Shown: positions 1-64,000 of the stretch, in pieces
How the letters are laid out: each line of letters begins with the position of its first letter
Position numbering within the stretch: the stretch's first letter is position 1
NCBI GenBank assembly: GCA_934149245.1
Contig: CAKPER010000001.1
Span: forward strand, 35,236 to 99,235
DNA: 64,000 bases
Direction of reading: 5' to 3'
From: an uncultured Bacilli bacterium
Lineage (GTDB): Bacteria; Bacillota_I; Bacilli_A; RF39; UBA660
The notes under the pieces: generated by a model
What the model saw: the letters and a program-made list of their open reading frames with translations, nothing else
Databases searched by the model: none
What the model was told of the DNA's origin: nothing
Made by a program: the position numbers and the translations under genes

Positions 1-312
1 TCCCTCGTTTAGGATTTCTACTATTTTTTTAGTTCCCATATCTTCACTTAGATTGTAAGTAGAGGCTAATAACTTTTTTTTATTATTTAATCTGACGTAT
101 ATATTAAAAGCAAGTTTACTTCTTATCATATTATTATTATATAGGGTTTCTGCTATTGAGTTAATATTACCTCTTTTAATTGTTACTTGTCTAGGTATAC
201 TATCATCACTTACTTTTGATAGTCCTAAATTATAAAGGGAATATATAAAAATTGCTGTGCTGAGGGTTAGCGCAATTATTGCTAAATATATATTTCGATA
301 AATTTTCATCAT
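1..312 (-). CDS. mltG: Endolytic murein transglycosylase MltG/YceG-like, N-terminal part (gene continues past window start)
   Basis: Minus-strand ORF starts with ATGATG at 312-307 and translates MMKIYRNIYLAIIALTLSTAIFIYS... (N-terminal TM helix). Its position after ruvX and DUF1292 matches the Firmicutes yrrK-yrzB-yrrL(mltG) order. Confidence 0.55.
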   Translation of the reverse strand, partial: MMKIYRNIYLAIIALTLSTAIFIYSLYNLGLSKVSDDSIPRQVTIKRGNINSIAETLYNNNMIRSKLAFNIYVRLNNKKKLLASTYNLSEDMGTKKIVEILNEG

Positions 313-339
313 GAACACCAACTTTAGAATTTTTTTGTT

Positions 340-627
340 TTATTTTGACTCTTTGTTATTTTCTTCTTGAATTGTCTCAAGAATTGTTTCAATTATTTTC
401 CATTCTCTGTCTGTTTCTATAGGAGTTAGTTCTGTTTTTTCATCATTTGGATTAAAAATAGAGGCATATACTTTAGTATTTCCTTCATCATCTGTTGTAT
501 TGTCAGTGTATACTATATAGCTTTTTTTAGTTTCTTCTGAATCAAATGTAAATAATACTTCACATACTACTTCATTTCCTTCATCATCTAATACTGTAAA
601 ATTAGTTTTTTCTTTCATTTTATTCAC
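340..627 (-). CDS. DUF1292 / UPF0473 family small acidic protein (YrzB-like)
   Basis: 95 aa, acidic, motif SYIVYTDN; lies immediately upstream of ruvX as in the Bacillus yrzB-yrrK arrangement. Confidence 0.7.
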   Translation of the reverse strand: MNKMKEKTNFTVLDDEGNEVVCEVLFTFDSEETKKSYIVYTDNTTDDEGNTKVYASIFNPNDEKTELTPIETDREWKIIETILETIQEENNKESK

Positions 628-1039
628 CTTTCCTATCTAAATAGCCTTGTAATATTATTTCAGCGGCTATTCCATCAACTTTTTGTTTTCTTTTTTTTCT
701 TGATAAATCTGCTTCTATTAAAACATTATTTGATATTACGGATGTTAATCTCTCATCTTCCATGATAACTTCTATATTAAAGTTATTTTCTAGTTTTTCT
801 TTAAAAGCTAAAGTTATCATAGCTCTTTCTCCTACTGTATTATTCATATTTTTAGGATAGCCTAAAATTATTTTAGATACTTGATACTCTTTTATAATAT
901 CAGCTAATGGTGAGATTAATAAATCATAGTTCTCATCTTTAAATCTTATTGTTGTTAAAACATTAGCGATTGTCTTGGTGGGATCTGATATTGCTACTCC
1001 TAATGTTTTAGAACCTAAATCAAGGCCCATATATCTCAT
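620..1039 (-). CDS. ruvX: Putative pre-16S rRNA nuclease / Holliday junction resolvase-like RuvX (YqgF)
   Basis: 139 aa; N-terminal MRYMGLDLGSKTLGVAISD is the RNase H-like YqgF signature; size is typical. Confidence 0.9.
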   Translation of the reverse strand: MRYMGLDLGSKTLGVAISDPTKTIANVLTTIRFKDENYDLLISPLADIIKEYQVSKIILGYPKNMNNTVGERAMITLAFKEKLENNFNIEVIMEDERLTSVISNNVLIEADLSRKKRKQKVDGIAAEIILQGYLDRKGE

Positions 1040-1047
1040 ATTATCAC

Positions 1048-1641
1048 CTACTTAGAACTAGTATTATCTAGAAAATATTTATAAATTTGGTACCAACTAT
1101 ATACTCTATGAACATTTTTTTTATCGACATTCATATTATAAGGAGCATCAAAACATAAAACAGGAATATAGTCACTTATTTCTTCAACATTATTTTCTTT
1201 ATCTTCAATCATTATGTCTATATTATTTTTGATACATTTATCTTTTTTATTACCTGGTCCTGCTAATATTTCATCATATTCTATATTATTTTTCTTTAGC
1301 CACTCTTCTACATAAAAATTCATTGTATTAGCATACTGATTGGTTAAATATCTATTATCACGGGCTGATAATATTACAATTTCATGTCCCATATCTTTTA
1401 GAGTACTTATAACTTTAGCAGCATATGGTCTAGTTGGAATTGAAACCATCAAGTCAAAAATATATTCCTTCCAAAATTTATTATTTTCTTCATCAGTTAA
1501 AAAGAACTGTTTTTCTATCATATATTTATTAGGATTAAATCCTCTATCTATTTTATTATCTATACAAAATTTGAAGCCACATGAATAATGCCAACTTCCT
1601 ATGTCGTTTAAAACGCCATCTATATCTACACCTATTCTCAT
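1048..1641 (-). CDS. HAD-superfamily 5'(3')-deoxyribonucleotidase-like (NT5C family) hydrolase
   Basis: 197 aa; N-terminal GVDIDGVLND matches HAD motif I (DxDGVL). Size and layout fit NT5C-type nucleotidases. Confidence 0.55.
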   Translation of the reverse strand: MRIGVDIDGVLNDIGSWHYSCGFKFCIDNKIDRGFNPNKYMIEKQFFLTDEENNKFWKEYIFDLMVSIPTRPYAAKVISTLKDMGHEIVILSARDNRYLTNQYANTMNFYVEEWLKKNNIEYDEILAGPGNKKDKCIKNNIDIMIEDKENNVEEISDYIPVLCFDAPYNMNVDKKNVHRVYSWYQIYKYFLDNTSSK

Positions 1642-1756
1642 AAGACTCCTCCCTATTACTTGTTAATTGTAACATATTTTTATAAATTTTGACAATGTTT
1701 TTTTAGAAAGTTAATGTAATTTAACCTTTGGTTAAAAAGAAAAAACTAGCCTTTAA

Positions 1757-2737
1757 CTAGTTCTTTCTTGTTTTAGCTTTATATTTATTTTGATCAAGCT
1801 CTCCAGACATACAATTATCTTTAATAGTAATTTTGTAATAGCATAATTTCTTTATGGTATTTATAACATTTAAGATTGTTTCGTTTTGTTTTTTATTATA
1901 CTTTTGAGTTTTACTAGTGGATTCATCGCTAGAGGTATATTTTTGATTTAATTTTTCAAAATCATTATAATTTTCGTCTAAAATATTATTTTTTTTGCTT
2001 TCTATAACATAATTATAAGTTTTATTATTTAATCTATCAACATATTCTAGATATACATTGTCATCTTTCTTAGTATCTGAATCAACTACTAAATTCTTTT
2101 CTTTTTCTCCATCTAATTTACAATAGTCTAAGAATAGAGCAGCTATTGTATCTTCATATATGCTTTTTATTTTTTGAGTGCTATTATAAATATTTTCATT
2201 ACATATTTTAGCATCTGTATTTTTAAGTTTGTTTGCTAAAGATATAAATTTAGTTGTCTCTTCTGTTGGGATATTAGTATCTAACTTTCCATGTTCTATA
2301 TCATTTAGATAAATTTCAAATTGTTTTATATCATTTTTGATTTCTTCTGGTGAAATATTATCTTCATTTGTATCGCTTTGATTATTAGTTGCATAGCGTT
2401 CTAATTCTAAGGAATTAATACGTTCAGATATTTCAATATAATTCTTTATAATATCTAAGTATCTGATTTCTTCTTCAGTTAAGATTTCATCTAAGCAAGT
2501 GCTATTACTAACATTATTTATTATCTTTTTAAAACTATCATTATCAATTTGACTGACTGCTTTATTTTCTGATATTTGTTTTTTTACTTTTCTAGCTCCC
2601 CCAACGATACCAATAGCACCAAGACCTGCTAAGGCTATAATTATCATTCTTGTCTTTAGGTTCTTTATAGATAAACCTTTAGTTCTTTTTTTAGTTTTTT
2701 TATCTTTTTCTAATTTATATTTTTTATTCTTTTCCAT
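1757..2737 (-). CDS. Hypothetical membrane-anchored Lys/Asn-rich protein, probably co-transcribed with the adhesin
   Basis: 326 aa with a single N-terminal TM (IIIALAGLGAIGIVGG). Starts 22 bp after the adhesin stop. No recognisable catalytic motif; it is not a sortase (no TLxTC). Confidence 0.35.
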   Translation of the reverse strand: MEKNKKYKLEKDKKTKKRTKGLSIKNLKTRMIIIALAGLGAIGIVGGARKVKKQISENKAVSQIDNDSFKKIINNVSNSTCLDEILTEEEIRYLDIIKNYIEISERINSLELERYATNNQSDTNEDNISPEEIKNDIKQFEIYLNDIEHGKLDTNIPTEETTKFISLANKLKNTDAKICNENIYNSTQKIKSIYEDTIAALFLDYCKLDGEKEKNLVVDSDTKKDDNVYLEYVDRLNNKTYNYVIESKKNNILDENYNDFEKLNQKYTSSDESTSKTQKYNKKQNETILNVINTIKKLCYYKITIKDNCMSGELDQNKYKAKTRKN

Positions 2738-2759
2738 TTTTATTCTCCTTTAACTTATT

Positions 2760-5700
2760 TTAAATTATTGATTTTTTCTTTCTGATTATTGTAAATGCTC
2801 CTGCTCCTAGGGATAAACTACCGATTACACTTGGAATAGTACTTGCCCATGAGCCAGTATTTTCTACGGTTATTTCTTTACCTGGAGTACTTGGTGCATC
2901 TGGGGTATTAGGTTGTTCTGGAGTGTTTGGAGTCTCAGGTTTATTATACATTACTACTTTGGTTGTAGTTCCATCATCTTTTACAGTGAAAGTTATTGTT
3001 TCATTACTTAATACATAACCATTTGGGGCTACTACTTCATTTAAAGTATAAGTTCCTGGAGTTAAGTTTGTTATTATATGAGGAGTATCTCCTGATGTCC
3101 ACTCGTCTATGACGTTACCATTTTTATCTTTTACTACTAATTTAGCTCCTGGTAATTCTTTACTAGTTGTAACATCTTGTTTACTAATAGATACTTTTGT
3201 TGTTGTATTTGGAGTATTTTTCATAATAACTGTATTTAATTCTTTTCCTGCTTCATCTAATAATTTTCCATCACTTGATACAGTGAATTTTATTGTTTCA
3301 TTACTTAGAATATAGCCATTTGGAGCTTTTGTTTCAGATAAAGTATAACTTCCTTCTACTAGTTCTACATAGTGAGCATTTTTATCGGTAACCCAGCTAT
3401 CTACTACTTTACCATCTTTATCTTTAATTTCTAAACTGGCTCCAGCTAAATTTTCATTAGTTTTAGCATCTATTTTAACAATTGGATATTTCTTTTGCTC
3501 GGGAGTTGGTTTCTTTTCGTTATACATAACAACTTTATCAATAGCTTTATCATCTTTATTTAATAGAGTTCCTTTAGAATCTATTTTGAATGTTATAGTT
3601 TCTTTGGATAATACATAACCATCTGGAGCTATTGTTTCAGTTAGAGTGTAAGTTCCTTCTGGTAGGTCTTTAATAACATGAGCTTCATTTGTAGATACCC
3701 ATGTATCTATAATTTTACCAGTATTGTCTTTTACTTGCAATGTTGCTCCTGGTAATTCTTTACTAGTTGTAATATCTTGCTTACTAATAGTTACATTAGT
3801 TTTTGGTATTGGTTTATTAAACATTACTACTTCTTTTAGAGTATTACCATTACTATCAGTAATTTTACCTGTTTTATCTACAGTAAATTTAATTGAATCA
3901 GTATTTAGAACATAGCCATTTGGAGCTGATACTTCGCTTAAAATATAATTTCCAGCTTCTATATTTTTAATTATATGTTCTTCTGTAGTTGAGGTCCATT
4001 CATCTATAACTACGCCTTTTTCATTTGCTAATTTTAGCTTTGCACCTGATAATTCTTTGTTAGTAGTTATATCTTTTTTACTAATTTTAATATTTTTTTC
4101 TTCATTAGGTTTATTATACATAATTACTTTATCAATAGATTTTCCAGCTTCATCTGTTAATTTACCATCTTTATCTACAGTAAATTTAATAGTCTCTTTT
4201 GATAATATATAACCATCTGGAGCTACTGTTTCAGTTAAGGTATAAGTTCCTGCTTCAATATTTTTTATAATATGAGGCTCGTTTGTAGATATCCATGTAT
4301 CTATAATTTTGTTATCTTTATCTACTACTTTTAGAGAAGCCCCAGGAAGTTCTTTTTTAGTTGTAATATCTTGTTTGCTAATTGTAATATTTTTCTCTTC
4401 ACTAGGTTTATTATACATAACTACTTTATCAATAGATTTTCCAGATTCATCTGTTAATTTACCATCTTTATCTACAGTAAATTTAATAGTTTCTTTTGAT
4501 AATATATAACCATTTGGAGCTACTGTTTCAGTTAGAGTATAAGTTCCAGCTTCAATATATTTTATAATATGAGGCTCGTTTGTAGATACCCATGTATCTA
4601 TAACTTTATTATTCTTATCTTTTACTTGTAATGTTGCACCTGGTAATTCTTTCTTTGTAGTTATATCTTGTTTGCTAATTTCAATATTTCTTTCTTTTTC
4701 TGGAGTGTTATACATAACTACTTTGTCAATAGTTTTACCATTTTTATCAGTTAGTTTGCCATTTTTATCTATTGTGAAACTTATAGTTTCTTTAGATAAT
4801 ACATATCCTTTTGGTGAGATTGTTTCACTTAAAGTATAAGTTCCTGTAGCTAATCCTCTTATTAAATGTTCTTTATCTGTAGATGTCCATTTATCTATAA
4901 CTTTACCATTTTTATCTTTAAGTTCTAGACTTGCTCCTGGTAATTCTTTATTTGTTGTTATATCTTGTTTACTAATTTTAACACTATTTTTAGTGTTTTT
5001 TAATTCTAATTTTGTTACATTAGTACCACTAGTATTTTTTGTATTACCACTAGCATCTACTGTAAATTTAATAGTTTCTTTAGATAAGATGTAGCCATCT
5101 GGTGCTGATACTTCACTTAAAGTATAAGTACCTTGTGCTAAACTTTTTACAGTATGTTCACTTCCATCTGTAGTCCATCTATCTACTTCTTTATTGTTTG
5201 AATCTGTAATTTTTAAGACAGCACCTTTAACAGCAGTCTTAGTGTCGGCATCAATTTTTACTACTTTTGGTGATTTTACGTTAGTTATGGTAATAGAGCT
5301 TACTTTTTGGCCAGATACTTTTATGTTGCCATCGTTATCTATTACAAAAGTTATTTTATTTTTGTTTAAATTATAGCCATTTGGTGCTGATGCTTCTCCT
5401 ACAGTATAAGTACCTGGATTAAGGTTTTTAATAACGTGAGTTGAACCATTAGATGTCCATCTATCTATTACTTTACCACTAGAGTTTTTAGCTTCTATTA
5501 CAGCACCTTTTAAACTAGATTTAGTATTAAAATCAGTCTTATTTACTGGCACATTAACACTAACTTTTTTATTTATTATTAATTTTGCAGTATCTTCAGC
5601 ATTTTTTACAATCTTATAAGTAACAGCCATCTTTTGATATCTACTATTACTTGGATTATAATTTTGTGATTTAATTATTTCTTTAGAGTTACTTACTTTT

Positions 5701-6410
5701 ACTTTTAAAGTTGTCTTTCCAGGTTTAATTTTAGAATCTGGAACATATACATAAATATATTTTCCACTAACTTTATAAGTTGAACCTTTTGGAGCTCCTA
5801 CTAGAGATACTTTAAATTTTTTCTCTGAGCTTGTTACTTTTATTTTTTTAGAAACATAATTATTTCCACTTTTGCTCATTTCACTTTTATCTGGACTTAA
5901 TTTTATACTTGGTCCACTAAAATTAGGCTTTGAAGCTTTCTTAGCATTAGCAACTAAAGTTCTAATTTTTTTAGCAGTTGCAGAATTACTGCTATAAACT
6001 TTGTTTCTGAATTTAGATACAGAATAAGATTTGTTCATTATTCCTTTATCTGACATATAAATCCATAAAGCAGTTTGATATATAAAGAAATCATTATTAT
6101 TTCTTACGTTTTTATAAGCTTGTTTTAAGATATAGTGCTTACCAGCATCATCAACAATATCTGCTTTCGTATATTTAATACCTGTTGATGGTGTTTTTTT
6201 AGCATATGTTATACAATATGCAAATTTTCCACCAGTAGTCTTTTTTACATGAAATGTTTGTGGATAAGACATAGGTGGATTATGATAGCTTGTACTTTTT
6301 ATTGTAACGCTGCTTGCAATGTTTTCAGCATTAACGATAGTTGTTCCGAAAACAATTGTTGCAATTATAGTAAGAATAAAACTTACTAGTAATTTAAAAT
6401 TCTTTTTCAT
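2760..6410 (-). CDS. Surface adhesin: signal peptide + thioester (TQXA/TED) domain + about 9 CnaB-type repeats + C-terminal membrane/wall anchor
   Basis: 1216 aa. Signal peptide MKKNFKLLVSFILTIIATIVFGTTIVNA. The N-terminal domain carries a Cys (KFAYCITYAK) and the QxA(L)W motif (IYQTALWIY) typical of thioester adhesin domains. Nine ~93-aa repeats follow, of the form SKQDITTxKELPGAxLxVKDKNGKVIDxWxST..H.I..L..GTYTL.E..AP.GY.LS.ETI.FTV...G...VVMYNKP (Lys...Glu...Asn, CnaB/isopeptide-like). The C-terminus is ...TPGKEITVENTGSWASTIPSVIGSLSLGAGAFTIIRKKKSII: a hydrophobic span plus a basic tail. Confidence 0.8.
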   Translation of the reverse strand: MKKNFKLLVSFILTIIATIVFGTTIVNAENIASSVTIKSTSYHNPPMSYPQTFHVKKTTGGKFAYCITYAKKTPSTGIKYTKADIVDDAGKHYILKQAYKNVRNNNDFFIYQTALWIYMSDKGIMNKSYSVSKFRNKVYSSNSATAKKIRTLVANAKKASKPNFSGPSIKLSPDKSEMSKSGNNYVSKKIKVTSSEKKFKVSLVGAPKGSTYKVSGKYIYVYVPDSKIKPGKTTLKVKVSNSKEIIKSQNYNPSNSRYQKMAVTYKIVKNAEDTAKLIINKKVSVNVPVNKTDFNTKSSLKGAVIEAKNSSGKVIDRWTSNGSTHVIKNLNPGTYTVGEASAPNGYNLNKNKITFVIDNDGNIKVSGQKVSSITITNVKSPKVVKIDADTKTAVKGAVLKITDSNNKEVDRWTTDGSEHTVKSLAQGTYTLSEVSAPDGYILSKETIKFTVDASGNTKNTSGTNVTKLELKNTKNSVKISKQDITTNKELPGASLELKDKNGKVIDKWTSTDKEHLIRGLATGTYTLSETISPKGYVLSKETISFTIDKNGKLTDKNGKTIDKVVMYNTPEKERNIEISKQDITTKKELPGATLQVKDKNNKVIDTWVSTNEPHIIKYIEAGTYTLTETVAPNGYILSKETIKFTVDKDGKLTDESGKSIDKVVMYNKPSEEKNITISKQDITTKKELPGASLKVVDKDNKIIDTWISTNEPHIIKNIEAGTYTLTETVAPDGYILSKETIKFTVDKDGKLTDEAGKSIDKVIMYNKPNEEKNIKISKKDITTNKELSGAKLKLANEKGVVIDEWTSTTEEHIIKNIEAGNYILSEVSAPNGYVLNTDSIKFTVDKTGKITDSNGNTLKEVVMFNKPIPKTNVTISKQDITTSKELPGATLQVKDNTGKIIDTWVSTNEAHVIKDLPEGTYTLTETIAPDGYVLSKETITFKIDSKGTLLNKDDKAIDKVVMYNEKKPTPEQKKYPIVKIDAKTNENLAGASLEIKDKDGKVVDSWVTDKNAHYVELVEGSYTLSETKAPNGYILSNETIKFTVSSDGKLLDEAGKELNTVIMKNTPNTTTKVSISKQDVTTSKELPGAKLVVKDKNGNVIDEWTSGDTPHIITNLTPGTYTLNEVVAPNGYVLSNETITFTVKDDGTTTKVVMYNKPETPNTPEQPNTPDAPSTPGKEITVENTGSWASTIPSVIGSLSLGAGAFTIIRKKKSII
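2960..5540 (-). repeat. Tandem ~280-bp coding repeats (CnaB-like modules of the adhesin), highly similar at the DNA level
   Basis: Near-identical DNA blocks recur, e.g. 4100-4400 vs 4390-4680. The plus-strand mini-ORFs 3109..3315, 3724..3915 and 4309..4509 all read APGNSLLVV.SCLLI because of this periodicity. Confidence 0.8.
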
Positions 6411-6526
6411 CCCAATTCCTCCCTTAAATTAGCTCCATATTCTATCACTCTTTGTTAACTCTGTCAAGAACTTTTTAAGAATTTATTAGTATTTAAATGA
6501 AGTTATTTTTGGGATAAAATATGGGA

Positions 6527-6562
6527 TAATAAAAAGAACTAGCTGATAAATTGTTAGTTCTT
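6527..6562 (-). terminator. Rho-independent terminator downstream of the AddB-like gene
   Basis: Stem AAGAACTA (6534-6541) / TAGTTCTT (6555-6562) with a 13-nt loop. On the minus strand a T-run (complement of the A-run 6527-6533) follows. Confidence 0.5.
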
Positions 6563-6638
6563 GGAAAAATAAATTACATCTACTTTAAAACTAATAAAAT
6601 TAAGGTAAGAGAAGCTATTATTTTAAATTAAATGAATA

Positions 6639-9023
6639 TTATTCTTCTTTTAAAAATTCCATCTTTTTATATTCTTTTAAGTTAATTATATCTTTCTCAC
6701 TCATAAAACAAATATCTTTGTAAGTACAAAATTGACACCCAATATTATTCATACCTATTCTTTTAGGATTTATAGTAAAATTAGCATTAGTAATCTCGTG
6801 AATAGCATTATCTATTTTAGATTCCGTTATTTGATATAGTTTATCTATTTCATCATCACTTAAGACTTTTTTTGTTCTAAGTCCATTAGAGGTTGTACTC
6901 ATTCCTTTTATTACTTTACTATTTTGATAGTTAGAATCTAGCATTTCTATTAAGCTCTCATCTATATTAGTATAGCCTTGAAGTTTTAAATTATCTTGCT
7001 TTTGTTTTAGATAATCACTTTTGGGATCAGATGAGGGAATAGGATTTATAATTTTTTGAAGATAGAAACCTACTATTCTAATACTTGGAAACTTATTTTT
7101 AAGAAGATAGATATATGTTGGCAATTGTAAATCTAGGCCATGAATAGTATTATTTAAATTAAACTGTGTACTGCCTGTTTTATAATCGATAATAGCAGCC
7201 ATTTGTTCATCGTTATCTAGCATTATTTTATCAATAAATCCTTTAAATACAATTTTCATATCATTAATACTTTTATCTATTTCTACTCTACTTTCATATA
7301 AACTTTTATTTAGACTAGAATAGCTATATTGTTCTTTAATGGTCTCTATAATGAATTTTAGTTCTTCTTTTAAGTTATTTAAGAAAAATAATTCTTTAGC
7401 ATTAAATTTATATTCTTGTTTATCGATGTATCTTTGATAAGTAGTATCAATATCTATATCTTTATCAAAACAAATAGATAATATGTAGTGAAAAAGATTA
7501 CCTAATATAGTCATAAATGTTTCTTCATAAATATTTATATTTAAGATATTAGATAAATAGTATTTAAAACTACAATGATAATAATTATTAATAGCACTAT
7601 AAGATAAGTTAAGGTTATTCTTTAAATATCGTTTTAAAGTTCTAGGATCTATTTTAGTATACTTATTATTATAAGTCATATATTCTATATCTTTATAATT
7701 ATTAAAGAGAACTTCTAATTCTTTAGAGTAAGTATTATATTTTATTAAATTATCAATTTTATCAGTTAATTCTATTTTATTATAAATGTTAGAATAGTTG
7801 TATTCTTTTTGAGGAATCTCTTGCTCTAGTTTTAAGATATCGTTTAGACTAGATAAGTAATAGTCCCCTGTTAAACTATGGGTTTTATAAGTTATAATTA
7901 GATTTTTAGTGTGCTTTATATCATCAAGCCATTTAGCATGATTTTGATTATTTATATCATTAGAGGTATCTAAATTTAATTTGCTTTTTAAAGAATCACT
8001 AAGATAATCTTCATCTTTTATTGTTTGAGGAATTTGACCTTGATTAAAATTCATAAGAAATACATAATCGCTCTGAGATGCATCACTTAAATTATCTAAT
8101 ATTTCTACTTTAGAAGATAAGTTTTCTTTATTAATTATTTGATTTTTGAAGTCATTTATTAATAATGGTTTTATTTCTAGGTAACTATTGCACCAAGTAT
8201 ATTTATTTAAGATATTAATAATTTTATTGTATATGTCTAGGATATGCTCATCTTCTAAATTATAATTTTCTTCTATAAATGATAAGGTACTAGTTATATC
8301 ATCATCTAAGTGAGATAAGAAGTCTTTAGCAATTTTTGTTGCATAAAGTTTACTTGTATTAAAGGTAATAGGAATATTAAACATTTTAAATATTCTAGAT
8401 ATTGCTATATTATATTCACTATTTATGCCACATATTTTTATGTTATTTATATCTATACCATCAATTACTAATTTACAAATAGATGTTGCAACAAAGACAA
8501 TTTCATCTTCTAGAGAGTTTAGTTTATAAATTTTATTATGGTGGTATTCTTCTTTGGTGTTACTATACATTAAAATATTAGCTTTTGTTTCTTTTTTTAT
8601 TTCTTCTATTAGATTTTGATAAAACTTAGAAAGATATTTATTATTATAGATAATTATATTTTTATGTTGAAGAAAATCTTTAAAAAGTGGTGTATAGTAA
8701 AGTAATTTAGCACTATCTAACTCTTTTTTTAGTTTTTTTAGATGTATAATTTTAGGATCATTTATATCACTAGCAAAATATAAGTAATATAAATTATTTA
8801 AATACTTATTAGCTACATCATAGGTAAAATCATATTTTTTCATTAAATAAAGATGAGCTTTTTCATCATACTTAAAATAAAAATTTTCTTTTAAATCATT
8901 TAGAGTCATAAATTTTATATTTAGTAAACTTTTGCTACTACACTCTTCAATTACTTTTACTTTTTGTTTTTGGCTTGGATTTAATATTAATATGTCATTA
9001 TCTTTTAGTTTATCTATAATCAT
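6639..9023 (-). CDS. AddB/RexB-like PD-(D/E)XK nuclease with Cas4/AddB-type Fe-S Cys cluster (shortened; no addA neighbour)
   Basis: 794 aa. C-terminal domain has YYHCSFKYYL (first Cys), GFIDKIM (motif II Asp), IIDYKTGS (motif III D-x-K) and terminal CQFCTYKDIC (Cx2Cx5C): the iron-staple nuclease layout of AddB/Cas4. No Walker A in the N-terminal 500 aa. Confidence 0.5.
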   Translation of the reverse strand: MIIDKLKDNDILILNPSQKQKVKVIEECSSKSLLNIKFMTLNDLKENFYFKYDEKAHLYLMKKYDFTYDVANKYLNNLYYLYFASDINDPKIIHLKKLKKELDSAKLLYYTPLFKDFLQHKNIIIYNNKYLSKFYQNLIEEIKKETKANILMYSNTKEEYHHNKIYKLNSLEDEIVFVATSICKLVIDGIDINNIKICGINSEYNIAISRIFKMFNIPITFNTSKLYATKIAKDFLSHLDDDITSTLSFIEENYNLEDEHILDIYNKIINILNKYTWCNSYLEIKPLLINDFKNQIINKENLSSKVEILDNLSDASQSDYVFLMNFNQGQIPQTIKDEDYLSDSLKSKLNLDTSNDINNQNHAKWLDDIKHTKNLIITYKTHSLTGDYYLSSLNDILKLEQEIPQKEYNYSNIYNKIELTDKIDNLIKYNTYSKELEVLFNNYKDIEYMTYNNKYTKIDPRTLKRYLKNNLNLSYSAINNYYHCSFKYYLSNILNINIYEETFMTILGNLFHYILSICFDKDIDIDTTYQRYIDKQEYKFNAKELFFLNNLKEELKFIIETIKEQYSYSSLNKSLYESRVEIDKSINDMKIVFKGFIDKIMLDNDEQMAAIIDYKTGSTQFNLNNTIHGLDLQLPTYIYLLKNKFPSIRIVGFYLQKIINPIPSSDPKSDYLKQKQDNLKLQGYTNIDESLIEMLDSNYQNSKVIKGMSTTSNGLRTKKVLSDDEIDKLYQITESKIDNAIHEITNANFTINPKRIGMNNIGCQFCTYKDICFMSEKDIINLKEYKKMEFLKEE

Positions 9024-9047
9024 TATACATCCTACTCTCTTTAATAG

Positions 9048-9641
9048 TTATTTTGTTATTAAATTTTTTACTTCTTCAAATAGCTTATTATTAGCTTCTT
9101 CTAATGTCATATTTTCTACTTTAAAAGGTTTTCCATACTTTATAGTTAAGTTTTTACTTTTAAATTTATAATCTCCTGTTATACCAAATGGTACTATAGT
9201 GGCATTTGTTTTAGAAGCCATAGATACTGCTCCAAATTTAAAGGGAAGTAATAATTTATCTTTAGTTTTGTTTCTAGTTCCCTCGGGGAATAGTCCTATA
9301 GCACCACCACTTTTTAGAATATCTAGGGCTTGTTTAGTTGCTTCTTTATCGTGAATGCTTCTGTTTACTGAAATACAACCAACAAACTTGAAAAACCAAG
9401 CTAATTTAGAATCAAAATATTCTTTTTTAGCCATATAATGAATAGTTCTTTTAGTAGCCATAATTGTTAAGCATTGATCGTAGATGTGTTTGTGGTTACC
9501 TACTATTAAAATTGGACCATCTTTAGGAATTACCTCTTTATTAATTATAGTTGGATTATAATATAATCTAAACAATACTCTCATAAGAGGAGTTAATAAT
9601 CTATAACCAAATTCACCTTTAAATCTAGTTTTCTTTTTCAT
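9048..9641 (-). CDS. PlsC-like lysophospholipid acyltransferase (1-acyl-sn-glycerol-3-phosphate acyltransferase family)
   Basis: 197 aa; HxxxxD motif GNHKHIYDQ and FPEGTR motif (LFPEGTRNK). Size matches Bacillus PlsC. Confidence 0.75.
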   Translation of the reverse strand: MKKKTRFKGEFGYRLLTPLMRVLFRLYYNPTIINKEVIPKDGPILIVGNHKHIYDQCLTIMATKRTIHYMAKKEYFDSKLAWFFKFVGCISVNRSIHDKEATKQALDILKSGGAIGLFPEGTRNKTKDKLLLPFKFGAVSMASKTNATIVPFGITGDYKFKSKNLTIKYGKPFKVENMTLEEANNKLFEEVKNLITK

Positions 9642-11400
9642 CTTTCTGTCTCCTTTTATTATTTTCTTCCTGAAGTTTTTTGAAGTCGACTTTACCTACT
9701 ATTGTTTTAGGTAGAGATTTTCTAAATTCATATTCGTATACTTGAGAATATTTAGGAAGATTTTTTTTGCATAGTGCTTTTAATTCTTCTATTAATTCAT
9801 CACTTTGCTTATATCCTTTATTTAAGACTATGAAGGCTTTAGGAACTTCCATTTTATATTTATGAGATATTCCTACTACACTGCATAACATTACTGCTTC
9901 ATGTGATTCTAGGAGTTGCTCTATTTGATTAGGATAAACATTATATCCAGATGAGATAATTAATCTTTTTAATCTACTGGTATATTTAATGAAACCATCT
10001 TTATCCATTGTTCCAAGATCACCAGAATGAAGCCAAATGTTACCGTCATCATGGATATGAAGAGCTAGATTTGTTTCTTTAATGTTATTGTAATATCCTA
10101 GCATTACATTAGGACCACTTATACATATTTCACCTTCCTCGCCGTAAGGAACTTCCTCATCCTCTGGTGAAAAGATACCTATATAACAGCCTGGGAACGG
10201 AATACCTACAGAAGAAGTTTTAGGAATGCTCTTTAATCCTAAGCAAACTGCGGCTAAAGATTCACTCATTCCATATCCTTGCAATATTCTTGTATTAGCT
10301 CCATGCTCATGAAGAAAGGTATTAATCTTATTCTCCATTGAGGCTTTTAAAGTGTCACCTCCTGATATTACATATTTTAAATAGCTTAATTCTAAAGATT
10401 TGCTATTAGGATTTTTCATTAGAGCTTCAAATAAAGTTGGTACACCTATTACAAATTCTGGTTTATGTTTATTTAATAATTTATCAAATTCCATACCATT
10501 AAATTTAGGAAGTAATATAACTTCAGCTCCTAAACACAAAGGAGTGTAGACACAGACTCCTAGACCAAAGCCGTGAAAAATTGGCATAATGGCTAGACAT
10601 TTATCACCGATAGTTAATTCGTCAAAGACAATTCTTGATTGTTCTACTAGAGTAATAAAGTTGCCGTTAGATAAAACTATAGCTTTAGGGGTTCCAGTTG
10701 AACCTCCACTATGAATCATAACAGCTGGATTATTTTTAAGGCCATGTTTTTTAGGTGGGATTGGTCTTGTAAAATCAGTATTTTTGGGTTCTTTAATGAA
10801 ATCATTCCAAGTAGAATAAAGATTTATTTTCTTTGGTATTTTATATTTATATCCTTCTTTTAAATGGTAAGCAACATTCATTGGGAAAGGCATAGAATTT
10901 CCTGGAGATACTACTACTACTTTTAAAACTTCAGTGTCTTTAATTATTGCTCTTACTTTATCCAAATCAAGATCAACTGTTACTATCATAATGCTTTTAG
11001 TTTCTACTAAAGTATTTTTTATCTCGTTTTCACTAGATAAGGGGTGAATCATATTACAAATTGCTCCTAATTTATTTAGGGCTAGAAAGGATATTACTCC
11101 TTCTGGGGTATTAGGCATACAAATTGTTACTACGTCTCCATATCTTATACCATAATATTTAAAACTCATTGCACATTCATCTACTTTATTTAAAAGGCTT
11201 TGATAAGTTATTCTTGTACCATAATAATTTATGGCACATTTACTTGAATATTTATAGCTATTTTCCTTAAAATTTTCATATAAAGAAGTATCTGGTATGT
11301 CTAAATCCATCTCTTTAGGCGAATAATATTTGCTCCAAGGAGCATTAGGTTTCTTTTTAAAACCTAAGAATCTAAAAAATTTCATATTAAATATTCCCAT
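9625..11400 (-). CDS. AMP-dependent acyl-CoA/acyl-ACP synthetase (long-chain fatty acid ligase, FadD/Aas C-domain-like)
   Basis: 591 aa; AMP-binding signature IHSGGSTGTPKA, plus later GYGMSE and GDLG motifs. Overlaps both flanking acyltransferase genes, so operon. Confidence 0.8.
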   Translation of the reverse strand: MGIFNMKFFRFLGFKKKPNAPWSKYYSPKEMDLDIPDTSLYENFKENSYKYSSKCAINYYGTRITYQSLLNKVDECAMSFKYYGIRYGDVVTICMPNTPEGVISFLALNKLGAICNMIHPLSSENEIKNTLVETKSIMIVTVDLDLDKVRAIIKDTEVLKVVVVSPGNSMPFPMNVAYHLKEGYKYKIPKKINLYSTWNDFIKEPKNTDFTRPIPPKKHGLKNNPAVMIHSGGSTGTPKAIVLSNGNFITLVEQSRIVFDELTIGDKCLAIMPIFHGFGLGVCVYTPLCLGAEVILLPKFNGMEFDKLLNKHKPEFVIGVPTLFEALMKNPNSKSLELSYLKYVISGGDTLKASMENKINTFLHEHGANTRILQGYGMSESLAAVCLGLKSIPKTSSVGIPFPGCYIGIFSPEDEEVPYGEEGEICISGPNVMLGYYNNIKETNLALHIHDDGNIWLHSGDLGTMDKDGFIKYTSRLKRLIISSGYNVYPNQIEQLLESHEAVMLCSVVGISHKYKMEVPKAFIVLNKGYKQSDELIEELKALCKKNLPKYSQVYEYEFRKSLPKTIVGKVDFKKLQEENNKRRQKDEKEN

Positions 11401-11403
11401 ATT

Positions 11404-12021
11404 TTACCTACTTTCTTTTTTACTTAATTCACTACTAATTATATTCATTAGTTTGTTATTTTCACAAGTTAAATCGTTATTTTTAGTATTTATTTTATAA
11501 GGTTTATAAAATTCGATTATAACACTTTTTCGAAATAGTTTATATTTATTTTTTATAGTAAATGGTACTAAGCTAGCATTAGTTTCACTAGCCATCTTTA
11601 CAGCCCCTATTTTAAAGGGCATGATGATATCTTTGGTTTTGTTTATAGTACCTTCAGGAAATATGCCTATTAGAGCATCTTTATTTAGGACGTCAATAGC
11701 CTTATTTAAAGCATTTTTATCGTGGATACTTCTATTTACAGGTATTATTCCCATGTTGGTAAATATAGGCTTTTTGATTCCTTTAATTAGGCTATCTTTT
11801 GCTAAAAAATGGATAGTTCTTTGGGTTGACGATATTAATAATAAACAATCTAAGTTGCTAGTATGGTTTCCTACTAAAATACATCTTTTTTCTTTTGGAA
11901 TGTTATTTAGTCCTTTGTAGGTTGGTCTAAAAGTTATATCAAAGAGAAACTTAATTATTGGTCTAGTTATTTTATATAAAATTGGTTCTTTCAAATTTAT
12001 CCTTCTTTCTTTAAATATCAA
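11404..12021 (-). CDS. PlsC-like lysophospholipid acyltransferase (second paralog)
   Basis: 205 aa; GNHTSNLDCLLL (HxxxxD) and IFPEGTINKTKD motifs. Confidence 0.75.
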   Translation of the reverse strand: MIFKERRINLKEPILYKITRPIIKFLFDITFRPTYKGLNNIPKEKRCILVGNHTSNLDCLLLISSTQRTIHFLAKDSLIKGIKKPIFTNMGIIPVNRSIHDKNALNKAIDVLNKDALIGIFPEGTINKTKDIIMPFKIGAVKMASETNASLVPFTIKNKYKLFRKSVIIEFYKPYKINTKNNDLTCENNKLMNIISSELSKKESR

Positions 12022-12154
12022 GTTAATGATATCATATTTATACTAGTTTGGCAATTAACACATATATAAATTTAGGAGTAGCGATAGTTATTATTTTTAG
12101 TAAAATAAAAGATTTTTTTTAATATTACATTAGTAGTAAACTTTATAAATTTTT

Positions 12155-12193
12155 AGAAAAAAAGAAAAAACACTTAAATTAATTAAATGTTTT
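12155..12193 (-). terminator. Rho-independent terminator after the deacetylase gene
   Basis: Minus-strand hairpin AAAACA-TTAA / TTAA-TGTTTT with one mismatch, followed by a TTCTTTTTTTC run. Confidence 0.4.
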
Positions 12194-13626
12194 TAATTAT
12201 TAATACGATGGACAATTTGAGGAGTATCTAGGGTTATATTAGAAAATTGATAACCGTTAGATTTTCCATATTTAATGATTGCTCTTAGAGCATTTAAGGT
12301 ATAATAGTTATTTTCAAAATCGTGCATTAGGACCATATTTACTCTATTATGTTTTAAATTATTTATAACATTGTTATATACCTCATTACTCGAGTGAACA
12401 CCACCAGCATCTTCTGATGAAATGTTCCAGTCGTAATATTTATAGCCTTTTTTTCCTACTTCACTAGCTAAATAACTCATAACACCACTTGTATATCTTT
12501 TACTTATAGTATTAGAACTCCCTCCAGGAAATCTTATAATTTTACTATTAATACCAATAATATTTTTTACTTTATTAGACATTTTTTCAAGATCATCTAT
12601 GTAAGCATTATTACTTGAATATATTGTTTGATAGTTATGAGTGTAACTGTGAAGGCCTACAGTATGTCCCTCATCATATTCTCTTTTTATTAAGTAATTT
12701 AAACTATCATCATGATTTATTACAAAGAATGTAGCTTTGATGTCTTCAGACTTTAAAATATCTAAAATTTGACTAGTTACGGTTTTGCTTGGCCCATCAT
12801 CAAAGGTTAGATAGATGACACTATTGGTTGTTGTATTGTTGACCATTACGTTTATTGTTCTCTCAACAGCAGTTACATTACCACTACTATCACTTACTTT
12901 ATAAGTTATTTTATATATACCAATTTTAGAAGTATCAACAGAGCCACTTACTTCTACTTTACTAGTTAAATTACCATCACAGTTATCTAGAGCTTCGTAG
13001 CCAGGATCTCTAAAAGTAGAATTTAGATAAAGATTCATATAATTATAACCATTTAATTTAATAATTGGAGCTTCTTTATCTTCTCTTATTAACTCTCTTG
13101 TTTTAACTGTTCTATTGCCAAAAGTATCTTCAACAATATAATTAATTTTATCTTTTTCAAGGTTAGTTATTACTTTTTTAGTTAAGTTGCCATCATAATT
13201 ATCAAATGCTTCATAGCCTTCTTCTTTGTATGAATCATTTGGACATAACCTTACTTCCTTACTACCAATTAATTTTAATGTTGGAGGTTTACTATCAATT
13301 ACTTTTACGGTTCTTGTTTTTTTTACATCAAAAATTAAATATTTTATTTTATAATTTACTTGATAAGAACCAATTTTTTTAGGATTAATATTATTTGATA
13401 CTTCTACATTATTAGTTATATCTTTATTTAAAACATAGGATTTATATCCTGGTTCAGTATAGCCTTTATTGACTTCAATTGTCATATCTTTATTATTTGT
13501 TAAATATAGTTTAGGTGTTAATACTATGCAAGCTATGAATGTTATTAGGGCTATTATTCCTAAAACTATAATGGCAATTATTATTATTTTTTTATGTTTG
13601 TTTTTCAGTTTGTACTTCCTGTTCAT
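12193..13626 (-). CDS. Membrane-anchored polysaccharide deacetylase (NodB-homology domain) with two Ig-like domains
   Basis: 477 aa; N-terminal TM; two repeated ~90-aa Ig-like segments (LIGSKEVRLCPNDSYKEEGYEAFDNYDGNLT / LNGYNYMNLYLNSTFRDPGYEALDNCDGNLT); NodB motifs IYLTFDDGP and GHTVGLHSYTH. Confidence 0.75.
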   Translation of the reverse strand: MNRKYKLKNKHKKIIIIAIIVLGIIALITFIACIVLTPKLYLTNNKDMTIEVNKGYTEPGYKSYVLNKDITNNVEVSNNINPKKIGSYQVNYKIKYLIFDVKKTRTVKVIDSKPPTLKLIGSKEVRLCPNDSYKEEGYEAFDNYDGNLTKKVITNLEKDKINYIVEDTFGNRTVKTRELIREDKEAPIIKLNGYNYMNLYLNSTFRDPGYEALDNCDGNLTSKVEVSGSVDTSKIGIYKITYKVSDSSGNVTAVERTINVMVNNTTTNSVIYLTFDDGPSKTVTSQILDILKSEDIKATFFVINHDDSLNYLIKREYDEGHTVGLHSYTHNYQTIYSSNNAYIDDLEKMSNKVKNIIGINSKIIRFPGGSSNTISKRYTSGVMSYLASEVGKKGYKYYDWNISSEDAGGVHSSNEVYNNVINNLKHNRVNMVLMHDFENNYYTLNALRAIIKYGKSNGYQFSNITLDTPQIVHRINN

Positions 13627-13785
13627 ATTTTATCACTACCCATACATATTATTTTATCATATTTTTTTGTTTTAGCAAGTTAATTATACTTAGATTTACA
13701 CTAATAGTATGGACGAAATATTATAAAAAAATAATAATAAAAGCATGTAGAAATAATTTAAAAACAAAATAATTCTACATGCTTA

Positions 13786-14028
13786 TTATTCTAGATTATT
13801 TTTACAATCAACTAATATTATGTCATCACCTATTTTTATTATTTGGTTCCATAGCAAATTTATGTTTTCTTTATTACTATTAAATAATCTTCTATTTGGT
13901 TTTCTATCTTCTAGAAGTAATTTTGCAACCATGCCTTTTCTATCTATTATAACATCTATGATGTTGCCTATTCTTCTGCCTGTTGCTATATCTATGATTT
14001 CTTTATCTTGTAGTTCTGATAAATTCAT
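13786..14028 (-). CDS. ylmC: YlmC/YmxH-family sporulation protein (PRC-barrel)
   Basis: 80 aa; MNLSELQDKEIIDIATGRRIGNIIDVIIDRKG is the conserved YlmC/YmxH signature. Confidence 0.8.
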   Translation of the reverse strand: MNLSELQDKEIIDIATGRRIGNIIDVIIDRKGMVAKLLLEDRKPNRRLFNSNKENINLLWNQIIKIGDDIILVDCKNNLE

Positions 14029-14075
14029 ATAACCACCTAATAAATTATATTAGATTTTTTTAAATATAGAATTAT

Positions 14076-16268
14076 TTATAAATGATTAGGATTTATATCT
14101 ATTTCAACATTAACTTTACTATTTTGTTTGTAGTGATTATCTAGTTTTAGAAGAGTTTCTTTTAGTTTAGGATCTTGTTTGTATTTGATAATACACTGTT
14201 GTTTATAGATGTTATTTATTCTGAAAATATTGGCCATTGCTGGTCCTAAGACAAATGTTTGGCTACTTAGATTATTTTTTAAGAAGTCACCTACTTTTTT
14301 GGCTTCTGTAAAGCTTAAGTTATAGTCTTTAGTGCTTATAGTTACTAGTATTATGTAGTAATAAGGGCTATAATTTAATTTTTTTCTTAATTTCATTTCT
14401 TCTAAATAAAAGGCTGGATAGTTATGTTTGCTGGCTAAGACTATACTATAGTGATTATTGTTATAGGTTTGAATTATTACTTCTCCCTTATGTTCAGCAC
14501 GACCAGCCCGGCCAGCTACTTGAGATAATAATTGAAAAGTTCTTTCACTGCTTCTATAGTCTGGAATATTTAGACTAGCATCAGCGTTTAAAACTCCTAC
14601 CAGGGTTACTAGAGGAAAATCTAGACCTTTAGCAATCATTTGCGTACCTACTAAAATGTCATACTTATGGTTGGCAAAATCATCTATTATTTTTTGATGA
14701 GATCCTTTTTTAGAAGTTGTATCAATATCCATTCTTACTATTTTAGCACTATATTTTTTATTTAACTCCTCTTCTAATTTTTCTGTACCTAAACCAAATT
14801 CTTTTAAATCAGTATTACCACAACTAGGACATTTTGTATATTTGGGGGTTGCGTAACCACAATAATGACACCTTAACATATTGCTTGTTTTGTGATAAGT
14901 TAGGCTAATATCACAATTATGACACTTGGCTGTTTCACCACAATTATTACAAGTTAAGATAGAAGAATAACCACGTCTATTTAAAAGAAGGATTATTTGT
15001 TCTCTGTTTTTCAATTTTTCTTTTATTTTAGTATCTAATAGATGTGATATTATAAAATTTCCTTTTTTTATTTCTTCTTTCATATCTATAATAGATACTT
15101 TTGGTAAGTTGCCTGCTCCTGCTCTTTTGGTTAGCGTTAATAAAGTATAGACCTTATTACAAGCTCTAGCCATACTTTCTAAAGAAGGAGTGGCACTTCC
15201 TAATAAGACAGGACAGTTATGATATTTACTACGCATAATGGCTATATCTTTAGCATCATAGCGAGGATGATTATCTTGTTTGTATGTTTGAGTATGTTCT
15301 TCATCTATAATTATGATACCTATGTTCTTTAGAGGCGCAAATATAGCACTTCTAGCTCCTATTACAATTTTGACTTTAGAGGCCATTATTTTTCTATATT
15401 CATCATATTTTTCAGAATCACTAAGTCCAGAATGAAGAATAGCAATAATATTTCCAAATCTAGAGCTAAATCTTTCTACTATTTGAGGAGTTAAACTAAT
15501 CTCTGGTACTAACATAATAGCTGTTTTATTATTATCAACTACTTTTTTTATAATATTCATGTATACCTCTGTTTTACCAGATCCAGTTATGCCATAAAGT
15601 AAGAATGTTTTAGAAGTACCAAAGCTTTTGGATACAGAATCAACAACTTGTTGCTGGTATTTATTTAAAGTAACAATTTTATCTTCTTTCTTATTATCAT
15701 AGCAGTAACGATACTTTTCTATTTCTTCTAGCTTTATTAAATTATGTTTTAGGAGTGTTTTAATGGTACTATCTTGTCTTGTTATTTTTATTTTATCTTT
15801 ATCTAATAGAGAATTTAAAATATCTATTTGTTTAGGATATTTACAAGTTGCAAGATAATTTTTTATAAATTGTTTATCTTGAGCTAGGCTTATATACTTA
15901 TCTTTTTTTATATTAATAGAAGTTTTATGGCTAGCTTTTAGAGCTTTAGGTAACATTACTTGATAAGCACTTATTTTAGAGCAAAGAGTTTTTTCACTAA
16001 TAAATTTACCAAGCTTTAACATTTCTTCATTTAGTATGGGTTCTTCATCTACTAAAGTTGTTATTTCTTTTAATTCATAGGCATTGTTATCGACTGGTGA
16101 TAAAAGATTAGTTACAAATCCTTCAAGATGTTGGTGGCCAAATGGTACTTTTACTCTTGCTCCTACTTTTATTTTATCTTGAATTTTTGGAGGAACAAGA
16201 TAATCAAAAGTTTTATCAACGCTTTTTGCTCCTACTTCTACTATTACTTTTGCAACCATAATAATCAC
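14076..16268 (-). CDS. priA: Primosomal protein N' (PriA helicase)
   Basis: 730 aa; Walker A GITGSGKTEVY; DEEH box (IIIDEEHTQTYKQ); Cys4 zinc-binding insertion (CNNCGETAKCHNCD...CHYCGY...CPSCG). Confidence 0.9.
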   Translation of the reverse strand: MIIMVAKVIVEVGAKSVDKTFDYLVPPKIQDKIKVGARVKVPFGHQHLEGFVTNLLSPVDNNAYELKEITTLVDEEPILNEEMLKLGKFISEKTLCSKISAYQVMLPKALKASHKTSINIKKDKYISLAQDKQFIKNYLATCKYPKQIDILNSLLDKDKIKITRQDSTIKTLLKHNLIKLEEIEKYRYCYDNKKEDKIVTLNKYQQQVVDSVSKSFGTSKTFLLYGITGSGKTEVYMNIIKKVVDNNKTAIMLVPEISLTPQIVERFSSRFGNIIAILHSGLSDSEKYDEYRKIMASKVKIVIGARSAIFAPLKNIGIIIIDEEHTQTYKQDNHPRYDAKDIAIMRSKYHNCPVLLGSATPSLESMARACNKVYTLLTLTKRAGAGNLPKVSIIDMKEEIKKGNFIISHLLDTKIKEKLKNREQIILLLNRRGYSSILTCNNCGETAKCHNCDISLTYHKTSNMLRCHYCGYATPKYTKCPSCGNTDLKEFGLGTEKLEEELNKKYSAKIVRMDIDTTSKKGSHQKIIDDFANHKYDILVGTQMIAKGLDFPLVTLVGVLNADASLNIPDYRSSERTFQLLSQVAGRAGRAEHKGEVIIQTYNNNHYSIVLASKHNYPAFYLEEMKLRKKLNYSPYYYIILVTISTKDYNLSFTEAKKVGDFLKNNLSSQTFVLGPAMANIFRINNIYKQQCIIKYKQDPKLKETLLKLDNHYKQNSKVNVEIDINPNHL

Positions 16269-16333
16269 CTCCAGAATTTCTGATATTATAGCATTTATTT
16301 AATTATTCAAAATAATAATTTACTATAAGTTTT

Positions 16334-19300
16334 TTATTTGCTTTTGTTATGTTTTTGCTTTTTATAATAATCTAGATGTTTTTTTAGAACGTCAACCATT
16401 TTATAATAGCCAGTCTCATTCATATTATTAGATACAAATTCATAGTAATTATAAGTAATATCTCCATATTTTTGAGGTTCATGGTTTTCTCCAAAATCCC
16501 ATATTTTATAATCTTTCTTAAATTCAGAGAATGGCTTTATATTACCATCACTTTCTAGAGCATATTTTAAAAATTCTTGACATGCCTTAGTAAACGAGCC
16601 ACCATTTTGTAGTATCCAGTTTTCTACTCCTATACCACTTAAACCACCTTCTGGTACTAGTGAATTTTTTTGCTTATAAGCATTAGCTTCTTTTAGGAGC
16701 TTTTTAGCATAGATAATATTAGCAATTACTAGTGGATATTCTTTGGGATATTGTTTTTTGATAGAGTTTAATCTATCATTTAAAGCCATTTCTGATGAAT
16801 ACTCGACATTACTACGTTTTTGGGCTAGTGATATATCAAGATCAAAATCTTCTTCTATAGAATCTACTTTTATATTCATACCTCGAAAACGGTTATCATG
16901 GGATAAGTTATCTTTAGGATTTAAGATTTTTTTAAATTTATCTAAAAGTGTATGCTCATGTTTTGTTAATTCATTTTTTCCTATTTTTAACATATAATCA
17001 TAATCAGCGTCATTTAAAACATTAGTACCTCTAGAGGTAGAACCAGTTGGAATAAGTTCTAAAATATTACTAGATAAATCATTAGTAATAGTTGGCTCAA
17101 TTTTAAGATTAGGAATTTGGTTAAATTCTAATGTTAATATTTCTTTTATGATAGTCTCAATTACGTTTTGATTATGTTTTTGTTTTTTATTATCTTCGTC
17201 CATTTCTAATAAAATATCTTCTAACTTGTCAAAATAAATAGTATCATCAAGGATATATTTTTCTTTGTCATAATATGATAGTCCAGCCATATGAGAAGCA
17301 ATTTTTTCATATTCTTCAGGAGTAAATATTAAATTACCACTTAAATCAATTACAGGAATATAAAAGCCTTTTTTTACTATTTCAACTTTTAGAGCTGATA
17401 AATCATCTAAGTCGTTATCTTTACTATCACTTTCTAAATAATTTACGCTACCATCTTCTTTGTAAGGGTTATTTGGATCTATTTGTTTATTTTTCTTATA
17501 AATTATATAGTCTATATCAGATGATGCTATTCCAGTTCTTGCTCCCCAATGAGAGTTAAATCCTCCTTTTATAGTTTCAGAACAAAACATTTCTATTTTT
17601 TTAGGATCATATGGAACACCATCTTTGATAGCCTCATCACGAGTTATAGATATCCTAGGGTTATCTTTTTCTAAGACAAAGAAAATATTACCAAAGCCCC
17701 AACCGGTCGGAGTTCCGTTAATTGCATCATATACAGTCTTGGATTTTGCTACTTTAGTAAAGTCAGCATCTAGCTCGGTTGTGTCTGAGATGCTTTTACC
17801 TGTTATTGGTCCTAGATATTCGTTACATAAATTTCCCTCATCCAAAGAACTACCAAAGGCTTCTATAGTACCTATACATCTTAAAAAGTCCCCTTCTGCT
17901 GGAATTGTTTTCTTGTGTCTCATCTTTTCAGCTTTTAAATAATTCTTTTTATTAGTTTTATCAACATTATCTTCCATTAGATTTTTTAATTCATTAAATG
18001 ATTTTATTCCTAAAAAGTAGGCAAAATGTCTAACTATTCTATCTGGTAAGTCGTATCTATTTGTTACTTTAAACTTTTCTCTAAAATAAGTTATTTGTTC
18101 TTTTAAATCTAAGTCAGAGAGATCTTGCTCTTCTTCGTCATCTTCAAGTGGATTTATGTTTTCAGATAAAGCTTTTAGATGAGCAGTAAATGTTTTTAGT
18201 GTGTTTTTATCTTGAATAGATAAGTCTTCTAATTTTAAGTTATTATTAATTAAAGATAAATAAATATTATTACCCTTCTCTATATTTGCTAAATAATTTT
18301 TTAGAGAACGATTATTAGAATAAATTGCTATTCTTAGTAAATCATTATAAATTATTTGAAATCTCATATTTGTTTTGTTCTTTAATTCTCGCGATAGTTT
18401 CTGCATAGCTTTATTATTGGGATTAGCTTTAATTAATTCAGGAGACATTCTACTATCTGGACTGAAATCAAAAGTTCCATCTGTTAATTTTTGTGAAAGA
18501 TCAGGATACAGAATTCTAAAACACTTAAATATTTTACTAAACATTGGAATGTTATTTCTTATAAAAACATTTTCTATTTTATCTAAGCTGGCAATAGGAT
18601 TTTTAGTTTTTAATATTAATCTAGCAAAATTTGTTCGGTAATTATATAACTCTTGAGAGTTTGTTTTAGATAATTTATTTAAAACTTCGGCTATATAATC
18701 TATTTTATTTACATCAATATTATAATTAGTATTTATAATGTAATTTTTAAATTCTTCTTTTAGGCTGTTATCTTTTAGGTTTAGGTAGTTTTCTAATACT
18801 TTTAATCTAGAGTAATTAGCTTTTTTCTGATTTTTATCTTTTGCAAATAGTGGTATCAGCCATGATAGTTTTTGATCTAGGCCACAAATTATATTAGCAT
18901 CATCTATCATATCAACTAAAGATAAGTTGGTTGCAAAATCATTAAATTTAAACTGTCTATTATAAAATTTTTCTTTAATATCATCTGGTACTTTAGCCTC
19001 TAAAAATAGCATCGAATGTTTTTCACGAAATTCTTTTCTAATATTATCATTATATGTAATTCTTCCATCTATTATAGCTTTATAAATACTTTCGTCTAAG
19101 GTGTTTAAGAGGGATTTTGAGGTGATATTTTTAGCACTACTTAAATTTAGCGTAGTGAAATTTGCTATTTTTTCTAAATGATTTCCGTACGACAAAATAG
19201 TCTGAAAAGTAGATTCTTTAAAATGACTTTTCATAAGTGAAATTAAATTAACATATTTTTTTGTAGCTTCATCAAAAACTGGAAGGTGCTTAAAAAGAAT

Positions 19301-21076
19301 TTCTGGATCAATACTTTTTAGATGGTTTTGATATTTGGAATTTGCTATAACATCATCCCAATTTATGCTTCTAGAATAAAAACTTTTCTTTAATTCTTCG
19401 CTAGCATTAGCTGGTAAAAAAGCAGTAGGATAATTATTTTTAAAGTGTTTCGGTAAATTAGCTGGATATTTTTGGGGGAAGAATGTTAAATATTTATAAA
19501 AAATATCATCAAGTTTAGTCATAAGTTCATTTAAATTTGAACTGTTTGTTAAATTTAATTTATTTATTTTTATATCTTCTTTTGTAAAGCCTTGGGCTAA
19601 TACGCTGTTATTATTATTAGTTAATATAGAAAATATATCGCTATAATCACTTAGGAAATGCATGATATCATCATAACTTGCCATATTTTTTATGACAGAA
19701 TATAAATTTTTTCTATTATCTAGAGTATTAATATCTATCATTTTAAAATAACGTTCTAGACTTTTTCCTTTTAAATATTCTAAATATTCAGGATTTTCTT
19801 TTATTATTTTTGGGGTTATTTCTTTTTTATAAAAGACATTTTGTAACTCTTCTGGGGCATTTGGTGAGATAAAATAATCTTCGTTTTGTTCTCTAAACTC
19901 CCCTTTTAGCTCTTTAAAATTTAGTAATATATCTGCAACTTCACTAATAGATGAGTTAGTATATTTTAAAGTTCTTCTTAATAATTCAGCAAATTCTTCT
20001 TTGGTATATGGTTCTTTGCTAGAAGTTCCTTTAAATAAAGGCCCTTCTTCTGAAAACGGCTCTACACTAAGATGAGTTGTAAGATTCTCCATTGCTTTTA
20101 GCATTTGGCAATTATTTTTAGTGAAAAAATTATTATTTTTCTTATCAAACTCTATTATTTGTTGGAAGCCACATCTATCAATAAAATTTAGAATATTATT
20201 ATCACTAATTAGGAGATTAAAAGGAATATTGCTATTTAAAATATAATCTTCTTCTAGATTATTTAGTTCCTGTTTGATAAGAGTACTACAATTAGAAAAG
20301 AAATCTTTTACTTTAAAAGAGGAATATTTGAACAAATCTTTATATTGTTCATTTGTAAGATGCGTTCCTGTTCCCATAACAAGCTGGCCAGATATTTCTA
20401 TTAAAAGATTATCAGTTAGCGTTTGAAGATACTTTTTCTTTTCATCTTCGTTTTGGTTATTCATAGTTTTATCTATAAATTCATAAATATTCGTGCTATC
20501 TTTAGTTAAGTTTATTAGAGTTTTATAATTATTCATAAAAGCTTTTACTTGGTTGTTAGTTATATGATGAGTATTATTTTTATCATGGATTAAGCAATAA
20601 GTTAAATCTTTATCTTTGTATAACTCCCAATTTTCTATTATATCTTTTAAAGATAAAGTGCCATTATTAAATTTTAATTTTTCATTTTTTTGGTCAACAA
20701 GATCTGTAAATAATCTATCTTTATAAATGTTTTTCATTTTAGATGAATATGCTGTTGGAGGTATTTTATCTTTTATTTTTTCGTACAAAATATAATTGAT
20801 ATCTTTTTCATCTTTTGTTAATGTTTTTAATAAATCTAAACATATTGAATACTTGTTTATTAATTCCCAATCTAATGTTTTAGAATTTTTAATACCAAAT
20901 TTTTCTACTATTTTAAAATCCTTACTTCTTATACATGATAATGGTATTTTATCAATTAAATCATATTTAATAAACTCTTCAAAAGAAATATTATTTGTAT
21001 AGATTTTTTCTAATATTTCAGAAGGAACATTTAATTTTCTACCAAATAATTGGTTTTTTCTATATTTATATTTCAT
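16334..21076 (-). CDS. Giant (1580 aa) N/K-rich hypothetical protein with a C-terminal polymerase-beta-type nucleotidyltransferase (NTP_transf_2-like) motif
   Basis: About 230 aa from the C-terminus: LIPTGSTSRGTNVLNDADYDYML, i.e. h-G-S-x2-R-G-x6-D-x-D, then a third acidic strand (IKVDSIEEDFDLDIS). Upstream there are repeated PxNAxEEL..FY motifs (NAPEELQNVFYKK, ANASEELKKSFYSR). No signal peptide. Confidence 0.45.
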   Translation of the reverse strand: MKYKYRKNQLFGRKLNVPSEILEKIYTNNISFEEFIKYDLIDKIPLSCIRSKDFKIVEKFGIKNSKTLDWELINKYSICLDLLKTLTKDEKDINYILYEKIKDKIPPTAYSSKMKNIYKDRLFTDLVDQKNEKLKFNNGTLSLKDIIENWELYKDKDLTYCLIHDKNNTHHITNNQVKAFMNNYKTLINLTKDSTNIYEFIDKTMNNQNEDEKKKYLQTLTDNLLIEISGQLVMGTGTHLTNEQYKDLFKYSSFKVKDFFSNCSTLIKQELNNLEEDYILNSNIPFNLLISDNNILNFIDRCGFQQIIEFDKKNNNFFTKNNCQMLKAMENLTTHLSVEPFSEEGPLFKGTSSKEPYTKEEFAELLRRTLKYTNSSISEVADILLNFKELKGEFREQNEDYFISPNAPEELQNVFYKKEITPKIIKENPEYLEYLKGKSLERYFKMIDINTLDNRKNLYSVIKNMASYDDIMHFLSDYSDIFSILTNNNNSVLAQGFTKEDIKINKLNLTNSSNLNELMTKLDDIFYKYLTFFPQKYPANLPKHFKNNYPTAFLPANASEELKKSFYSRSINWDDVIANSKYQNHLKSIDPEILFKHLPVFDEATKKYVNLISLMKSHFKESTFQTILSYGNHLEKIANFTTLNLSSAKNITSKSLLNTLDESIYKAIIDGRITYNDNIRKEFREKHSMLFLEAKVPDDIKEKFYNRQFKFNDFATNLSLVDMIDDANIICGLDQKLSWLIPLFAKDKNQKKANYSRLKVLENYLNLKDNSLKEEFKNYIINTNYNIDVNKIDYIAEVLNKLSKTNSQELYNYRTNFARLILKTKNPIASLDKIENVFIRNNIPMFSKIFKCFRILYPDLSQKLTDGTFDFSPDSRMSPELIKANPNNKAMQKLSRELKNKTNMRFQIIYNDLLRIAIYSNNRSLKNYLANIEKGNNIYLSLINNNLKLEDLSIQDKNTLKTFTAHLKALSENINPLEDDEEEQDLSDLDLKEQITYFREKFKVTNRYDLPDRIVRHFAYFLGIKSFNELKNLMEDNVDKTNKKNYLKAEKMRHKKTIPAEGDFLRCIGTIEAFGSSLDEGNLCNEYLGPITGKSISDTTELDADFTKVAKSKTVYDAINGTPTGWGFGNIFFVLEKDNPRISITRDEAIKDGVPYDPKKIEMFCSETIKGGFNSHWGARTGIASSDIDYIIYKKNKQIDPNNPYKEDGSVNYLESDSKDNDLDDLSALKVEIVKKGFYIPVIDLSGNLIFTPEEYEKIASHMAGLSYYDKEKYILDDTIYFDKLEDILLEMDEDNKKQKHNQNVIETIIKEILTLEFNQIPNLKIEPTITNDLSSNILELIPTGSTSRGTNVLNDADYDYMLKIGKNELTKHEHTLLDKFKKILNPKDNLSHDNRFRGMNIKVDSIEEDFDLDISLAQKRSNVEYSSEMALNDRLNSIKKQYPKEYPLVIANIIYAKKLLKEANAYKQKNSLVPEGGLSGIGVENWILQNGGSFTKACQEFLKYALESDGNIKPFSEFKKDYKIWDFGENHEPQKYGDITYNYYEFVSNNMNETGYYKMVDVLKKHLDYYKKQKHNKSK

Positions 21077-21374
21077 ATATTATCACCTACAATACTATCT
21101 TTTACTGCTTATTATCTATAATTAAATGATAGCTTATTATTGGTAAGTTGTAAATATTTTAGGTAAAATTTGACATATGAATGCAAAAAAATACTTCATA
21201 TTATTTTAGAAATAATAGTTCTATAATATTTAGTGGGCTTAGATATAACACTCACTAATTTTATTTCATTAATTTGTTTATTGCATTTATATTTCTCTTT
21301 AAAACAAAATATTATCTGTAAAATCATAATGTAACTCTAATGTATTATCATAATCTGTAACTAATAGTTTCATA

Positions 21375-22058
21375 TTATTCCTTAGGCTCGAAAGTTAAAA
21401 CATTTCCAAATATTTCTAGTTTATTAGTGCTTCTATCATAAATCATTGCACCATCATCAAATATTGCATATACATTTTTCTTCTTATCATTAGCAATTTT
21501 TTGTAATTTATCTAAATATCTCTTATTATTTATTGAATGGACATCCATATAAAATGGATCATCTAAAACTCCAAAACCATCGTAAAAAGCAAAATATTTA
21601 TAATAATTATTTTTAGCTGTAATAAAATATCTTTTTAATTGCAAATCTGAACCTGCACTAAATCCAATAATAATTCCTTTATAATGTTTTATATTATATA
21701 AAATTTCAGTTTCTTGAGTAACTTTACTATATAACATTTCAGGATTACCACCAGTTATTACTAATATATCACTATTATCTATTATCGATTTAAAGTTTTT
21801 AAAATTATCTTTATCATAACAGTTCAAAACAGTTATATTTTCTTCAGTAATTCCTAATTTTAATAATGACCCAACATATTTATTATATCTTCTTCCACCT
21901 TTTGGAAGCCATTCTTCATCAAATGTTTTCTTATCTATTTCCGTAGGAAAAGTCCAAGCAATAATTACAGCCTTTTGTGTAGGATTAATCATTTTTTTAA
22001 TTTTAATTTCAACAAGTTCCATACCTCTTTCATATTCACTTAATAATATACTATACAT
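21375..22058 (-). CDS. Peptidase S51 (dipeptidase E/cyanophycinase-like) family protein
   Basis: 227 aa; Ser-nucleophile motif IIGFSAGS and S51-like topology (VITGGNPE... upstream). Confidence 0.55.
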   Translation of the reverse strand: MYSILLSEYERGMELVEIKIKKMINPTQKAVIIAWTFPTEIDKKTFDEEWLPKGGRRYNKYVGSLLKLGITEENITVLNCYDKDNFKNFKSIIDNSDILVITGGNPEMLYSKVTQETEILYNIKHYKGIIIGFSAGSDLQLKRYFITAKNNYYKYFAFYDGFGVLDDPFYMDVHSINNKRYLDKLQKIANDKKKNVYAIFDDGAMIYDRSTNKLEIFGNVLTFEPKE

Positions 22059-22097
22059 AAATTACCTTCTTTCTAATTTTAATTTTTTTACGCATTC

Positions 22098-22331
22098 TTA
22101 CATATTTAATTGTTTTTTTAGCATCTCTTCTGTATCATTATAAAAATTACTATTTTCTACTATAGGCATATTCATTATATCATATAATTGTTTTCTTTTA
22201 TCACTTGATATTTTTTTAATATGTAAGTATTGTTTCATCATATAATATTTCTTTTTTTGCCACTTTGTATTAAATAAGGGGTTGTTCAAAATAAATGTTA
22301 ATTTTGGCGATTTAACTTTAAAATGTAACAC
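22098..22331 (-). CDS. Hypothetical small basic protein
   Basis: 77-aa ORF, Lys-rich, no recognisable motif; the real start may be the internal MMKQY. Confidence 0.2.
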   Translation of the reverse strand: MLHFKVKSPKLTFILNNPLFNTKWQKKKYYMMKQYLHIKKISSDKRKQLYDIMNMPIVENSNFYNDTEEMLKKQLNM

Positions 22332-22436
22332 TTCAATATTGAAAAATGCGTATAAATAACCTCTTCTTGAGTTTGATGTTACATATTAAACTCTATAAGA
22401 TATTACGAATTTTCTAATGCTGGAATATTTTTTATG

Positions 22437-22456
22437 TATTAGGAAATTTCCTAATA
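22437..22456. promoter_or_regulatory. Perfect 20-bp palindrome TATTAGGAAATTTCCTAATA (candidate operator)
   Basis: The sequence reads identically on both strands; it sits about 105 bp upstream of the 22331 ORF start, in the intergenic region. Confidence 0.3.
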
Positions 22457-22566
22457 TATAAAAAGCCAACGCATATTAGCATCGACTTATTAAAATTTTC
22501 TTATCAAAATTTAGGGTTCCACTATTTGACAAGAAGCTGAAATAACACAACAAAGTATTTTTAGGT

Positions 22567-23937
22567 TTATTTTAGTTTATTAAGAAGATCTAAAAATTCA
22601 GTTTTTATTTCTTCTAATCTTTCTTCACTCTTAGCTTCAAATCTAGAAGTAATGTTTGGACCAGTATTAGACGCTCTTACTAGAGCTGAACCGTCTTTAA
22701 AGAAGACTTTAACACCATCTATAGTTAAAATATCGTAATTTTTATCTTGGCAGTATTCTTTTATTTTTTCGATTATTTGGAATTTTGTATCATCACTAGT
22801 AGCAATTTTTATTTCTGGTGTACTATAATATTTGCTAATTCCATCTAACATTTCAGATAATTTTTTGTCTGTATTAGATAATATTTCAATTAATCTTAAT
22901 GAAGCATAAATTCCGTCATCATTTCCAGAAAAACGATCTCTAAAGAAAACATGACCTGATAATTCTCCACTGAATGGATAATTTCCTTCATAACTTTTTA
23001 ATTTAGTATATGAGTTTCCAGTTCTATAGAATTCATTTTCTACACCTAATTTATCTAATTCTTCTTTTAGAGCTAGGCTACATTTTATATCATAAAAAGT
23101 TTTTTTAGGCACATCTGTTTTTACAAGTTCACGCCAGATAATTATCATTAATTTATCAATATCAATCATTTGCCCTAGATTATTTACAGCTCCTACTCTA
23201 TCGCCATCACCATCATAAGCAACTCCAACATCAGCTTTTGTCTCTAAAACTTTAGCTTTTAGTTTGGCTAAGTTCTCTTCAACTGCTGGATCTGGATGAT
23301 GATTAGGAAATGTTGGGTCACTTTCGTTAAATAAAGGTATTAATTCTAGTTTATCCTTGAATGCAGCAAATATTTTATCTGCAACTATACATGTTGTTCC
23401 ATTACCACAATCATATACAACTTTTAATTTTCTATCACCTAATTTTATACCTGATGTAATCATTTTTATGTAATCGTCGTGAATATCTACATCTTTTTTT
23501 GTTCCTGTAGTGCCAGTACTTTTAAATGCATTATTCATGATGATATTATATAGTTCAAGTGATGATGTTCCACAAGCATTATGAATTCCATTATAAGAAA
23601 ATTTAAAACCATTATCATCTTTAGGATTATGTGATGCTGTTATCATAAGTCCACATTTTATATTTAATAGATCCCAACTATAATAATACATTGGTGTTGT
23701 TACAAGTCCAAGTCTTACGACATTTACACCACACTCAGTTATTCCTTTTACAAGATTTTTTTCGATTATTGGTGAACTAATTCTGTTATCGTATCCTATT
23801 ATAGTTGTATCTTTTCCTAGTTCTACTAACTTAGTTGCAAATGCTTTTCCTATTAAATAAGATACTTCTTCATCTATATCTTTTCCATATACTCCCCTTA
23901 TATCATATTCTCTAAACATATATTTATTTAATTCCAT
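22567..23937 (-). CDS. Phosphomannomutase/phosphoglucomutase (alpha-D-phosphohexomutase family)
   Basis: 456 aa; active-site Ser loop MITASHNPKDDNGFKF; metal-binding DGDGDR (AYDGDGDRVG); sugar-binding GELSGH. Confidence 0.85.
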   Translation of the reverse strand: MELNKYMFREYDIRGVYGKDIDEEVSYLIGKAFATKLVELGKDTTIIGYDNRISSPIIEKNLVKGITECGVNVVRLGLVTTPMYYYSWDLLNIKCGLMITASHNPKDDNGFKFSYNGIHNACGTSSLELYNIIMNNAFKSTGTTGTKKDVDIHDDYIKMITSGIKLGDRKLKVVYDCGNGTTCIVADKIFAAFKDKLELIPLFNESDPTFPNHHPDPAVEENLAKLKAKVLETKADVGVAYDGDGDRVGAVNNLGQMIDIDKLMIIIWRELVKTDVPKKTFYDIKCSLALKEELDKLGVENEFYRTGNSYTKLKSYEGNYPFSGELSGHVFFRDRFSGNDDGIYASLRLIEILSNTDKKLSEMLDGISKYYSTPEIKIATSDDTKFQIIEKIKEYCQDKNYDILTIDGVKVFFKDGSALVRASNTGPNITSRFEAKSEERLEEIKTEFLDLLNKLK

Positions 23938-23939
23938 AT

Positions 23940-25397
23940 TTATCTTCCTCTCCTTATTGTAGCACTAATGGCTGTTGTGTTATCTTCACCAGCCTGAATT
24001 TCATCATAAAACTCACTTTCTGTAAATTGTTTTAATTTACTCAATATTTCCTGATAATTTTCTTTAGTTATTTCTCCTTTTAAGCATTTTGCTTTTAATT
24101 CCTCTAACTCTTTCTTATAACTTGCTTTATTATTAACAGCATGATGTACTAAATCTCTTGCTATTTGATCATCTTTACTATTAGCTGCTATTTCTACTAC
24201 TTTATCGGTTCCTAATAAATCAGCTACTCCATCAGAGTATAACATTATTTTATAGTTTTTATTATCTCTTAAATTAATTTGATCAAACGTACAAGTTGGT
24301 GTTTCTTCAATTTGTCCACCTAAACATTTAATAATTCTATTACCATCTACATGAAAGCGGTCAAATGGTTCTGGAACCCCAAGCATATTAGGAACATTTT
24401 GACTCTTAGTAGCATAAATCATTTTATTATCTTCTGTTATTACTGCTTTAGAGTCTCCAATATTTCCTACTAAGATGTTATCTCTTTTAACAATAGCAAA
24501 ACATAATGTTGTTCCTCCTGTATAAACTTTACTGTTTATCTGATTATTTATCTTGGCAACTTGTCTGTTTATTGCTCTTTCTAAATTTTGGTTATCATTA
24601 TTATAATATTCTCGTGGGTCTAAACTTTTGAACCATAAAAACATTTCTCTTGCTGCAATATTACTGGCTATTTCACCGTTAGCTAAGCCACCCATTCCGT
24701 CAGCAACTAACATTAGTCTGAATTCTGCATTTTGAGGATGACTACCTATATAGTAAGAATCTTCTTGACTTTTTCTAACATTTCCAACTGAGCTATAGGC
24801 ATACATATTATTAACAAATGACTCAGCCTTTTTAAAACTAGTCTGTCTTCCTTCTAAAATAGCCTGTTCTAATTCTGAATATGGTTCATAATAATTGATA
24901 TTTTGTGGTATAGGCATTTCTATTTTGGGGCTCGAACTAAACTTTTTTGGATCAACTTGCTGAGTCATGATTTCTTTATTTAATATGTTATAGCAAACTA
25001 GTTCTTTGAAATACTCTAATGTATCTTCATGAATATAGTAATTACCATTTTGCTCTGTAACATATTTACCAAATTCTTCTGGAGCAAGCATTCTACGAGC
25101 CGTTTCTATTATTAGACATTGATAATTTTCTTTAGTGTATTTTTCCATTTCTTTTCTTATGTTAAATTCTCTAGTAAATTTTTCATACTCATTATTCTCA
25201 AGTTTAGATAAGGTTTCATAAAGAAATAAACCATATTCATGTTCTGTATATGGCTCTAATTTAGCTGTATCATCTAATATTTTTAATGTTTTAGCACCAT
25301 ATACTACTTTTATTGATGTTAATTTAGTTGCTTGTAATAGTTTTTGATATAATACCTGATATCTTTCAGGATGCATTTTTTCTATTTCAATTGTCAT
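23940..25397 (-). CDS. PP2C-family Ser/Thr protein phosphatase with an extra ~200-aa N-terminal domain
   Basis: 485 aa; C-terminal half carries PP2C motifs (MLVADGMGGLANGEIAS, GGTTLCFAIV, YSDGVADL). N-terminal half has no recognisable motif. Confidence 0.7.
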   Translation of the reverse strand: MTIEIEKMHPERYQVLYQKLLQATKLTSIKVVYGAKTLKILDDTAKLEPYTEHEYGLFLYETLSKLENNEYEKFTREFNIRKEMEKYTKENYQCLIIETARRMLAPEEFGKYVTEQNGNYYIHEDTLEYFKELVCYNILNKEIMTQQVDPKKFSSSPKIEMPIPQNINYYEPYSELEQAILEGRQTSFKKAESFVNNMYAYSSVGNVRKSQEDSYYIGSHPQNAEFRLMLVADGMGGLANGEIASNIAAREMFLWFKSLDPREYYNNDNQNLERAINRQVAKINNQINSKVYTGGTTLCFAIVKRDNILVGNIGDSKAVITEDNKMIYATKSQNVPNMLGVPEPFDRFHVDGNRIIKCLGGQIEETPTCTFDQINLRDNKNYKIMLYSDGVADLLGTDKVVEIAANSKDDQIARDLVHHAVNNKASYKKELEELKAKCLKGEITKENYQEILSKLKQFTESEFYDEIQAGEDNTTAISATIRRGR

Positions 25398-25656
25398 TAT
25401 TATTATCCTTTCTTATTTTTTCTTTATAATCTTCGATTATTTCTTCAAATAATGGTAATACATCAACATCTGTTACTTCTTCTAATTTATTATTAATATC
25501 TAATTTAGCCCCATATAGATTAAACTCACCTTTTTCGTTTTGCAGATTATCTGTATATACAATGTAATTTGAGTTATCAAAGGTAAATCTTATTAGTATG
25601 TCATAATTTAATTCTTTATTATCTTTATCATATATTTTGATATCACATTTTTCCAC
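25387..25656 (-). CDS. Second DUF1292/UPF0473-like small acidic protein (paralog of 340..627)
   Basis: 89 aa, acidic, NYIVYTDN motif (vs SYIVYTDN in the first copy); overlaps the PP2C start by 11 nt. Confidence 0.55.
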   Translation of the reverse strand: MEKCDIKIYDKDNKELNYDILIRFTFDNSNYIVYTDNLQNEKGEFNLYGAKLDINNKLEEVTDVDVLPLFEEIIEDYKEKIRKDNNNDN

Positions 25657-25744
25657 GGTATATCTTCCACCTCTCTCCTAGTCTTTATAAGAATATGATA
25701 CTTTATTATTATTGTTTTGTAAACATTTTGAATTAAATTTGACA

Positions 25745-25790
25745 TTAAATAGAAAAAGAACTAACAAATGATTAATTTTATTAGTTCTTT
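25745..25790 (-). terminator. Rho-independent terminator at the 3' end of the split LysM-amidase gene
   Basis: Perfect 10-bp stem AAAGAACTAA (25755-25764) / TTAGTTCTTT (25781-25790) with a 16-nt loop; on the minus strand it is followed by TTTTCTATTT. Confidence 0.6.
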
Positions 25791-25801
25791 ACTGTTATGG
25801 T

Positions 25802-26403
25802 ACTAATAATTCATCCCCTATATTTATTAAGTTTGAAGTTAAATTGTTTAAACTTTTTATTTTATCTACTGTTGTATTATATTTTTTAGCAATACTGTAT
25901 AAGCTATCTCCTGATACTACTTTATAAGTTTTTGTGCTAGATGTATTGCTAGGAAGTTTTAATATTTGACCTATACTTAGAATTTTTGAATCTAAGTTAT
26001 TTAAACTTTTTATTTTATCTACTGTTGTATTATATTTTTTAGCAATACTGTATAGGTTATCTCCTGATACTACTTTATAGGTTTTTGTACTAGATGTATT
26101 GGTGTCATTAGGAAGTTTTAATATTTGACCTATACTTAGAATATTGGACTCTAAGTTATTTAAACTTTTTATTTTATCTACTGTTGTATTATATTTTTTT
26201 GCAATACTGTATAAGCTATCTCCTGATACTACTTTATAAGTTTTGACATTAGAATTAGTTTCTTCTGTATTACTAGATGAAGTTGGGATTTTTAAACTAC
26301 TACCTATAGTTAGATTATTAGAAGTTAGGTTGTTATATGCTTTTAGTTTATCTACAGTAGTATTATATTTTCCAGCTATACTATATAAAGTATCACCTGA
26401 TAC
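25802..26403 (-). CDS. 3' segment of a split gene: four-and-a-half LysM repeats (C-terminal part of the Amidase_3-LysM protein)
   Basis: No start codon of its own, so absent from the ORF track. Minus-strand translation reads (S)GDTLYSIAGKYNTTVDKLKAYNNLTSNNLTIGSSLKIPTSSSNTEETNSNVKTYKVVSGDSLYSIAKKYNTTVDKIKSLNNLESNILSIGQILKLP...IGDELLVP and stops at 25802-25804. It is in frame with the 5' segment at 30078..30868 through the shared codons TCA-GGK-GAT (S-G-D). Confidence 0.75.
25830..26400 (-). repeat. Tandem ~150-bp coding repeats (LysM modules)
   Basis: Four near-identical DNA blocks (ttgaagttaaattgtttaaactttttattttatctactgttgtattatattttttagcaatactgtataagctatctcctgatactactttataag...). They are coding, not CRISPR. 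Confidence 0.8.
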
Positions 26404-26420
26404 AATTTTTATGCAACATT
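26380..26420. other. Left junction (attL-like) of the intervening element
   Basis: ...ctatataaagtatcaCCTGATACaatttttatgcaac... The host LysM sequence diverges after CCTGATAC (26396-26403); the element arm GATACAATTTTTATG is an inverted copy of the right-end arm. Confidence 0.65.
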
Positions 26421-27974
26421 TTTAAATGTAAATATAATATCTATCGTTTTATCTTGATAGATATAAATCTTTTCAATTAAATTTATAATTAATTCTCTAG
26501 TTGGATTTTCAAGTGATAAAAATTCATTTATATATTTTTCTATTTGTTTGTTATCTATTTTATTTTCTTCTATTTGTTCATTTTTAAGATTATCAATTTT
26601 CTTTTTATTATTATCTATTTCAGTTTTAATATTTTCACTTACTCTTAAGTATTGTTCTTCATCAATAATACCTTTTAATCTATCCATATATGTTTTATCT
26701 AGACTTTCAGTTAATTTATTATTTGTTATCTCTAAACTTTCAATTTGTTTTTTTATCTTTAAACTATTATCTTCAAACTTTATATTATTAATAGATTCTT
26801 TTATCTTGTTTTTATCTAAATACTTTTTACATACATCCCTTATATTATCTAAAATAACATTTTCTAATACTTCATAATTATTTGTATGGGTTGTACAGAC
26901 ATGATATTTTGAATATGTTCTATAATAATCACAAGTAGTATAACTTCTTTCTGTCTTATTTTGGTATCTAATTGTAATTCTGTGTTTACAATCCCCACAA
27001 TATAAAAGTCCATCTAATAAGTAAAATCTTTTTTTCTCTGGCCTTTTAACATTTTTAGGTAAAAGTGTTTGTACATAATTAAATGTACTCTTGTCAATAA
27101 TTGCCTTGTGTGTGTTTTCTACTATTATGTAATCATCTGGACTATTTTTAACCGTTTTCTTTAGTTTATAATTAATCTTTTTATTCTTACCTTGTACTGC
27201 ATCACCTGTATAAATTCTATTAGTTAAAATTGCCTTTATAGTAGTATCTACCCATACTCCATATTCTTGTGATATACAATTATTATTTATACATTTTGTA
27301 TTCCATATATAGTTATAATAAGATGCTGGTGTTTTTATTTTTCTTTTAGTAAGTTCTTGAGCAATATAATGATATGTATTACCTTTAAGTGCTAAATCAA
27401 ATATTAATTTAACAACACTTGCTTGCTCAACATTCACTACTAAATGATTCTTATTAGTTGGATCTTTCATATACCCAAATGGACATCTTCCTGATACATA
27501 TAAGCCATCTTTCATTCTTGAATGCAAACTACTTTTAATTTTTTTAGAAATATCTTTGGCATACATATCATTCATTATGGCTTTAAAAGGTGCAATATCA
27601 TTATTTGTATTGTCTATAAAAGTATCTATACCATCATTAATAGCAATATATCTAATATTATTATTTGGAAAAAATTTTTCTATTAATTCTCCAGTACCTA
27701 TATAATCTCTACCTAATCTAGACATATCTTTAGTAATAATCATATTGATTTTGCCTAATTCAATATCTTTCATCATTCTCTTAAATGATGGTCTATCAAA
27801 ATTAGTTCCAGAAAATCCATCATCTACATATTCATCAACTACTATATAATTGTTTTCTTTTACATATTGGTTAAGTAAACTTCTTTGACTAACAATACTA
27901 TCAGATTCTACATTCCCATCATCTCTTGATAATCTTATATAAAGTCCTACTTTAAAACTACTATTCCCTACCAT
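26409..27974 (-). CDS. Large serine recombinase (SpoIVCA/SprA/TnpX-type site-specific recombinase)
   Basis: 521 aa; N-terminal resolvase catalytic domain VGLYIRLSRDDGNVESDSIVSQRSLLNQY with the nucleophile Ser; recombinase domain; Cys-rich zinc ribbon (YCGDCKHR...CDYYRTY...HVCTTH); C-terminal coiled-coil (KKIDNLKNEQIEENKIDNKQIEKY). The stop lies 5 bp from the element end. Confidence 0.9.
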   Translation of the reverse strand: MVGNSSFKVGLYIRLSRDDGNVESDSIVSQRSLLNQYVKENNYIVVDEYVDDGFSGTNFDRPSFKRMMKDIELGKINMIITKDMSRLGRDYIGTGELIEKFFPNNNIRYIAINDGIDTFIDNTNNDIAPFKAIMNDMYAKDISKKIKSSLHSRMKDGLYVSGRCPFGYMKDPTNKNHLVVNVEQASVVKLIFDLALKGNTYHYIAQELTKRKIKTPASYYNYIWNTKCINNNCISQEYGVWVDTTIKAILTNRIYTGDAVQGKNKKINYKLKKTVKNSPDDYIIVENTHKAIIDKSTFNYVQTLLPKNVKRPEKKRFYLLDGLLYCGDCKHRITIRYQNKTERSYTTCDYYRTYSKYHVCTTHTNNYEVLENVILDNIRDVCKKYLDKNKIKESINNIKFEDNSLKIKKQIESLEITNNKLTESLDKTYMDRLKGIIDEEQYLRVSENIKTEIDNNKKKIDNLKNEQIEENKIDNKQIEKYINEFLSLENPTRELIINLIEKIYIYQDKTIDIIFTFKNVA

Positions 27975-28171
27975 TAATTACAACTCCCTTCCATTTGGGA
28001 ATAATGAGTATGATTACATGGTAGCTCCCTATCTAAATAATTGCAAGTCATGTTCAATTTCTTTTGTAATTCTATTTTCAATACTTCAGTTATTATTTCA
28101 TTTAAAGATTTAGAATTATCTTTAAACTTTAAATTAACTTTGTATTTAACCATAGAGTTTAATACCTCCAA
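27974..28171 (-). CDS. Small ORF (65 aa) translationally coupled to the recombinase start: candidate recombination directionality factor or regulator
   Basis: Good RBS (GGAGGTATTAAACTCTATG); its stop overlaps the recombinase ATG; 4 Cys in the C-terminal half (CNYLDRELPCNHTHYSQMEGSCN). No family assignable from sequence. Confidence 0.3.
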   Translation of the reverse strand: MEVLNSMVKYKVNLKFKDNSKSLNEIITEVLKIELQKKLNMTCNYLDRELPCNHTHYSQMEGSCN

Positions 28172-28610
28172 TTAATTCTATGGTTTTAATTTTTGTAATA
28201 TTACTTGGTATGATTCTCACATACCCAATAATATTACTTAATTTCATAATCCTCCTTATTCATAAACATCATCTCCTTTTACTTGGATGATACCTCTCTT
28301 AAAATGTATGAGTCAAGTCATTTACTATAGCAAGTTTTGTCTATCATCCCAAAATGATTCATAATTTAATAAAATATGAAATAGCAGGATAAGAAGATGG
28401 TGTAATAGCACGCGCTTTTCCTTATAAAATAAGGACTTGTGTATACACCATTCTTATTTCGTACTTACGAAATTCAACCTACAAAATAGATTTATATATA
28501 GGATGATTATTAAACAAGTCTTTATATTATAAGACATTAGAACAATAAAAAAACATCCTACTATCTAATTTTCGTTAGATTTTATAGGATGACTTTTTTA
28601 TTTATTATTA

Positions 28611-28832
28611 TTATTCATTTAAGTACTTTTCCATTATTGATGCTATTAATGCTTTAGATTCAGGCAGTAACTCATTTATTTTATAAGGATAACTTGTATC
28701 TGCTTTACTAATAATGGTTTGTTTTAATTCTTCTGGTATTTTATCAATTAAATCTTTGCTAAGCCTAATTAATGTCATATAGACTTCTGTATATATTTTT
28801 CTTTCTCTATCCATACTATAAACTCCTTCCAT
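28611..28832 (-). CDS. Hypothetical 73-aa protein (element cargo)
   Basis: ORF overlapping the 3' end of the 380-aa cargo gene; a bidirectional hairpin plus T-run (28551-28605) follows it. Confidence 0.3.
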   Translation of the reverse strand: MEGVYSMDRERKIYTEVYMTLIRLSKDLIDKIPEELKQTIISKADTSYPYKINELLPESKALIASIMEKYLNE

Positions 28833-29958
28833 TACTTCTAGATGGAAACTGACTAAGCATTTCTTGAGCCTTTAATAAAAATTCCATATCTAAATCATTT
28901 AATTTTCTTATACAATCCTGTATCGTCATTTTCCTTTGTTTTGAAGCTTCGCTCACTTTAAATCTAGGTAATATCGGTGATAAATTAACACATGATAAAA
29001 CTTCAGGATTAACAACCTTATCACAACAGATGTTATCTCCCATTAACATACTACCTCCCTTAACTATGTCAGAAAATATATAATTTTCATTTGAATAAAG
29101 GGAATTATCACTCATTGATGAAAAATAGAAACTTTTCATTCTATTTATATCATCATTATCTTCCAACGAACTAATTGGTACAAATGCTAAATAAGGTTCT
29201 GTATTGCCAAATTTATTCCAACATTTATTAAAAAAATCCAAAATTTCTTTTCTATCTTCTTCACTCATGTTATTTTTTTCAATCAATTTTGTTATTGTTA
29301 AAAGACAGGTTTCATAATCTCTGTTTGCATAACCATGTTTATTCTCTTCTGGTACCAATCCCCATGCATAGCAATGGTTGCCTCCACAGAATTGTCCAAA
29401 CCATTCAGGGGAATCAGCATAATGTAACATACTGTGTGGATTACTATCGTAAAACCAACCATTTTTTTCATTTTTGATATCTAATGTTCCCCAACCTAAA
29501 GGATTATCATTACCATATTTACTATAAATTGAAGCAATATGCATAAGTTCCATCTTATTTTCTTGTGAAGATTGTGAAAATCCAAGTCCATATTTCATAT
29601 TATTTTCTATTGCCTTACTATTTCCAGCATGAAAAACATAACCATTTCTAACAAAATTTTCAAAAGCATAACTAATAATAGCTTCTATTTTACTATCAAT
29701 TTCATGATGTGGAATTCCTATTTTATCAGCAATTCTTAATTTTAAAAATTGAATTTGTTGTTTTTCATCAGTTAAGTGCATATATTCTTCAATGCCTTCT
29801 GATTCTTTAAACAAAACACAATAGCCAATCATTCTAGAAAAATTTTTCTCTTGCAATTCTTTTTCATCATATGTCATTTCTCTTTTTTTCATAAAATAAT
29901 ATTGGATTAAAGCATTATTTAAGCATTCAGATATAATTTTTCCAATATCAATATTCAT
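28816..29958 (-). CDS. Hypothetical 380-aa cytoplasmic protein (element cargo), His/Trp/Cys-containing, no recognisable family
   Basis: Long ORF with codon usage like the host; contains NPLGWGTLD, HYADSPEWFGQFCGGNHCYAWG and GDNICCDKV segments. No TM or signal peptide. Confidence 0.4.
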   Translation of the reverse strand: MNIDIGKIISECLNNALIQYYFMKKREMTYDEKELQEKNFSRMIGYCVLFKESEGIEEYMHLTDEKQQIQFLKLRIADKIGIPHHEIDSKIEAIISYAFENFVRNGYVFHAGNSKAIENNMKYGLGFSQSSQENKMELMHIASIYSKYGNDNPLGWGTLDIKNEKNGWFYDSNPHSMLHYADSPEWFGQFCGGNHCYAWGLVPEENKHGYANRDYETCLLTITKLIEKNNMSEEDRKEILDFFNKCWNKFGNTEPYLAFVPISSLEDNDDINRMKSFYFSSMSDNSLYSNENYIFSDIVKGGSMLMGDNICCDKVVNPEVLSCVNLSPILPRFKVSEASKQRKMTIQDCIRKLNDLDMEFLLKAQEMLSQFPSRSNGRSL

Positions 29959-30054
29959 TTTATCATCTTCTTCCTTATTATAAATTAATACAGTTTTATT
30001 CTATACATTTTAATTATACCATGTTTCTTTATTATTTTATTAAAAAATACTCAT

Positions 30055-30095
30055 TATTCCCCATAAAAATGGTATCCCCTGATACTACTTTATAA
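30055..30095. other. Right junction (attR-like) of the intervening element
   Basis: ...tcattattccCCATAAAAATGGTATCCCCTGATACtactttataag...; the host LysM sequence resumes at CCTGATAC (30078-30085). Confidence 0.65.
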
Positions 30096-30868
30096 GTTTT
30101 GACATTAGAATTAGTTTCTTCTGTGTTACTAGATGAAGTTGGGATTTTTAAGCTACTACCTATAGTTAGATTATTAGAAGTTAGGTTGTTATATGCTTTT
30201 AATTTATCTACAGTAGTATTATATTTTCTAGCTATACTATATAAAGTATCACCAGATTTCACTTTATAATATATTCCATTAGTTGGCTTGGAAGATGCAA
30301 TATTTAAATAGCTTAAAATAGCTTCTACTACAGCATCACCTAAATCACTTACATTATTGTTTATGATATTAAAATCATTAGTATTATTAGGGTTACCATA
30401 ATATATAATTAGAGTTTCATTATTTTTTGTATCCCTAATTAAAGGATTATAATCTAAGGAAGTATCACTGGGAAGTCTTCTTTGGTAATATTTATTTACT
30501 TTTATATTTTTAGATTTAAAACTGTTTGCAAGTGTTTCTGCTAGATTTCTTGTATTTCTGAGAGCATATACTATTTGAATTCCTTCTTCATCAGGAGATA
30601 AAGCATTTGATATTACTATCACATCATTTCCACTTCCGTAAAGGGATTTTATTTTATTAGTTCTATCTTCTATACTTAGAGTTTCATCATTATTTCTGGT
30701 TAAAGATACAGGAATATTTTTTTCTTTTAGTTTATCATAGATATATTTGCTAATTTCTAAATTAAAATCTTTTTCTATCAAATTATCTTTTGTTTTCCCT
30801 ATATCATCACCACCACGATATGGATCTATTACGATCTTTTTAGAGGATATTCGATCAAATTCACACAT
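30078..30868 (-). CDS. 5' segment of the split gene: degenerate Amidase_3 (MurNAc-L-Ala amidase-like) domain + first LysM repeat + start of the second
   Basis: The ORF track shows 30032..30868 because translation reads through the junction into the element (..KTYKVVSGD|TIFMGNNEYFLIK*). The N-terminus MCEFDRISSKKIVIDPYRGGDDIGKT aligns to the Amidase_3 IVIDPGHGGxDxGA motif but with His->Arg. LTRNNDETLSIEDR is conserved. The SIHANA motif is replaced by VISNAL, so the second His is lost. No signal peptide. Confidence 0.7.
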
Positions 30869-30914
30869 TTTATCACCACTTAATTATATGATTAGGTAGG
30901 ATAAAATATGGCTA

Positions 30915-31550
30915 TTATTTAGTAACATCTAATTTGTTTATTTTTATTCCTAATTTTACAAATTTCTTTTCATATTCTGTAGGAATATTATCTTGAAGGT
31001 ATTTAGGGTTTTGATATAAATCATTTGTATAATAGTTTATATTGTAGCCATAACTTTCTAGAGATTCTTTGGAATAATTAAACAAGTCTATGTTATCAGT
31101 TTTCATAATGATATGTTCTTTTGCTTTAAAAATTTTACTATATTTTTCTAGAAATATTTTGCTTGTTAATCTTCTTTTTTCGTGTCTTGCTTTAGGCCAT
31201 GGATCGGAAAAATTTAGGTATATAGTATTTATTTCTTTAGCGAATACTTCATCGATATTTAAAGCATCCATTCTAATTAATTTTAGATTTTTTAGCTCCA
31301 ATTCATTAGATTTTTTGATAGCTCTTACAATAACACTATCAAATTTTTCTATACCTATAAAGTTTATATTTGGATATTTAATGGCATTTTCGATAATAAA
31401 ATCTCCTTTTCCCATACCTATTTCAATATTTATTGGATTATTATTTTCAAAAATGCTTGCCCAATTTCCCTTATAATTAGTCGGATTACTTATAAAATAT
31501 GTTCCTTTTTCAATTATTTCGTTGGCACCTTTTACATTTTTTAAACGCAT
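30915..31550 (-). CDS. trmB: tRNA (guanine46-N7)-methyltransferase TrmB
   Basis: 211 aa; SAM-binding IEIGMGKGDF; conserved LNFSDPWPKARH motif. Confidence 0.85.
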   Translation of the reverse strand: MRLKNVKGANEIIEKGTYFISNPTNYKGNWASIFENNNPINIEIGMGKGDFIIENAIKYPNINFIGIEKFDSVIVRAIKKSNELELKNLKLIRMDALNIDEVFAKEINTIYLNFSDPWPKARHEKRRLTSKIFLEKYSKIFKAKEHIIMKTDNIDLFNYSKESLESYGYNINYYTNDLYQNPKYLQDNIPTEYEKKFVKLGIKINKLDVTK

Positions 31551-31583
31551 TATTTGTCACTCCTTGCATATAAATATTTCTTG

Positions 31584-32855
31584 TTATCTTATGATATCGT
31601 AAATTAGTTTTGGTGTATCGGGTTTAGTTTTCTTTATTTCAAAAACGGGAGTATTCATAATACTTGCTTTTAAATTTTTATTTGTATATAGGGTCATTAA
31701 AATATCACCTTTATTAACATAATCACCTATATTCTTTTTTACTATTATTCCTGCTCCATAATCTATTTTTGATGTTAAATCTGTTCTTCCTGCTCCAAGT
31801 TGCATAGATAATTTACCTAATTCTAGGGCATCTATATTAGTTAAATATCCTTCTTTAGGACTTTTTATTTCGTATTTATGAGATGATTCTGGTAGATTTT
31901 CTAAAGAGCCTCCTTGAGCATGAATGAATTCTAAAAACTTGTTATAGGCTTCTTTTGAAGATAGTTTTTCTTTTACTAATTGTTTAGCTTCCTCATAAGA
32001 TATTTCTAGTCCTAAACTTACCATATGTGCAGATAATTCTATACAAAGGGATGATAAATTGTTTTGTTTTTGATTATTCAATACGTCAATAGCTTCTTTT
32101 ATTTCTAGAGCATTACCTATATTATTTCCAAGTGGAATATTCATGTTAGTTAAAAGACAGACTACTTCAATATTATTTTTTTTACCAATCTTTATCATTA
32201 AATTGGCAAGTCTTGTTGCATCATCTATATTTTTAATTAAAGCCCCATTTCCAACCTTGACGTCTATTACAAGTTTTTTTGCACCACTAGCAATTTTTTT
32301 ACTCATTATTGAAGAAGCTATTAAAGCAATAGATTCTACAGTACCTGTTACATCACGTAGAGCATACAATTTTTTATCAGCTGGTGCTAAGTTTTTATTT
32401 TGGCAAATATCAGCAAAACCAACTGTTTCTACTTGTTTGATAAATTCTTCTTCTGATAGATTTGAGTTAAAGCCTGGAATTGATTCTAACTTGTCAATAG
32501 TTCCTCCAGTATAACCAAGACCTCTACCACTCATTTTAGCTACTTTTACCCCACAAGATGCTACTATTGGTCCTATTATGATAGTAGTTTTATCTCCTAC
32601 ACCACCTGTTGAGTGTTTGTCAACAACATTTTTAAGAGGCGATAAGTCTAATTTTTCACCACTTTCAGTCATATATTTGGTTAAAGAAAAAATCTCGTTA
32701 TCTGTCATTCCTTTAATAGCAATTGCCATTAATAAGCTACTCATTTGATAATCAGGTATTTCTTCTTTCATATAAGCATTTATTATGTATTTAATCTCTT
32801 TATCACTTAAGATAAGGCCTAATCTCTTTTTATTAATTAATTCTACTATATTCAT
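31584..32855 (-). CDS. pdp: Pyrimidine-nucleoside (thymidine) phosphorylase
   Basis: 423 aa; MNIVELINKKR... start; HSTGGVGDKTT phosphate-binding motif; GRGLGYTGGTIDKLESIPG. Confidence 0.9.
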   Translation of the reverse strand: MNIVELINKKRLGLILSDKEIKYIINAYMKEEIPDYQMSSLLMAIAIKGMTDNEIFSLTKYMTESGEKLDLSPLKNVVDKHSTGGVGDKTTIIIGPIVASCGVKVAKMSGRGLGYTGGTIDKLESIPGFNSNLSEEEFIKQVETVGFADICQNKNLAPADKKLYALRDVTGTVESIALIASSIMSKKIASGAKKLVIDVKVGNGALIKNIDDATRLANLMIKIGKKNNIEVVCLLTNMNIPLGNNIGNALEIKEAIDVLNNQKQNNLSSLCIELSAHMVSLGLEISYEEAKQLVKEKLSSKEAYNKFLEFIHAQGGSLENLPESSHKYEIKSPKEGYLTNIDALELGKLSMQLGAGRTDLTSKIDYGAGIIVKKNIGDYVNKGDILMTLYTNKNLKASIMNTPVFEIKKTKPDTPKLIYDIIR

Positions 32856-32864
32856 ATTCTAGTA

Positions 32865-33446
32865 TCACTCTCCCACTTTTATATTCTCTTTATAATTAGA
32901 TTTAAATAAATCACTTTCTTCTTCACTTTCTGATAAAGTATCAATACTTGGTAAATCTTCTTTACTTGCTAAGCCAAAATAGTCTAGAAAATCATCTGTT
33001 GTTTTATACAAAATTGGATGTCCTGGTTTATCGCTACGTCCTGCTTCTTTTAGTAAGCCTTTAGCTAGTAATTTTCGCATTATATATACTGATTCTACAC
33101 CTCTTAGTTCATCTACTTCGCCTCTTGTTATAGGTTCGTTATAGGCAACTATGGCAAGTACTTCTAGAGCAGCTTGTGATAAGAGATGATTTCTTGGATT
33201 TTCAATTAATTTTTGATAATATTCCTTATGTTCTTGCTTAGTTGTTAATTTAAAAGAATTGCCCAAATAACTTAAGCGTAATCCTCTACTTGCATTTTCA
33301 TAACTTAATTTTAACTTGTATACAAGTTGTTTAGCTTCTTGTTCACTTATTCCTAAGATAGACATAACTTCTTGCAATGTTAAGCCATCATCCCCTGTTA
33401 CATATAATAATCCTTCTAGTATTCCTTCCATCAAATTCACCTTCAC
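32865..33446 (-). CDS. scpB: Segregation and condensation protein B (ScpB)
   Basis: 193 aa; two winged-helix repeats (EGLLYVTGDDGLTLQEVMSILG...); lies directly downstream of scpA. Confidence 0.85.
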   Translation of the reverse strand: MKVNLMEGILEGLLYVTGDDGLTLQEVMSILGISEQEAKQLVYKLKLSYENASRGLRLSYLGNSFKLTTKQEHKEYYQKLIENPRNHLLSQAALEVLAIVAYNEPITRGEVDELRGVESVYIMRKLLAKGLLKEAGRSDKPGHPILYKTTDDFLDYFGLASKEDLPSIDTLSESEEESDLFKSNYKENIKVGE

Positions 33447-33453
33447 ATCTTGT

Positions 33454-34182
33454 TTAGCTTTCTATTAATTCTATATATATAGGAGCAAAATTATGCTCTT
33501 GTTCTAAATCTATTTCTTGCTCTTTAACTAATTCTAGTATCGAAAGAAATGTTACAATTATATAATCTTTACTATAATTATCAAAAAGTTCTGTAAATTC
33601 AGCTCGTTTATTATTTAAAAGATATGTTTTAATATCTTTTTTTCTTAATTTTACACTATATTCTTTATTTGTGATTTTAGTATTAAGAGGTTTTTCTTGA
33701 TCTTTTCTAATTAGAAATTTTTGAAATGCTTCTACTAAATCATCTATGCTAATATCAGTATCATTTTTTAGTTTTGTATCTGTTATGTTAGTCATATTAG
33801 ATGGTGATTTTGTATAAATATCACGTCTTTTAGATTCTAATTTTTTAAATTTTTTTGTTAATTCTTTATATTTTTGATATTCTATTAATCTATTTATTAA
33901 ATTTTCTCTAGTTATTTCTTCATCTTCTTCTTCGTTATCTAGTTCACTTTTTTCTTTTGGAAGTAGTGAGTTTGATTTTATTAGTAATAGTTCTGATGCC
34001 ATTACTAAATAAGAAGATTCTACTTCTATATCTAATTTTTCCATACTGTTTATGTAGTCTAAGTAATCTTTTGTTATATCCTCTATTGATATGTCATAGA
34101 TGTCTATCGACGATTCTTTTATTAGATGAAGGAGCAAATCTAGAGGTCCTTCAAATTCGTTTATTTTAATACTGTAATTCAA
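33454..34182 (-). CDS. scpA: Segregation and condensation protein A (ScpA, kleisin)
   Basis: 242 aa; N-terminal FEGPLDLLLHLIKESSIDIYDISIEDIT is the ScpA signature. Confidence 0.8.
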   Translation of the reverse strand: MNYSIKINEFEGPLDLLLHLIKESSIDIYDISIEDITKDYLDYINSMEKLDIEVESSYLVMASELLLIKSNSLLPKEKSELDNEEEDEEITRENLINRLIEYQKYKELTKKFKKLESKRRDIYTKSPSNMTNITDTKLKNDTDISIDDLVEAFQKFLIRKDQEKPLNTKITNKEYSVKLRKKDIKTYLLNNKRAEFTELFDNYSKDYIIVTFLSILELVKEQEIDLEQEHNFAPIYIELIES

Positions 34183-34470
34183 TTAAAACACTCCCATACT
34201 GTTAAAATTATAGCACATGTCTTGTAAAAGGTCAAAAACGAACAAAGAAAAATCTACAATAAATTTGTAAATAAAAAAAATTTTGTTGTATAAGTTGTAT
34301 AATGTGTATGACTATTTTTACTTATCGGAACAATTGCCATTTCCACCCGTAAATCTAGATAATGTTTTATTTACATTATTTAAATTTATTAAAAGATTAT
34401 TATTTATTTTAAATAGCCTCTTTATAAAACTTATCCTTATTTCACAATCTTTCAATTTAACTTTTTTTTA

Positions 34471-36180
34471 TTAAATTTTTCCTTTTCTTTCAATCACTGT
34501 AACATTTCCATTATTTCCATTAATTTCAATTGTGTTATGCTGATTACACAATTTTTCAAGTTCCTCCTCTCCTATTCCAGTTACACATGGAATTCCTAAT
34601 TCTCTACACACAATTGCAGTGTGACAAAGAAAACCTCCGTATGCAGTAACGGCTCCTTTAGAATTCATCAAATGTGGTAACCAATCTGGATCGGTCATCA
34701 TTGCTAATAGTATTTTGTTAGCAATTATTTCATCGCTTGGCGAATCTAAATATCTTCCCTCTCCAGATGCAATACCAGGTGCTGCGGGTATTCCAAATAA
34801 TCCATCTTTTTTTGTAACTTCATATTCATTATTAACTATTACTTTTTTTGTAACAGGTCTAAATTGCAACATAATTAATTCACCATCTAAAATCATCCAT
34901 TCAAAATCTGCATTACTACCAATTTTTTGTTGATATTCTAACATTTTGTTTCCAATTGCTTGATTATTTAATTCTAACGAATTAGCATATCTACCATCAT
35001 TCCATATTTCAGAATGAGGTGTACTTGATCCAGATACTAATTTTTCACCATTACCTTCAACCCATTCAAGAATGCCAGAATTATCAGAATTACCTATCCA
35101 AACCCCAGCATGAGTTGGCTCTTTAAATGATTGTATAACAACAGCCATATGTGGTTGCTCAAGACCATTAACTTGAATATACTCTTTTAAACGTTTATTG
35201 TTTATTGAGTCTTTTACTTTAACAATATTTTCTAACACGTCTTTAGGAAAAACATTTAAATATGAATCAAACATACCAGCAAAAGAATTTTTCTCTCCAT
35301 CTTCTATATCTGCTGAACTTCTTACTGAATAACGATCATACTTTTCCTCTAAAAATTTCAAATCTTCAATAGTTACATTAACTCCAGTTGGAACAACCAT
35401 ACTAAATGGTACTTTTATTCCTTTACTATTTAGAATAGATAATCCATACATTTTTCCACCTATAAATTTTACAATGAATTTTTTTATATATAATTCACTT
35501 AAAATACTACATGTATCTAAATCTAATATCTTTTTTTCTGCAAGTGAATCAAATAATCTTTTTCTAAGGGTAAATTGTTCTAATGAAAATGAATCCATAG
35601 AATCATCTTTACAATATACTTGTTGTAACTTTTCTAAATATTTTCCATAACCTTCTTCAAAAAAGTGATGTTGTTTATCTTGCCATTGTTTTAAAATGAT
35701 ATACTTTTTTAATAAATCATCTGATACCACCAAATTATTGTCAGATAGTTTAGTTATTTCTTTTGTATCAATAGATAAATAAGCTTTATCAATTTGAGAT
35801 ATTATATTTAAATAATTAGTAGAATATTTTTTTTGGATTTCATCAATAATACTATCACTCAATATTGAATGTTCATCCATACTCTCCAAAAAGTAAAAAT
35901 ATGCAAGAGATCTTAATGCATAAGATACTTTTTTATTTAAATCTTCTTCTTTTTGTGATTTTTCATAATATTCTTCTGTGTCTTTTCTAATACTATTAAA
36001 AATATTATCTAATTCATCAGAATTTATTCTTTTGTTTAATGCACTAATATACTTTAATATTCTTCTAGCAAAATTCCTATCTTCTATTCCTTCAAACATC
36101 ATACGACTTCTGAATGCTTTATTTGTTATAGTAGCTTCCAAAATTTTTTTATAATCCTTAAATTCCTCTAATTTTATCAT
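34471..36180 (-). CDS. PEP-utilising-enzyme-like kinase: PPDK_N-type ATP-grasp domain + C-terminal swivelling phosphohistidine domain, with a novel ~200-aa N-terminal extension (rifampin phosphotransferase / PEP synthase-like, no TIM-barrel)
   Basis: 569 aa; GGKMYGLSILNSKGIKVPFSMVVP (ATP-grasp N-lobe as in PEP synthase/PPDK); C-terminal GGFLCHTAIVCRELGIPCVTG matches the phosphohistidine mobile-domain consensus G-x-x-SHAAIVARELGIP. There is no C-terminal PEP/pyruvate TIM barrel. Confidence 0.6.
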   Translation of the reverse strand: MIKLEEFKDYKKILEATITNKAFRSRMMFEGIEDRNFARRILKYISALNKRINSDELDNIFNSIRKDTEEYYEKSQKEEDLNKKVSYALRSLAYFYFLESMDEHSILSDSIIDEIQKKYSTNYLNIISQIDKAYLSIDTKEITKLSDNNLVVSDDLLKKYIILKQWQDKQHHFFEEGYGKYLEKLQQVYCKDDSMDSFSLEQFTLRKRLFDSLAEKKILDLDTCSILSELYIKKFIVKFIGGKMYGLSILNSKGIKVPFSMVVPTGVNVTIEDLKFLEEKYDRYSVRSSADIEDGEKNSFAGMFDSYLNVFPKDVLENIVKVKDSINNKRLKEYIQVNGLEQPHMAVVIQSFKEPTHAGVWIGNSDNSGILEWVEGNGEKLVSGSSTPHSEIWNDGRYANSLELNNQAIGNKMLEYQQKIGSNADFEWMILDGELIMLQFRPVTKKVIVNNEYEVTKKDGLFGIPAAPGIASGEGRYLDSPSDEIIANKILLAMMTDPDWLPHLMNSKGAVTAYGGFLCHTAIVCRELGIPCVTGIGEEELEKLCNQHNTIEINGNNGNVTVIERKGKI

Positions 36181-36500
36181 TATCTTTCATCTTTCTTTCC
36201 TTGCTTTATCACTAAACAAACTCTATCAGTATTTTCCTCTAATAATCTTTTTAAGAATTTAAATCTATTAACATTGTCCCATACCTCAGATAAATTTTCT
36301 TTATTTAAATTGCCAAGATAACTGTCTTTAATAAATGGACAACAATAAACTTTTCCATTTAAATCTATGGTTATTCTTGCAACACCAGTAGTGCATTTCC
36401 AAATATCATTTCCTATAAAATTCTTTTTACCATTGCTTAAAGAATATACTTTTGGATTTATGTTTAACACAACTTTTAAAATAAAAGCAATAAAATTCAA
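36180..36500 (-). CDS. Small (106 aa) SPASM/twitch-tail-like Cys-containing protein, translationally coupled (TAATG overlap) to the kinase-like gene
   Basis: CTTGVARITIDLNGKVYCCPF......LGNLNKENLSEVWDN resembles the last ~50 aa of radical-SAM SPASM domains (C.aG....i..dG.vypC......GNl.e.sl.eiW). It is far too short to carry a radical SAM core. Its stop overlaps the downstream ATG. Confidence 0.3.
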   Translation of the reverse strand: MNFIAFILKVVLNINPKVYSLSNGKKNFIGNDIWKCTTGVARITIDLNGKVYCCPFIKDSYLGNLNKENLSEVWDNVNRFKFLKRLLEENTDRVCLVIKQGKKDER

Positions 36501-36558
36501 CTTATAATTATTGCTTTTTTAGTAGCTTACTTTTCTCTAGTTTAAAGATTATTTATTC

Positions 36559-37944
36559 TTACAATAAACTGGTCATATAAACTGGAAGATATAAAATATT
36601 ATCCTCTATACTTAAATCTTTTGTATGAATAATAATAGCTTTATCTAAATAATCTTTATACTTTTTTTCTAATTTTTTTAAGGAAGTAAATGTATATCTA
36701 GTTCCACTTTTTACCTCGATAGGAATAATATTATGCTTAGAAGTAATTTTATCTTTAGAAATTAGAAAATCAATTTCCATTGTTTCATCTTGATTATCTC
36801 TTTCGTTTCTTGAGAAAAAATATAATTTTTTATTACTACATACTAACATCTGTGCTACTATATTTTCTAAAATCATTCCTTCATTAAAAGATAATTTATC
36901 AAATAATATTTTTTTATAAATTTCTTCATTAACTATATTTTTTTCATTAAATGTCATTGATAGTAATAATCCAGTATCAACAAAATAACATTTTAAGGTA
37001 TTGCACTCCATTCTTTGCCCTAGCCCTATATTTGGTTCTGTTGTATTATAGGCTATATTAATTAAAAAAGCATCATTTAACCAATAAAAAGCACCTTCAT
37101 AGTTTCTATATCTTGTTTTTTCATCTAATGCTGACATGTTAAATTTTTTTTCATGTTTTTGTAATTGAGAAGGAATAGTATCAAAAATTTGTTCAACTTT
37201 TAAATTTAATTCATCAGAATGTTTTCTTATATCATCTCTATATAGATTAAGAATATTTCTTTTAATTTTATCTACTCGCTCAAAATCTCTATTTTTTCTA
37301 TATTCATTAACGGCTTGAGGCATTCCTCCTACTATTAAATATTCTTTAAAATAATCCATTGCTTTTCTATGTAACGATTGTCCTAATGGCATTTTTTTAT
37401 AATAGCAAGTGCGAATGTAATCCATTAGGGTATCATTGCCCATTGCTAATAGAAATTCTTCATAATCCATTGGATGCATCTGTATTTTTTCTTCTTCCGA
37501 TGGAATTAAAATATCCTTTACATTTTTCTTTATTGAAATAAGAGATCCTGTTTCGATATAATCATAACGATGGTCTTTTACTAAATGTTTGATAGCTCCC
37601 CTAGCTCTTGGACAAAATTGTATCTCATCAAAAATAAATAGTGAATTTCTTGCATATAACTTGGTGCCATAATATTCTGATAAATACATAAATAAATAAT
37701 CTAAGTTATCTAAATAATTATCAAATAATTTTTTTATATCGTTTGATACTTTAGAAAAATCAATTAATATATATGATTTATAATTATTTTTAGCAAATTC
37801 TTCGGCAATATAACTTTTTCCAACACGTCTTGCTCCCTCAATTAATAAGGCTGTATTACCATTACTTTCTTGTTTCCATTTTAGTAATTCGTTATATATT
37901 TTTCTCTTCATAATAATCCACCTTTCTTTTCCTGATTTTAACAT
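36559..37944 (-). CDS. AAA-family ATPase with C-terminal DUF4143 (COG1373-type)
   Basis: 461 aa; Walker A GARRVGKSY; Walker B-like LFIFDEIQ; a ~440-450-aa architecture typical of the widespread ATPase+DUF4143 family. Confidence 0.65.
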   Translation of the reverse strand: MLKSGKERWIIMKRKIYNELLKWKQESNGNTALLIEGARRVGKSYIAEEFAKNNYKSYILIDFSKVSNDIKKLFDNYLDNLDYLFMYLSEYYGTKLYARNSLFIFDEIQFCPRARGAIKHLVKDHRYDYIETGSLISIKKNVKDILIPSEEEKIQMHPMDYEEFLLAMGNDTLMDYIRTCYYKKMPLGQSLHRKAMDYFKEYLIVGGMPQAVNEYRKNRDFERVDKIKRNILNLYRDDIRKHSDELNLKVEQIFDTIPSQLQKHEKKFNMSALDEKTRYRNYEGAFYWLNDAFLINIAYNTTEPNIGLGQRMECNTLKCYFVDTGLLLSMTFNEKNIVNEEIYKKILFDKLSFNEGMILENIVAQMLVCSNKKLYFFSRNERDNQDETMEIDFLISKDKITSKHNIIPIEVKSGTRYTFTSLKKLEKKYKDYLDKAIIIHTKDLSIEDNILYLPVYMTSLL

Positions 37945-37971
37945 ATTATTATGTTTTTTTCAAGCAAGTTG

Positions 37972-38053
37972 CACAAAATCGAAAATAACAAAGTGATAAG
38001 TTAACACAAAATCAAAAATAGCAAAACGGCTATTTAGCACAAAATCAAAAATA
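37972..38053. repeat. Three direct repeats CACAAAATC(G/A)AAAATA spaced exactly 33 bp apart (candidate regulator binding array)
   Basis: Copies at 37972-37987, 38005-38020 and 38038-38053, in the promoter region of the DUF4143 ATPase gene and downstream of the ASST-like gene. The 33-bp phasing (about 3 helical turns) puts the sites on one DNA face. Confidence 0.45.
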
Positions 38054-38061
38054 ATTGTTAT

Positions 38062-39768
38062 CTATGTGTTAGATTTGAAGTAATAATTGACAAAATCATA
38101 TTTAAATACTCTATAGATATAGATACTACTTTCACATTTAAATTTATATTTTCTAATAGTATCACCGTTACTATCTCGTTCAGTGAAGATGCATTTTGAT
38201 GCAGAATCAATTATTATATTATTTTTATATTCTTGGCTACTACTCATATAAGCTGACCAAGGAACTTTAAAGCTATCAACTAATTCAAATGTTTTATTTT
38301 TCTCATCAACTTTATACTTATAATAATATGATACGCCTTTATCAGTAGGACTACTGTATTTTAGACCAATACTTTTAAAATCCACTTGTGGCATAGTTAG
38401 GCTTGTTCCTAAATTATTATTAAACATAGTTAAGTAATAAACAGATTCATCATCAGTTTTGGTATACGTTACTGTATGTTGGCCTCCTGATATTGTAAAA
38501 TCACCTTTTTTCTGGTATAAATATTTCTTTTCTTTAAAATTTTTCCATATAGTTTCATCACCTAAAATGTATTCTATTTTGGGAGATGTAAATATATTTT
38601 TTATTTTTATGATTGAAGATGTTTCTCTAGAACTAATTATTACAGTATCATTTTCTAGATAGTTAATTGTATTAATGTGCATCCAGTCAATTCCTTTAGA
38701 TTCTACTTGTTCAGGAATTTCGTCTTCATTATAGTAAGCTTTTTCTAAAACATCTTTGAAAACAGATTCTAAATAAAAGCTATCTGTTATTTTTCCAGTT
38801 TTAAGATTTAATTTAATGATACTATCTTCACATGATTTTTTGGTTGTATCGCTTGTTAAAATAAGAAGATTTTCTTCTTTTTCATCAAAAGCATAATCAT
38901 GATGTAATTTATATTTTCCTAAATAATATTTATTTATAACCTGTCCTAATCTATTAACACTTACTAATATTTTTTCAGAAATATTAAAATACATGTTATT
39001 GTTATTAAATAGTAATCTTAAACCACGGTATCCAATAATAGGTATTTCGTTTCTAACAATACCATCATTATCAACTAAGTGAATATAATCATTGTCTTCT
39101 CTAGAATCTCCTAAGATAGCAAATAAGCCATCTGTTACTTCATCATCTTTTGTGGATGTAACTTTTAATTTGTTAGGTGTATCTATACTATAACGAGAAA
39201 AATCTAGAGTGTAATTATATTCTTTTTTATCACCATCTTTACTAGTTAAGGTTAATGTCAAAAGGTTCTTTTTCCCCATTACAAAACCAATTAGTTGATA
39301 GCTATGATTTTTAGAATATTCGCTATCTTTACCGTTATTTGGTGTTTTTGTAAAGTCACTGTAACCCTTAACTTTTATTTTATAGTCTAATTTATAGTAA
39401 TCGTTAGTTTTAAAATAGATATTAACAGCATTATTATTAGTTCCGTATGGGTTATATACCATCAACAAATCATCAATATCTGAATTATACTCTGGTAGAC
39501 TAGTTATTTTTTCGTTTATTACTTTTTGATATAACATATTGTATATATTTATATTTTCATTTTTTTCTACTACATAAATATTTTTATTAATGCTACTTTC
39601 TTTTATTAATTTTACATTAGAGTTTATCCAAGATTTATTTTTTAGATTTTTCTCTAAGTTTTTACTATATAATGTTTTTAAGATAATATATAGTATTGCT
39701 ACTAAAAGAAATATTACAATCATTAGTAAAAATATTTTCATATAAATTACTAGTTTTTTCATAATCAC
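38062..39768 (-). CDS. Membrane-anchored beta-propeller-like protein, possibly arylsulfotransferase (ASST) family
   Basis: 568 aa; N-terminal TM (IFLLMIVIFLLVAILYIIL); His-rich motifs LHHDYAFDE, DWMHINTINY, GGQHTVTY reminiscent of ASST-family proteins. Assignment is from memory of the family only. Confidence 0.35.
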   Translation of the reverse strand: MIMKKLVIYMKIFLLMIVIFLLVAILYIILKTLYSKNLEKNLKNKSWINSNVKLIKESSINKNIYVVEKNENINIYNMLYQKVINEKITSLPEYNSDIDDLLMVYNPYGTNNNAVNIYFKTNDYYKLDYKIKVKGYSDFTKTPNNGKDSEYSKNHSYQLIGFVMGKKNLLTLTLTSKDGDKKEYNYTLDFSRYSIDTPNKLKVTSTKDDEVTDGLFAILGDSREDNDYIHLVDNDGIVRNEIPIIGYRGLRLLFNNNNMYFNISEKILVSVNRLGQVINKYYLGKYKLHHDYAFDEKEENLLILTSDTTKKSCEDSIIKLNLKTGKITDSFYLESVFKDVLEKAYYNEDEIPEQVESKGIDWMHINTINYLENDTVIISSRETSSIIKIKNIFTSPKIEYILGDETIWKNFKEKKYLYQKKGDFTISGGQHTVTYTKTDDESVYYLTMFNNNLGTSLTMPQVDFKSIGLKYSSPTDKGVSYYYKYKVDEKNKTFELVDSFKVPWSAYMSSSQEYKNNIIIDSASKCIFTERDSNGDTIRKYKFKCESSIYIYRVFKYDFVNYYFKSNT

Positions 39769-39881
39769 TCTCCTCTATGATCATTTTAGCAGTAAAATAT
39801 GGAATTTAAGTAGAAAAAATACGGTAAATTATGATATTTTTCTCGTAATTTTTTATTTTAAATATAATTTTAATGTAAATA

Positions 39882-41030
39882 TTACTTTTTTCTGGGCGAG
39901 AAGACTTGCTCTTCTTCGTCATCTTCAGAAAAATCCCATTCAGATAGATTTTCCCAATCAAGTTCATCATCATCACTATCATTTAAGTTATTGTCTATAA
40001 ATACAGCATTTTTTTCCTCTTCTTCTTTAGCAACTTGTTCATCAGTTTTCAATAGTGGAATAGCTGAGGCTATAATATTCAAGTTAGTTGATAGTTGTTT
40101 TAATAAATGTCTGTAAACGTCTTCAGTTAGACTTTCACTAGAATTATCTTTTATTGAATTAAATAATGCTGTTAGGTTTTCTATATAGTATGGAACTTCT
40201 CTCGGGGTTATTCTGATACTATCTTCACTAGTTGGATATTCTTTTAAATTATCAGATGATTCTTCAAAGCTTTTCTCGAATTCTATTACATATTTAGCAA
40301 ATTTATCATTATTCATATCTTTAATTTCTCTAAACAATTCACTATCTTTAACATACCATTCATAATTGTGATGTCTGTTATATTTTGGATTTAGAACTAT
40401 TTTTTTATTATTAACATCTATATATCCTACAATGAAATCAGGATCAATCCTATAACTATAATCTTGTCCACCACAAAAACTTGAATTAGTTATTTGGAAA
40501 TGGTTCCATAAGCCTTCTTTATAGTAACATTCATAAGGAATAGCTACTATAACTAAGCCTTTGTAATTTCTATGTTGCCAGTTTAATAAAGTTGTATAAT
40601 CACTATAATGTATATCGTGTTGTCCATAAGCCATAGTTTGACTTAGGGCTGTTGAATTTAAGGTTGGATTTTTATATTTTAGTCCTGTTTTACATATTTC
40701 AGAGCAAGTACTAACTGATGTTCCATGTAATGCTACTATGGTTTGTTCTTTATCTAATTTTGTTAGTAGATTATCAAAAGTATTGATAAAAGTACTTCCA
40801 AAATATTCTCTAGCTTCTTCCTCGGTTTCATGGCGCTCTAATGAAACTTTTTCTTTTTTTATAGTTATATTATCTAAGAAATAATTTACCTTATCTATTA
40901 AATGGCCTACTTTTTCTTTAGTACAATTTGCACTATTGTAATAATTTTCATTTTTAATGAATTTAACAATATTTTCTACATCTTTTTTATTATAATAATA
41001 TTTATTTTGTATACTTTCATACTTTATCAT
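39882..41030 (-). CDS. Hypothetical protein with an HGT(x7)I-K-GL motif (KptA/Tpt1-like or H-Y-E ADP-ribosyltransferase-like fold?) and an acidic C-terminal tail
   Basis: 382 aa; IVALHGTSVSTCSEICKTGLKY parallels the KptA LYHGTATRFLPAILREGLKP motif; the C-terminus is poly-acidic (DSDDDELDWENLSEWDFSEDDEEE). Paralogous to 41064..41894 over the HGT region. Confidence 0.3.
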   Translation of the reverse strand: MIKYESIQNKYYYNKKDVENIVKFIKNENYYNSANCTKEKVGHLIDKVNYFLDNITIKKEKVSLERHETEEEAREYFGSTFINTFDNLLTKLDKEQTIVALHGTSVSTCSEICKTGLKYKNPTLNSTALSQTMAYGQHDIHYSDYTTLLNWQHRNYKGLVIVAIPYECYYKEGLWNHFQITNSSFCGGQDYSYRIDPDFIVGYIDVNNKKIVLNPKYNRHHNYEWYVKDSELFREIKDMNNDKFAKYVIEFEKSFEESSDNLKEYPTSEDSIRITPREVPYYIENLTALFNSIKDNSSESLTEDVYRHLLKQLSTNLNIIASAIPLLKTDEQVAKEEEEKNAVFIDNNLNDSDDDELDWENLSEWDFSEDDEEEQVFSPRKK

Positions 41031-41063
41031 TTTTAAAGCTCCTTATTTAACTAAATGTTTTTA

Positions 41064-41894
41064 TTATAAAATTACTTTTCCATCTAAATTACATATATAA
41101 CAATTTGGTAATAATTCTTTTATTTTTTCTAAGATTTTATTGTTTTTTTCGTAGGTTCTACCTACTAATATTCCTTCTATAAAGTTTGATGGGATACCAA
41201 ATAAAATGGCACTTTCTCTATCTGTAAAAAAATCATCTTTATTTTTTCTGTCAATAATAAATTGCTCGTAATAATGGTTATTTACAAATGGTTGGACATC
41301 TTTATCGTTAATATTATTAGTCTCTAAAATGTCGCCTGCTAAAAGGTTACTCTTAGATACAAGACTACTATTAAAAATAATTCCTATTTGAACTTTTTTT
41401 TGAACTAAACTTGGCATAAAGCGTGCTTCTTTAGTTTGTTGCATATTCCATACCAAATAATCTTTCTCAATAAATTTACCCATAAAATTAGGTATATCAC
41501 TATAACTAATTACTTCTGTTTCTTTATTACTATCTAAATGGTTAAAATATTCAATTGTTCCACCTGAATAAAAATTTATGTAATCTTTTAATTTATAATC
41601 TTGTTTTAAATTCCATACACCAACTGAACTTGGATACTTTGTGCCTCGACCGTCTATAAACCAACTTGATACTAAGCCATTTTTGACTATTTCTTCTAGG
41701 CCTTCTATATTTTTATAGGTTCCATGTAATAATGTTCCTTTTTTTAAATAAACATCATCACCAATTTTGTAGTTACACTTTGGTACTGGTAATTCTTGTG
41801 CTTTAAAATAATTATTGATTTGTTTTAAAATTATTTCTTTTGAACTTCCCTTTAACTTAGAATTTACTAATTTTATATATTCTTCTTTGTTCAT
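41064..41894 (-). CDS. Hypothetical protein, paralogous HGT(x9)IVKNGL motif (KptA/ART-like?)
   Basis: 276 aa; GTLLHGTYKNIEGLEEIVKNGLVSSW has the same motif spacing as the neighbouring gene and as KptA/Tpt1 HGT...I..EGL. No N-terminal RH motif of bona fide Tpt1. Confidence 0.3.
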   Translation of the reverse strand: MNKEEYIKLVNSKLKGSSKEIILKQINNYFKAQELPVPKCNYKIGDDVYLKKGTLLHGTYKNIEGLEEIVKNGLVSSWFIDGRGTKYPSSVGVWNLKQDYKLKDYINFYSGGTIEYFNHLDSNKETEVISYSDIPNFMGKFIEKDYLVWNMQQTKEARFMPSLVQKKVQIGIIFNSSLVSKSNLLAGDILETNNINDKDVQPFVNNHYYEQFIIDRKNKDDFFTDRESAILFGIPSNFIEGILVGRTYEKNNKILEKIKELLPNCYICNLDGKVIL

Positions 41895-42083
41895 AACAAT
41901 ACCTCTTTCTTACTGTAGTTAATATGATTATATCATAAGATTTGTATTTTATAAAAAAACTAGAGGAATTTAACTCTAATTTTTAGTTCTCCTTAATATA
42001 GAAGTAGGAATTTATTTAATATAAGTATATTATTTTTTATTTATTTAATTAGAAAAAGTACTTAATGTTACTTAAGTACTATA

Positions 42084-42695
42084 TTAGATGTTCATAATAA
42101 TTACAAACATTCTTAATATTTGGGTTAATGTAATTATAAATGCTAGTGTTGAACATTTATTAAAGGTATTTAAAATACTTTTAAGTTTATTATCGTGACA
42201 GTCAACTTTTTGGATTGCTTCTATTGTTACATTGTTCATAATATATTGATAAATTAATATTATTGCTAGAAAAATAGTATATATTTTTGCATCCATAGCA
42301 TTATTTACTAAAATGCTTAAAGTTACAACAATTACTGGCATTAATGATATTACTTTTAACTCGTTAAATACATATGATAGATAAGCTAAGGCTTTATTTT
42401 TAGTAAGTTCGTAGCCAGATAATAAAGATGCTACGGCATTACTAAAGTATGAACTACTATCATAAGTGTTATTTGATAGTTTAACTATTTTTCGTTTGAT
42501 GTTATATTTACTGAAGAATTGGGAATTGTTTTTTATGACATTAATATTTGGATTTTCTTTTAAAAGATCTATAACTGTTTCTTGAGCTGTTTTGCTATAC
42601 TTCTGATTGTTATTATTTATGTATGTAATAAAAAACATTAAATACAGTATTATACCTAAAATTATACCTACTCCTAAAAATACTTGTTCTAACAT
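42084..42695 (-). CDS. Hypothetical polytopic membrane protein
   Basis: 203 aa; about 4 predicted TM helices; no catalytic motif recognised. Confidence 0.3.
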   Translation of the reverse strand: MLEQVFLGVGIILGIILYLMFFITYINNNNQKYSKTAQETVIDLLKENPNINVIKNNSQFFSKYNIKRKIVKLSNNTYDSSSYFSNAVASLLSGYELTKNKALAYLSYVFNELKVISLMPVIVVTLSILVNNAMDAKIYTIFLAIILIYQYIMNNVTIEAIQKVDCHDNKLKSILNTFNKCSTLAFIITLTQILRMFVIIMNI

Positions 42696-42708
42696 TTTTA
42701 CACCCCAC

Positions 42709-43560
42709 TTATAACATTTTATATGGTTTTACATAAGTATCATCTTTTTTTTGATAGATGGCTAATAATTCATTGTTTTGATTTATAATCATTGCTTTAT
42801 CTTCTTCGAAAAATTTAGTTAATACTTGACCATTTTTTACTTTAAATTCTAAATTTTTATCTACTATAACTTTGGGTAGTTTTAAGACATCTTTAGCATC
42901 TAAAATTTTATAATTATTATTTTCTATATCTTCTAAGGTATATGCATCTTCTATATTAAAAATTCCTTGTTTTGTTCTTCTTAAATCGCTCATAGTAGCA
43001 TAAGTACCTAAGCTTACTCCTATATCTCTGATTAGACTTCTTATATATGTTCCTTTACTTACTGTACATTTAAAAGTAAAGGTATTGTTATTTATCTCGG
43101 ATAATGGTTCTATATTAAATATTTCTACTTCTCTTTTTGGTAATACTACTTCTTCACCTTTTCTAGCATATTCATATAGTTTTTTACCATTTACTTTAAC
43201 ACTTGAATATTTAGGAACTTCTTGAATTATTTTGCCGTTATATTTTTTTAGTACTGTTTCTATATCTTTAGTAGTAATTTTTTTGTGGTTAAAATCTCTT
43301 TTAACTATATTTCCTGTTATATCTAATGTGTCTGTTTCTATTCCAAAGGTCATAGTTGCTATATATTCTTTTTTAGTACTTACTAGTAGTTCAGATAATT
43401 TTAATGTTTTTCCGATACATAAAACTAATAGTCCAGTTGCAAGAGGATCTAGTGTTCCGGTATGACCTACTTTTTTTGTTTGTAATTTTTTACTAACAAT
43501 ATTGACTATATCTCTACTTGTATAATCTTTAGGTTTATCTATTAATATTATACCATTCAT
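42709..43560 (-). CDS. truB: tRNA pseudouridine(55) synthase TruB
   Basis: 283 aa; MNGIILIDKPKDYTSRD and catalytic-Asp motif GHTGTLDPLATGLLVLCIG. Confidence 0.9.
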   Translation of the reverse strand: MNGIILIDKPKDYTSRDIVNIVSKKLQTKKVGHTGTLDPLATGLLVLCIGKTLKLSELLVSTKKEYIATMTFGIETDTLDITGNIVKRDFNHKKITTKDIETVLKKYNGKIIQEVPKYSSVKVNGKKLYEYARKGEEVVLPKREVEIFNIEPLSEINNNTFTFKCTVSKGTYIRSLIRDIGVSLGTYATMSDLRRTKQGIFNIEDAYTLEDIENNNYKILDAKDVLKLPKVIVDKNLEFKVKNGQVLTKFFEEDKAMIINQNNELLAIYQKKDDTYVKPYKML

Positions 43561-44516
43561 AATCTTTTAGATGTTTCCTTTATTAATCTTTTCATTGCCT
43601 CTTCTAGAGGACCTTTTATGCTACATCCCGCTGCTTTGCTATGTCCTCCTCCATCAAATGATTTAGCTATTTTGGCAACATCAATATCATTAACACTTCT
43701 AAAAGATACTTTATAAGTATTATTTATATCTTCTCTTAAAAAAATCGATACTTCTACTCCTTCAACATTACGACCAACATTTACAATTCCTTCGTGATCG
43801 CCTGTTTTAGCACCTGTTTTTTTGATATCTTTTCTAGTTATATATGTTATAGCAATTCTACTTTTATCAACAAATTTTAATCTTGAGGTAGCAATCGAAG
43901 TTAATTCAAATTGAGCTTTTGTTTGCACATCAAAGGTTGTTAGATAAATTTTACTAATATTTACTCCTACATCTAACATCTGAGCTGCAAATTCAAAAGT
44001 CTCATCATCTACGGTTTCATACCTAAAACCACCAGAATCTGTAATAATTCCTGTTATTAAGGCTTCACCGATTTCTTTAGTTATTGTTATTTCTAATCTT
44101 TTAAGAACTTTTATTAATGTTTTACAAGCGGCAGGGCTGTTAGATTCTACGTAATTAACACTAGCAAAATATGTATTGCTTGCATGATGATCAATAGAGA
44201 TTGTTGTTTTAGCTTCATCAAAAGAATTGTTAGGATCATATAATCTTCTTTTATTGGCACAGTCCAAAGCTATACAAACATCATAATCTTTAGTTCCTTC
44301 ATCTTTTATTTCGTCTAAATGTTTTAAAAATTTAAAACTATCAGAATATTTTCCAGTGATGATGTCAACATCTTTTTTTAATTGTTTAAGTCCTAGGTAA
44401 AGAGCTAAAGTACTACCAATGGCATCACCATCTGGTGATTCGTGAGCAAATATTCCTATTTTTTTGGCTTTACTTATGATATCTACTACTTTGTCTAATT
44501 CTATTTCGCTATTCAT
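43557..44516 (-). CDS. nrnA: DHH-family phosphoesterase (NrnA-type bifunctional oligoribonuclease / pAp phosphatase)
   Basis: 319 aa; DHH motifs (HESPDGDAIGS, DHH in SIDHHASN) and DHHA1 GGGH (FDGGGHSKAAG). Confidence 0.8.
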   Translation of the reverse strand: MNSEIELDKVVDIISKAKKIGIFAHESPDGDAIGSTLALYLGLKQLKKDVDIITGKYSDSFKFLKHLDEIKDEGTKDYDVCIALDCANKRRLYDPNNSFDEAKTTISIDHHASNTYFASVNYVESNSPAACKTLIKVLKRLEITITKEIGEALITGIITDSGGFRYETVDDETFEFAAQMLDVGVNISKIYLTTFDVQTKAQFELTSIATSRLKFVDKSRIAITYITRKDIKKTGAKTGDHEGIVNVGRNVEGVEVSIFLREDINNTYKVSFRSVNDIDVAKIAKSFDGGGHSKAAGCSIKGPLEEAMKRLIKETSKRL

Positions 44517-44859
44517 TATTATTTAGTCTTTCTATTATATTTTCTATGTTATTGCTGTATTCAATAGATTCATCATAAACAAACTTTAACTCTGGCATTT
44601 TTCTTATATCAACTCTTTTAGATAATTCCATCTCAATAAATCCCCTAGCTTTATTAAGTGCTTTTATAGCATTATCCCTTTCTTCATCTTTTAATACTGT
44701 TACATAAACCTTAGCATGTGATAAATCGTTAGTAATGCTAACATCTGTTACTGTAACAAAATCTATGCGTTCATCTTTTACTTCCTCTTTTATTATATTG
44801 CTTATTTCAATTGCAAATTTGTGATTTAAACGTTCTATTTTAACACTCATAGTTTTCAC
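44509..44859 (-). CDS. rbfA: Ribosome-binding factor A
   Basis: 116 aa; RLNHKFAIEISNIIKEEVKDERIDFVTVTDVSITNDLSHAKVYV fits the RbfA KH-like fold consensus; adjacent to truB. Confidence 0.85.
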   Translation of the reverse strand: MKTMSVKIERLNHKFAIEISNIIKEEVKDERIDFVTVTDVSITNDLSHAKVYVTVLKDEERDNAIKALNKARGFIEMELSKRVDIRKMPELKFVYDESIEYSNNIENIIERLNNNE

Positions 44860-44909
44860 TTCACTTTCTAATTGTTATTATACTAGAAAATAAAGTAAAA
44901 AGCAAATTT

Positions 44910-45977
44910 TTAAGGACATTTATCTTTTATGTAAAAGCCACTTAAAACTATTCCTAATATTAAAATATAGAGTATTTTTGTTAAAGAGAACGATAAGATT
45001 ATAAATACTAGCATTAGGATAGTTTTTGTTGTAAAAAATATTATTTCTTCTGCTATAAGATATGATGTTATATTTTTAGTGTTTGGAGTATATAGTTTTG
45101 TAATGCTATATTTTTCGTATAATTTTACAGCTATTCCTTCTAAAAATGCTATTAAAAGAAGAGTTTTACTGTTAGTGATATTTAGTTTTAAGATAAGTAT
45201 TATGCCTAGAAAAATTGTTACTAGTTTAAAATGTTTTAAAGCCATTTTTTTTGAAATGAATAACATAATTATTAAACTAGAAGCATTTATGATAATGTTA
45301 AATATTCCTATATAAGAAAAAGCTGATTTTACGTTAATATAAATATATAATGGTTGTAGTTCTAGAAAAAGAACTTTAGATTGCTCTAAAATATTAAAAA
45401 TTATTTTTCTTTTAGGTATATTCAAGTCTTTTAAACTAACTTTTTCTTTAGGGCTATTTTTTAGAGTTAAAACGGGAAATAAGCAGATAATAGAAGAGAT
45501 AAAAATTATTATACTGGTTAGGGAAATATTTAATTTTTTTATGAACAAAACTCCTAATATATTAGAAATAATTGTTGCAATATATATTAAGACTAAAAAA
45601 AGAGTTATGTTTTTATTAGTTGGTTTATCTTGAGTATAAAGAGCTAATTTGTGTCTTATGGCATGATATGAATAACTGCTTAGAGAAAGAATTATTGCTA
45701 AAATAATTAAATTTATGGTTGTTTTTGACATAAATGATAGAAAAAGGTAACTTAGGCCGTAAGTAATATTAGATACTATAAGAATAAATTTATAATTGAT
45801 TATTAAACTAACTGTATTTACAATGATACCTACAAAATACATAATTAAAAGAAATAGAAAGATATCTGAGATTTTATAACCTTTGTTATAAAGAATTATT
45901 ACAGAAAATACTTCTACTAGACTTCTAGTTAATGTTGATAAAAAAAGAAATAGGTTATAATTTTTTGAATTAGCCAT
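44910..45977 (-). CDS. Hypothetical polytopic membrane protein (about 10 TM)
   Basis: 355 aa, very hydrophobic; occupies the slot where infB/ylxP usually precede rbfA. Confidence 0.3.
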   Translation of the reverse strand: MANSKNYNLFLFLSTLTRSLVEVFSVIILYNKGYKISDIFLFLLIMYFVGIIVNTVSLIINYKFILIVSNITYGLSYLFLSFMSKTTINLIILAIILSLSSYSYHAIRHKLALYTQDKPTNKNITLFLVLIYIATIISNILGVLFIKKLNISLTSIIIFISSIICLFPVLTLKNSPKEKVSLKDLNIPKRKIIFNILEQSKVLFLELQPLYIYINVKSAFSYIGIFNIIINASSLIIMLFISKKMALKHFKLVTIFLGIILILKLNITNSKTLLLIAFLEGIAVKLYEKYSITKLYTPNTKNITSYLIAEEIIFFTTKTILMLVFIILSFSLTKILYILILGIVLSGFYIKDKCP

Positions 45978-46029
45978 TATATCACCATTATTAATATTGA
46001 CTAATTGAAATTATTTATAACCTATTAAT

Positions 46030-46920
46030 TTATCGTCTTTTAGGAGTCATATTAGTGAATTTTTGAATTGTAGTATCAGGAGAATCACTTCTTAAGATAC
46101 TATCTATCATCTTTTCTCTGTCATATTTAACTAAAACTTCTTCAAGTTCGTAATTATTAGCTGCTTTGTTTTCTTTTAGAATGACATAAGAAGCACTATC
46201 TATCGGATCTTTTCCGTAAGCCATTCCAACTGCTCTAATTGAATAAAAGTTAGTATTGTTAGTTGGTTCATATATTTTCCAGTGTACATGTCCCTGAATT
46301 ACCGCATCATAAAAATCAACTTTTTTTCCTGCAAATAGAGGATCTTTCATAGCAGATAAATAGCCTCGCATAACGGCACTATCTTTACCATAACGTTCTA
46401 CAATCATTTTCATTCTTTTTAATTGTTCTGTGCTGTTAGTATAAAGAAATTGTTTATAAGCTTCTTCACCATACTCTATGTTGTCTTGATAAGACCAAGT
46501 GCTGTTTTCATTATAATCGAAGCGAACATCATTAGCAAAATGACATAATGATACTTTTTTACCAGCAATTAAAAGTTCTACAAAATGAGGATATAAAGAA
46601 ATTGTGGCAATTTGATGTTCATTTAATTTAGAAGCTGTCCATAGTTGGCTTTTTGTTTTTAGGGTGTCAAAATAAGATTTAAAAGGCTCTATTCCTAAAG
46701 TTACATATTCTTCTGAATTGCCAGCTATAGATTTTACATTATATTCCTCTAATAAATCCATAACTTCACTTGGATTAGGACCGACACCAATGTTATCTCC
46801 TAAGGAATATATTTCAGTAATTCCTTTTTTGGTCATATCTTCTAAAGCAGCTTTAGTTGGCTCTAATAGTCCGTGGGCATCGGTAAAAATGCCGATTTTT
46901 CTTTCAATATTTGTACTCAT
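46030..46920 (-). CDS. Calcineurin-like metallophosphoesterase
   Basis: 296 aa; metal-binding motifs DAHG, GDNIGVGP, GNSEEY, GHVHW. Confidence 0.7.
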   Translation of the reverse strand: MSTNIERKIGIFTDAHGLLEPTKAALEDMTKKGITEIYSLGDNIGVGPNPSEVMDLLEEYNVKSIAGNSEEYVTLGIEPFKSYFDTLKTKSQLWTASKLNEHQIATISLYPHFVELLIAGKKVSLCHFANDVRFDYNENSTWSYQDNIEYGEEAYKQFLYTNSTEQLKRMKMIVERYGKDSAVMRGYLSAMKDPLFAGKKVDFYDAVIQGHVHWKIYEPTNNTNFYSIRAVGMAYGKDPIDSASYVILKENKAANNYELEEVLVKYDREKMIDSILRSDSPDTTIQKFTNMTPKRR

Positions 46921-47233
46921 ACAATTCTCTCCCTTTTATTTTTTTGATACAATAAAAATTTTTGAATTCAAAGACAATTATTAAAAATAATGTCTTAAAA
47001 TTAACAAATATAGATATCAAAAAGTATCTTTCTTGCAATACGGGCTATATCTTACCATAAATTTCTTATTTTGTGAATACTCTTTGTTTATTTTTGCAAA
47101 AATAGCTTTAGTATTCAATGTTTTTTATTACAATTACAATATTATATATTCTTTTTGGTAATATAAAATTTTATATAGTTTATAAAATAAATAATTAGTA
47201 CTTTTATAATAATCATTCATTAAATTACAATTG

Positions 47234-47629
47234 TTAATTATTAAATCTTAGCAAATAGCCATCTGGATCTTGAATTAAAAATTCTTTATCGCACGATATT
47301 TCGTTATCAACTCTATACTCATGGCTTTCTAGCTCTAAAAAGAAGTTTATGTTTTTAGATTTTAGATTTGCATACATTTTATCAATATCTTTAACCGTCA
47401 TACTGATATTTATTCCTCTGCCATATGGATACTCTAATTTACCAACATTCCAATTATTATTGGTCTCTTGAATCATTAGTTGATTATCTTCTAATTGAAG
47501 AAAATAGAACTTATCTTCTTTTCTTGAATATTTTATTTCAAAGCCTAGTTCTAGATAAAACTCTTTGCTTTTTTCTATGTTGGAAACACTTAATTCTGGT
47601 ATTAAACTATTAAATTTCATTATATACAC
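47234..47629 (-). CDS. VOC-family (glyoxalase/bleomycin-resistance-like) protein
   Basis: 131 aa; paired beta-alpha-beta-beta-beta modules (SVSNIEKSKEFYLELGFE...) typical of the VOC fold. Confidence 0.55.
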   Translation of the reverse strand: MYIMKFNSLIPELSVSNIEKSKEFYLELGFEIKYSRKEDKFYFLQLEDNQLMIQETNNNWNVGKLEYPYGRGINISMTVKDIDKMYANLKSKNINFFLELESHEYRVDNEISCDKEFLIQDPDGYLLRFNN

Positions 47630-47689
47630 TCACTTTCAAAATATTATTTATAATAAATAACAATATATGTTTTGTTATTATTTTTCTAG

Positions 47690-48091
47690 TTACATTAATC
47701 CTCTTTTTACTAATTCTGGTATTACAAACTTTTCTAAGATACTTCCAACTTTTATACCTTTATTAAAATAGTCCTTATCAATCCATATAGCTTCTTTTAT
47801 TTCATTTTTACAAGTTATTTTACCTTTTATTTCTGCAATATATGTTTGAATATGAATAGGTTCATCTGAAAAAATAGCTATATCATCAAATCCTCCAATA
47901 AACTCTGCATTTATAAGTTCAACATCTAATTCTTCAAATAATTCTCTTTTTAATGTTTCAAAATCAGTTTCATTGTTTTGTCTTTTTCCTCCAGGAATTA
48001 TACATTCACATCTATTGTTCTTTTTCCTTTGAACTAATATTTTTTTATCTTTAATTATTGCTCCTCCGACTTTGTCTATCATAATTATCAT
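47690..48091 (-). CDS. NUDIX hydrolase
   Basis: 133 aa; Nudix box GGKRQNNETDFETLKRELFEELDV (Gx5Ex7REUxEExGU). Confidence 0.75.
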   Translation of the reverse strand: MIIMIDKVGGAIIKDKKILVQRKKNNRCECIIPGGKRQNNETDFETLKRELFEELDVELINAEFIGGFDDIAIFSDEPIHIQTYIAEIKGKITCKNEIKEAIWIDKDYFNKGIKVGSILEKFVIPELVKRGLM

Positions 48092-48201
48092 TCTCCTTTT
48101 TAGGATTATCGTTCATTATTTTTGTATCAAAAAACCCTACATCATGTACTGAGATAGGGTTACCAATAACTGAACTTAAATAAGTCCAGATAATCACTTA
48201 A

Positions 48202-48278
48202 TGGTGTCTCCGAGGTGATTCGAACACCTGACCGATCGCTTAGAAGGCGATTGCTCTATCCAGCTGAGCTACGGAGAC
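48202..48278 (-). tRNA. tRNA-Arg (anticodon TCT)
   Basis: Reverse complement: GTCTCCGTAGCTCAGCTGGATAGAGCAATCGCCTTCTAAGCGATCGGTCAGGTGTTCGAATCACCTCGGAGACACCA. Cloverleaf with 7-bp acceptor stem, anticodon loop CUUCUAA (UCU), T-loop GTTCGAATC and encoded CCA. Confidence 0.85.
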
Positions 48279-48317
48279 ATTACTCAAGCGGATGTATAAA
48301 TTATACTACTAATTTTT

Positions 48318-49280
48318 TTATTGTTCAAGAGTTTTTGTCAAATTTTTGCAAATTTCTTTATTATTTACCAAAAAGTTAACTTCTTTTACATTATAATTAT
48401 CATTTAGTGACAAACTTATAGTATATATTACCTCTTCTAAAATTTTATTACTAGATTTATTTTCAAGAATAGCATCATTAAAATTTAAATTAAATGTATC
48501 TCCATCTTGTTCATAATTTATTAAAGATGTATTAGCATTTAAATAACTCATTAAATTAGTTTCGTGAATTGGAGAGGCTGATAATTCATCTATTATTATT
48601 TTTACTTTATCTTTATTTTGCTTATTTATATATTTAGTTACGGGAACATAATATTCACTATCATTATAACTACTTACATAGTAGACTGTATAAGAATCTA
48701 TATCTCTTGTTGTAGTAATTTCATAATTTTTATTTATACCATACTTTTTATCTAGTGGCATAGCTAGAGTTTTTTTGCTTTTTGGTAATTCTTTTAAATC
48801 ATTACCTTCTACTTTTATTAAGATGTTGTTAATTCCTTCAACACTTGTTGTGGTATAAACTATAGATTCAATCATTTTTTCTTCATATTTTTCGTTTATA
48901 TCTAATAATTCTTTAGAAAAATTTACTACTAATGTTTGATTATCTAGGGATATTTCTTTTATTTCTGTTCCAGCAGGAATAATTCCTCTAAAACCATTTG
49001 GTACCTCTTCTGCTTTACTACTATCTATTATTAGTGTTTCTATAGCATTTTGGGCTTGCTTTACTGGCTCTTTTTCTTTCCCCGGGATGGTGGTTCTTGC
49101 TATATAGTCATTTGAATCCATTAAATATACTATTGTATTAGAATTACTATATTCATATTCTACTTTATCTGATAAAGTATATTCCAACTCTTGATTACTT
49201 GGCATTAGATATAATAGCAATAAACTAAATAAGGCTAAAGTAGCTACACTTATCTTTCTTATTGACATTCTTTTTAACAT
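48318..49280 (-). CDS. gerM: Germination protein GerM-like (two GerMN domains, lipoprotein-type signal)
   Basis: 320 aa; signal/TM ISVATLALFSLLLLYLM; two ~120-aa repeated segments consistent with tandem GerMN domains; conserved position next to the trmK-sigA-dnaG block. Confidence 0.6.
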   Translation of the reverse strand: MLKRMSIRKISVATLALFSLLLLYLMPSNQELEYTLSDKVEYEYSNSNTIVYLMDSNDYIARTTIPGKEKEPVKQAQNAIETLIIDSSKAEEVPNGFRGIIPAGTEIKEISLDNQTLVVNFSKELLDINEKYEEKMIESIVYTTTSVEGINNILIKVEGNDLKELPKSKKTLAMPLDKKYGINKNYEITTTRDIDSYTVYYVSSYNDSEYYVPVTKYINKQNKDKVKIIIDELSASPIHETNLMSYLNANTSLINYEQDGDTFNLNFNDAILENKSSNKILEEVIYTISLSLNDNYNVKEVNFLVNNKEICKNLTKTLEQ

Positions 49281-49338
49281 ACTATCACCTATTTAATTAT
49301 ATGAATGTTCTATATTGATAGAAGAAAAAAAGAAAAAA

Positions 49339-50022
49339 CTATTTTGTTTTCTCTAAAAGAATTTTCTTATACATTTTTATTTTAAAAAATGTTTTTATTT
49401 TATATGAAATATGACCTTTAGGTATTTTAGGATAAATTAACTCTAATGTTTGTAATTCTTGATTATTTTTTTCATGAAATAATTTTGTTTTATTTTTTAA
49501 AAGTACTGGCCCAAATAATAATTCTTTGTAACTATATCTTTTTTTACCTCTTTTAAATTTTATAATAGTGTATATTTTTTTATTATCACTTACTAATCTT
49601 TCATCTTCAATATAATAATTCATTTTAGTAATTTGTTCTCTTAGAAATGCCAAATCGTTATTGCTTTGAATTATTAGTGTATCTATATGCTTTATTTTTT
49701 CTGAATTAGTTAGTAATATCTTAGTTATGGTATGAGAACCCATTCCAGATATAACAATAGTATCAATATTTTTTGTATCTATATTATCTAGGCCATCTGA
49801 TAATACAGTTTTTATCTTGGAAGTTAGTTTTTCTTTTTTTATGTTTTTTATTGCATTATTTAAAGCATTTTGATTAATATCACTTGCTATTATAGTGATA
49901 TTTTTTTTACTTTGAGTTAAATAGATGTCTAAAAGTCCATGATCACAACCTATATCAACTATGTTAGAACAATCTGGAACAAGTTCAGCTATAGTTTTTA
50001 ATCTTGATGATAGTTTAATCAT
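49339..50022 (-). CDS. trmK: tRNA (adenine22-N1)-methyltransferase TrmK (YqfN)
   Basis: 227 aa; [35 protein letters not shown]-binding start; located downstream of sigA as in Bacillus. Confidence 0.8.
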
Positions 50023-51112
50023 TCAAAAAGTCCTTTAATTTACGGCTTCTAGATGGATGTCTTAATTTTCTTAAAGCTTTGGCTTCTATTTGTCTTATTC
50101 TTTCTCTAGTTACACCAAACATTTGTCCTACCTCTTCTAATGTCTTACAAGAACCATCATCTAGTCCAAAACGAAGTCGTAAAACTTGTTCTTCTCTTTC
50201 AGTTAAAGTAAGTAATATGTCACTTATTTCATCTTTTAACATTTCGTGAATAGTAAATTCTTCTGGAGACATGCTTCTTTCGTCTTTAACAAAGTCTCCT
50301 AAGTGAGAATCATCTTCTTCACCTATTGGTGTATCTAGTGAAACTGGATCTTGAGCTATTTTTATTATCTCTCTAACTTTTTCTACTGGAATACTCATTT
50401 TCTTAGCAAGTTCTTCATCAGTTGGTTCTCTATTTAGCTCTAGAGTTAATTGTCTTTGAAATCTTGATAATTTATTAATTGTTTCTACCATATGAACAGG
50501 CACTCTTATTGTTCTAGCTTGATCGGCAATAGCTCTAGTAATAGCTTGTCTTATCCACCAAGTAGCGTATGTTGAAAATTTATATCCTTTATTAGCATCA
50601 AATTTTTCAACAGCTTTCATAAGACCAATATTACCTTCTTGAATTAAGTCTAAGAATAACATTCCTCTACCTACATATCTTTTAGCAATACTTACAACTA
50701 GACGTAAATTTGATTCAGCTAAAATATTTTTAGCTTCTTCATCACCAGCAGCTATTCTTTCAGATAATGCTGTTTCCTCTTCTAATGATAATAAACTTAT
50801 TCTACCAATTTCTTTTAAATACATTCTTACTGGATCATTTATAGAAATTTCTTTAGCAATAGTATTATCTTTTAGGATATCATCTATATCACCACCACTA
50901 GCCTCATCAGTACCACCTACTTCTGATTCGTCGGTAACTATTTCGATATTATTCTCCATTAAACTGTTATATAATTCATCTAGTGAGTCAGAATCTACTT
51001 CTAAACCTTTTAATCCATTAGCTAATTCTTCGTATGTAATAAATCCTTTTTCTTTACCTTTTTTTATTAATTCTTCTTTTCTGGCTTTAAAAGTCTTTAT
51101 TTCTTCAATCAT
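50015..51112 (-). CDS. sigA: RNA polymerase primary sigma factor (sigma-70, RpoD/SigA)
   Basis: 365 aa; region 2.4 [24 protein letters not shown]; region 4.2 [29 protein letters not shown]. Confidence 0.95.
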
Positions 51113-52835
51113 TATTATTCACTCCTCTTATATTCATTATCTCATTTAAGATCTTAGCTTGTTTCATTGGATCAGTTTCTGTTGTAAGCTCAAGCTTTAA
51201 TTTTTCTATTCTTTTTACCCGGTAATATTCACCTATACATTTTATATAATCATCTATTTCTTCTTTAGTATACTCTTTTTTTAGATTCATATTTATGATT
51301 TCATTAAAATCTTCATAGACATCTGTTTTAGTGGTTAAGTAACTTATGAAGTCTGCGATAATTATTACTCCATATTTTCTATAATAATATATTATTTCAT
51401 TAAAAAGTCTTCTTTTATGTGGGTTGTCGATTATTATAGGCTTATCTTCTACATAGTTTATTATTTCGGGACATACAGTCATATAGTATAACAAATTATT
51501 TGTAGCTTGTCTATACTTATTTGGGGGATTTTGTGGCTTATTATTAACTAATTCGGCATATTCTGGCTTAGGTGGAATTTTAGTTTTATATTGTTTATAT
51601 CGCTCCAGTAAGTTGTCATAAGCTATATTAAATTTTTGTTCTAATTTTTTTAGAGTTAACTCTACTAAGAAACTATCTTTTTCTTTAGATAATTCTTTTA
51701 TTATTTGATCCAAATAAATACTTACTTCTTTAGTGTTATTTAAGTTTTTGTCTTCTTTTAAATATTGCATTTTAAATTCTATAACACTTAAGGGGTTAGC
51801 GATTTTTTTTCTAAATTCATCTTCGCCTCTTTTTATAATAAATTCATCTGGATCTTTTTCTTCTAGACGCACTATTTTAATGTTTAAATTTTCTTTTTCT
51901 AATAATTCTAAGGCTTTGATGGTAGCTTCTTCTCCTGCTTTATCACCATCAAAACACAATATTAGATTGTTGGTTATTTTTTTTAATATTTGAATGTGTT
52001 GTTTTGTTAAGGCTGTTCCCATAGGGGCTACACAATTATTTATTCCTATAGTACTTGCTCTTATAACGTCAAAATATCCTTCCATAATGATTATACTATC
52101 GTTTTTTCCAAGTTTATTATGAGCTCTGTGATAATTATATAGAATACTTTTTTTATCAAAAATTTTAGTAGCCTTAGTATTTATATATTTACTTGAATCA
52201 TTTGTTTGATATATTCTGCCACCAAAACCTATATTATTTCCTCTCAAATCATGAATAGGAATCATAATACGATTATTGAATACATCTTGATTATTATCAT
52301 TAGTAAGGCCTAATTCTACTAATTCATGAGCGTCATATTTATTTAATAAGAATGGTGTTAATGGCTGTCTAGATGTAGATAGACCTATTTCAAATTTTTT
52401 GATTGTTTCCCTATTTATTTTTCTTTTTTCTAAATAAGATATAGCATTGTTTCCTAAAGCACTATTTAAGTTGTTCTGATAAAATTTACTTGCCAAAGAC
52501 ATTATTTCATAATCTTTTTGATTTAAGTTATTTTTAGGTAAGCCTCTAATCTCAAAGCCATCTTCTTTAGCTAACTTATTAATAGCCTCACCATAACTTA
52601 TATTTTCAATATCTGCTATAAAATTAAAAACATTACCTGCTTTATGACACGCAAAGCATTGAAACATATCTAATCTAGTTGACACGCTCATAGAAGCATT
52701 ATTATCAGCATGAAAAGGACACAATCCCCAATAATCATTTCCTTTTTTAGTTAAACTTACATATCTTTCAACAATTTCTTTAATGGGATGTTTTCTTCTA
52801 ATTTCATTTATAGTTGCCTCATCTATATAAGCCAT
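51105..52835 (-). CDS. dnaG: DNA primase DnaG
   Basis: 576 aa; CHC2 zinc finger ([13 protein letters not shown]...CFACH); TOPRIM domain ([21 protein letters not shown]); overlaps the sigA start. Confidence 0.9.
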
Positions 52836-52904
52836 TATTTTACCACCCTCTATATATTAATATTCTACTTAAATTTCTTATTTCCTTTTTTTTAGACTAA
52901 ATTT

Positions 52905-53930
52905 TTATTTTATAAACATTGAATCTCCAAAAGAAAAGAAACGATATTGCTTACTAACTGCCTCTTTATAGGCGTTTAAGATTATTTTTTTACTACTAAA
53001 AGCACTTACTAGCATAATTAAAGTAGATTTAGGTAAATGAAAATTTGTAATTAAACCATCGATAGCTTTAAATTTATAGCCTGGATATATGAAGATGTTA
53101 GTCCAACCACTACAAGAGGTAAATTCGTTATACTTAGTCATAATTGTCTCTAGGGTTCTTGTTGTCGTTGTTCCAACTGCTATTATTCTCTTGCCTTCCT
53201 TTTTTGCTGTATTTAAAGTATCTGCAACTTCTTTAGTCATACTATAATACTCTGAATGCATTTTGTGCTTAGTTACATCTTCTACTGCAACTGGCCTAAA
53301 TGTTCCTAAACCAACATGAAGTGTTATGTAACATACTTTGATATTTTTCTTTTTAATTTTTTCTAATAATTCTTTAGTAAAATGCAAACCAGCAGTAGGT
53401 GCAGCTGCACTTCCTAAATTTTTGGCGTATACAGTTTGATAACGATCTTTATCTTCTAGTTTTTCTCTTATATATGGAGGTAATGGCATAGTGCCTAATT
53501 TATCTAAAATCTCATAAAAAATGCCTTCATAAATAAATTCTACATGTCTGATACCATCTTCTCCTATTTTAGTACATTTTGCTTTTAATAAGCCATTTCC
53601 AAAAGTTATAATTGTTCCTAATTTTACTCTTTTTGCTGGTTTTACTAAACATTCCCAAATATCACCAGATTCTTTTTTTAATAATAAAACTTCTATATGA
53701 GCTTTTGTTTCCTCTTTTTCTCCTATTAATCTTGCTGGTAAAACTTTGGTGTCATTTAAGACTAAAACATCATTATCATCTAAATAATCAATAATATCTT
53801 TAAAATGTTTGTGTTCTATTTCGCCTGTTTTTCTATCTAAGACTAGCATCCTAGAACTATCCCTTTTTTCTAAAGGGTGTTGAGCTATTAGCTCTTCTGG
53901 TAAATAAAAGTCAAAATCATCTGTCTTCAC
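52905..53930 (-). CDS. queA: S-adenosylmethionine:tRNA ribosyltransferase-isomerase QueA
   Basis: 341 aa; [32 protein letters not shown]-terminus and [10 protein letters not shown] motif. Confidence 0.9.
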
Positions 53931-54033
53931 TATAAATCACTCCTACATAACAACTAGATTATTATAACACAAAAAGTCGACTTTTTTTCTGAATATTTAT
54001 AAATTACTTTATTTTTTTGTCTTAGTGCTAGTC

Positions 54034-54306
54034 TTAGTTATATAACCTAAAGATTAGAAAAAGCCATAATATACAAAAAAGATAAATTAATTTAAATTTT
54101 ATTTTTCTTGTTTTGTGATGAAAAAGATACATTGATGTTAAAAATCCATAACAACCACCCATTATACTCACTAAGAGAAGTGTATTCTCAGGAATTCTTC
54201 TTTTATGAAAAATAGCTAATTTTTTATCTGTGTAACATAAAATAAATGCTACTACATTAATTACTATTAAATAACTCATAAAATACATTAGGTATTGGAG
54301 AGGCAA
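54034..54306 (-). CDS. DUF1294-family small membrane protein
   Basis: 90 aa; DKKLAIFHKRRIPENTLLLVSIMGGCYGFLTSMYLFHHKTRKIKF matches the DUF1294 pattern. The annotated start overlaps rluA by 50 nt, so the true start is probably an internal Met. Confidence 0.5.
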   Translation of the reverse strand: MPLQYLMYFMSYLIVINVVAFILCYTDKKLAIFHKRRIPENTLLLVSIMGGCYGFLTSMYLFHHKTRKIKFKLIYLFCILWLFLIFRLYN

Positions 54307-55102
54307 AAGTTATTTTTTTATTAGTTAACGGATCTATTAAGGAAATCTCATAATGATGTAGCATTAGACGATGATAAGGATTTGTTGTTGATTTATATTT
54401 TTTATCTCCTACTATTGGATGGTTCATCTCACTCATATGAACTCTTATTTGATTTTTTCTTCCAGTCTTAATATCAACATCAAGTAAAGTATAATCTTTT
54501 GTCTCTTTTATTGGTTTATAGTATGTTATAGCTCTTTTACCACTAAACTTAGTACTATGACTAAATGTCATCTTATCTTCATATAAATAGTTATCGATAT
54601 GTCCCGGTTTAGTTACCTTTCCCTCTACTACGGCTATATATTTTCTTTCTTTTACGATATTATTCCAATTAGATTGTAATTTTTCTTTTAATTTTTGATT
54701 CTTAGCAAATATTACTATTCCAGATGTTTCTTTATCTATTCTATTTACTATAAAAGCATATTCATGTTTAGCATTTAGATATTTTCTTACTTGTTTATAT
54801 AATGTATCTTCAACTTCTCTTTTTTCTTTAGAAGTACTAATTGTTAATAAGCCTGACTTTTTATTTACAACTAAATAATTCTTATCTTCATAAATTATAT
54901 CAATATCAGTACTTATTTGTTCATTTATAGTTACTGTGTCACCAAGATTTAGAAACTGTGGAAGTTTAGTTACCACAGTATCATTTATTTTGATAGTTCT
55001 ATATTTTATTAGAGATTTTATTTTACTTTTAGAAATTCCTTGATTATTTAAAAAATTTATTAAATCATCATCTTTTTTTATTATATATTTACATTTTTTC
55101 AT
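54257..55102 (-). CDS. RluA-family pseudouridine synthase
   Basis: 281 aa; S4-like N-terminus; catalytic-Asp motif VNRIDKETSGIVIFAK (HRLDxxTSG consensus). Confidence 0.8.
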   Translation of the reverse strand: MKKCKYIIKKDDDLINFLNNQGISKSKIKSLIKYRTIKINDTVVTKLPQFLNLGDTVTINEQISTDIDIIYEDKNYLVVNKKSGLLTISTSKEKREVEDTLYKQVRKYLNAKHEYAFIVNRIDKETSGIVIFAKNQKLKEKLQSNWNNIVKERKYIAVVEGKVTKPGHIDNYLYEDKMTFSHSTKFSGKRAITYYKPIKETKDYTLLDVDIKTGRKNQIRVHMSEMNHPIVGDKKYKSTTNPYHRLMLHHYEISLIDPLTNKKITFASPIPNVFYELFNSN

Positions 55103-55115
55103 ATTATCACTTTCT

Positions 55116-56918
55116 TTATTGTTGTCTTACATACCATACTCTTGTTATATCAACATTTTGACTTAGTGGAGATGGATTAGGTTGATCGACTATTACAACA
55201 GATGGCATTTTGAAAGCGCTTCCATAAGTAATACACATACCAGGATGAAAAGTATTTAGGTTACTTAGTAAGTTTTTACTTACCGATGGTAAGAGTGCTT
55301 TTACAAAAACTACATCTTTCGGATGAAACATTTTAAAAATTAAAAAGTTAGTACATTGGCTGATAGCAGTTTCACTAAGTTCTGATGGTCTTTGGGTTAT
55401 TAAACCTAATAAAATCCCATATTTTCTTCCCTCTTTAGCTATTCTTTCAAAGATATTATAACCAAATAATTTTACATCTATATCTTCTTGAACATATCTA
55501 TGTGCTTCTTCTAAAAGTACATGAAAAGCTAAGGAACCTCTATTTTTTAATTTTGATGCATAATCAAATAATAATTTAGAATATATTTTTACTAAATTTT
55601 TAGCAAATCTATCATCAACATAGTTAATATTAAAATTAATTATTTGAGCTTTTCGTCCACTTGTTGCTGTTAATAAATCTTTAATATAGCCTTCTCTAGT
55701 AACATAATTAGGATAATCAAAATACTTTGAATAGTCACTATTTATTAGAGTATTTAATCTTATCTTTAGTGCATTAGCATAATCAAATACTTTTTCACTT
55801 GTAAGTACGCCTTCACTGATAAGGGCAAATTCTAGAGCAAGAGCAAATTCTTTTAAACCATATGCAAAGTTACCATTTGGCATAGTTAGTTGAAATTCAT
55901 TTTGCGTAAATCCTTCTAAATAATTTATTACGAGTTCGATATCAGCAAATTTTCCTGATTGTTCAACATATAAGCATTGTCTGATTGTTCTACTCCAGCC
56001 TCCTTTGGTAAGTGATACTTCTAAGTTTATTTCTTCTGTTTTAAATTTAGTTAAAACACTGGTTAATTTATTTCTAATTTCGCTAGGACTTTTTCCTGAG
56101 AATATTATATCTAATAAACTTCTTGCTATAATATCATTTTTTTGGTCTTTAACATTTTCCTCATTTTGGGTAAAATAGCCAACTAGTTTTAAAGCTTTTT
56201 CAATTATAGGAATTTGATTTTCGTTATCAGCATTTAGTAAAAGAGCTATATCATCAGTACCTAAAAGCCAAAATGGTAATGCCAAATGTCTATATTCAGT
56301 ACTTGTTAAATCAGTAGTAATTACTTTATAATTAAGATTAGGGTTGTTTTTACCAATATCATTAAATGCTGGCTGGTATTCTCCATAAGCATCAAATAAG
56401 AAAATATTCGTTCTAAAAGGAATTGAATTTTTTGCTTCATAAAATATTTTTTGGATAATATTTGATGTTGAATAACTTTTTCCTGAGCCTGAATTTCCTA
56501 AAATAGCAAAGTGATTTGAAAAAAATGAATTTACATCTAAGGAAATTCGATAATCTCTATAGATAGAAGAGACTCCCATACTGACAGAATTAGTAGAAGC
56601 ATCGTTTTGATAAATAATGTCTAACTCTTCTTTGGTAATGAAACGACAAGCGTCTTTGAAGGCTGGCTTTTCGATGCTACCATATGAAAATTTTTGATTT
56701 TTTATCTCACCAATTAAATTTATATCTAAATTTGTACTGTCACCAGATTCTATTTCTCCTACTATTTTAATAGATGTTCCATCAAATATAACATTTTTAC
56801 CAATTATACTTTCTAAATCATAAACATTAGTTTCTAATTTTATTTTAACCGTATCCCCTATTATACTAATAATTTTACCTAACATATTATCACCATTATC
56901 ATTATACAAAAAAAACAC
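55116..56918 (-). CDS. HerA-like (DUF87/FtsK-HerA superfamily) P-loop ATPase with N-terminal HAS-barrel; no partner nuclease nearby
   Basis: 600 aa; N-terminal beta-barrel segment (LGKIISIIGDTVKIKL...IGKNVIFDGTSIKIVGEI); Walker A FAILGNSGSGKS; Walker B LLEEAHRY. Confidence 0.55.
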   Translation of the reverse strand: MFFLYNDNGDNMLGKIISIIGDTVKIKLETNVYDLESIIGKNVIFDGTSIKIVGEIESGDSTNLDINLIGEIKNQKFSYGSIEKPAFKDACRFITKEELDIIYQNDASTNSVSMGVSSIYRDYRISLDVNSFFSNHFAILGNSGSGKSYSTSNIIQKIFYEAKNSIPFRTNIFLFDAYGEYQPAFNDIGKNNPNLNYKVITTDLTSTEYRHLALPFWLLGTDDIALLLNADNENQIPIIEKALKLVGYFTQNEENVKDQKNDIIARSLLDIIFSGKSPSEIRNKLTSVLTKFKTEEINLEVSLTKGGWSRTIRQCLYVEQSGKFADIELVINYLEGFTQNEFQLTMPNGNFAYGLKEFALALEFALISEGVLTSEKVFDYANALKIRLNTLINSDYSKYFDYPNYVTREGYIKDLLTATSGRKAQIINFNINYVDDRFAKNLVKIYSKLLFDYASKLKNRGSLAFHVLLEEAHRYVQEDIDVKLFGYNIFERIAKEGRKYGILLGLITQRPSELSETAISQCTNFLIFKMFHPKDVVFVKALLPSVSKNLLSNLNTFHPGMCITYGSAFKMPSVVIVDQPNPSPLSQNVDITRVWYVRQQ

Positions 56919-56948
56919 CTAAATTGCTAGATGTTTTGTTATTCTTAA

Positions 56949-57872
56949 TTATTTTTTTCTTGCTAATACTTTTGGAGAATCTTTTTCTAACATATATTTT
57001 TCCAATTCTTCCTTATACGGCATACCTGCTTGAGCAGTTTTCTTTTGAATTTTTAAAGCTGATGCATACATAGCTCTTTTTAGAGCCTGTTTTAGGGTAT
57101 CGCCTTGAGATAGTGCACTAGCTAAATTGCCATTTAATGTGTCTCCAGCACCAACTGTATCTACTACTTCTTCAACACAAACACTTGGAATTTTGATAAT
57201 TTCAAAGCCATCATAATATACTAGACCATCAGCACCTAAGGTTACTATCAATTTGTTAGGATATTTTTTGACACAACTAATAATATCATTAGTGTTAAAT
57301 AGCTTTTGAGATTCATCTTTATTACAAGTAATGATACTTACTTTATCTAACAGCTCTAATTTGTTTTGTAATTTTTGTGGTCTACATGGAGTTAAAATCA
57401 AAAATTTATTATTTTGATAACAGAAATCTATCAATTCTTCAGTTACCTCTATTGGACACTTTAATTGACAACAAATAATCTTTGAATTTAAAATAGTATC
57501 TTGATGATTTTTTATTAAAGATATATCAAAACTATCTATTGCGTTGCCAAATCGCTCAATTTCGTTATCTTTATCGCTGTTATTTATGTAGATATTAGCA
57601 TAATCATTTTCTAAATTTTTTACTAATTCTACACTAGAAGTATCAACATTATTATATACAAAGTTATTTAGAATATTTCTTCCTACTTCATCGTTTCCTA
57701 TTTTAGTAATGATAGTTGTTTTAGCACCTGCTCTTGATGAGGCTACAGCTTGATTAGAGCCCTTTCCTCCTGGAACCATCATATCTGGTACTTTAGGATA
57801 ATTTTTATCTTTATCTTGATAAAACATATAATCTACAGAACATCCGCCAAATACACATACATCATATTTCAT
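56949..57872 (-). CDS. PfkB-family carbohydrate kinase (ribokinase-like)
   Basis: 307 aa; GG motif VPGGKGSNQAV; anion-hole/ATP motif DTVGAGDTLNG. Confidence 0.75.
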   Translation of the reverse strand: MKYDVCVFGGCSVDYMFYQDKDKNYPKVPDMMVPGGKGSNQAVASSRAGAKTTIITKIGNDEVGRNILNNFVYNNVDTSSVELVKNLENDYANIYINNSDKDNEIERFGNAIDSFDISLIKNHQDTILNSKIICCQLKCPIEVTEELIDFCYQNNKFLILTPCRPQKLQNKLELLDKVSIITCNKDESQKLFNTNDIISCVKKYPNKLIVTLGADGLVYYDGFEIIKIPSVCVEEVVDTVGAGDTLNGNLASALSQGDTLKQALKRAMYASALKIQKKTAQAGMPYKEELEKYMLEKDSPKVLARKK

Positions 57873-58067
57873 AACGTCTCCCCCTTATCTGTAATTTTAT
57901 CACTTTTTCTTTTTTTTGTAAACACCTTTAGTAAATTTTTAGTTAATTTTTGTGTTTTCAGTTTCTTTTAAAAAAGATATTTTCAAGTGTCAAAGATATA
58001 ATTTAAACATTTTTTAATTAATATTTTTATAGTGACATACAAAATTTGAATAACCACATAATAATTT

Positions 58068-58134
58068 GCAAAAAAATAGTAAGGATAATTATTAATCACT
58101 TACTATCTTTATATTTGCTTTTTAATATTAATTA
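58068..58134 (-). terminator. Probable terminator of the infC-rpmI-rplT operon
   Basis: On the minus strand, directly after the rplT stop: stem AGTAAG / CTTACT with a 15-nt loop, followed by ATTTTTTT. The stem is weak; the U-run is strong. Confidence 0.35.
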
Positions 58135-58698
58135 CTACTTGCTAGCATCTTTTTTTGTTGTAGATGTAGTCTTCTTTGTAGCTGTTTTAGTTGTTTTCTT
58201 AGTTGTTGTCTCTTTTTTAGTAGCTTTCTTTTCAGTAGATTCGTCTTTCTTTTTTGTTGTTTTAGCTTTTTCAGTTGCTGTAGTTTTCTTAGCTGGCGCT
58301 TTTTCTGCTTTTGCTACTACTGGTGCTGGTGTATATTTTTTTCCTTCAAGAGAATCTTTAGCTATTTTAGTTAAATTTGCAAAAGACTCTTTATCTGTTA
58401 TTGCCATTTCACTTAACATTTTTCTGTTAATTGCAATACCTGCTATTGCTAAACCGTTAATAAATTTTGAATAGCTAATATCATTTTCACGGCATCCAGC
58501 ATTGATTCTTGTAATCCATAATTTTCTAAAGTTTCTTTTATTTTGTTTTCTGTCTCTATATGCATATTGTCCTGAATGCATAACTTGCTCATGAGCAGTT
58601 TTATATAATCTATGTTTACTTCCAAAGTAACCTTTAGCTTCCTTTAATACTTTTTTTCTTCTTGCACGTGCAACAGTGCCACCTTTAACTCTTGTCAT
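58135..58698 (-). CDS. rplT: 50S ribosomal protein L20 with an unusual ~70-aa Lys/Thr/Ala-rich C-terminal extension
   Basis: 187 aa. Residues 1-118 are canonical L20 ([40 protein letters not shown]...). Then [61 protein letters not shown]. Confidence 0.85.
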
Positions 58699-58710
58699 AA
58701 TATCCTCCTC

Positions 58711-58929
58711 TTAAATTAAATCTTTAATTCTTTTGTAGTCTGAATTATTTAGACTGTTTCCTTTTCTCTTTTGTCTGCTTCTCTTGGCACTATTTTTACC
58801 AGTGTTATGATTAGTACCTTGACTAGTGATTTTAATTGATCCACTTTGTCTTTTTTTGAATACTTTAGCAGATCCTTTATGTGTTTTCATTTTATTTTTT
58901 TTCATTTTTACTTTCTTTGCCATAACCAT
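58711..58929 (-). CDS. rpmI: 50S ribosomal protein L35
   Basis: 72-aa basic protein, (MVM)AKKVKMKKNKMKTHKGSAKVFKKR.., between infC and rplT. Confidence 0.85.
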   Translation of the reverse strand: MVMAKKVKMKKNKMKTHKGSAKVFKKRQSGSIKITSQGTNHNTGKNSAKRSRQKRKGNSLNNSDYKRIKDLI

Positions 58930-58942
58930 TTCTCCTTACACT

Positions 58943-59465
58943 TTATTTTTTCGGTGTTAACTGCATCGACATAACTCTACCTTCTAATTTAGGCTTTGTT
59001 TCTGCTTCTGAAACATCACTTAAAGTTTCTTCAAATCTTGCAAGTACTTCGCGAGCCAATTCTGGATGTGCTATTTGACGACCTTTAAATCTTATACTAG
59101 CTTTTACTTTATCACCTTTAATTAAAGCTTTTCTAGCGTTGTTTACTCTTGTATCAAAGTCATGTTTATCAATTGTTACAGATAATCTAAATTCTTTGAT
59201 ATTCACAGTTGCTTCCCTTTGCTTTTTCATAGCTTCCTTAGCTTTTTTCTTTTTTTCATACTTAAATCTATTATAATCCATAATTTTGCATACTGCTGGA
59301 TTAGAATTTTCATTCATAAGTACTAAGTCAAAGCCAGCTGCCCCTGCTAATGTAAGAGCATCTCTTTTACTTTTTAGTCCTAATTGTTCGCCATTTGGTC
59401 CTATAACCATCATTTCTTTACATCTTATTTGCTCGTTAATTAAGTTATCTTTATTGTTTGCTATC
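58943..59465 (-). CDS. infC: Translation initiation factor IF-3, probable non-AUG (AUA) start
   Basis: Homology to IF-3 begins at IANNKDNLINEQIRCKEMMVIGPNGEQLGL (cf. [22 protein letters not shown]). RBS GGAGGTG at 59473-59479, then a 6-nt spacer and ATA at 59465-59463. The upstream ATG at 59524 would prepend a nonsensical hydrophobic leader spanning the hairpin. Confidence 0.75.
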
Positions 59466-59476
59466 TCAAACACCTC

Positions 59477-59513
59477 CATAAACAAAAATGAATACAGAAA
59501 GAAACTGTATTCA
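59477..59513 (-). promoter_or_regulatory. Leader hairpin + U-run upstream of infC (L20-leader-type attenuator)
   Basis: Minus strand GAATACAG-TTTCTTT-CTGTATTC followed by ATTTTTGTTT, immediately 5' of the infC RBS. In Bacillus the infC-rpmI-rplT operon is autoregulated by L20 through a leader terminator. Confidence 0.45.
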
Positions 59514-59703
59514 TCTAAAAGCAATTAAATATATTTATATATTATTGGCTTTTTACCTATTGCCTTAGTATTAATAGCAATCAGGTGAGATAAATACATC
59601 TACTTTCCTCTTCGTTCTCATAGATTATATTATAAATATATTTGATTGTCAACAAATTATTATTTTTTATTTGATTTTTAAGTCTTTTTTTACTTAGAGT
59701 TAA

Positions 59704-60138
59704 TCAGTTGTTATATTTTTGCCTCATTTCTCGCTCTATATCTCTTTTTTTGATATCTTCTCTTTTATCATAATTTTTCTTTCCTTTACCAAGTCCTAAT
59801 AAAACTTTAGCTCTTCCTCGTACAAAATAAATTTTTAAAGGTATTAAGGTATAACCATCTAAGATAATTTTGTTGTTTAACTTTTTTATTTCTTTTTTAT
59901 GCATTAATAACTTTCTTGTTCTTGTTTCATTATGATTAAAAATATTTCCTTGTTCGTAGCAAGATATATGAGCATTCAAAAGATATATTTCTTCATTTTT
60001 AATGATAGCATAACTATCTTTTATATTCATTTTTCCTAACCTAATAGATTTTATTTCTGTGCCTGTTAGAGAAATTCCAGCTTCATATTCTTCTTCAATT
60101 GTGTAATCGTGTCTAGCTTTTCTATTTATTATTTCCAT
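59704..60138 (-). CDS. smpB: SsrA-binding protein SmpB
   Basis: 144 aa; [26 protein letters not shown] and the basic C-terminal tail are typical of SmpB. Confidence 0.9.
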
Positions 60139-60160
60139 TTGATTTCACTTTCCTTTAATG

Positions 60161-60859
60161 TTATTTTATTAATGTTCCTATTTTTTCTCCTAACATGGCT
60201 TTTTTTAGATTTTCTAGGTTGTTTAGATTAAATACTCTTATTGGTATATTATTTTCCATGCATAAAGAAATTGCAGTTAAATCCATTACTTTTAATTTTT
60301 CTTTTATAACATTTAAATGTGATGTTTCTTCTATTTTTTCATAATCATCATATTTTCTTGGATCTTTTGTATAAACATAATCAACATTGGTAGCTTTTAA
60401 TATTATATCAGCATGTATTTCTGCTGCTCTTAGGGCGGCTGCTGTATCAGTTGAGAAGAATGGTGAGCCTGTACCACAACCAAACACTACTACTCTTTTT
60501 TTATTGAGATTTTTCATAGCTTTATCTCTTATATATGGTTCTGCTATTTCTCTCATCTCAACACTAGTCATAACTCTAGTAGCACACCCAACTTGTTTTA
60601 GAGCATCTCCTAAAGCTAGAGCATTCATAGTTGTTGCAAGCATACCTATGTGATCAGATGTACAGCTATCCATCATTGTATTACTTCGTCCACGCCAAAA
60701 GTTTCCACCACCTACGACAATTCCTACTTCTATTCCTTTATCAGATACTTCTTTAATACAATCTGCTATCTTTAAAGCTTTTTCAAAATCTATTCCTGTA
60801 TTGTTTTCTTTTGCTAGAGCTTCACCACTTAATTTTAAAAGAATTCTTTTATTTTTCAT
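60161..60859 (-). CDS. pyrH: UMP kinase PyrH
   Basis: 232 aa; ILLKLSGEAL start; VVGGGNFWRG; amino-acid-kinase fold. Confidence 0.9.
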   Translation of the reverse strand: MKNKRILLKLSGEALAKENNTGIDFEKALKIADCIKEVSDKGIEVGIVVGGGNFWRGRSNTMMDSCTSDHIGMLATTMNALALGDALKQVGCATRVMTSVEMREIAEPYIRDKAMKNLNKKRVVVFGCGTGSPFFSTDTAAALRAAEIHADIILKATNVDYVYTKDPRKYDDYEKIEETSHLNVIKEKLKVMDLTAISLCMENNIPIRVFNLNNLENLKKAMLGEKIGTLIK

Positions 60860-61142
60860 TACTATCCTTCTTTCTAATTATAAAATGCTTACAATCTACT
60901 GCACAATTTTTTTGTAAATAATTATCTATATTTTTATAGTTATTGATTTTGTTAGCTTTCTTGTTGTTAGGATTATAAAAACCTTTTAATCTTAATTTGC
61001 TATAAGCAATATCTCCTACTACATAATCATAATCATTAAAATATTCAGTAAATTTATCAATTAATTCTTTTTCGTTAAAAGCATCTCTATAATTTTTTAT
61101 CAATTCATATTCTTGATTATTTAATATAACTTTCTTTGCCAT
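60849..61142 (-). CDS. DUF1027/YutD-like small protein
   Basis: 97 aa; YRDAFNEKELIDKFTEYFNDYDYVVGDIAYSKLRLKGF resembles the conserved YutD core (..YDYIVGDW.Y.QLRLKGF). Confidence 0.5.
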   Translation of the reverse strand: MAKKVILNNQEYELIKNYRDAFNEKELIDKFTEYFNDYDYVVGDIAYSKLRLKGFYNPNNKKANKINNYKNIDNYLQKNCAVDCKHFIIRKKDSNEK

Positions 61143-61252
61143 CTTAGTTCTCCTTTTTATGTTAAAGTCAATATTAGTATAGCAAACTATATTAAAATGA
61201 GCAAGGATAATATATAAAAAATTGGCAGAAATTCTATTTAAAATTTAGTTAT

Positions 61253-62206
61253 TTATTCTGAAATTATAAAGCTTGTTTCATCTATGAATGAATAGTTTCG
61301 TTGATATTTTATTTGCCTTATTAATTTGAACATTGCCTCGTCTTTAGCTTTGGCCTCCAACATTATATCTATATTTTTTTCGTATTTTTTTATTTTATCT
61401 AAAAATGTTAAAAAGGCTTCACAATCTATATAATCGTGATGGGCTCTTATATTTTTAATGCTTTTTTGAGATGAGAAATGAATTTTAGGGGTTTCTTTAC
61501 CCCATGTTTTAAAAATTTCATCTAAATAATTATCTATATCAGTGCCTGTATTATTACAAAGAAAATGGTGATAATCTAAGACAACTCTAATATTTAAAAT
61601 GTTGGCTAAATAAAGACAATCATCTATTGTAAATGTTTTATCGTCATTTTCTATTGCTAATACTTTTCTAATATTTGGTGGAAGTAATTTATAATTGTTT
61701 ATAAATCTTGTTAATGAATTCTTTTTACCGAAAGTACTACTTCCTACATGAATTAAAATTAATTTATCTTCTATTTTTAAGTTTTCTAATAATCTATAAT
61801 GGTATTCTAAAATTTTAATTGTACTTTCTACAACTTCTGATCTAGCACTATTTAAAATACAATAGGTACTTGGATGAAAATCTAGTCGTATTTTACTTTC
61901 TTTTATTATATTAGAAATAATGTTATATTCTTTTGTATATTTTTTTGTGTAGTCAAAATTAATGCTTGGATGAGTTGCTAATGGTATTAGATTGGATGTT
62001 ATTCTATAAAAATGAATATTGTTTTTTTGATTAAATTTTAGAATTAAGGATAAATTTATTAGATTTTCTCTTATTATTTCTTCTAGTTTTTGATAATCTT
62101 TTTCCACACTAAATTTACTATATTGATAAGTTTTTGAAGAAGTTATTCCATCTAACGAGGTGCAAATACATGCGTAGCCTAACCTTATTGTTATGTTTTT
62201 ATTCAT
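61253..62206 (-). CDS. uvsE: UV damage endonuclease UvsE (UVDE)
   Basis: 317 aa; N-terminal IRLGYACI... and TIM-barrel His/Glu/Asp metal ligands (HVGSS, LAIEND, LDYHH) in the UvdE pattern. Confidence 0.8.
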   Translation of the reverse strand: MNKNITIRLGYACICTSLDGITSSKTYQYSKFSVEKDYQKLEEIIRENLINLSLILKFNQKNNIHFYRITSNLIPLATHPSINFDYTKKYTKEYNIISNIIKESKIRLDFHPSTYCILNSARSEVVESTIKILEYHYRLLENLKIEDKLILIHVGSSTFGKKNSLTRFINNYKLLPPNIRKVLAIENDDKTFTIDDCLYLANILNIRVVLDYHHFLCNNTGTDIDNYLDEIFKTWGKETPKIHFSSQKSIKNIRAHHDYIDCEAFLTFLDKIKKYEKNIDIMLEAKAKDEAMFKLIRQIKYQRNYSFIDETSFIISE

Positions 62207-62556
62207 TAGTGTTTAGGTTTAAATATTAAACAAAGTATAAAGGCTAAGGTTATTGCTAATGAAATTCCTGCTGACGTTAAATTGAAAATACCAAGACCTA
62301 GTCCTATAGGTCCTAATTCATTAGCTACATCCATTGCACCATGAATTAGTAAATGGCCAAAGGACGTTATTGGAACTAAAGCACCTGCTCCACAATATAG
62401 AACTATTTTATCGTATATTCCTGATACATCTAAAAGAGCACCTATTACTACGAAAAGACTAGTAACATGGCCTGGTGTTAATTTAGTTGTATTTAAAATA
62501 ATCTGAGATATCATACAAACAAATCCACAAAAAAGAAAAGCATTTACATAAATCAT
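62206..62556 (-). CDS. spoVAE: Stage V sporulation protein AE (SpoVAEb-like membrane protein)
   Basis: 116 aa, 3-4 TM helices, GAGALVPITSFGHL motif; last gene of the spoVAC-AD-AE order; overlaps the spoVAD stop. Confidence 0.8.
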   Translation of the reverse strand: MIYVNAFLFCGFVCMISQIILNTTKLTPGHVTSLFVVIGALLDVSGIYDKIVLYCGAGALVPITSFGHLLIHGAMDVANELGPIGLGLGIFNLTSAGISLAITLAFILCLIFKPKH

Positions 62557-63551
62557 TCTTTAACAACCTCCAAACTTACAGCATGGGCAATAGCAGGAAT
62601 AGATTCTTTTTGGAAAAACATTGTAGGTGAAAATATGGCTCCTGTTGGAACATACAATAGTCTTTTGATTTCACCTGACTTCATTTTTGATAGAAGATAG
62701 CTGAATGCTGTAAGTGCACTGCAAGCAGGTCCTGATCCGCCGGCTAATACAGCTTGTTTTTTGGTATTATAAATCATTGTGCCACAATCATTATAGTTCT
62801 TAGAAATATCTAAATTATAAACTTTTTTTAAGTAATTTATTAAAATCTTTTTGCCATACTCTCCAAGATCACCTGTTACTATCAGATCATAATATTCAGG
62901 CTTTTGATTTAAATTTTTTAAATGCCTATAAATTGTATCTGCAGCTGCTGGAGCCATTATTGCTCCCATATGATTTACATCTTTTATTCCTTTATCAACA
63001 ATTTTTCCTATTGTTGATGATGTTATTTTAATATTAGTTTTTGCTGTTGTTAATAAAATAGCCGCTCCTCCAGTTGTTGTAAATGTTGATGTTTGAGGTT
63101 TAGGAGTTCCATATTCTGTAGGGTTTCTAAATTGTTTTTCAGCACTACTATTATGGCTTGATGTTGCTACTATACAATTTTTAGCACTTCTATTTTCTAG
63201 AAATGTTGATGCTATTATTATTCCTTCTGAACTAATTGCACAAGCATTGTATATTCCTAAAAAGGGTATCTTAAAATTTCTTATAGCATAATTAGATGCT
63301 GCTATTTGATTTTGTAAGTCACCAGCTATTATCAAATCTATGTTTTCATCTTTCTTAGAAGATTTTTCTAGTAATAATTCTATTGCATCTTTCAATAGTT
63401 TTATCTCTGCTTTTTCCCAACTTTTTTCACCAAAATATAGATCTTTTGTATATATTTTATCAAAATATTTTTTTAAAGGCCCATTTGCTTCATAGATTCC
63501 TGCTATAGTAGCACTTTCTGAAACATATACATTTTTATAAGTATTTGTCAT
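62553..63551 (-). CDS. spoVAD: Stage V sporulation protein AD (SpoVAD, thiolase-like fold)
   Basis: 332 aa; MTNTYKNVYVSESATIAGIYEANGPL N-terminus characteristic of SpoVAD; flanked by spoVAC and spoVAE. Confidence 0.85.
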   Translation of the reverse strand: MTNTYKNVYVSESATIAGIYEANGPLKKYFDKIYTKDLYFGEKSWEKAEIKLLKDAIELLLEKSSKKDENIDLIIAGDLQNQIAASNYAIRNFKIPFLGIYNACAISSEGIIIASTFLENRSAKNCIVATSSHNSSAEKQFRNPTEYGTPKPQTSTFTTTGGAAILLTTAKTNIKITSSTIGKIVDKGIKDVNHMGAIMAPAAADTIYRHLKNLNQKPEYYDLIVTGDLGEYGKKILINYLKKVYNLDISKNYNDCGTMIYNTKKQAVLAGGSGPACSALTAFSYLLSKMKSGEIKRLLYVPTGAIFSPTMFFQKESIPAIAHAVSLEVVKE

Positions 63552-63553
63552 AT

Positions 63554-64000
63554 TAACCTCCCATTATTCCTGATATTGCTAATCTTAGTAATCCAAATAT
63601 ATATACTGCTACTGTTCCGTATAATATTACTGTACCTGCTAATTTAAAAATATTAGCTCCTATTCCTAAGACTAAACCTTCTGTTTTATAGTCTAGAGCA
63701 GCACTAGTAATGGAATGAGCAAAACCTGTTATAGGAATTATTAAAGCTGATTTTAATTTACAGACTAATAAATCAAAAACTCCTAAAGAAGTTAAAATAG
63801 ATGATATTGTAATTAAGGTTAATATTACTAAAATTCCTGATTCTTTTCTTGGAATTTTTAGAAAGAACTCATATGCTTCTAATAATAATTCAGAAGATAA
63901 TCCTACTATGCCACCTGCTACAAATGTTATTATTGCATTTATTAATATTGGTGGTTTTGGAGTATATTTTTCTATAAATTTTTGATATTCTTTATCTGAC
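63554..64000 (-). CDS. spoVAC: Stage V sporulation protein AC (SpoVAC), 5' end beyond window
   Basis: Minus-strand ORF with no start in the window, terminating with TAA at 63554-63556. The multi-TM translation is consistent with SpoVAC (paralog of SpoVAE) immediately upstream of spoVAD. Confidence 0.65.

Follow-up and report, generated by a model that had tools for sequence, protein, structure and literature searches.

A giant bacterial protein ending in a predicted Pol-beta-type nucleotidyltransferase

The gene, its surroundings and its relatives

The window, which is the whole 64,000-nucleotide stretch of DNA analysed here, has a GC content of 26% and carries a gene for a protein of 1580 amino acids (Table 1). 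A good Shine-Dalgarno sequence lies 8 nt before its ATG. The promoter-like site upstream is only a candidate promoter, because a consensus scan gave fewer such sites (29) than shuffled controls (mean 39). The exact 1580-aa protein was found again in human gut metagenomes. It belongs to a cluster of 143 near-identical sequences in which the ORF is unbroken; all 15 members listed have 1580 aa. By comparison with a 95%-identical strain the dN/dS of the whole gene is 0.16.

Downstream, after a gap of 65 nt, lies priA, the identity of which is certain. The gene on the other side, originally taken for a peptidase, has a weak match to Peptidase_S51 (29 bits vs. a cut-off of 23.9) and is absent from the 95%-identical strain. 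The position of the giant gene between these two had been pointed out, but the context is not conserved and thus carries no information. The CCA end of the sole tRNA in the window is already present in its gene.

The protein was first described as rich in asparagine and lysine. This is true (K 11.8%, N 10.2%, together 22.0%), but it is not special to this protein; the other 42 ORFs of the window have 19.1 ± 3.3% N+K, and the richness is therefore genome background. As predicted, there is no signal peptide, the N-terminus being basic and hydrophilic. No membrane segment is predicted (highest Kyte-Doolittle 19-residue mean 1.07), and no secretion signal or known trafficking domain was detected in the chain. 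By these sequence criteria the protein is cytoplasmic. A Pfam search with the window protein itself gave zero matches, and the alternative that it belongs to a known surface or structural family proved not to be the case.

Table 1. Features of the giant gene and its upstream region (window coordinates)
Feature	Coordinates	Strand	Basis
Whole gene, 1580 aa plus stop	16334..21076	-	ORF list and translation; ATG start
Upstream intergenic region, AT-rich, with AGGTGA ribosome-binding site and one promoter-like site (21154-21126)	21077..21374	-	Sequence
N-terminal domain, aa 1-380, kept within the Bacilli subfamily, without known family	19937..21076	-	Conservation profile
Repeat unit R1, aa 385-535, motif APEELQNVFYKK	19472..19924	-	hhalign R1 vs. 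R2 and motif position
Repeat unit R2, aa 535-680, motif ASEELKKSFYSR	19037..19474	-	hhalign and motif position
Partial repeat R3, aa 680-750, motif VPDDIKEKFYNR	18827..19039	-	hhalign vs. R1 and R2
Helical region of the cassette, aa 750-1050, including the very conserved aa 801-860	17927..18829	-	Directly before the central domain in 139/145
Central domain, aa 1055-1285, contains GTPTGWGFGN...	17222..17914	-	AF2 pLDDT 80; conserved residues
Predicted two-lobed Pol-beta-type nucleotidyltransferase, aa 1320-1575	16352..17119	-	AF2/Foldseek, PADLOC Cyclase HMMs, NTP_transf_2, CdnE profile
Catalytic motif GSTSRGTNVLNDADYD, aa 1345-1360 (G1345-S1346, D1358, D1360)	16997..17044	-	Translation; 99% conserved in 145 representatives
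Strand FDLDIS, aa 1411-1416, third carboxylate D1414	16829..16846	-	Translation
Start of helical lobe GGLSGIGVENWILQNG, aa 1477-1492, the family's most conserved stretch	16601..16648	-	Conservation

A family search returned 812 matches at E ≤ 1e-3, 646 of these (clusters) at E ≤ 1e-30. Judged by sequence, this is a discrete family of hundreds of unnamed proteins. Relatives occur in 435 species genomes, most of which are labelled as uncultured Bacilli; the protein search also returned relatives labelled Saccharibacteria and Collierbacteria. Among the carriers are host-associated lineages whose genomes are reduced, and some MAGs hold two copies of the gene. None of the 79 loci examined is from a cultured organism; most are labelled gut Bacilli. 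Conserved partners such as HEPN proteins or effectors had been suggested, and none was found near the gene in the 79 loci; 110 neighbours gave 147 Pfam families, every one of a housekeeping type. Genes of phages, T4SS, T7SS or conjugation were not found nearby at the loci examined, and a search of the 2.9 million contigs of IMG/VR gave no relatives. The giant gene is probably chromosomally inherited.

An exchangeable scaffold and a fixed cassette

The repeated FY motif reported at the outset is real. APxELxxxFY occurs at aa 406-417, 557-568 and 696-706 and once more, in weak form, at aa 17-35; the copies mark tandem repeats of ~145 aa. R1 and R2 align with a probability of 99.7% and an E-value of 2e-26 (hhalign), and R3 aligns with both over ~55 columns at 97.5-98.1%. 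One relative, P0005, has four copies, and relatives align to R2 in shifted registers. The domain preceding the repeats is present in only a minority of representatives. Three relatives (P0069-71) share only aa 1-745 with the window protein and have a different C-terminus of no known kind; in others (P0066-68 and L080/L081) the shared part is limited to aa ~750-1572. Super-giant relatives also exist, one of which bears a transglutaminase-like protease core. The alignments indicate that the N-terminal ~750 aa is an exchangeable scaffold composed of a lineage-specific domain and ~145-aa tandem repeats.

The remainder of the chain, aa ~750-1580, consists of a helical region, a central domain and the predicted nucleotidyltransferase (NTase). 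These follow in the order Hel-(Hel)-Central-NTase in 139 of 145 representatives (the family clustered at 50%), including 69 with N-termini unrelated to that of the window protein. In complete proteins of the family the NTase never occurs alone. It had been viewed as a terminal addition to an odd protein; instead it closes an almost invariant cassette of ~830 aa that defines a large family. N806, E835, P844 and K848 in the helical region are ~99-100% conserved among the 145 representatives. The AF2 model is wholly helical from aa 900 to 1055, and a long helix connects the central domain and the NTase. About two-thirds of the 1580-aa protein is helical or repetitive.

A chain of this kind could be a delivered effector, a polyvalent protein or polymorphic toxin, in which a constant N-terminal trafficking scaffold would carry exchangeable NTase and ART-like warheads that nucleotidylate or ADP-ribosylate the proteins of another cell. 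Polyvalent proteins typically use Pol-beta NTases and ARTs as their protein-modifying domains (PMC5512222). The same N-terminal module with another C-terminus, the same C-terminal cassette with other N-termini, the protease core of the one super-giant relative and the host-associated, reduced-genome carriers all speak for this proposal. However, the cassette is invariant, not polymorphic. The lack of nearby phage, secretion or conjugation genes, of relatives in IMG/VR and of a detectable secretion signal or trafficking domain also weighs against delivery, as does the result of a search for a small immunity-like ORF directly after the gene, which gave none, priA being next. Delivery to another cell is thus quite improbable.

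The nucleotidyltransferase and the central domain

The AF2 model of aa 900-1580 (pLDDT 81, pTM 0.82) contains the NTase fold that had been predicted for the C-terminus, with its alpha-beta-alpha-beta core. Of the PDB entries, Foldseek matched 28 at E ≤ 1e-3, and each is an NTase; the best were CdnC (3.8e-5) and the Archaeoglobus fulgidus CCA-adding enzyme (5.5e-5). Cid1 and CdnE lie, like these two, at E-values of about 1e-4 to 1e-5, and CdnD, GLD-2 and PAP were also matched. The alignments span ~300 columns each and therefore cover both NTase lobes. The likeness originally drawn to minimal NTases (MNT) was right as to the NTase but too narrow, since there is a second, helical lobe as in the OAS, CD-NTase, CCA and PAP group.

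Sequence-level matches to named NTases are all marginal and mostly confined to the catalytic lobe. PADLOC oligonucleotide-cyclase HMMs match 14 of 18 relatives (E from 7e-7, the best, to 1e-2), covering only profile positions ~10-131 of 253-287, and SMODS matches 3 of the 18. NTP_transf_2 (PF01909) matches 13 of 18, below or near threshold (best 7e-5); P0332 at 25.7 bits and P0331 at 21.6 bits are above the gathering score of 21. The family profile matches CdnE (6e0m) with an E-value of 0.015 over 53 residues. The expected signature is present as GSTSRGTNVLNDADYD, with seven residues rather than six after RG, and the third acidic strand noted earlier carries the conserved D1414. The 145 representatives, although divergent, conserve the G-S pair, D1358, D1360, D1414, K1458, K1468 and E1485 at 95-100%. 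Position 1414 is D in 95% of these and always D or E in an 18-sequence alignment; G1478, G1483, E1485 and W1487 are 100% conserved.

Since HMM matches, structure prediction and family-wide conservation agree, the NTase signature is beyond chance. The last ~260 aa apparently form a catalytically intact, two-lobed NTase of the Pol-beta superfamily, predicted to be active. Profiles and model together show it as a member of the group that includes CD-NTases/cGAS, OAS, class I CCA-adding enzymes and poly(A)/poly(U) polymerases. The inactive DZF domains of NF90-NF45 are among the Foldseek matches too, and with two-thirds of the protein helical or repetitive, the NTase-like domain might be a structural or binding module, dead as in NF45/NF90, inside a large architectural protein. 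Dead NTases do not conserve their catalytic residues to the degree seen here, which makes this very improbable.

Pfam and PDB sequence searches with the central domain gave zero matches. In the 145 representatives D1063, E1086, D1098, D1103, D1105, R1146, E1162, H1176 and R1180 are near-invariant, and the dN/dS of this domain, 0.078 against the 95%-identical strain, is the lowest within the gene. Foldseek gave weak matches to a DUF3626 protein (E 0.015) and DarT (E 0.18), with TM-scores of about 0.3. The domain looks enzymatic.

The fold hints for the central domain are to ARTs only, which together with the CdnC match brings to mind a self-contained CBASS/OAS-type sensor in anti-phage defence or conflict. 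The scaffold would sense an invader, the NTase would make a cyclic or linear oligonucleotide, and the built-in effector would be the central domain, which may be ART-like and use NAD. The best sequence matches are all to CBASS oligonucleotide cyclases or SMODS, and the family has exchangeable N-terminal modules, super-giant variants and, in some MAGs, two copies. But PADLOC holds few non-defence NTases, so that its matches are biased to cyclases. Full-length conservation across the relatives in the 435 species genomes looks vertical, not patchy, and the gene lies among housekeeping genes, not in defence islands; no partner gene, such as an effector, HORMA or Cap2, is conserved. A diffusible signal would also be pointless with sensor and effector on one chain. 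A conflict sensor is therefore possible but unlikely.

Proposed activity and comparison with known systems

On balance we favour a cytoplasmic, chromosomally inherited multidomain enzyme, in which the C-terminal NTase, within its fixed cassette, probably transfers NMP without a template. D1358, D1360 and D1414 would let the NTase bind an NTP with two metal ions, and it could move the NMP onto a hydroxyl group of an acceptor, either a nucleic acid or a nucleotide, with RNA 3′-end tailing or short oligonucleotides as the presumed outcome; alternatively, it may nucleotidylate protein. The central domain might provide a second catalytic or ligand-binding site, acting on or gating the same substrate, and the repeats would place the cassette on a cellular target. 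Swappable N- and C-terminal modules and the two copies in some MAGs are typical of conflict systems too and count against this explanation.

Polyvalent proteins are giant multidomain chains with Pol-beta NTases, ART-like domains, uncharacterised helical modules and shuffled architectures (Iyer et al., 2017, PMC5512222). The window family shares the giant, multidomain, shuffled architecture, but polyvalent proteins sit in virion or T4SS contexts, whereas the genes around this family are of housekeeping type, and IMG/VR contains none of its members. Of the polymorphic-toxin layout it has the modular termini, but no trafficking domain, signal peptide or conserved downstream small ORF.

SopF is an ART. 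DUF3626 is the SopF family (PMC6682159). DarT (7omv, 8baq) and DUF3626/SopF-type proteins were the top, non-significant Foldseek matches of the central domain in both libraries searched (E 0.015-0.18). The likeness consists of a beta-rich core and a long loop before the strand opening with the invariant E1162, which fits the strand-5 Glu. No H-Y-E or R-S-E triad in canonical order, as in ARTs, could be recognised in the central domain: the strand-1 position is variable (K/R; R1066 in the window), and no conserved Tyr or STS motif was found. It has in addition an invariant acid cluster, D1063, E1086, D1098, D1103 and D1105, which ARTs do not usually show.

The class I CCA-adding enzyme of A. 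fulgidus (1r89/4x4u), Cid1, GLD-2 and yeast PAP match by Foldseek with E-values of 5.5e-5 to 2e-3 over ~300 columns. The CCA-adding enzyme has collinear motifs, namely GS-x-x-R-x-T, DxD, the third acid and, where the helical lobe begins, G-[FL]-S-G-x3-E-x2-I...GSF. There GGLSGIGVENWILQNG is collinear with RGFSGYLCELLIVFYG, without statistical significance; hhalign with the CCA-adding enzyme (a sequence identical to 1r89_A) gave 141 collinear columns at a probability of 1% and an E-value of 0.048. Unlike that enzyme, the window protein has no body or tail RNA-binding domains to grip the tRNA acceptor/T-arm, since the helical lobe is directly followed by the chain end at aa 1580, and the target TM-score against the 430-440-aa CCA-adding enzymes is just 0.31-0.40.

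CD-NTases are stand-alone proteins of ~300-400 aa, encoded beside Cap effectors in mobile defence operons. In contrast, the window NTase ends a 1580-aa chain, with the same 570 aa ahead of it and without a partner gene; no Cap effector, Cap2/Cap3 or HORMA/TRIP13 operon was a conserved neighbour in the 79 loci, which have housekeeping genes instead. Among the named systems compared, CD-NTases and SMODS give the best Foldseek E-value (3.8e-5) and the only sequence-profile matches (PADLOC Cyclase, SMODS and CdnE). With CdnC (6u7b), CdnE (6e0m/6wt9) and CdnD (6p82), as with SMODS, the window NTase shares the GS...DxD...D core followed by a helical lobe, and the structures of CdnC, CdnD and CdnE align with it over ~300 columns, the target TM-scores being 0.44-0.52.

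The C-terminal nucleotidyltransferase domain

The original prediction placed a polbeta-type nucleotidyltransferase (NTase) at the C-terminus of a protein of 1580 residues, here called the giant, and this has been borne out by structure prediction and comparison, by matches to cyclase and NTP_transf_2 HMMs, and by conservation of the catalytic residues. The AF2 model of residues 900-1580, built with 18 aligned relatives, had a pLDDT of 81 and a pTM of 0.82. A Foldseek search of the PDB with this model gave 28 matches at E<=1e-3. Every one is a Pol-beta NTase that has a second, helical lobe; among them are CdnC (6u7b; E 3.8e-5), the class I CCA-adding enzyme of A. fulgidus (E 5.5e-5), Cid1, CdnD, GLD-2 and NF90/NF45; OASL and PAP fell slightly above 1e-3. 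The alignments covered about 300 columns, and the TM-score for a CdnE target was 0.52.

At the sequence level, a CBASS oligonucleotide-cyclase HMM matched the giant (E 5e-6 to 7e-7) and 14 of the 18 relatives. NTP_transf_2 matched 13 of them, with the Pfam threshold passed in two super-giants (relatives of 2000-6900 residues), SMODS matched three, and the family profile matched CdnE at E 0.015. Among 145 representatives of the family clustered at 50%, G1345, S1346, D1358 and D1360 are conserved at 99%, D1414 at 95%, and K1458, K1468, G1478, G1483, E1485 and W1487 at 100%, a pattern that, judged from sequence, is that of an active enzyme. The C-terminus is a Pol-beta NTase of two lobes, and its catalytic centre is intact; it is highly improbable that the giant is a dead scaffold.

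The segment GGLSGIGVENWILQNGGSF of the giant may resemble RGFSGYLCELLIVFYGSF of the archaeal CCA-adding enzyme; the enzyme sequence used for the comparison is identical to 1r89_A. When the NTase profile was aligned by hhalign with the A. fulgidus CCA-adding enzyme, all catalytic motifs were collinear over 141 columns, at a non-significant probability of 1%; the apparent likeness is a lead, not a result.

Features of the window and of the giant, with coordinates
Feature	Window position	Residues	Strand	Remarks
Giant gene	16334..21076	1580 aa	-	ATG start, AGGTGA ribosome-binding site ahead
GSTSRGTNVLNDADYD motif		1345-1360	-	NTase motif, from translation
FDLDIS strand		1411-1416	-	from translation
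Helical segment LSKTNSQELYNYR...NNIPMFSKIFKCFRILYPDL	18497-18674	801-860	-	among the giant's most conserved parts
Peptidase_S51-like gene	21375-22058		-	weak match
Isopeptide-domain ORF	2760-6410	1216 aa	-	collagen-adhesin/pilin-like
794-aa ORF	6639-9023	794 aa	-	PDB sequence search, no match at E<=1e-5
tRNA-Arg(TCT)	48202-48278		-	sole RNA gene of the window; 3' CCA genome-encoded

The central domain and the cassette

Ahead of the NTase lies a central domain (residues 1055-1285), which includes the GTPTGWGFGN stretch singled out by the original prediction. Its AF2 model, built with 24 relatives, had a pLDDT of 80 and a pTM of 0.77, with one low-confidence loop over an invariant SDxTPLD segment directly ahead of the DxD strand. 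It has no sequence relative in Pfam or the PDB and no homologue was found beyond the giant family. In the 145 representatives D1063, E1086, D1098, T1100, D1103, D1105, K1136, R1146, E1162, H1176 and R1180 are near-invariant. The dN/dS of the domain, 0.078, is the lowest in the gene, which suggests that it holds a second active or ligand-binding site.

With the central domain as query, Foldseek returned nothing significant from the PDB or BFVD libraries; the best non-significant matches in both were ADP-ribosyltransferases (ARTs) or their relatives. SopF is an ART. The matches from the PDB were DarT (E 0.18), DarT1, tankyrase, C3larvin and SidE, and those from BFVD were the unnamed A0A4D6BGP0 (E 4.5e-3, the best) and a protein of DUF3626 (E 0.015, probability 0.8), which is the SopF family (PMC6682159). 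An acid cluster like that of the central domain is atypical of ARTs. An ART-like fold is a reasonable candidate, somewhat short of an even chance. Two further candidates, a PD-(D/E)xK nuclease and a second NTase, had been suggested by the DxD strand and the order of secondary structures; they were rejected since no such Foldseek matches appeared.

Scanning of the 145 representatives with segment-wise HMMs revealed a helical region (residues 750-1050), the central domain and the NTase, in that order, in 139; the others, NTase-only or central plus NTase, are probably fragments. The N-termini of 69 cassette carriers are unrelated to that of the giant, and in the super-giants the cassette is internal. 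Since its order is kept and the N-termini vary, the conserved unit is this invariant cassette of ~830 residues (~750-1580), the N-terminal 750 residues being an exchangeable scaffold. Within the helical segment of residues 801-860, N806, E835, P844 and K848 are conserved at about 99-100%. Four super-giants with an internal cassette (P0259, P0293, P0321 and P0356) reach 4900-6900 residues; a transglutaminase-like core was seen in P0321 (residues 220-321), and the rest of all four is unannotated.

The repeated motif reported earlier is real: APxELxxxFY marks tandem repeats of ~145 residues. On hhalign, residues 385-535 matched 535-680 at a probability of 99.7% (E 2e-26); residues 680-750 are the retained first third of a unit, residues 17-35 weakly resemble the motif, and the relative P0005 has four copies. 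Some relatives (P0073-80) have only the repeats in common with the giant, and others (P0066-68, P0064, P0072 and the loci L080/L081) only residues ~750-1572. Three more (P0069-71) share residues 1-745 only, followed by a different, unannotated C-terminus of ~600 residues. The conserved motifs YYGF, SSYN, YIVCFDG and AAxYFNIPI in this C-terminus of P0069, P0070 and P0071 may be a sign of another enzymatic module.

Short NTase-only or central-only 'proteins' were rejected as stand-alone homologues. The two long-contig cases, L080 and L081, are frameshift-split giants. Most of the rest come from contigs only a few kb long and probably represent pieces of giant genes. L080 (4219-9056) and L081 (4936-9512), metagenome contigs whose sample names are of oral type (the GC of L080 was measured at 34-43%), carry the C-terminal half of the giant; their cassette gene is split into two ORFs, of 1246+351 and 1018+503 residues, respectively. 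The break points differ, that in L080 being a frameshift within the central domain; the splits may reflect pseudogenes, errors of assembly or programmed frameshifting.

Gene neighbourhood, selection and distribution

The window has a G+C content of about 26%, and all ORFs of at least 150 residues are on the minus strand. The richness of the giant in Asn and Lys, noted in the original prediction, is real (N+K 22.0%), but as a giant-specific trait it was rejected, the window's 42 remaining ORFs having 19.1 +/- 3.3%. With a highest 19-residue Kyte-Doolittle mean of 1.07, hence no hydrophobic segment, and a basic N-terminus, the giant is predicted to lack a signal peptide or membrane anchor and to be cytoplasmic. 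Elsewhere in the window, the 1216-residue ORF has several CnaB/SpyCatcher-type isopeptide domains (best PDB match 6fwv, E 2e-26); the source organism is probably a walled Gram-positive with surface adhesins.

Downstream of the giant is priA (NCBIfam 889 bits), and upstream are the Peptidase_S51-like gene and then genes for a phosphoglucomutase-family protein and a PP2C phosphatase. In L086, a strain of 95% identity, the Peptidase_S51-like gene is missing and the phosphoglucomutase-family gene directly precedes the giant. The Peptidase_S51-like gene is thus no constant neighbour but an insertion or deletion that varies between strains. Neither it nor any other neighbour in the window is conserved among 79 related loci. 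The sole recurrent neighbour cluster consists of mixed generic ABC transporters, 0.5-9 kb on either side, and a conserved partner gene was rejected. The dN/dS of the giant compared with the strain of 95% nucleotide identity, 0.16, indicates purifying selection, weaker than that on priA (0.066) or the phosphoglucomutase-family gene (0.022). The gene is real, under selection and chromosomal, without a conserved partner gene.

The modular termini and the skew of the sequence matches towards CD-NTases keep two conflict readings alive: a CBASS/OAS-like sensor acting without a partner, which is unlikely, and a delivered polyvalent or toxin-like effector, which is more doubtful still. Both are opposed by conservation of the giant along its full length across the clade (variable linkers lie near residues 481-520, 861-900, 1201-1225 and 1301-1320), by housekeeping contexts and by absence from phages. 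A set of 110 flanking proteins matched 147 different Pfam families, including aminoacyl-tRNA synthetases, sigma factors, PolA, topoisomerase and enolase, with no phage, conjugation or defence theme, and in L080 and L081 the cassette gene lies between prfA-prmC and rpmE-rpsB-tsf. A phage origin was rejected, no relative having been found in the IMG/VR scan.

A word-indexed protein search returned a 94%-identical cluster of 143 (all 15 members listed have 1580 residues) and ~60 full-length relatives, whose identity is 34-40%; no name or Pfam domain is attached to any of them. The exact protein recurs in several human gut metagenomes with an identical S51-giant-priA order. When GTDB species were scanned, each represented by one genome, relatives were present in 435; the 79 loci kept are all from uncultured organisms of human, rabbit, mouse and ruminant guts, labelled mostly Bacilli, with Tenericutes or Mycoplasmatota and bins of the 'Clostridium sp. 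CAG:914' type. Some MAGs have two copies, and short matches with the labels Saccharibacteria and Collierbacteria widen the range to candidate phyla. When 1.84 billion representatives were searched exhaustively by HMMER with the NTase profile, 812 proteins matched at E<=1e-3 and 646 of these at E<=1e-30; the family is therefore discrete, few weaker matches lying between it and other NTases.

The giant had no real match in Pfam or NCBIfam (Obg_CgtA_exten, which scored 16.5 bits where the cut-off is 37.7, was rejected as noise) and nothing usable in PHROGs. PDB sequence searches with the giant and profiles A1, A2, A3 and A6 gave chance matches only (PP2A, an uncharacterised protein and a designed NTF2 protein). 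Pfam searches of 15 divergent or super-giant relatives gave nothing beyond NTP_transf_2 and one Transglut_core, and no description of the family was found in the literature searched. A family of at least 646 clusters at 50% identity, in 435 species genomes and common in human and animal gut metagenomes, is unnamed.

Proposed function and relation to known enzymes

In the explanation that we favour, at slightly better than even odds, the NTase would transfer NMP, template-free, to a nucleotide or the 3' end of an RNA, with a second reaction or a regulatory ligand contributed by the central domain, and the scaffold would direct the cassette to its target. A bolder reading, held with low confidence, is that the cassette represents an unrecognised, vertically inherited clade of the cGAS/OAS/CCA class joined to a new catalytic domain, with a cellular role in nucleic-acid metabolism in host-associated bacteria of reduced genome (gut Bacilli, CPR), and with neither defence nor toxin function. 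The enzyme might, for instance, tail or mark RNA 3' ends, repair RNA or provide a nucleotide signal within the cell, and its central domain would have either a new enzyme fold or that of an ART which has diverged strongly. Among the largest 'dark' proteins of candidate-phyla bacteria and uncultured gut Bacilli, hundreds would gain an annotation once the substrate is identified, and a new RNA-modifying activity or a partner-less design of nucleotide signalling could come to light.

Enzymes of this kind are known; what Pfam, NCBIfam, the PDB and the literature searched do not describe is the architecture, along with the central domain and the whole family. The NTase is not assignable specifically to CD-NTases, CCA/PAP enzymes or OAS. 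CCA-adding enzymes have body and tail domains and CD-NTases have an operon context, both of which the giant's NTase lacks; here, an invariant cassette joins an apparently active, predicted NTase of the cGAS/OAS/CCA class to a second strongly constrained domain.

Follow-up and report, generated by a model that had tools for sequence, protein, structure and literature searches.

A small mobile element with a TnpX/TndX-like large serine recombinase that probably inserts at LysM-motif DNA

The region is in all likelihood a small integrative mobile element that carries a TnpX/TndX-like large serine recombinase (LSR) and inserts at LysM-motif DNA. It lies in a 64,000-nt stretch of DNA (the window) from an uncultured Bacilli bacterium. 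The element is 3,682 bp in length (26398–30079, plus-strand coordinates of the window) and splits a minus-strand cell-wall amidase gene encoding an Amidase_3 domain and LysM units. The family to which it belongs is very abundant in gut bacteria and apparently undescribed, and its target is DNA that encodes the conserved beginning of LysM domains, which bind peptidoglycan.

Anatomy of the element

Starting at the 5′ end of the interrupted gene (all genes described here are on the minus strand, and are followed from the higher to the lower coordinates) the strand encodes the Amidase_3 domain and LysM unit 1 (Pfam, 5.7e-19 and 2.5e-18 respectively), and then continues into the end of the element, from which a 14-aa tail (DTIFMGNNEYFLIK, followed by the stop codon) is read. 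This 5′ part of the amidase gene occupies 30032–30868. LysM unit 1 (30080–30253) and shared boundary bases form copy B of a direct repeat (30073–30257; repeat family D2), the left end of which is the attR core. The arm of the element in attR (30062–30095) is adjoined by a conserved subterminal 15-mer (30047–30061; inverted repeat I15), the perfect complement of 27997–28011; 27 of 44 elements have the 15-mer conserved at about 35 nt before the recombinase start. The strand then passes through two cargo ORFs, the first encoding a 380-aa protein of unassigned function (28816–29958) and the second 67–73 aa (28611–28832; taken from the ORF list, with a called gene of 67 aa in each of L001, L003 and L004). 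After the non-coding leader of the recombinase operon (28172–28610), an ORF of 59–65 aa (27974–28171; called as 59 aa) overlaps the start of the 521-aa recombinase (26409–27974), whose stop codon is located inside the terminal arm of the element. Beyond attL (26387–26413, placed by junction comparison) the host gene resumes with LysM unit 2 (26222–26395). By repeat search and unit identity this is copy A of the direct repeat (26217–26401), with the attL core at its right end. LysM units 3–5 and the stop codon follow (25795–26221, assigned from the restored frame and unit alignment). The insertion costs the gene only its distal LysM repeats; the truncated amidase keeps the catalytic domain with one LysM unit, and is probably still functional.

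The recombinase has the N-terminal resolvase catalytic domain, Recombinase domain and zinc-ribbon domain of an LSR (PF00239, 1.7e-22; PF07508, 4.3e-22; PF13408, 5.8e-10). Its best match among solved structures is the catalytic domain of TnpX (2mhc, E = 2.5e-28), where LYIRLSRDD in the recombinase aligns with LYERLSRDD; the catalytic serine motif is thus present, and the catalytic role of the serine in LYxRLSRDD is well established for the family. The best named plasmid match is TndX, with 35% identity over 98% of the protein, and a PHROG integrase is matched at 1e-105. TnpX and TndX are the closest relatives as judged by best database matches rather than by a phylogeny, and like the TndX/TnpX-like subgroup the family uses many target genes. 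Two other features of that subgroup differ here: the C-terminal DUF4368 is not detected in the recombinase, even at E ≤ 10, and the crossover dinucleotide is GG (CC on the plus strand) in place of GA. [quoted passage not shown] We infer that the recombinase described here is active and catalyses both reactions, and that the element moves from cell to cell.

Conservation across relatives is confined to the recombinase module, and the cargo is variable. The element consists of a conserved half (leader region, 59-aa ORF and 521-aa recombinase) and a half of swappable cargo. The leader is conserved in about 70–77% of related elements, with 66–88% identity, and has no match in Rfam. It contains a hairpin and then a T run (about 28560–28605), together with short ORFs with ribosome-binding sites. 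A promoter-like TTGACT-18-TATCAT is located at 28316..28287; such consensus matches are not enriched in this AT-rich region. The 59–65-aa ORF is conserved in about 95% of elements and is possibly a regulator or directionality factor. Neither it nor the 67–73-aa cargo ORF matches a family in Pfam, PADLOC, PHROG or NCBIfam. The 380-aa cargo protein, whose region is shared by only about 4% of related elements, has 64 relatives, all unannotated. It matches nothing in Pfam, PHROG or NCBIfam, and its sole PADLOC match is a weak one to a type II methyltransferase (E = 8.4e-4, 16.9 bits). The structural model is confident (pLDDT 87.5), and Foldseek found no match to it in the PDB.

We considered and rejected a temperate phage or prophage, as the element is 3.7 kb in size and only the recombinase matches a PHROG family; only two IMG/VR contigs carry an end of the family. 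A mobilisable transposon of the Tn4451 type was also rejected, since neither cargo ORF has a Mob or relaxase match and the model of the 380-aa protein has no PDB counterpart. Pfam, PHROG and NCBIfam recognise no mobilisation or transfer gene in the element; an unrecognised oriT is possible.

The att sites and the crossover

The two junctions are attL, AAAGTATCA-CC-TGATACAATTTTTATG (26387–26413, crossover CC at 26396–26397), and attR, CATAAAAATGGTATCC-CC-TGATACTACTTT (30062–30091, crossover CC at 30078–30079), in each of which the CC separates a host half-site (AAAGTATCA or TGATACTACTTT) from an arm of the element. The attR junction is common to L001, L003, L004, L010, L013 and L015. Joining the ends of the element gives attP, CATAAAAATGGTATC-CCCT-GATACAATTTTTATG, whose arms agree at 14 of 15 positions (14 of 16 if the CC is taken as the centre). 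Symmetry of at least 12/16 is reached at only 16 of 63,920 positions in the window. A repeat search also found the arms, as inverted repeat I4 (26389–26413 and 30062–30086; 25 nt, 84% complementary). The predicted attB, AAAGTATCA-CC-TGATACTACTTT, is a perfect 7+7 palindrome in its inner part only, falling to 8/16 further out, and about 1% of window positions have symmetry of at least 7/10. In some 40 related insertions attP is constantly symmetric, with a mean of 14.1/16, and the mean for attB is 4.4/16, which is at the level of chance. The palindrome of attB in the window arises from the particular codons used for V-V-S-G-D-T.

The junctions share CCTGATAC, together with 13 of the 14 positions of GTATC[A/C]CCTGATAC. 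Among 42 junction pairs from relatives GG (CC on the plus strand) is the sole spacer base pair step common to both junctions in every pair; the adjacent base on the left is different in 20 pairs and the one on the right in 27. The attP is accordingly dyad-symmetric around a 2-bp non-palindromic crossover, and most insertions are without flanking duplication, as found for LSRs. A natural empty site, in which the left and right host flanks meet directly, is present at the start of LysM unit 2 in the conspecific contig L009. Over 62 nt this unoccupied attB departs from the prediction only at one haplotype SNP, 21 bases away from the core. The only natural attP-type junction seen is in the tandem array of L043; neither an excised circle nor an isolated attP junction was found, the attP pattern giving 0 matches in JGI metagenomes and IMG/VR.

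These data bear out much of an initial annotation of this DNA, which had proposed LSR att sites bounding the element, a dyad-symmetric attP, crossover within a CC core, a sequence common to both junctions (now somewhat longer) and an empty site that has since been observed. It had also described a palindromic attB; the inner palindrome exists in this window, but it is incidental for the family.

In the mechanism that we propose, the recombinase would recognise the palindromic attP CATAAAAATTGTATC-NGGN-GATACAATTTTTATG, and strand exchange would occur at the central GG with target DNA that encodes the beginning of a LysM domain (Y-x-V-x-x-G-D-[TS]-L-x-x-I-A). The crossover GG forms the first two bases of the codon for the invariant glycine of this motif.

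The LysM-targeting family and its precedents

Relatives of the recombinase (77–95% identical) occur in dozens of gut Bacilli MAG species, and more than 5,000 protein clusters (90% identity) match it at E ≤ 1e-100. Among the genomes that represent other GTDB species, 64 of the 68 ends on the recombinase side run in frame into GD[TS]L..IA, the other four lying outside LysM, and 47 of 49 far ends are preceded in frame by Y.V... The GG is invariant in 41/41 sites, all 41 of which read as a LysM motif when restored. Pfam LysM is found in 26/26 restored target proteins tested, whose catalytic partners are Amidase_3, PG_binding_1, Peptidase_M23, GH25 or none. The relatives were sampled by similarity of the recombinase and element ends, so that elements with diverged ends are under-sampled; recombinases at 55–59% identity do not abut LysM DNA. 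From these alignments, the family inserts almost always in frame in the LysM motif of many genes, with predicted crossover at the GG of the glycine codon. The motif recurs across many cell-wall proteins and within a single protein, and therefore offers many landing sites in many hosts. Within the 3′ remainder of the amidase gene alone there are further unoccupied LysM-motif sites at the starts of units, with GG at 26223, 26064 and 25911. L002 has a recombinase of identical protein sequence, and there the same arm adjoins another LysM gene, located beside proS. The site studied here is in turn held in the same species by a diverged element (recombinase 87% identical, cargo RhuM/PDC-S05), and many conspecific strains are without an element. 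Both the identity of the att site as conserved LysM-motif coding sequence and the membership of a multi-target family had escaped the initial annotation.

Like the elements of this family, Tn4451 and Tn4453 are small (about 6 kb, mobilisable) and driven by an LSR, TnpX. They insert at sites resembling the joined transposon ends. Tn4451 encodes the Mob protein TnpZ and has an oriT, its tnpX lies at that end of the transposon at which the circle joint supplies the promoter, and its core is GA. In the present element, by contrast, it is the 3′ end of the recombinase gene that meets the element terminus; the core is GG, a defined coding motif serves as target, and the searches revealed no mobilisation gene.

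Elements of the skin type (SpoIVCA and relatives) also have an LSR and interrupt a gene whose frame is restored by precise excision. By analogy with skin of sigK, the element might be excised developmentally, restoring the amidase at a set stage such as sporulation, since it too interrupts the gene of a cell-wall hydrolase and its precise excision restores the frame. We regard this as highly improbable. Skin-type elements have one dedicated target each, whereas this family has many; cargo varies, two different elements are found at this very site, and the element is missing from many strains. The truncated gene, probably functional, retains its catalytic domain and a LysM unit, and the amidase does not reach an NCBIfam equivalog cutoff, scoring 43 bits against a cutoff of 221 for CwlD, and so is not a CwlD equivalog. 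Moreover the host genomes are gut MAGs that bear the labels uncultured Bacilli, Tenericutes or Mycoplasmatota, and these hosts presumably do not sporulate.

The closest precedent for targeting of a domain motif is Tn5397, a conjugative transposon of Clostridioides difficile, whose LSR TndX targets DNA of the conserved Fic domain, found in many proteins, with a GA crossover dinucleotide (PMC4430133). TndX is 35% identical to the recombinase described here, in which no DUF4368 was detected, and the Fic target and GA core are replaced by LysM and GG. Tn5397 is a 21-kb conjugative element for which two preferred sites per genome are reported, whereas this family is 3–8 kb in size, lacks recognised transfer genes and is found in dozens of genes and species. 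More generally, clusters of recombinases whose integration sites are spread over many target gene clusters were termed multi-targeting by Durrant et al. 2022 (PMC10083194), who suggest that some recombinases evolved toward sequences present at several sites. Their multi-targeting clade is mostly DUF4368-positive (63%), with AT-rich motifs around a TT core, unlike the present recombinase, which is without DUF4368 and has a coding sequence of roughly 30 bp as its motif. The terms LysM, PF01476, peptidoglycan and amidase are absent from the accessible part of the supplementary files of that paper.

The flanking LysM units

The direct repeats (26217–26401 and 30073–30257) are 185 nt long and 97% identical, with 6 mismatches. 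The underlying repeat is the 174-bp LysM unit, identical at 170/174 positions (98%) between 26222–26395 and 30080–30253. Between LysM units 3 and 4 the identity is 91%, and it is 53–71% in the remaining pairs of units. As the initial annotation had noted, the flanking copies are thus far closer than any other pair; its coordinates for the second copy (30078–30255) were off by a few bases. It had however treated the repeats as a flanking feature of the element. The two copies correspond to units 1 and 2 of the host's LysM array; the element is placed exactly at their boundary and does not include them. Near-identical flanks are confined to this species and L051, whose gene has four units that all resemble one another; most relatives have flanks that are 68–87% alike or unrelated, and a transposon with target-site duplication was rejected on the same grounds.

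The repeat–element–repeat structure could in principle be an assembly artefact or chimera generated by repeated LysM DNA. Metagenome assemblies do break at these repeats (the contigs of L002 and L098 stop within the element or at its edge) and there are runs of N in L013 and L016. Yet the same structure is present in at least six independent assemblies (L001, L003, L004, L010, L013 and L015) with two different elements, and the SNPs that separate the two copies are consistent across assemblies, so an artefact is barely credible.

Site-specific excision is predicted to give an in-frame protein of 463 aa with five LysM units, and recombination between the repeats an in-frame protein of 405 aa with four, in agreement with the two routes differing by one unit that had been put forward earlier. 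Homologous recombination between the repeats is a possible second route of element loss, and one that would cost the gene a unit as well. P0004 and L016 are empty alleles that have a single unit and share the downstream architecture; such alleles are indistinguishable from ancestral alleles that never carried an element. Taken as a whole, the initial view was of a single-site integrative element with attB and attP both palindromes, the 186-bp repeats part of its biology and RecA-dependent recombination an alternative means of excision. Its att anatomy and CC core are confirmed, repeat–repeat recombination would leave a gene in frame, the single-unit alleles fit, and a chimeric unit haplotype in L009 indicates that LysM units do recombine. 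As a complete account it is nevertheless unlikely, given the dozens of different genes hit by the family, the chance-level symmetry of attB, the restriction of near-identical flanks, and single-unit alleles that are not separable from those never occupied.

The limits of the duplicated LysM unit coincide exactly with the crossover dinucleotide, where homology amounts to only 2 bp, and because of this we tentatively suggest that the recombinase itself may have created the duplication that flanks the element. The route would begin on sister or co-resident chromosomes, with one insertion at the start of unit 1 and another at the start of the unit beside it, these being adjacent LysM-motif sites. 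The observed repeat–element–repeat would then be generated by recombination, either inside the element or from a junction of one site to a junction of the other, and subsequent excision would leave the amidase with one LysM unit more, as in the L009 allele. If so, a mobile element that targets a domain motif would expand and contract arrays of domain repeats at precise unit boundaries, a site-specific mechanism for modular protein evolution.

It is quite possible, on the other hand, that the duplication arose by ordinary tandem-repeat expansion of the LysM array, earlier than and unrelated to the element, and simply made a good landing site. The number of LysM units ranges from 3 to 6 or more among conspecific alleles, with the crossovers falling inside the 91%-identical units as homologous recombination would predict. 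The duplication is present in an empty allele (L009), and the choice of the same junction by two diverged elements fits a preferred attB. Against such expansion, the duplicated unit is only about 70% identical to its neighbour, and the duplication junction is located in an identity run of 2 bp (GG) despite the presence of in-register runs of 12, 9, 9 and 7 bp. That GG, which accounts for 2 of the 114 identical positions, is the exact crossover of the recombinase on both sides.

Structure of the element and of the interrupted amidase gene

The target is an N-acetylmuramoyl-L-alanine amidase gene (Pfam Amidase_3 followed by C-terminal LysM repeats) that runs on the minus strand from 30868 to 25795. 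It is broken just after 30080 by an insert of 3,682 bp, and coding resumes at 26397. No record of the exact truncated amidase protein was found. The junctions had been read correctly in the initial annotation, attL being AAAGTATCA-CC-TGATACAATTTTTATG and attR CATAAAAATGGTATCC-CC-TGATACTACTTT. Removal of the element at CC leaves an open gene of 463 aa with five LysM units, and the predicted restored attB is AAAGTATCACCTGATACTACTTT. Joining the element ends gives the attP CATAAAAATGGTATC-CCCT-GATACAATTTTTATG (predicted junction sequence CATAAAAATGGTATCCCCTGATACAATTTTTATG). The dyad symmetry proposed for this site is clear, with 14/16 positions symmetric about CC, a score of 12/16 or better being attained at just 16 of the 63,920 positions of the window. 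The restored attB, described at first as an imperfect palindrome, is perfectly symmetric over its inner 7+7 bases and not beyond, nor is this symmetry found family-wide.

The large serine recombinase (521 aa; 26409–27974, minus strand) has its stop codon within a terminal arm of the element, and a small ORF of 59–65 aa overlaps its start. Read in the LysM frame the arms encode I-K-I-V-S-G and G-D-T-I-F-M-G, so that attP itself mimics the start of a LysM domain. Across relatives the recombinase module alone is conserved (roughly 26398–28600), the cargo region at 28610–30030 being common to ∼4% of them. The 59-aa ORF and the recombinase gene are preceded by a non-coding leader of ∼430 bp (28172–28610), kept at 66–88% identity in ∼30 elements of different species. 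Within it are a hairpin followed by a T run, the conserved TTGACT-18-TATCAT and a pair of short ORFs whose ribosome-binding sites are strong. A search of the whole window with Rfam at gathering thresholds returned one tRNA only, with no match in the element, leader included. Promoter-like matches (57) are barely more numerous than the shuffled expectation (46.9 ± 5.8); the GC-rich filter left no terminator.

The element also has a perfect inverted repeat of 15 nt, GGGAATAATGAGTAT / ATACTCATTATTCCC. One copy (30047–30061) is subterminal and adjoins the far arm, and the other (27997–28011) precedes the start codon of the recombinase gene by ∼35 nt. Of 44 related elements, 27 keep the repeat in the same place. 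It shows no covariation, and may act as RNA or as DNA.

There are two cargo ORFs, of 380 aa (28816–29958, minus strand) and ∼70 aa, neither of which matched a Pfam, PHROG or NCBIfam model. The 380-aa protein has 64 relatives, all unannotated, and its only match in PADLOC is a weak one to a type II methyltransferase (E = 8.4e-4). Many aromatic, His and Asn positions are invariant (e.g. F109, H110, N113 and S114). Its model is a confident fold (pLDDT 87.5, pTM 0.82), for which Foldseek found no match in the PDB (best E about 1).

Insertion into the LysM motif across the family

The element belongs to a hitherto unnoticed family of serine-recombinase elements, TnpX/TndX-like, that targets the LysM motif. 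Relatives of the recombinase were collected by a scan of genomes representing GTDB species. Among the best 80 of at least 445 stretches, most are 77–95% identical to the recombinase of the window and nine (L088–L096) 55–59%, and nearly all the hosts are MAGs of uncultured gut Bacilli, 'Tenericutes', Mycoplasmatota or Erysipelotrichaceae. Paired element ends, with at most two mismatches per end, were located in ∼46 of the GTDB loci at a separation of 1.6–7.9 kb. The GTDB loci, the window and one conspecific contig together provided 41 non-redundant end pairs. The spacer of these pairs is NGGN with an invariant GG, and every restored site (41/41) reads in frame as the beginning of a LysM domain, ..Y-x-V-x-x-G-D-[TS]-L-x-x-I-A... 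GD[TS]L..IA follows the recombinase-side end in 64 of 68 cases and Y.V.. precedes the far end in 47 of 49; the consensus of the target is TATACAGTAAAAAAAGGAGATACATTATGGAGTATTGC. Pfam LysM was present in all 26 of the restored target proteins tested, accompanied by Amidase_3, PG_binding_1, Peptidase_M23, GH25 or no catalytic partner, and the unit entered may be anywhere from the first to the fifth. Recombinases at 55–59% identity do not adjoin LysM DNA. L098 was rejected as an informative junction, since its contig ends exactly at the element arm.

The bases flanking GG differ between the two junctions of one element in 20 and 27 of 42 pairs. The exchanged overlap is thus confined to GG, the first two bases of the glycine codon of the motif. 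The symmetry of attP is constant in the family (mean 14.1/16), while that of attB is at chance level (mean 4.4/16); the palindromic attB of the window is an outlier, caused by its V-V-S-G-D-T codons. An element with a recombinase identical at the protein level is found in L002, a contig where it is joined to another LysM gene that neighbours proS. The insertion is in the last LysM unit (2065–2205) and the element DNA is 98.5% identical to that of the window, from which the sequence departs immediately after GG; the flanks have no match to the window outside the element and LysM DNA. This contig breaks inside the element, so only one junction was recovered.

Among solved structures the recombinase best matches the TnpX catalytic domain (E = 2.5e-28; the serine motifs align), and the best named plasmid match is TndX (35% identity). 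No DUF4368 domain was detected, and the crossover core is GG, in contrast to GA in TndX/TnpX-like systems. Tn5397/TndX targets DNA encoding a Fic domain (PMC4430133) and multi-targeting recombinase clades have been described (PMC10083194), so targeting of a domain motif is itself a known idea. No description of LysM targeting by serine recombinases was found in the literature searched, and the supplementary files searched of the large recombinase survey (PMC10083194) have no entry for LysM or PF01476. The family is highly abundant, comprising >5,164 clusters at 90% identity (E ≤ 1e-100), none of them informatively named.

Homing to DNA that encodes a ubiquitous domain motif accounts for how a tiny element can spread across many species and genes at the cost of little harm; insertion removes the distal LysM repeats alone. 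In uncultured gut Bacilli the family is a source of cell-wall hydrolase variation that had gone unnoticed, and dozens of natural attB variants for one attP make up a specificity map of a ∼30-bp target that is useful for integrase engineering.

Several loci have unusual arrangements. L043 (9946–13125) is a natural tandem array of a full element followed by a non-autonomous 1.6-kb derivative that lacks the recombinase and retains the two arms, a pair of small cargo ORFs and, of the recombinase gene, the final ∼120 bp; between the two is a natural attP-type junction, CATAAAAATTGTATC-AGGA-GATACAATTTTTATG. In L064 the LysM-coding and downstream DNA beyond each of two family ends (116–530 and 5831–6250) is the same for 398 bp and diverges afterwards. 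This shared DNA could be host flank carried along with the element, or could reflect paralogous target genes. Family elements also lie in LysM motifs of two IMG/VR contigs of 39.5 and 56 kb (L099, 11156–11177; L100, 927–948). If these are true phages rather than host DNA, the element could be carried from cell to cell in phage genes with LysM.

Alleles of the amidase gene and origin of the duplicated unit

The observations of the initial annotation are confirmed overall, and its interpretation is right in part only. The direct repeats that it placed around the element are real (26217–26401 and 30073–30257; 185 nt, six mismatches). They are not a feature of the element; divided into units, they correspond to LysM units 2 and 1 of the host gene, each of 174 bp and identical at 170 positions. 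The identity is 91% between units 3 and 4 and 53–71% for all other pairs. Outside this species near-identical flanks occur only in L051 (96%), which was rejected as a second element-linked duplication, all four units of that gene being near-identical.

Conspecific metagenome contigs were recovered by exact-protein look-ups. Occupied alleles carry either the 3.68-kb element (L001, L003 and L004) or, at the same position, a 6.0-kb relative (about 1410–7420 of L010, L013 and L015) with a recombinase 87% identical to that of the window. The cargo of the latter is different and includes a protein of 518 aa, a candidate defence protein of RhuM type (PDC-S05; E = 1.8e-149) and a protein with a weak match to Peptidase_M9. 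Empty alleles carry three, four or five LysM units. One of them, L009, has both copies of the duplicated unit, and the start of its second unit is identical to the predicted attB over 62 nt but for one haplotype SNP. This fixes the boundaries of the element and demonstrates that the restored site exists as an allele. In L007–L016 (about 6465–7862) the amidase alleles have from 3 to 6 or more units, and crossovers that alter unit number fall at varied points inside 91%-identical units of 51–53 aa; the array is thus highly recombinogenic independently of the element.

The duplicated unit flanks the element on both sides in every occupied allele, and most empty alleles have it as a single copy. 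In single-unit alleles the upstream flank of unit 1 (..AAATCT-GG-TGATAC..) and the start of unit 3 (..GTATCA-GG-AGATAG..) have only GG in common at the duplication junction. At either end, therefore, the limit of the duplicated segment is the crossover dinucleotide of the recombinase. In-register runs of identity elsewhere in the unit reach 12, 9, 9 and 7 bp, GG being 2 of 114 identical positions, and ordinary homologous recombination between units 1 and 3 is unlikely because they are only ∼70% identical. We tentatively suggest that the duplication arose from insertions at adjacent LysM sites. Such insertions might be followed by recombination within the element, or a junction at one site might be joined to a junction at the other; either would generate repeat-element-repeat. 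The junctions expected in the amidase are AAAGTGAAATCTGG joined to GGATACCATTTTTATG, and CATAAAAATTGTATCAGG joined to AGATAGYTTATACAG. No insertion at a unit-3-type site was present in the metagenome scan. It is also quite possible that the unit had been duplicated by chance beforehand, which gave rise to a favoured landing site, and the choice of the same junction by two diverged elements is in keeping with that order of events. The allele of the window is a mosaic, with unit 1 of the single-unit-allele haplotype (e.g. L007), and unit 2 and the downstream array matching empty alleles such as L016 and P0004. A link between the element and the expansion of domain repeats is plausible but unproven; the testable idea is that whole domain repeats may be gained or lost at exact unit boundaries through site-specific recombinases.

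Two routes of excision had been envisaged. Indirect support for site-specific excision comes from the intact recombinase, the exact att sites and the natural attB allele. Searches of JGI metagenomes and IMG/VR recovered neither a circle nor an isolated attP. A RecA route between the flanking repeats is possible on the geometry of the sequence; it would yield an in-frame gene of 405 aa with four units, and such products would resemble the common single-unit alleles.

A second variable region lies near the element, upstream of scpA. Strains with an arylsulfotransferase gene and a 380-aa gene there (L007, L008 and L011, 1–3300) differ from L009 and L001 (1–3600), which, like the strain type of the window, have AAA_14/DUF4143, a SPASM protein and a PEP-utilising enzyme. 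A kinship between the 380-aa gene near scpA (L007) and the 380-aa cargo gene of the element was rejected, the two being unrelated.

Follow-up and report, generated by a model that had tools for sequence, protein, structure and literature searches.

A large serine recombinase element inserted in an Amidase_3-LysM gene of an uncultured Bacilli bacterium and its probable membership in a LysM-targeting family

The interrupted gene and the ends of the insert

In the 64,000-nucleotide stretch of DNA analysed here (the window), an Amidase_3-LysM gene on the minus strand is interrupted in frame by an element of 3,682 bp (26396-30077). An earlier note on this DNA had proposed that the insert is excised during sporulation, like the skin element, and the question is therefore whether this locus represents a developmental gene rearrangement or the insertion of a mobile element. 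The 5' part of the gene (30078..30868, start codon ATG at 30868) encodes, according to the ORF list and Pfam, a degenerate Amidase_3 domain followed by LysM1 and the first residues of LysM2 (...KTYKVVSG). The 3' part (25795..26395, minus strand) encodes the remainder of LysM2, LysM3-5 and the stop codon, as judged from the translation and from four LysM stretches detected by Pfam. It is followed by a terminator hairpin at 25752..25789 on the minus strand (AAGAACTAA...TTAGTTCTT and a T run), which was recognized by direct reading of the sequence. Joining 30868..30078 to 26395..25795 in silico yielded 1392 nt encoding 463 amino acids with Amidase_3 and five LysM units. The 3' part described earlier is real, but it ends at the TAA codon 25795-25797 and not at 25802. 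Likewise, the restored frame with five LysM units was reproduced, but a literal join of 30078 to 26403 is out of frame because the core is duplicated at both junctions. Without joining, the 5' ORF runs from ...KTYKVVSGD into 13 codons encoded by the element (TIFMGNNEYFLIK) and stops at 30032-30034 after 278 amino acids.

On the minus strand, 30085..30072 and 26403..26390 have the core GTATCAGG-K-GATAC in common, and both junctions fall into the same codons, TCA-GGK-GAT, in the same frame, as had been noted. The insertion from 26404 to 30077 assumed before is real, but with the crossover placed at the central GG its left boundary moves to 26396 and its length becomes 3,682 bp. From the inverted repeat and reconstruction of the att sites, attL (30062..30086) consists of the host left half with the core GTATCAGG (30085-30078), followed by the left end of the element (GGATACCATTTTTATG...), while attR (26389..26413) consists of the right end of the element (CATAAAAATT), the core (26403-26396) and the host right half TGATACTTTATATAG. 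The inverted-repeat termini were confirmed as a 25-nt repeat with 84% complementarity (26389-26413 and 30062-30086). The reconstructed attP, CATAAAAATTGTATC-AGGG-GATACCATTTTTATG, has arms that are symmetric at 14 of 15 positions around the central GG; its half-sites are thus inverted relative to each other, the central dinucleotide is non-palindromic, and the identity with attB is short. The attL-type left end (GATACNATTTTTATGGGGAATAATGAG), of which about 30 bp are conserved, recurred in more than 45 loci, and the attR-type junction of TAAAAATTGTATCWGG with NGAY was present at about 55. Consensus sequences of attB and attP were built from 37 non-redundant sites, and the recurrence of the attL/attR architecture in these loci shows that the junction pattern is not due to chance. 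The metagenome collection yielded a single attP-type junction, on a contig of 1.4 kb, which is a point against a mobile element.

Genes and conserved structure of the element

The large serine recombinase (LSR; 26409..27974, minus strand, 521 amino acids) contains the Pfam domains Resolvase, Recombinase and Zn_ribbon_recom (PF00239, PF07508, PF13408), corresponding to a resolvase catalytic domain, a recombinase domain and a zinc ribbon with a coiled coil, and matches PHROG 95 (integrase) with E = 1e-105. The closest solved catalytic domain is that of TnpX of Tn4451 (E = 2.5e-28). The LSR gene of the window ends with a stop codon 5 nt away from the core, in agreement with the earlier description of a recombinase at the left end, and the ORF list confirmed that all ORFs of the element are oriented like the host gene. 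The LSR start overlaps the stop codon of a Cys/His-rich ORF of 59 codons (27974..28153, minus strand; TAATG), which was located immediately 5' of the LSR in nearly all loci (52-95% identity) and gave no Pfam or PHROG family match; its product is a candidate accessory or directionality factor. The start of this ORF is in turn overlapped by an ORF of 33 codons (28146..28247, minus strand) with a strong ribosome-binding site, which holds a hairpin of 18-25 nt (28188-28244). The 33-aa ORF was called as a gene in one related locus (L001), and relatives show in-frame indels. A 12-codon mini-ORF (MMFMNKEDYEIK; 28234..28272, minus strand) appears from alignments with relatives to be the remnant of an RHH-like (ribbon-helix-helix) gene; relatives in which this gene is intact ('type B') encode MYMRRFNLYLPEELFERIKLL... 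there. Its RHH-like character was recognized by eye, and the Pfam search gave no match.

The cargo consists of gene c380 (28816..29958, minus strand, 380 amino acids), which belongs to no Pfam family and has a predicted ADP-ribosyltransferase-like fold, and of c73 (28611..28832, minus strand, 73 amino acids), which was taken from the ORF list and overlaps the end of c380. The product of c73 is possibly a partner or immunity protein of c380, and the pair may constitute a toxin or defence-type module. c73 accompanies c380 also in L047 (96% identity) and L057 (79%), and as the LSRs of these two loci differ in their identity, the cargo is mosaic. In relatives the cargo seems often to serve anti-phage defence, with type II restriction-modification, AbiU, Old/AriA-like and Shedu systems among it. 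No cargo gene was conserved across the elements. Nor was any mobilisation or transfer gene conserved in the family, and among the genes of the window no relaxase match (Mob, tnpZ) was obtained with Pfam or PHROG. A terminator-like hairpin follows the cargo at 28547..28591 on the minus strand (CATCCTA...TAGGATG, then T7); it was recognized by direct reading, as the consensus scan missed it because of its G-C-poor stem.

Between cargo and recombinase operon lies a conserved structured element of about 200 nt (28309..28506, minus strand) with seven helices. In alignment A2, comprising 39 sequences, 92% of the cells were paired compared with 37-48% in controls in which the pairing partner was slid, and changes on both sides of a pair occurred in 126 cells compared with 14-58. 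Helix 3 showed covariation in all six pairs, and G-U exceeded A-C on the minus strand. The structured element had no match in Rfam. Covariance model R1 scored 199 bits at this site and also matched beside a clade of LSRs with only 55-59% identity. The structure could be a candidate oriT that is used in trans.

Distribution and targets of the family

At least 445 relatives were found in species-representative genomes. At least 70 species-level gut MAGs carried LSRs with 77-95% identity, in most cases positioned where a LysM repeat begins. Among the best 80 of these at least 445 relatives, about 70 LSRs with 77-95% identity mostly terminate in ...TAAAAWTGTATCWGG, after which SGD[TS]L[YW]xIA continues in the same frame. 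[quoted passage not shown] About half of the mapped targets belong to the Amidase_3-LysM family of the host gene in the window, and the insertions in these amidase genes lie at different LysM repeats, from the first to the last. The LSRs shared 87-95% identity where the host amidases shared only 35-46% and synteny was lacking, with L064 as the only syntenic locus; the element therefore moves horizontally. The occurrence of the family in unrelated genes of relatives is essentially what the earlier note had named as the mark of an ordinary mobile element.

The elements of the family are 2.9-7.9 kb long and share a backbone of the left end of about 30 bp, the structured element, a sigmaA-type promoter, the 33-aa ORF, the 59-aa ORF and the LSR at the right end. 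The RHH-like gene is optional, and variable cargo occupies the stretch from the left end to the structured element. Some copies form tandem arrays in which the second copy is decayed. We consider it likely that the insert in the window is a copy of an undescribed and widespread family of LSR integrative elements of uncultured low-GC gut Bacilli, which targets the LysM domain. Its features resemble those of an ordinary mobile element that has not been described before, and not those of a proven developmental switch. In the literature searched, no report of a LysM or amidase gene as target of an intervening element was found, and the assertion that an Amidase_3-LysM gene is a new target of this kind accordingly stood.

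Excision, alternatives and comparison with known systems

If the element were skin-like, the germ line (forespore) would retain it and the LSR would remove it in the terminal mother cell, rebuilding the gene when sigmaE and sigmaK become active. Precedents exist in skin, SPbeta, skinCd and the non-phage gin element (PMC4191935, PMC5025042, PMC5595907), and the precise in-frame split with the LSR at the end of the element is consistent with such a course, as is the sporulation context of the host gene. Pfam confirmed the sporulation genes reported for the window (SpoVAD, SpoVAC/AEB, GerM and a PRC-barrel protein), a SleB/CwlJ-type Hydrolase_2 gene adjoins homologs of the host gene, and the host protein was again found to be devoid of a signal peptide. 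A motif scan located a sigmaE-like promoter motif directly 5' of the host ribosome-binding site (30883..30909, minus strand; ATATT-N14-CATATAAT), with its -10 region only 4-5 nt from that site. It is one of two matches on both strands of the window, where shuffled sequences lead one to expect 3.8, and it is kept in the conspecific loci L092 and L093. At the same position a strict sigmaK motif (AC-N16/17-CATAnnnTA) was present in 10 of 14 homologs but in only 14 of 1014 background ORFs (1.4%). Judged from its sequence, the host gene is a probable mother-cell-type sporulation LysM cell-wall gene. Both zinc-ligand histidines of its Amidase_3 domain are replaced (YRGG, SNA), and the domain is therefore probably inactive as an amidase.

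The predicted regulation of the recombinase operon argues against such a switch. A promoter scan identified a sigmaA-type promoter-like site at 28287..28316 on the minus strand (TTGACT-N18-TATCAT), and in all aligned relatives TTGAC and TAnnAT of this TTGACT-N17/18-TAnnAT arrangement are kept while the spacer varies. Motifs for sigmaE or sigmaK were absent from the entire sense strand of the element in the window; 5' of the LSR operon each occurred in one of 64 loci, and 62 of the 64 had neither. Going by these motifs, neither the recombinase nor a directionality factor would be under the control of sigmaE or sigmaK. Apart from those co-transcribed with the LSR, no small gene is conserved, which speaks against a separately regulated directionality factor, and the terminator-like hairpin behind the cargo separates transcription driven by the host gene from the LSR operon. 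A sigmaA promoter on the LSR would be compatible with a skin-like element, since SPbeta and skinCd have a recombinase that is itself constitutive (PMC5595907, discussion). Yet the family also occurs in genes of relatives with sigmaA-type promoters, in a GH25-LysM gene whose product has a signal peptide, and in an M23-LysM lysin gene adjoining holins in a prophage lysis module; moreover, the insertion varies among strains, and those of relatives are independent and not inherited. An LSR-bounded insert whose excision would restore an ORF, and the presence of spore genes, thus survive from the earlier proposal, and the mother-cell-type motifs of a host gene family that provides about half of the mapped targets speak for it as well. 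The link of excision to sporulation does not survive, and we regard a skin-like element as unlikely.

The conspecific contigs L092 and L093 (97-98% nucleotide identity, same synteny) carry the gene uninterrupted and without the insert, as the earlier note had suggested looking for in relatives; presence of the element is thus polymorphic, with an intact empty site. These empty alleles encode 405-407 amino acids and have one LysM unit fewer, and all four diagnostic differences match the downstream LysM unit. They fit a fixed or dead insertion, an immobile copy that truncates the gene, whose 278-aa product, with its single LysM, could still be functional. If such a copy were lost at all, this would occur by homologous recombination between the LysM units that flank the element as direct repeats of 185 nt with 97% identity, leaving a 4-LysM allele. 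The deletion of the RHH-like gene in the window copy and decayed copies elsewhere point in the same direction. However, the 4-LysM allele is equally explicable as an ancestral, never-occupied site, and LSR, 59-aa ORF, 33-aa ORF, both att sites and promoter of the window copy are intact and close to the family consensus; a dead insertion is accordingly rather improbable. A mobile element misjoined into a repeat-containing gene during assembly or binning is hardly credible, for although the assembly of LysM repeats and of multi-copy elements is difficult and many of the relatives come from MAG contigs, identical in-frame junctions with matching att halves occur independently in dozens of assemblies from various studies and hosts, and the flanks are 97-98% identical to contigs with the empty site.

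For a LysM-targeting integrative element the following course is proposed. The LSR would recombine a palindromic attP (CATAAAAATTGTATC-AGGN-GATACNATTTTTATG) with an attB formed by the beginning of a LysM coding sequence, i.e. DNA for Y-x-V-K-x-G followed by D-T/S-L-Y/W-x-I-A, with crossover at the GG of the Gly codon. This GG would fix the polarity of the site, and every insertion would therefore have the orientation and the reading frame of the host gene. In this strain, insertion would have taken place in LysM2 of a sigmaE/K-type, presumably non-catalytic Amidase_3-LysM gene, to which the left end of the element would add a short tail (GD-TIFMGNNE) and a stop codon. Excision by the recombinase would restore the 463-aa ORF, and its timing would depend on the housekeeping-type promoter of the element and on the small accessory proteins rather than on the sporulation programme. 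Insertions may accumulate in late-sporulation LysM genes because most LysM repeats are found there and disruption is cheap.

Like sporulation-specific intervening elements, the insert combines a recombinase, recognized by its LSR domains, with att sites whose recombination would restore the ORF precisely, as in the 463-aa join. As in skin (SpoIVCA), SPbeta (SprA/SprB) and skinCd (CD1231/CD1234), precise LSR excision would rebuild a mother-cell-type gene. Those elements are, however, prophages or remnants of 14-135 kb in a single dedicated gene (sigK, spsM), whereas the present element is devoid of phage genes and its family occupies many target genes; furthermore, their directionality factor or recombinase is separately regulated in sporulation, while the small ORFs in the window are co-transcribed with the LSR. 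The gin element of Bacillus cereus ATCC 10987 (GirC/GirX; PMC5595907) resembles the insert in being a non-prophage element that carries a serine recombinase and interrupts a small sporulation gene (gerE) in frame, in att sites whose short shared core is flanked by an imperfect inverted repeat, and, with regard to the family, in a restriction-modification system in its cargo. It differs in having 31 genes and three recombinases as opposed to 3.7 kb and one LSR, in sporulation-specific excision with girC and girX expressed in sporulation as opposed to a sigmaA-type promoter, and in having one target gene as opposed to a domain-coding motif in many genes.

Tn4451/Tn4453 (TnpX) and other serine-recombinase transposons are likewise small (about 6 kb), non-phage elements with the LSR at one end, and the LSR of Tn4451/Tn4453 excises a circle and inserts it at sites resembling the ends around a central dinucleotide. 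[quoted passage not shown] (2022, PMC10083194). In their multi-targeting, TndX/TnpX-like clade 63% of the LSRs possess DUF4368, whereas Pfam did not find this C-terminal domain in the LSR of the window and the element has no Mob/TnpZ gene. In contrast to these LSRs, the family does not use loosely AT-rich targets but one well-defined motif of about 40 bp, which encodes the beginning of a protein domain, and its insertions are always in frame and co-oriented. The regulated gene integrity (RGI) islands of Mageeney et al. (2020, PMC7192596), whose text contains no mention of LysM or amidase, share with the family an integrase clade that repeatedly and independently disrupts the same protein domain, which is the criterion for candidate RGIs in that study. 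There it refers to one gene family per clade, whereas here the LysM domain is disrupted in several unrelated families.

The interrupted gene and its uninterrupted allele

Transcription in the whole window is on the minus strand, on which there are also two very large open reading frames, one of 1580 aa (16334-21076) and one of 1216 aa with a signal-peptide-like N-terminus (2760-6410). The 5' part of the host gene starts at 30868, codes for an Amidase_3-like domain and one LysM repeat up to KTYKVVSGD, and after 13 extra codons stops at 30032. The 3' part begins at 26400 (TCA GGT GAT ACT...), continues with TLYSIAGKYN and three more LysM repeats, and ends with a stop codon at 25795-25797. A perfect 9-bp hairpin with a trailing run of T residues comes after it. 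The motif GTATCAGG-K-GATAC is found at both junctions in identical codon phase, and joining 30868..30078 to 26395..25795 in silico gave a reading frame of 1392 nt, coding for 463 aa with five LysM repeats.

The insert (26396-30077) is 3,682 bp long and has a 25-nt inverted repeat of 84% complementarity at its termini. Its large serine recombinase (LSR; 521 aa, 26409-27974) contains the Resolvase, Recombinase and Zn_ribbon_recom domains, and 5 nt separate its stop codon from the core. The attP site reconstructed from the joined element ends is CATAAAAATTGTATC-AGGG-GATACCATTTTTATG, with 14 of 15 arm positions symmetric about the central GG. Arms symmetric about a central dinucleotide are the usual layout of serine-integrase sites. 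Spore-related genes of the window code for SpoVAD, SpoVAC/AEB, GerM and a PRC-barrel protein. The earlier note had described a single gene split in frame by such an insert in a spore former, and all of these features bore that description out. Its literal join of 30078 to 26403 includes the 8-nt core twice and thereby leaves the frame, and was rejected in favour of the one used here.

Among full-length homologs, those most similar to the joined protein have no interruption and are 405-407 aa long. Two of them, L092 and L093, are encoded on conspecific contigs, which match the window with 97-98% identity across about 13 kb and share its gene order (scpA, scpB, pdp, trmB, the gene itself, an 89-aa ORF, PP2C and pgm). 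The same gene is thus present without the insert in related genomes, and the element is a strain-variable insertion inside one species. The empty allele comprises four LysM repeats; the window allele has one extra 174-nt LysM unit, so that two units 97% identical over 185 nt (26217-26401 and 30073-30257) flank the element. Three histories would fit these sequences: the five-repeat allele could be ancestral, with the empty allele arising from homologous deletion; the four-repeat allele could be ancestral, with the window allele arising from recombination between copies at neighbouring repeats; or the five-repeat allele could be a mere repeat-number variant.

Distribution, attachment sites and targets of the family

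Close relatives of the LSR occur by the hundreds in metagenomes, and a scan with one genome per species gave at least 445. The best 80 of these came from uncultured gut MAGs labelled Bacilli, Tenericutes, Erysipelotrichaceae or Mycoplasmatota, from human, rabbit, mouse and ruminant hosts. In about 55 of about 70 loci with an LSR 77-95% identical to that of the window, the LSR stop codon is followed by AAAAWTGTATCWGG, after which reading continues in frame as SGD[TS]L[YW]xIA..., the start of a LysM domain; most of the remaining loci show the same right junction a few hundred bases further on, beyond an extra gene. At the left end, the host sequence Y-x-V-x-x-G is followed by GATACNATTTTTATGGGGAATAATGAG-TAA in more than 45 loci. 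Both ends were mapped for 37 elements, which measure 2.9-7.9 kb. From 37 non-redundant sites the attB consensus was tTATAc.GT.aAA..aGG|aGATAc.tTaT..agtATtGC, and attP was nearly invariant.

Amidase_3-LysM genes account for about half of the mapped 5' parts. The other targets were GH25-LysM genes (one with a signal peptide, in a GC-richer host), Peptidase_M23-LysM genes, PG_binding_1-LysM genes and genes for LysM-only proteins, including a small membrane-anchored one. Among the amidase genes the insertion position varies from the first through the last LysM repeat, and the insertions are therefore independent. LSR identity is uncoupled from host-gene identity: where the LSRs are 87-95% identical to that of the window, the host amidase domains are 35-46% identical and synteny is not shared. 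The only syntenic relative, locus L064, has 78% identity in TrmB, 81% in Pgm and 66% in the amidase, yet 82% in the LSR. Tandem arrays also occur (L038, 11512-13108; L053, 4029-5372), in which an intact element and an attP-type junction are followed by a decayed copy of 1.3-1.6 kb with both ends kept and only fragments of the recombinase gene. The range of targets and repeat positions, the mismatch of identities and the tandem arrays are typical of a horizontally mobile element with site-specific insertion, the site being a domain-coding motif. The earlier note had counted the finding of this element elsewhere in relatives, at unrelated intergenic sites, against developmental excision, and insertions at unrelated sites, here in LysM genes of different kinds, were indeed seen.

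A search of the metagenome collection for excised circles by the attP pattern yielded one short contig, L113, which was set aside as proof because a circle and a tandem array would look alike on it. Among solved structures, the catalytic domain of the LSR is most like that of TnpX of Tn4451. A phage origin of the element was rejected, as phage records held no LSR above 60% identity. Two IMG/VR matches were likewise rejected as phage integrases; here an M23-LysM gene, situated after holin-like genes where a prophage ends, has been split by the element. In loci L094 and L095 (7164-11600), where the LSR of the family is 87% identical, the split M23-LysM gene lies behind two holin-like genes at a prophage end and is a probable phage lysis gene.

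Conserved backbone, structured element and cargo

Two parts of the element are conserved, its left end and a module on the right. A 59-aa Cys/His-rich ORF lies directly upstream of the LSR gene, its stop overlapping the LSR start, and is itself overlapped by a 33-aa ORF with a strong ribosome-binding site. In many relatives (L023, L030, L033, L037, L040, L041, L046, L071 and L072) a gene for a protein of 50-67 aa, ribbon-helix-helix-like by eye, is located downstream of the promoter and ahead of the 33-aa ORF. Of this gene the window retains only 12 codons (28234-28272, minus strand), and this copy of the element may have lost a regulator. Within the conserved 33-aa ORF there is an 18-25-nt hairpin (28188-28244, minus strand), in which substitutions among relatives mostly preserve pairing via G-U; the hairpin may serve the recombinase operon as a signal for translation or processing. 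A DnaA-box reading of the invariant TTATCCTGC was rejected because 3 of 9 positions mismatch.

The promoter-like sequence TTGACT-N17/18-TAnnAT (28316-28287, minus strand) has conserved hexamers and a spacer that varies. Promoter calls were based on phylogenetic conservation only, as a sigma-70 consensus scan (57 sites against 49 expected) is uninformative in such AT-rich DNA. A sigmaE reading of CATACATT in the spacer was rejected because it is unconserved in relatives. Motifs of the sigmaE and sigmaK types were lacking on the sense strand of the element in the window and occurred upstream of the LSR operon in only 1 of 64 relatives each; there is therefore no sign of sporulation control over the recombinase or the conserved small genes.

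Between cargo and promoter, upstream of the -35 hexamer, about 200 nt (28309-28506, minus strand) form seven helices that are conserved in 39 non-identical relatives. Standard pairs were formed in 92% of cells, compared with 37-48% when the partner was slid by 1-3 columns, and 126 cells had changed on both sides, compared with 14-58. All six pairs of helix 3 covary. On the recombinase strand G-U outnumbered A-C by 143 to 40 (64 to 39 without the invariant helix 5). A long-range pairing of 5' ATCATCCT with AGGATGAT was rejected, since the 5' side varies without compensation. An Rfam search of 25700-31000 (E <= 1) left the structured element unmatched and returned two eukaryotic matches only, both by chance. 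The alignment-derived covariance model also matched upstream of a 55-59%-identical LSR clade (L083-L090) with non-LysM flanks, so the structure accompanies the recombinase module rather than the target. One possibility is a transcript of its own or a longer one (leader or small RNA); another is a signal in single-stranded DNA, for instance an oriT acting in trans, which, if true, would account for horizontal spread without a relaxase gene. Serine recombinases are here accompanied by a covarying nucleic-acid structure that has not been catalogued.

Cargo varies strongly and is modular. PADLOC identified type II restriction-modification systems (two methyltransferases and an endonuclease) in at least seven elements, and further AbiU, an Old/AriA/Gabija-like ATPase-nuclease and Shedu. 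With such a variable slot the family is probably a vehicle of defence genes among uncultured gut Bacilli, and its cargo of uncharacterised genes supplies candidates for new defence systems. One example is the pair in the window, a 380-aa ORF (28816-29958) and a 73-aa ORF (28611-28832), both on the minus strand. The predicted model of the 380-aa protein (pLDDT 87) best matched ADP-ribosyltransferase folds (Tpt1, pertussis and diphtheria-type toxins, DarT), and the protein has an invariant FH..NS motif; the pair is a candidate toxin/immunity or anti-phage module. Searches of Pfam, PHROGs and PADLOC assigned no family to the 380-, 73-, 59- and 33-aa ORFs or the ribbon-helix-helix-like protein.

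The host gene and the nature of the element

The earlier note had regarded the host gene as a mother-cell type, and this found support at the level of promoter motifs. In the window a sigmaE-like motif, ATATT-N14-CATATAAT, lies immediately 5' of the ribosome-binding site and is one of only two such matches window-wide. The strict sigmaK motif AC-N16/17-CATAnnnTA occupied this position in 8 of 11 interrupted amidase genes that are complete and in two of three further uninterrupted homologs, the third having a sigmaE-like motif. In these ten of 14 homologs (L001, L013, L023, L038, L039, L066, L071, L072, L114 and L115) it lies 40-50 nt upstream of the amidase-LysM gene, compared with 14 of 1014 other ORFs in these loci (1.4%); the binomial P is about 2e-13, with homologous promoters not fully independent. 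The -10 of the sigmaK motif is at a fixed distance of only 4-5 nt from the Shine-Dalgarno sequence, and the very short leader this implies is odd. At some non-amidase targets the promoter is of the sigmaA type (e.g. TTGACA-N17-TATAAT in locus L016), and the family is therefore not confined to mother-cell genes.

In several distant genomes, but not in the window, a SleB/CwlJ-type Hydrolase_2 gene adjoins the amidase-LysM gene (L001/L002, 8073-8495; L114, 4594-5022; L115, 4693-5118), which hints at a conserved spore cell-wall gene pair. The window's "amidase" has DPYRGG at residues 15-20 (30810-30822, minus strand), where the zinc-binding D[AP]GHGG is expected, and SNAL in place of SNHL at residues 86-90 (30603-30611, minus strand). 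Because YRGG and SNA replace the zinc-binding GHGG and SNH, the protein is probably not an enzyme. Both zinc-binding histidines are lost in about 60% of the family and about 35% retain the catalytic residues, which suggests a conserved non-catalytic Amidase_3 subfamily.

Taken as a whole, the insert is probably an undescribed serine-recombinase integrative element that targets the LysM motif, carries swappable and often defensive cargo, and in this strain has split a probable late-sporulation LysM gene. In the literature searched, LysM or amidase genes were not described among integrase targets, in agreement with the earlier note, to which no Amidase_3-LysM target was known. If the element is of this kind, the landing site of an integrase would be the DNA for the start of a conserved protein domain, which would give it many landing places in each genome and a very broad range of hosts and would force in-frame, co-oriented insertion. 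The ways in which serine integrases are known to choose their targets would be widened, and a natural integrase would become available whose attB, of about 40 bp, is well defined.

Excision during development, as in skin elements, was the interpretation favoured by the earlier note. The resemblance of the target to a mother-cell gene stood, but the defining feature, sporulation-type regulation of the recombinase, was absent and relatives carry the same element at unrelated sites, which makes this reading unlikely. It is quite improbable that the family is a "portable skin element", a horizontally mobile, defence-carrying LSR cassette that survives in late mother-cell LysM genes, is excised there and is hence cost-free to the host, its structured RNA and small ORFs possibly sensing the sporulation state; if true, programmed developmental DNA rearrangement would be a trait that can be transferred among dozens of uncultured spore-formers of the gut. 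As sigmaK-type LysM genes are frequently disrupted, the family is a testable candidate for regulated gene integrity in sporulation. Among known systems, the recombinases of SPbeta and skinCd are constitutive (PMC5595907), which leaves some room for the skin-like reading.
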